Shown here piece by piece: positions 1 through 14,332 of a DNA stretch of 14,332 bases (position 1 is the stretch's first letter; every line of letters starts with the position of its first letter). The notes beneath the pieces are model-generated. The model did no database searches. It saw nothing but the letters and a program-made list of their open reading frames with translations, and had not been told where the DNA came from. This DNA is from Paraspadella gotoi. Lineage: Eukaryota; Animalia; Chaetognatha. The position numbers were made by a program, and so were the translations under genes. The stretch lies in contig JBJCIZ010000365.1 of assembly GCA_051294375.1 (NCBI GenBank), forward strand, positions 1 to 14,332, given 5' to 3'.

Positions 1-1312
1 ACTCAATAATTAATCAAAAAATTAATAACCAATCCATCAATAATCACTTTTAATAATCAGCATTAAGGAAATTAAGAAGAATTGCATGAGCCATTTAAAA
101 AATATTCAAATATAATACTCCATAACATTTTTTTTTAAAAAAATTTAAAAAACTGAGCTTTAAAGTTAAATGAGATTTAGCTATTTTATTATAGGAATAT
201 TTATTATTTTTTTAGATATTTATTCTAAGTAGGTTGAACTCAGGCTGATTGCTTTATCTGATATTTATCATATATTGATAAAAAATATATTTATTTATAA
301 TAAATATAATAAAGGATTATTTTATCTTCAAGCAGTCTGTACATGAAGAATCTACAAAGTTGTAGCACACCTTGGTTAGAAGTATGGTATGATTAGTCTA
401 ATCATTTATATGGACCATATTTAATAAAAAATTAAGGATTTTATTCTTTATTAAAAAAAAGCTTTATCAGCTAGGCAAGGCCTTTTGTCCACATCCTCCA
501 GGCATATTTGGGAAATGCCTTTAACATTGTCGTATAACAGATGCTGTTCAAAAATTTAATTAAAAAAGTAACTACTACGAGTATGTTGGCCAGCTATTAA
601 AGCTATTTTGATAACATAAACTTTCCTTTTTTTTTAATTGATGGGGGTGTGGAGACTAAATTTTCAGAATCCTTCAAAAAAAGATGGCTCCCATGAAAAG
701 TTGTTGGTCAATCAAATTATAATTCAACAAAAACTTTTATCTTATCTATTTTTATTAAACTGTCTCTTACTATCTAATTAATAGATATCATATTTTGTAC
801 ATAATTTAAGTAATTATAAAAACCTGTACAAGAAGTATTCCTCCAGGATGTAAACATACTTTGGATTTTCAAAAAAGAGGTTATGAAATGAAGCTTAAAG
901 CGGCTGTGTTAATGAAAATAATTTTATAAGACCTTATTATAGTACCATCAGCACTCAAAAGATATTCTACTCTTTATTTTAATTAGCTACCACCTCCTCC
1001 AGCATATTGTAAATGCTGCAGCAGAGCCTCCAGAGGTTGGTAAGATCTGAAAATTTATTTGAAATTTAAACTCTCATATACTTTTACAACTAATACATTA
1101 AGTGGACACAAAAACCGTACTTACTTTAGACACAATTAACTATGAAGTGAACGTGGTTGTGCCAAAAAATCCTTCAAGGCAGGTAGCACGGCCAGTGTAT
1201 TTCAACTTTATTTAAATGGCGTTGTCCTAACATCTTTTTTTAGGCCTCCACATATTAATTTCTGAGACCTTATTTGAAATCCGAGCAACCTTTGGCATTT
1301 TGGCACACCCTA

Positions 1313-1438
1313 ATGTTCGGCTTACATACAACCTTTTTAGCGTTAACACAATTATTTGTGAATTTTTGTAATTTAAAAATTCACAAATAATCTGTTTTAA
1401 CGCTGAAAGAAGGCTTGTGTTGTAAGCCGCGAAACATG
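1313..1438. repeat. Long imperfect palindrome (foldback/MITE-like)
   Basis: Perfect 17-bp inverted repeat 1351-1367/1375-1391 (ATTATTTGTGAATTTTT) with a 7-nt loop, extended outward by AGCGTTAA/TTAACGCT and CGGCTTACA/TGTAAGCCG. Confidence 0.85.
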
Positions 1439-1545
1439 TACGTTTTTACCAAAATAAAGTCGTTTGTAGGAAAAACATTAAAAGTCTTCCAAGAAAACGA
1501 GAACAAAAAAGAGTAAAAGAAGAGAGAAAGGAAATAAAAGGGGGT

Positions 1546-1645
1546 AGAATTAGAATAGCAATTAGAATTAGGAATAGAATTAAAATAGAATGAATAGAAT
1601 AGAATAGATAGAATAAATAGAATTAAAATAGAATAGAATTAGAAA
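1546..1645 (+). repeat. Degenerate (AATAG/AATTAG)n microsatellite within a purine-rich tract
   Basis: Repeated TAGAA/TAGAAT units read directly from the sequence. Confidence 0.85.
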
Positions 1646-1787
1646 AGATTTCAGGAGAAGAAACGAAATAAAAGAAAAGAAAGAGGAAAAAAAAGAAAAG
1701 AAAAAAAAAAGAGAAAAGAAAGAAAACTGTGGAGTAAGCGGCGTCGTTATTCTTGAGGATAAATTTGCATCAGTTTCGCATCGGACC

Positions 1788-1816
1788 TGGCATCGAGTGG
1801 CATCGAGTGGCATCGA
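1788..1816 (+). repeat. Tandem 10-mer TGGCATCGAG x~3
   Basis: Two exact copies plus a 9-nt copy. Confidence 0.9.
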
Positions 1817-2317
1817 AGTCGGCGTTGGGGGTGCGTGGATTAGATGAAAAAATGTACATTAGATGGCATCAGTAAATACCCAGCGGTTTATTGAAAGAAA
1901 AGCAAAATAGCCACTTATTTACGAGCATTGAATGTACATATGAATGTGGCGAATTCCCCATGGCATCATATCGAGTGCGTGATAATTTATTAAATTCAAT
2001 ACATTAATGTTTCAGAGATATAGAGATTAACAAACAATATTTTGAAACAAGAAAATAACAACTTTTGTCATAGAATGTTAGGGGCATTGAAGTATATCAC
2101 TGAGAATTAAAGTACTATGCCTTTGATGGTTGTAAAAATGGCAACAAATGTGATTCCGAATGCATCAACAATGGCACCGAACATGCATCGATGGCCACCA
2201 AATTTAGACGACGCAAACACTTTTCTATTTCTCGTGCAACTTGCGATCAAACGCGATACTGCGTTGCACGAATTCTTTGATTGAGCTCTTGTTCTTACCG
2301 TTTTGCGTTCGTTGAAT

Positions 2318-2456
2318 GAGAGGAGAGTGAGAGAGTTGTGAGAGGAGAGGAGAGAGACGAATGGAGAAGAGACGAGATGAGAGATGAGAGGAGATGTGAA
2401 GAGACGAGATGAGAGAGAGAGGAGAGAGAGAGAGAAAGACGAAGAGAGAGAGAGGA
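2318..2456 (+). repeat. Imperfect (GA)n microsatellite
   Basis: Direct reading. Confidence 0.9.
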
Positions 2457-5242
2457 CAATAGACAATAGACAATATTAATTATTGCCGCGCCTTTAGGCA
2501 CCTGAGGGCCTTTAAAAGCTACCTAATTTCTCTGAATATTAACAAATTGTAATCTGACTTTTGTAAACGTGCATCGCACCTAACTACAGGTGCGGTTGAA
2601 CCAATTTTCATGACACCTCTTCCAATTGACATTGACACAGATTCGCTCCTTTCCTCAGTATCCCAACCAGAAGTAGTCTATGGAGATTATATTTGGTTTG
2701 ATACGATTAAAAGAATACTATTCAATAATGTTCATCAAACAAATTTTAAAACGAATTATGACACAATGAAAAATGGCCCCGTAACGTTACTGTCTCCGTG
2801 CATAAAAACAAATCAACTATTCTAATATTATTATATTTCTTTTTTAATTTTTAAACGTTATAGTTTCATATGTTGATATTCCAAAATATCAATGCAAAAT
2901 CTTTTTTTGTTTTTTAGAAATATGACTGGGGAATGAATATTAGGGTGAAGATGATAATTTTTTTAAAAAAGTTACTTATTTTCATTATTTATTCATAGAA
3001 TTGTAATTAATAAAAAATTTAAAAAAAATATGAGTACTAATAGTTAGTGTTATTGTCTCAAATAGGATGGAAAAAAACCTCATTTTAAAATTCGATCGGG
3101 GAAGTTGCGGGTAACTAGGCTTACCAATAGATCCTCCACGCCAATTTGTTCTCTCAAATAATTTATTATTTATTTAATACATTATGAAAGGGAAAAAAAG
3201 AAAAATTTTGGAATGAGGTTGCAGAAAGTAGTACAAGATATTGACTTATTGACATGATAACCAATACCTATTTATATCTTGTGAAATTGGGGGCAGTAAG
3301 AATCTAAAAAATATTCATCATATAAGTCAGTCCAATAACCCCTTTCCAATGGGCTATTACGAGAAATATTTTTTCCTTAATTAAAATGGATGATAAATAA
3401 TTAGAATTAAATTCTTGCTAATATTTTAAAAAAAATTATCAATAACATTTAAATTACATGATGTTTTGCTTTTTCAAATATGTTACCAGATATAATAATT
3501 TTTTAACAACATTTATTATGATAAGACAAGCAGAGGTGTCAATAACCTTATTAAGTTTGCAGTATAAAGATAATGAAAAATTGACGATTTTATTTTTCAC
3601 AGTACAAAGAAGGTAGATAGAATCCCAGACTGTTTATATTCAGCTTGAAAACATTTTTTTATTTATCTTTTTAATATTTGAAAATACATTTTATCAAAGC
3701 TACAACATGAATTTTTGCTTGTTTTTTACTTTTTACTTGAAAATATGAGCAATTTTATGGAATAACAAAAATTTAAAATAAAACAAAATGAATTCAGTCT
3801 TTCCCTTTTTTCAAAATTACAAAAGCGAACAAAGAAAAAAATTTCATATGCCTATCATTGAAATTTTTTTAAAAAGCAAAAAACTGTTAGTTACTATTTT
3901 AACTCTGATTTTAAAACAAAAGGCTGTGTAAAGATTACTGGTTTAATTTAATTAAAACTCCTTTTAGAAAGGTGTCCCATGATTTAGGGCTTTAATTTGA
4001 TACACATCCACCTTGCTAACCTCTTTTTTTTTCAAAAGTTTATTTAAAAAATATAACTTTTTTAAAATTAAGCATACAAATCTTTGTTAATAAAAAAATT
4101 TCGGCAAAGCGGGAGTTTATCTCACTTATTTGCATTGGTACAATACTTTAAATTCAAAATTAAACTTTGAAGAAAATTTTTTTTGTCATTTAGAGCATAT
4201 CACTTTCAGATGTACCCATCGTATAATTAATTTATTTATTTTATTTCCCCCAAAAAGCCTAATTAGAAAAGTTAAAAATTTTGTCAAATTGTTTGGAAAA
4301 AAATTTCTGTCCACCTATGCTCATTTGAGAATAATGGTTTTGCCATAGAAAATCAAAATATCAAAAAAATAAAAAAATCAGCTCTAGAATAATCAATAGG
4401 CTAGAGGCTGATTTTTTTTAGATTTGCAAAATTTTTTCATGACTTCATAATCCTTATTCTCAAATTTCAAAATATTTTTTTTCAAAATCATTAAATCAAT
4501 TTTTTTTATTAATTTTAAAATGTTTTTAATGATGTTGTTTTTGTTTGAAAGAATTGAAAAAAAAGTGAAAATATATAATATATAAGGTTTTTCGAAATAC
4601 TTTAAAATATTAAATAAGTGTTAGCACACAAGGGGGAGTAAGCAGAGAAACTTCCCATTTCATAAAGAAAATTGAAAATAGAATTTGTCATATTGTTATT
4701 TGATTTAATTGGACTAATTACAAACAAATGATCATTTATAAAGTGAGGAAATGTGGGTAAAAAATATTCATTCTTGGTCTCGGGTTATACTATTAGCGTT
4801 ATCTAAAGTTGTTTTAATAATTTAATATTTTTTTTTGCATTTATAAAAGCCAAGGTCTAATTATGTAAGCATTTCGAGCTATATTGCTTTCATATTTTTT
4901 ACTATTTTTGATCTAGTTTAGCTTTTTATGTTGATGGTCAAGGGTTTATGGTCAGTACAGTATGTTCCAAGTAGTGTATAATCGCACATATTACCAAAAG
5001 TAATGCATCAATTAATTTGGCTCATAAAACAATTTTTAAAGGGAACAAAATCAGCACGAGACCGTTTTCGCCACGTTATTTTTCATTGTGTCTTATACGA
5101 GATTAGCATTCTGTCTAGAAAATGTCGCTACATATTGCTGTAAGTGATCATGTCTTGCTGCAATCTTATAAAACATTCAGAAGGGGTATGGAGGGTAAAT
5201 TTGAAAAGTTCTTAGGCCAAAAGTACCTTGAAGCTTGTCAAA

Positions 5243-5299
5243 GAGAGAGAGAGAGAATGAGAGAGAGAGAGAGAGAGAGAGGGAGGAGAGGAAGAGAAG
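5243..5299 (+). repeat. (GA)n microsatellite
   Basis: Direct reading. Confidence 0.92.
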
Positions 5300-5797
5300 G
5301 AATTGCCACAGTTAATTTTAAAACTGAGAATGGGTCCCGGGAATTTTGCCACTCAGTTAATTTAAACGGAGATATGGGTGTTATTTTCAATGGCACACTG
5401 TTTTAAGGTAATTCATTGATTTCAATTGATTTTTTCATTTTTCGGACGTTGAAAAAAGTTTAGTTTAAAAAAGTTTATCCTTTTCTTCTGGGGAGGAATT
5501 CCAATGTAATTTAAAATTTATCTATCTTTAAATAAAACTACAAAATAACAATGTAATTATAATTAAAACGTTGATTGTTTTTTGTATTTTTATAATTAAA
5601 TTTTTTTCTCTTTTCTTTATTTCATTTTTATTTCCTTATTTATTTTTCTCCTCCTTTTTTATTAATTTTCTTCCTTTTCTTCAATTTCCTTTTTTCCCAT
5701 TTTTTCGCCGACCGCTTCCGATTCAACCACAATTAAGAAAAACTTATCAATTTTTCAATTTTTTTTACAAGAAAACGATTCGAGGAAAGGGAGGAGC

Positions 5798-5890
5798 GAG
5801 AGAGAGAGTAGAGAGAGTAGAGAGAGAAGAGAGAGAGAGAGAGAGAGGATGAGAGGAGAGCAGGAGAGAGTAGGAGAGTAGAGAGAGAGA
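5798..5890 (+). repeat. Imperfect (GA)n / GAGAGTA microsatellite
   Basis: Direct reading. Confidence 0.9.
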
Positions 5891-6746
5891 AAAAAAAAAT
5901 TCAGAGCTCCAATAATCTACTTAAAAAAAACTGGGGTAGTTATAAAATTTTATAAGATTAACAAATAATTAAATATTTCTAGTTTTACAGTTTTTTATTT
6001 AGTTTGTTTCTTTTTTTATTTGTGAAACTGAAAAATCAGAATTTTTTAAATTTTTTAAATTTAAAATAAAAAAAGATTTTTTTCCAACATTTTTTCTTTC
6101 ACGAAATAGGTCACGTGACTTTTAAACGAAAACAAGAAAGAAAAATTATGGATCGCTATTTTATCGAACTGAAAAAAAATATTATTTTTGATGGAATCAA
6201 GTTTAAAAAAATTTGAAGATGTAATTTGCATTTCCTGAGCACGAGAACTTCCGATGTTTTAATTTCACATTTAATATTTATTAATAAGGTAAGTGTATTT
6301 TTTTTCTCTGTTAATAATGCGGGAAGGCTCGAACGTTTTTCCAGACACGCGAATTTGGCGAGGTCACCTTGAGGGCAAAAAAAAATTTTTTCAAGAGACT
6401 TTGAATTCAAATTTATTAATATTTTTATTAATTAAAAAAAGTTGATTTTTATTTAAATATTAATAAATTATTTTTTTTTTCATAATGTTAATGTGATTTG
6501 AAAAAATTGTTTTTTTTTCATTTGGGTGTGGATCTTAAATCAATTAATTTTTAGAATAAATTTTCAAATTTGTGAATGAAATTGAATTTTTCTTTTTTCA
6601 TTCTTCCTCAGTATATTGAATTTCTATCATGATACCGTGCCACTGTATTCACGGGGCGCATTTAAAAACGGCCCGCCGCCATTTTTCCGCCGGGCAATTT
6701 TTGCGAATTACAAAGTTTAAACCGGCAGTTGACCCGAAATTTCTGC

Positions 6747-7052
6747 GCGAACGACAAGAAAAACGACGACGACGACGACAAAGATGACGACGAACGAAGA
6801 ACGACGAACGACGACGATGAAGATGACGGATATTTTTTCCTTTGAACTAAATCGTTTCATCTTCGGATTAACGAAACGAACATTTCACAGGTCCATTTAT
6901 ATCGGAAAGTTGTCGTCTTCGTCGTTCGTCTCGTCGTTCGTTGTCGTCGTGCGGTCGTGTTTCTCGTGTTATCACCGTCGTTCGTCTTTCGTTCGTCGGT
7001 CGTTTCGTTATCGTTTTCGTTCGTCTTTATCGTCGTCGTCGTCGTTCGTCGC
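6747..7052. repeat. Foldback-like element with arms built from (ACG)n and (CGT)n subrepeats
   Basis: 6763-6787 matches the reverse complement of 7021-7045 at 23/25 nt. ACG-rich left arm, CGT-rich right arm, AT-rich spacer ~6830-6910. Confidence 0.8.
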
Positions 7053-7149
7053 TTCTCTGGGATTTGTGTCGCAATGGAGATTTTAATCTCGAAATGATTC
7101 GCTCTTTAAGAGTAGGTCATTCCGAAGCTTTAAGGGTAGGTCGTCAGGA

Positions 7150-7166
7150 AGAGATAGAGAGAGGAG

Positions 7167-7197
<31 letters not shown>

Positions 7198-7203
7198 GAG
7201 AGG
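7150..7203 (+). repeat. Imperfect (GA)n microsatellite
   Basis: Direct reading. Confidence 0.9.
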
Positions 7204-7356
7204 AACGTTAACGGTTTTTTGCAACGAACTCTCCCAAACGATGGAAAAAAAAAAAGAAAACGGTGACAAACAGAAGAGCAGGAGAGAGAGAGAGAAGGAG
7301 GGAAGAAGCTTTTTATTTCCCAATTATGTTTTACCTTATTACTTTTTCTTAACATT

Positions 7357-7395
7357 TCTCTCTCTCTCTCTCTCTCTCTCTCTTCTTCTCTCTCT
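7357..7395 (+). repeat. (TC)n microsatellite
   Basis: Direct reading; opposite orientation to the GA tracts at 7150-7203 and 7280-7300. Confidence 0.9.
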
Positions 7396-7978
7396 TAACG
7401 ACGACGGAATTCTGTTTTATCTCCAAAGTCAAAACTCAAAAGAGGAATATTCAGAGAACATTTTTTTTTACTGAAAGTAGAATAGAGAAAGAAAGGAAGA
7501 AAAAGACAAAGCATAAAAAAAAAGACGAAAAGAAAAAGAAAGATTAATGGGAAATTTAAAAAAAATAAACAAAAAAAGAAAGAGAAAGAAATATATATGT
7601 ATGAAATTGGCTTACAAACCAATAGATATATATTTTTTTTTATCACGCGAATCGAAATATTAGAAGAAAATTTATAAGGAAATATTGAGATCGGAAAAGC
7701 AGTGGACGCCATTCTTGATTTGATTTATTATTTTTATGGACGGAATAAAAGTTTTAAAATTAAGGAAATTTATATATAAAGAGAATGTTTAACTAAAAAG
7801 GGAAAGTGTGTAAACAAAACGAGCAAAGTTTTTTATCAAGATTATTGTTTAATATTAGATTAGTTTTATATCAGAATATTTTATATAGATTATTTAGTTA
7901 AGAGTCCGTGATATTAAGATAGTATATCACTCCTTAAAACGTGAATATTAAGATTTTGAATATTAAAAAAGAAATCCT

Positions 7979-8694
7979 TGTTGTCTTAATGTAAGAACTA
8001 AATATAAAGTCTTTATGATATGAACATGATCTTTTATTGATACTCTGAGTGATAGCCGCCTCTCGCTTCGCCGCCGTCGTAGCTGGTTACGGAGGATCCT
8101 GCCGTCCCCCATGTCCCCGCTGCACGCCTCCGTGAAGGGAGCGTGGCCGCGTACCAGCGCCGGTATGCCGCTAGTGCGCCGAACCCGTCTGTCAGCCAGT
8201 AGAGATTGGAGGACGGTAGTCGGCGATGGCATTGCGTTCACCCATGTGGACGAATGTGGTGGGCCAACAGAGTCCGTCCACCAGTCAATATGACGGGGCT
8301 AAAGTCTGACCACGAGTACCAGCCCACGAGTGACAGGTTTCCTTTTTGGGTAATCGGTCTCGCCACAAGCCCCTTTCTAGGCCTGACAATCACTCTGTAC
8401 CTTATTGAACCGGACTGTTACAAAGCGTGACACTAATATCTGGTGGACATGAGTGGCCGTCCTGGACTCAGCATACCGTTAATAAAGGCGTTTGGTGACG
8501 GGCGCAGCGAATATGGAAGTCTAAGAATCTACATGGCCTAGCAAATATCATGGTAAGAAAAAGCGACAAGAGGAAGTCTGTAAATTCTCCTAAAGAAAAG
8601 AGCAAAAAAAGACATTCTTCGGCAGAAACAGGTAATAACAAAAGGCACAAAAAATAACATGGGGGAAAAAAGAAAGCGAGGACATTATCCTACA
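7979..8694 (-). repeat. Candidate 3' LTR (distal end at 7979 or possibly 7809)
   Basis: Starts TGT directly after the PPT-like tract. AATAAA on the minus strand at 8038-8033, then ...TAAGACAACA ending at 7979; an alternative ...TTTACA end at 7809 would give TGTA...TACA. The second LTR is outside the window, so this is unverified. Confidence 0.42.
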
Positions 8695-8704
8695 CCCCCA
8701 CCTC
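8695..8704 (-). other. Candidate polypurine tract (PPT)
   Basis: Minus strand GAGGTGGGGG immediately followed by TGTAGG, in the same orientation as pol. Confidence 0.45.
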
Positions 8705-10095
8705 AGCAGCGCTCCATCAGCAAGCCGCGTGGAAAACACATCCAACAAAGACCACTCTGATCTGAAGGCACGGCCATAGTGCAAAGGCATGTCGAACCAA
8801 GAAGAAGAAGAAAGCAAATCAATGAAAAAGACGGGCGAAGAGAGGATTCAAGATACGATGGAAATAAAGAGATGAGGTCTAAGAGAAGAAAGAAAAAACA
8901 AAAATAAAATAAAAAAAGCAGAAAATAAACTAGAAAAACAAAAATCAAGCAAAATGGGAGAAAAGGGAAAGAATATATTTCTTTATCCGTCTGTACTTAG
9001 CCTGTCAAAAAACTGTACACCCTTCTAATTTAATTTTTATCGTGATTGATTTTTACGTCTAATGAAATTGGGAAAATGACAATACATCATGCTAATAGTA
9101 GAACTAGAACATATTTCTTTTTTTTTTCACAGTGCGAAATTACACAATGTTTTTTTGTTTAAAACTCATTGTCACGTTAATATAACGCTTGAATAACAAA
9201 TCTTTCCGTCACTCGCGTCGAATTTTGATAGAGAGCGTAATCAGTTGAACAATAATTAGTACATTAAATTGCTACTTAATACAAAACGGTATAAGATTCT
9301 CAGATATCTTATTTTTTACTATTTTTTAATCGAACGTTTATTCATTCACGGCTAAATAAAATTTTTCAGAATCAATTTGCACGAAGATTAAACGTCGAGA
9401 AATAACTACGAAACTTACCCTTTCCTTACAGAAGCAAAAAACGTGATCTCTCTCTTTTAAAGATTAATGAACCTTAAAATTTTACTGAGTTTATTCATTT
9501 TCGCCATATGTAAAAGTAAACAATATAATAACGAAATCGTAAATACCGTATTACCAACGGAGGACCAGGGGGCAGAAAGTATCTTGAAATCATTGATTAG
9601 GTAAAAATCGTTCTTGAGGAACTATATAATAAAACTTTGACTAATTTCTTATAGAACCATTTCTACTTAACATCTTTTTCTATTGATAACATGAATACTT
9701 ACGTTAATAAACAAATAAATAAATTCTGTTTTGTTCGTCTGCCGGCCGAAATCACCTACGTAAATACCGAGCGCCGTTTATGCCAACAGTGGATAGTCGA
9801 AGACATAAAAAACGGTTCGCACCTCGCGGGTCTTACCCGTACTAGTCGGCTGACTTCTCCGAGAAAACGTTTAGATCACTCGCGTCTTCCGTGAAACGTC
9901 AAAACAATCCGAGTATTTTTAAATATATGCTCCATAATCGAGTATCATTTTCCGAGATTCAATGATCAGTTCTAAATTCAGAGAAGCCCGCGGGCTTGTT
10001 GGGCTGATTCAGCTCCCGCGACGACCGCGCCTCGACCGCGCCCGGGCCCGCGGGGATGTCGGTCGGCGGGGGCGCGGGCTTCGGCGCCTCGTCGC

Positions 10096-10939
10096 TCAAG
10101 GGTTGTCGTCGTTCATCTTTAAATCTTGTTCGTCCTCTTCGTCTTCGCCAAGGATGGCTCTCTCTTCCGCCGGAGTAAGTTCCGGGATCGTAGGAGAGGG
10201 TGGAAGGTGAGAGAGAGTCTCGGCGACCGAGACGAAGGAATCGTCGTCATCAGTTGACGCCAGAGTCGTCGATGAGGTCGCTGGTTGAATCGCCGTTGCT
10301 GACGATGAAGCAGAAGGGCCTGAGGTAGTTTCGTCGGTCGAATTCTCTATATAGAGCGTCGCCGTGGCCCTAAACTCCTCGCGAACGTCTTGGTTACGAA
10401 AACCATGAGGGTTCGACTCTCGTTGAAGTGTCGTCGAGGACTGACGTTTCTTTGAAGAGCGAGGGCGATCCTTACCCTCAAGCCAACGCTTGTAGCCTCG
10501 CCACCATTTCTCGTCGTGTTTCGAGAGCGTGCCGGATTGTAGACGCCGGTCTGCTTCGCGGCGAGAGTCGTCAACAGAACGAATCTTTGGTCGAACGGCT
10601 TGGTTTTCGTCCACCTTTTTCTTTTCTTCCTCTTCTTTCTTCTTTTCTTCCGCCTTTTTCTTTTCTTCCTCCCTCTTTCTTTCCTCCTCCTCCCTCTCCT
10701 CTCGTGCCTGCCTCTTCCTTTCCCCCAAATCTCTCCTCTGCTCCTCCTCCCTCCTCTCCTCCTCCTTCCTCTCCACCTCGCTCCGGGCGTCCACGGACGA
10801 CGCTAAGCTCGAAGTAGAACCAAAATCTCGCCTCTTTTTCTCCCGGACCTTCATGGCCAGCCAATCTTCATCAACTTGTTTGAGGAAGTACTCGACGCCA
10901 AGGGTTGAGTCGGGAGAGTCCGTGACGAGGGTTCCATGT
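10096..10939 (-). CDS. Accessory gene, exon 2: E/K/R-rich coiled-coil or charged single helix, Trp-containing basic segment, S/T-rich and acidic tail
   Basis: The frame of ORF 10096..10854 stays open upstream to the acceptor (HGTLVTDSPDSTLGVEYFLKQVDEDWLAMKVREKK...). It probably extends to 9959 if one C is missing in the CCC run before the TGA. Confidence 0.7.
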
Positions 10940-11129
10940 CTGTGTGGAGGGAAGAGAGGGGGAAGGGGAAGGGAGAAATCGAACGCGGAGGTGGAAAGGG
11001 AAGGAGAAGGGGAAAGGAAGAAAAGGGGTAAAAGGAAAAAAAATTCAAATTAATTAAATGTCATTAGTTAAGCACATGAATCAATTTTCGACGTTCAACT
11101 TTATCTCAAATTATTTCATTGTAAAAAAC
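10940..11129 (-). other. Predicted 190-nt phase-2 spliceosomal intron in the accessory gene
   Basis: GT at 11129-11128; branch-like TAACTAAT (11070-11063); ~100-nt polypyrimidine tract; no AG on the minus strand from 11098 to 10942; CACAG acceptor ending at 10940. The splice gives AG|A (Arg) and then CAT GGA ACC..., open and in frame with the 10854 ATG (84 nt downstream). Confidence 0.7.
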
Positions 11130-12289
11130 CTCCGTTGGCCAGGTTCTGTAGGCGTAGTCAAGTCGTGGATGGGGGTCGATGTTTGGTTGGGCGTATACAT
11201 AGGGATACGACCCAAAATGCCCGCCGACAGATCGTCGTTAATTTCGGATTCTCGGCGCGCCGCCCGCTCGGCCGCCTCCTCCTCTTCTACTCGATCGTAC
11301 CAGGATTTAACGGAGGTCGACTCCTGGAAGAGTGACAGCCCTGTGTCCTGGGGAGTTTGTATTTTGTTCGACGTAATTCCTTTTAGAGCGTCGAGGTTGA
11401 AGGGGTCGTTAGGATCGACTTCCTCTTCCATCTTTTCTTCTTCCTCATCTTCTTTCTCAACATCTTCCTCTACGGTGGAGAGAGGCCCGGCCGGTTGATG
11501 GCCAGTTACGGCCATCAAATCAGCCGGAGGTTTGGAGGCGCCTGCCACGGGGCCAAAATTGGCCTTCGCAGCGCGCGTCTCTTTCACCCACTTCCTGTGG
11601 TCGAACATCCTCTGGTTATGGATCGCCTGACGTCTCACGCTCCTCCTTTTCCTTCTTTGTCCCGGACGAGGGAGCGCGGGTGTCGCCTCCTCATCCGAGA
11701 CCCTTTCCTCCTCTCCCTCGGGCAAATCCGGCTCCGCCTCCAGGATCACCACCCGTCGCGCCGGTGGTACCGGTGCCGTCGGGGTGACTGGGGGCGGAGT
11801 CGGGACCCGGGTTCGAGGGGGAACCGCTGAGGGGCGTGAGACGTCGGAGGGCACGCGCCCGGAGGACGTGCCCTCCGCCGAGGTGTACGCTCCCAGGAAA
11901 CGCCGGGCCTCCTCTAGGCTTTGAAATGATCTCGTCTGCAGCGAAGCGACGGCTGAATCCGGGGCACTGGAGACGGTACAAACTGGGGACCAGTTGACTT
12001 GATCCGTAATGATCACTGATCGGGAGGGGCCGACGTCTCGAAGTCTCCAGAGCGCGGAGAGAGCGCCTTCTGGAGGGAGTAAGGCGATGAGGTCGCCGGC
12101 GTCCGCCCATGTCCCAAGCTGTGACTCGAACTCTTCCGCCGTCAGCGCACCGATCAAGGCGTACGCCGCGGCCTGATACTTTCGTCTGCCGAAAACAATC
12201 CATGCGGCAGACGCGCCCACGACGATAGGGTGGAACGTCATTATCGTCGTCGTCTTCCCGGGATAAACCGTTGAACGGGGGTTCGCCAT
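11130..12289 (-). CDS. Accessory (non-env) gene downstream of pol, exon 1: ~135-aa globular-looking N-terminal domain, then Pro-rich, basic and acidic low-complexity region
   Basis: 392-codon ORF (12289-11111) beginning ACG ATG G about 255 nt after the pol stop. It is GC-rich and CpG-rich like pol and bounded by AT-rich spacers. Candidate donor GAG|GTTTTT between 11130 and 11129, where GC content drops. Confidence 0.75.
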
Positions 12290-12543
12290 CGTAATTCAGG
12301 AAATATTATGAAAAATCGCTCTAAGACACAGTGACGAATTAAATATTATAATTAGATAACAGAGAAAATATATTTTTTGAACATTTATAAATAACTCAAC
12401 GGTACAAGAACACATATATTTTTTTTGAATTCATTTCACGTAAGTCGTAAAAATTCTATAATTCTCCTCATCATCGCGTTCGACCAAACTAAACGAATAG
12501 TCGTCGAGTTTGTCAACGATAATAATAACAAATCGCAAAATAG

Positions 12544-14332
12544 TTAATCGCATTCGAGGGGCACTAAACGATTAACGGTCGCGATCGAAATATTTGTCTC
12601 CTGCAGTTCGGACAGTCACGCGCCTTACGTGACTTCCGTTACCATGTCGACCACGCGTGCGAGCCTCCATTGATCTCTTGCTTTGAGCTCATCGACCATG
12701 AGCACGATCTGACCTTCTTTCAGGTTTTCTTGCGTGGTTGACCATTTTTGCCTTTCTTGCAGGGTAACCACGTATTCTTTTGTCCATCGATCCCAAAACT
12801 CGTCGCTAATTCGACGAGCCTCTTTCCAAGAGCTTCTGAAGCGCCTCGCCGTCGAGGATTCGGGAGGTACGATGACCCTTCTCGAGGGAGCTTGGACGCC
12901 GGGATACAAGAGATCTGCTGGCGTCAGCGCGTCGAGACTGTCCGGATCATCAGGACCCCCGTCAGCGGGGCGTCGATTGAGGATACCTTCGACTGACGCG
13001 AGAGCCGTTCGTCAGTACTTCGACGTGGAGTTTGTCTTTCCCGAGTAAGACCGTTAAATGTTTTTTCGTAGATTTTTATCAAGCGTTCCAAACGCCGCCC
13101 CAATGCGAAGCCAGGGGCGGAGAGAAGGTCCATTCGATCCCGTATTCGATCATACTCCGGGAGATCTGTTCGTTTTTCCATCTTTCGACCGCTGCCCTCA
13201 GTTCCGCATCGGCGCCGTGGAAATTTGCTTCCATTGTCGCTGTAGAAGCGTTTGGAGCCTGGACGACGCGCGTTGAATCGAATGAGGGCGTTGATGAAGG
13301 ACGAAGGCTGATAAATCGTGTAGTACTTCCGAGGTGGACCGCGCGCATTTTCATGCACGTGAAGAGGACAACCCATCGTTTCGCGCTACCGCGTCCTCCG
13401 TGTACGACGCGGAACGGCCGAATGCGTCGACGCCCGTTGCTTCAAAAGGGTGCTCCTTGGTCGAGTCGGTCGGCTGGTAAGTCTCCCATCTTTTGCGTCG
13501 CGGGGCAACGAAAATTCCTTTGACAGATAAACGCAGCGGCGCAGCAGTAGACGCAGTACCTGCCGCATCGAGGGGAAGAAGAAGCGGCGTCGAATCACGG
13601 ACATAACTTGTTCGACGCCCGCGTGTCCTTCCATGAAGTGCACGTGGCGTACGTAATCGTCGACGTTGTCGTCTTTCTTCGGGAGTACGATTGGGTGGCG
13701 GGTGCTATACGGAAGATTTGCCTTTCCGATTCTCCCGCCAACGCGGATGATGTCTTCGTCGTCGAGAAAGGGATTGAGCGAGCGAAGTTTCGATTTTTTG
13801 AGCGTGAGTTCCGCGCGTGAGTCCGGGGAACGAATCTTTTTCTCTTTGAGTTGGTGATCTGTCGGCATGTATTCTGTTTTGTAGAGCGGCGACCCAGCCA
13901 TTTTTTCGGCATCTTTCGTATCCTTTAACGTCGTAGTGCGAATTTTTTGTGGCTGAGCATTAGAGTCCAGTTTTAATGCTCGTCTCCATTCGATCCAACG
14001 GGTAATACATTTTTTCATTCCCGCGATCAAGTACAATTTTTTGCGAGTGTCCGACGTTTGTTTTGCGATACGCAAAACCCAGTTTTCTTTCGGTGTCTCA
14101 TCTTTTTTGCATTCCATTTCTTCCGCCTCAGTCGCAAAGACGTCTGACGCCAACGGTGTCGGGGAGAGCTTCTGTTCCGGCCACTCTTCTTCCGGACATC
14201 GGAGGAAATCAGGACCAGCGTGAAAGCGCGCCCATTTTGCGTCGTTGACGCAAAGACCACGACTGCAGTCATCGGCGGGGTTCTCGTCTGTGTGAACGTA
14301 TCTCCATTCGCTGACGTCCGTCAATTCCCTAA
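12544..14332 (-). mobile_element. pol: BEL/Pao (Belpaoviridae-type) LTR retrotransposon pol, 3' part: RNase H C-terminus + integrase; frameshifted; continues beyond the window
   Basis: Motifs read on the minus strand across shifting frames: WRYVHTDENPADDCSRG and W..GPDFL...EEEWP (BEL/Pao RNase H end); LNPFLDDEDIIRVGGRI...RHPIVLP; H-x4-H...C-x2-C zinc finger (HFMEGHAG...RRCV(Y)C); TGVDAFG (D, 13426-13428); KRWVVLFTCMKMRAVHL; FYSDNGSNF (D, 13236-13238); PPLASHWGGVWER (E, 13086-13088); ILNRRPLT; FWDRWTKEYVVTLQERQKW; WRLARV...VRRVTVRT...RLVPLECD* with stop at 12546-12544. RNase H-then-integrase order plus these motifs are characteristic of BEL/Pao. Confidence 0.96.

Follow-up and report, generated by a model that had tools for sequence, protein, structure and literature searches.

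The window, by which we mean the whole stretch of 14,332 nucleotides analysed, carries on its minus strand the 3' part of a retrotransposon, in which two long GC-rich frames lie between the end of pol and a candidate 3' LTR (Table 1). The pol part is cut by the window edge and split over several frames: its tblastn pieces fall in three minus frames, and similarity extends to 12581. It has Pfam matches to Integrase_H2C2 (E 2e-7) and DUF5641 (E 3.5e-18). We found 748 pol relatives at E<=0.001, and nearly all of the 120 listed carry Peptidase_A17 and/or DUF5641, with Peptidase_A17 present in the nearest ones. In a pol tree of 62 sequences it falls in a clade with unnamed Pao proteins (support 100/99). 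Judged by an integrase placed after RT/RNase H and by these BEL/Pao-type domains, the host element is a BEL/Pao element (Belpaoviridae), as originally predicted.

Downstream, the polypurine tract GAGGTGGGGG lies 1.4 kb beyond the second frame, has the ~10-nt length given for Belpaoviridae and is followed directly by TGT. The start of the candidate 3' LTR is well placed and its far end is tentative. Belpaoviridae have paired LTRs of 0.2-1.2 kb; the single candidate here has 716 nt, and the window stops before the 5' LTR, the tRNA primer-binding site, and gag. At 8267 and 8588-8809 the contigs reach a depth comparable to that of pol, and the LTR start is multi-copy; bins without cover in the 3' region or the LTR were not taken as absence. 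The 3' non-coding region contains GTRAG donor-like sites at 9836, 9702, 9429, and 9418 and a strong acceptor-like site at 8878; its stretch 9700-9960 folds no better than shuffled sequence (z 0.78), and a search of Rfam returned no match. A pol-based scan gave five loci, only one of which (L003, 26% identity) reached the end of pol; no long frame occurs in the 1.4 kb that follow it, and this locus is too remote and too short to inform on the accessory gene. A nematode-like look of the host introns was dropped, since the pieces read equally well on the plus strand.

Table 1. Features of the retrotransposon in the window, in the direction of transcription.
Feature	Positions	Strand	Details
3' part of BEL/Pao pol	12544..14332	-	End of RNase H region, integrase zinc finger, core, DUF5641
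AT-rich spacer, pol end to accessory ATG	12290..12543	-	254 nt, 28% GC
Accessory exon 1	11130..12289	-	386 codons + 2 nt; N-terminal domain (aa 1-140), Pro-rich linker, acidic stretch, Arg-rich helix (aa 212-243), second acidic stretch
Strand-strand-helix-helix region, aa 81-136	11882..12049	-	End motif like the C-terminal helix of RNase H1 hybrid-binding (Cauli_VI) domains
Candidate intron	10940..11129	-	190 nt, GT-AG, phase 2; long polypyrimidine tract; contains ORF A stop
Accessory candidate exon 2	10096..10939	-	280 codons; KKRR, long Glu/Lys/Arg-rich predicted coiled coil, Ser/Thr-rich and acidic tail
Alternative GC-rich frame	9959..10246	-	95 codons, overlaps end of exon 2; 70% GC over 9959-10095
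AT-rich 3' non-coding region	8705..9958	-	Donor- and acceptor-like sites inside
Polypurine tract GAGGTGGGGG	8695..8704	-	Adjoins TGT at 8694
Candidate 3' LTR, TGT...ACA	7979..8694	-	716 nt; AATAAA at 8038

The first frame, ORF A, runs on the minus strand from the ATG at 12289 to a stop at 11111 (stop codon 11113-11111; 392 aa), and the second, ORF B, from 11049 to a stop at 10096. Frames of these lengths arose in 0/500 and 2/500 dinucleotide shuffles, respectively. The original prediction had placed two co-oriented GC-rich ORFs about 255 nt past the integrase stop and ahead of any polypurine tract and LTR, and both are present there. It had also held that they share the CpG-rich composition of pol, which is correct for GC content (0.60 and 0.54 vs 0.53 in pol; flank 0.30) and incorrect for the CpG ratio (1.13 and 1.19 vs 1.51 in pol; flank 1.11). 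Of the predicted 667-713 residues, the lower figure agrees with the spliced length; the upper needs a frame change near 10096, which contigs of three runs do not show (no gap over about 10075-10656), although they reach only 20-24 letters past the stop. The alternative frame of 95 codons is no longer than expected by chance (333/500 shuffles have one as long).

As also predicted, the product has almost no cysteine (one in exon 1, none in exon 2; 666 translated residues) and no C-terminal hydrophobic anchor, the best 19-residue hydropathy being 0.39 in exon 2 and -0.35 in the alternative tail. Because it has a single cysteine and lacks this anchor, the accessory product as translated is not Env, which would have a Cys-rich ectodomain and a C-terminal transmembrane anchor. 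That the gene nonetheless encodes a highly diverged env or a small membrane fusogen we consider extremely unlikely: it occupies the env position and aa 16-34 are mildly hydrophobic (1.63 in the hydropathy scan), but the protein is strongly charged and of low complexity.

ORF A and ORF B lie in different frames, and the first Met of ORF B is residue 29 of exon 2. The candidate intron joins them in phase into a protein of 667 aa, with matching donor and acceptor phases. Its acceptor ranks first of the 184 AG sites in 12600-9900; its donor (AG/GTTTTT) is weak, and seven GTRAG sites occur elsewhere in the element. The GC content changes at 11128, which is at the donor and 18 nt before the ORF A stop (log-likelihood -0.9 vs -6.5 at the stop). 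Since runs X1, X3, and X9 all agree with the window across the junction region, with 0 differences, the change of frame is not an assembly slip. The two frames are therefore probably spliced through this intron, which on these sequence features is the simplest route to 667 aa. Alternatively, there could be two products, as in complex retroviruses: ORF A, which has its own ATG and stop and contains only a weak donor, would end at its stop, and ORF B would be reached by another upstream splice from the leader or gag, since any donor further upstream could use the acceptor at 10939. We regard this as unlikely, given that GC content of the coding type extends to the donor and not to the stop and that the donor and acceptor phases agree. 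For the spliced protein, we infer translation from a separate subgenomic mRNA.

The window copy, together with three to five diverged copies of the 5' part of the gene, occurs in four sequencing runs of two studies, which is at odds with a single-copy host sequence, a condition under which the original prediction would have failed. None of the nine runs listed for the sequence is an identified RNA run, X9 being a putative one. One contig covers 11570-12463 with 0 differences from the window, and in run X1 five different contigs overlap at 11865-11884. One copy with 66 differences recurs in X1, X4, and X7 (two studies), another one matches fully along 21 nt that span the ATG, and two copies are of the same length, yet diverged, across the parts skipped in alignment. 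Comparison with a copy about 15% diverged reveals that 25 of the 40 listed differences are silent and 26 of the 40 fall at third positions, with no stops. Over aa 1-140 this gives a pN/pS of 0.215 (P 1.7e-6); in the worst case, with all 26 unlisted differences counted as non-silent, the ratio is 0.59 (P 0.027). Read in other frames, the same differences are silent in only five to seven cases, except in the in-register antisense frame (20 silent), which has stops; an overlapping frame of 204 codons (12305-11691) shows no sign of selection (7/40 silent). By these counts and ratios, residues 1-140 form a constrained protein on which purifying selection has acted as the copies diverged, and the selection that had been named as a test of the idea is present for this part. 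The Pro-rich linker (aa 141-199), with 7 silent and 19 non-silent differences, looks to evolve about neutrally.

The other copies very probably occupy the equivalent position in their own elements. The competing possibility is that the frames come from a nested element of separate origin or from a host gene that was captured, and are of no use to the BEL/Pao element. None of the listed contigs joins a diverged copy to either pol or an LTR, and the summed depth of the gene is below that of pol, hence some pol copies may lack it. Yet several copies also exist of the spacer, of 3' non-coding sequence near 9717, and of the PPT/LTR start, orientation and GC content match pol, no internal terminal repeats are listed, and there is no homologue among the host-type proteins searched. 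Taken together, a nested or captured origin appears very unlikely.

Searches with the accessory protein returned no convincing relatives. Neither whole ORF A nor aa 78-142 at E 10 found a homologue (proteins of 215-686 aa), and there was none among PDB sequences. None of 435 pattern matches in JGI metagenomes supported a homologue, none of 32 viral contigs was homologous, and phages gave five matches with E values of only 2-9. Pfam and PHROGs, the only collections against which exon 2 was scanned, returned compositional matches alone for the accessory frames. The sole match in 1.84 billion representatives (P0175, E 1e-4) was rejected, as it adds up three copies of one weak match within a DUF285 surface protein. 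Single-sequence AlphaFold models are of low confidence (mean pLDDT 49.5 and 48.8), and the protein of 667 residues is likely mostly disordered; the Arg-rich helix, which contains an RRKRR motif, is the most confident part (pLDDT about 80). Three fold searches with the low-confidence model gave nothing clear (best Z 4.0, unrelated), and no hybrid-binding or L9-like chain is among the listed hits. Because only one chance hit emerged from the 1.84 billion representatives, the N-terminal domain may be a new small RNA-binding fold.

The one lead concerns the end of this domain. In an Atlas search, Cauli_VI clusters ranked first with a score of 0.76, below Atlas's own lead level of 0.9, and 10/10 family hits were in one family. 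The model (pLDDT 48.8) has two strands followed by two helices over aa 91-137, and the Cauli_VI fold has three strands and two helices. A home-made profile of 212 hybrid-binding domains, selected on the N-terminal core motif and thus strict at those columns, scores aa 120-135 at 6.4 bits, aligned to profile positions 33-48; 1/2000 shuffles and 0/1017 BEL polyprotein windows reach this score. With hhalign, the local (46%) and global (P 0.037) values are each above 150/150 shuffles. The profile test was chosen after the Atlas lead and is not independent of it. What matches at aa 120-135 is the C-terminal Phe...Glu-Ala..Phe helix motif of the Cauli_VI domain. The N-terminal aromatic-Ala-Val..Gly-Arg..Gly core (YAV..GR..G) is unmatched, with a global alignment confidence of 0 there, and Pfam Cauli_VI (PF01693; cut-off 21 bits) has no match at E 10. 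Among the listed sequences Q118, S121, and F122 vary only silently, and S124 changes. The resemblance to Cauli_VI, mainly over 16 residues, is weak.

If taken at face value, this resemblance would point to a protein akin to caulimovirus P6/TAV: its degenerate RNase H1 hybrid-binding domain would bind dsRNA or RNA:DNA hybrids, and the disordered rest would scaffold cytoplasmic particle assembly, translation, or silencing suppression. The Atlas lead, the profile score, and the hhalign result speak for this, and P6 itself carries a motif of this kind and binds both hybrids and dsRNA (PMC5902531). We judge this role unlikely, as the Atlas score is below the lead level, the profile test is not independent, the Pfam family and its core motif are unmatched, and no such fold is among the listed hits of the low-confidence model.

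The element has a third, non-env gene, and we tentatively propose, with less than even confidence in the mechanism as a whole, that its product acts as a Rev/CERV-like export factor. The RRKRR helix (aa 212-243) and KKRR would carry the protein into the nucleus, the N-terminal domain and the Arg-rich helix would bind RNA of the element, oligomerisation would come from the charged coiled coil, and the complex would license export or stability of the unspliced gag-pol RNA. An export factor is proposed on established retroelement logic: for an intron to persist in the DNA copy, unspliced RNA must leave the nucleus and be copied, and Cer1 meets this need with CERV (PMC10309623). A sequence match at aa 354-364 resembles an NES by a loose pattern only. 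Instead, the protein could act on chromatin, direct integration, or be a nucleic-acid chaperone packaged with Gag; the alternating acidic and basic tracts and NLS-like motifs would fit histone or nucleic-acid chaperones. A chromodomain, a zinc knuckle, and a PxVxL motif were all looked for and not found, and we assign this role a low probability. Returning to the export factor, a broader version would have a little-known BEL/Pao clade turn complex retrovirus-like, with a spliced regulator that combines a degenerate RNase H1 hybrid-binding domain and an Arg-rich helix as an independent counterpart of Rev, CERV, and P6; this version is doubtful.

According to the ICTV profile, Belpaoviridae have gag, pol, and at most env, and how they replicate is poorly understood (PMC8742986). 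The accessory gene departs from this set, and the profile is a description, not an exclusion criterion. The original expectation that known extras are mostly env-like agrees with it, although non-env precedents exist too, in CERV and Cer19-ORF2. In env-bearing members such as Tas, Cer7, roo, and mosquito elements with a Chuviridae glycoprotein (PMC8742986; PMC554778, PMC13524379), the third gene likewise follows pol, but their glycoprotein features are absent from the accessory protein.

The closest parallel is CERV of the C. elegans Ty3/gypsy element Cer1, described as the homologue-free product of a spliced, non-env 3' ORF with an NLS and an NES (PMC10309623). Both genes are large non-env ORFs lying after pol and ahead of the 3' LTR, here with a candidate splice, and both diverge fast, lack homologues outside close kin, and encode NLS-/NES-like motifs; the comparison is one of features. 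CERV differs in that its first exons share the frame of gag, it comprises three folded domains, and its M domain has a cysteine loop (PMC10309623). The accessory gene, in contrast, resides in a BEL/Pao host, has its own ATG after pol and a single Cys, and is predicted to be mostly disordered. Its ATG region is conserved in other copies, and an added upstream exon is possible. Cer19 belongs to BEL/Pao, and extra BEL ORFs may already be described for C. elegans Cer elements. Cer19-ORF2 of Caenorhabditis is a second gene that accompanies gag-pol within the LTRs; it is expressed, has no known function, and carries zf-CCHC knuckles, which the accessory protein lacks (PMC7084138). Rotifer LTR elements have also captured non-env genes at the ORF3 position, yet these encode enzymes that can be recognised as such, a GDSL esterase and a DEDDy exonuclease, and the elements belong to Ty3/gypsy-type clades (PMC5408684). 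P6/TAV is likewise an accessory regulator of a reverse-transcribing element (PMC5902531); the likeness to it and to the RNase H1 N-terminal domain (PF01693) is a weak match to the last helix motif, below the family cut-off and without the N-terminal core. A selected, non-env, and probably spliced third gene would mean that Belpaoviridae also acquire regulatory genes, and it would offer a testable case for how LTR elements export intron-retaining RNA or evade silencing, beside Rev, CERV, and P6.

The gene downstream of pol in this BEL/Pao element is real, under selection and associated with the element, and it forms a new sequence family. Both of its frames are longer than expected by chance, as the length of ORF A (the exon 1 frame) was reached in 0 of 500 shuffles and that of ORF B (the exon 2 frame) in 2 of 500. 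They had been described as sharing pol's CpG-rich composition; their GC content is like that of pol, but their CpG ratio is not. Long stretches of the region recur, with 0-2 differences, in assembled contigs from sequencing runs X1, X3 and X4, and the best-matching run may be the window's own source. Contigs in X1, X3 and X9 span the boundary between the frames with 0 differences.

The gene is likely spliced, judging from signals at the boundary. AG/GT at 11129 and CAG/ at 10939 delimit a candidate 190-nt phase-2 intron, whose removal would leave a protein of 667 aa. Among the 184 AG sites in 12600-9900 this acceptor leads in pyrimidine share (0.88; next 0.71), and it ranks second among 109 YAG sites of the whole element. 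The drop in GC fits 11128, the donor, better than the stop of ORF A (log-likelihood -0.9 vs -6.5), and the first Met of ORF B is residue 29 of exon 2. Counting against the splice, the donor is not GTRAG; two separate proteins from ORF A and ORF B, an arrangement compatible with any function, are a somewhat unlikely outcome. The 713-aa upper length originally given is supported neither by contigs nor by the chance-length test. A strong donor-like site (AGG/GTAAGG, minus strand) lies at 10475 within exon 2 and, with a GC-rich alternative frame at 10246-9959, leaves room for another C-terminal isoform.

Features of the element and of the predicted accessory protein
Feature	Position	Strand	Remarks
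pol 3' part	rightmost 1.8 kb	minus	Integrase_H2C2 (E 2e-7) and DUF5641 (E 3.5e-18), in separate frames
Spacer	between pol end and ORF A ATG	minus	254 nt
ORF A	ATG 12289, stop 11111	minus	frame differs from ORF B
ORF B	11049 to 10096	minus	frame differs from ORF A
Purine tract	8704-8695	minus	directly abuts TGT
Candidate LTR	TGT start, ACA end at 7979	minus	716 nt; AATAAA at 8038; far end tentative
N-terminal domain	aa 1-140		constrained
Pro-rich then acidic stretch	after aa 1-140, before Arg-rich helix		
Arg-rich helix	aa 212-243		RRKRR; model pLDDT about 80
Second acidic stretch	after Arg-rich helix		
KKRR, long Glu/Lys/Arg tract, Ser/Thr-rich acidic tail	C-terminal part, in that order		

Searching for copies at 80% likeness over 11860-12340 was positive in four of nine listed runs, from two studies, each holding the window's version plus 3-5 diverged contigs. 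We infer that the five types, diverged by at least 15%, come from more than one locus. In X1 the summed depth at 11860-11893 is ~250, compared with 390-960 over pol and 42 for the contig of the window itself. Depth gives no copy number, but these values suggest that the gene has several copies and either diverges more quickly than pol or is lacking in some copies. None of the contigs listed joins a diverged copy to pol, and a passenger, either a nested element or a host gene, is improbable.

One diverged copy, alike in X1, X4 and X7, spans 11860-12290; it carries 66 differences as well as two compensating pairs of gaps. The 40 of 75 difference rows seen over this stretch all come from it; 26 of the 40 fall at third codon positions (P 4e-5), and 25 are silent and 15 non-silent, with no stop. 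The predicted purifying selection is thus borne out for aa 1-140, with pN/pS 0.215 (P 1.7e-6), 0.209 without two rows at the gap pairs, and 0.59 (P 0.027) in the worst case that all 26 unseen differences are non-silent. Shifted frames make 5-7 of the 40 silent; the in-register antisense frame makes 20 silent, but the plus frames hold 4-7 stops. In a wider comparison (40 of 312 difference rows seen, 30 within exon 1), the Pro-rich linker at aa 141-199 is about neutral (7 silent, 19 non-silent), and aa 219-245 has 3 silent and 1 non-silent.

Within AT-rich eukaryotic DNA (30% GC in the left flank), the GC-rich element occupies the minus strand of the window between about 7979 and the right edge. 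Short CpG-poor exon-like pieces among AT-rich stretches at 330-1050 are probably a host gene (one 28-residue piece had no Pfam match), and low-complexity GAC/GTC and GA repeats of the flank occupy 6750-7050, 2300-2460, 5240-5300, 5790-5890 and 7130-7400. Searching with one pol frame returned 748 relatives, and nearly all of the best 120 carry Peptidase_A17 and/or DUF5641; full-length matches among these 120 reach at most 36% identity. A 62-row tree was built from the window and 61 of the 120, taken from ranks 1-40 or from the named rows where 150-420 residues were aligned. Seven unnamed ENA proteins share a 100/99 clade with the window there, and every named row, whether insect, fish, mollusc or other, lies elsewhere. 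The nearest relatives (P0001-P0006 and P0036) form this clade without a name. P0001-P0006 (1300-1440 aa) lack DUF1759 and P0001 begins at the protease, so the clade probably encodes gag and pol in separate frames. BEL/Pao elements have been reported from animals alone (PMC2774666). The window's pol is interrupted and split over several frames; at several single-base pol gaps all or nearly all contig depth disagrees with the window, and some of the breaks thus probably arose when a repeat was misassembled. Among the 12 of 97 gap rows seen, none lies inside the accessory gene.

The accessory protein has one Cys, a mild hydrophobic stretch (aa 16-34) and, by hydropathy, no C-terminal anchor; an Env is very improbable. 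No homologue of ORF A or N-terminal segments was found in large protein sets, PDB, JGI metagenomes, viral contigs or phages. In the Atlas, aa 1-150 lie nearest to clusters of Cauli_VI (PF01693, the RNase H1 hybrid-binding domain) at 0.76, a lead only. Against a profile of 212 distinct domains (from 238 usable of 240 loci; PF01693 in 3 of 3 spot checks), aa 120-135 reach 6.4 bits, a value that 1 in 2000 shuffles and none of 1017 BEL windows attain, and hhalign gives 46% locally and P 0.037 globally, each beating 150 of 150 shuffles; both tests are post hoc, following the Atlas lead. Because of this, and because Pfam's own model does not match, the core motif is unmatched in the alignment and fold searches with a low-confidence model were blank, we do not assign the protein to Cauli_VI. 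A role like that of the caulimovirus protein P6 is unlikely, and a chromatin or chaperone role is equally unlikely.

If the intron is real, the packaged RNA would have to keep it, together with other donor- and acceptor-like sites, yet still be exported. A role in export of unspliced RNA like that of CERV, the accessory protein of Cer1 (Ty3/gypsy, C. elegans), would fit the gene's position, its likely splicing, its basic motifs and how fast it diverges; by this analogy we put it forward tentatively. Of the element's acceptor-like sites the strongest (8878, minus strand, pyrimidine share 0.90) lies in the 3' non-coding region, as do four GTRAG donor-like sites (9418-9836, minus strand), so sites at 8878-9000 and 9418-9836 may bound a further 3' UTR intron. 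Acceptor-like sites with pyrimidine tracts also occur within the candidate LTR (8589 and 8537-8528, minus strand), near whose start contig depth is of the same order as in pol. A short 3' non-coding stretch (9698-9919) is common to further copies at high contig depth; it folds no better than shuffles and is possibly a sequence-level cis element.

The ICTV profile of Belpaoviridae gives gag, pol and env only (PMC8742986). Our literature searches, several of them broad and with subscription papers mostly outside their reach, returned no BEL/Pao element in which this position is taken by a gene that is neither env nor of the zinc-knuckle type, and sequence look-up gave no look-alike. Non-env extra genes are already known in LTR elements, with precedents in CERV of Cer1 (PMC10309623), Cer19-ORF2 (PMC7084138) and the rotifer ORF3s (PMC5408684); what is new here is the sequence family.
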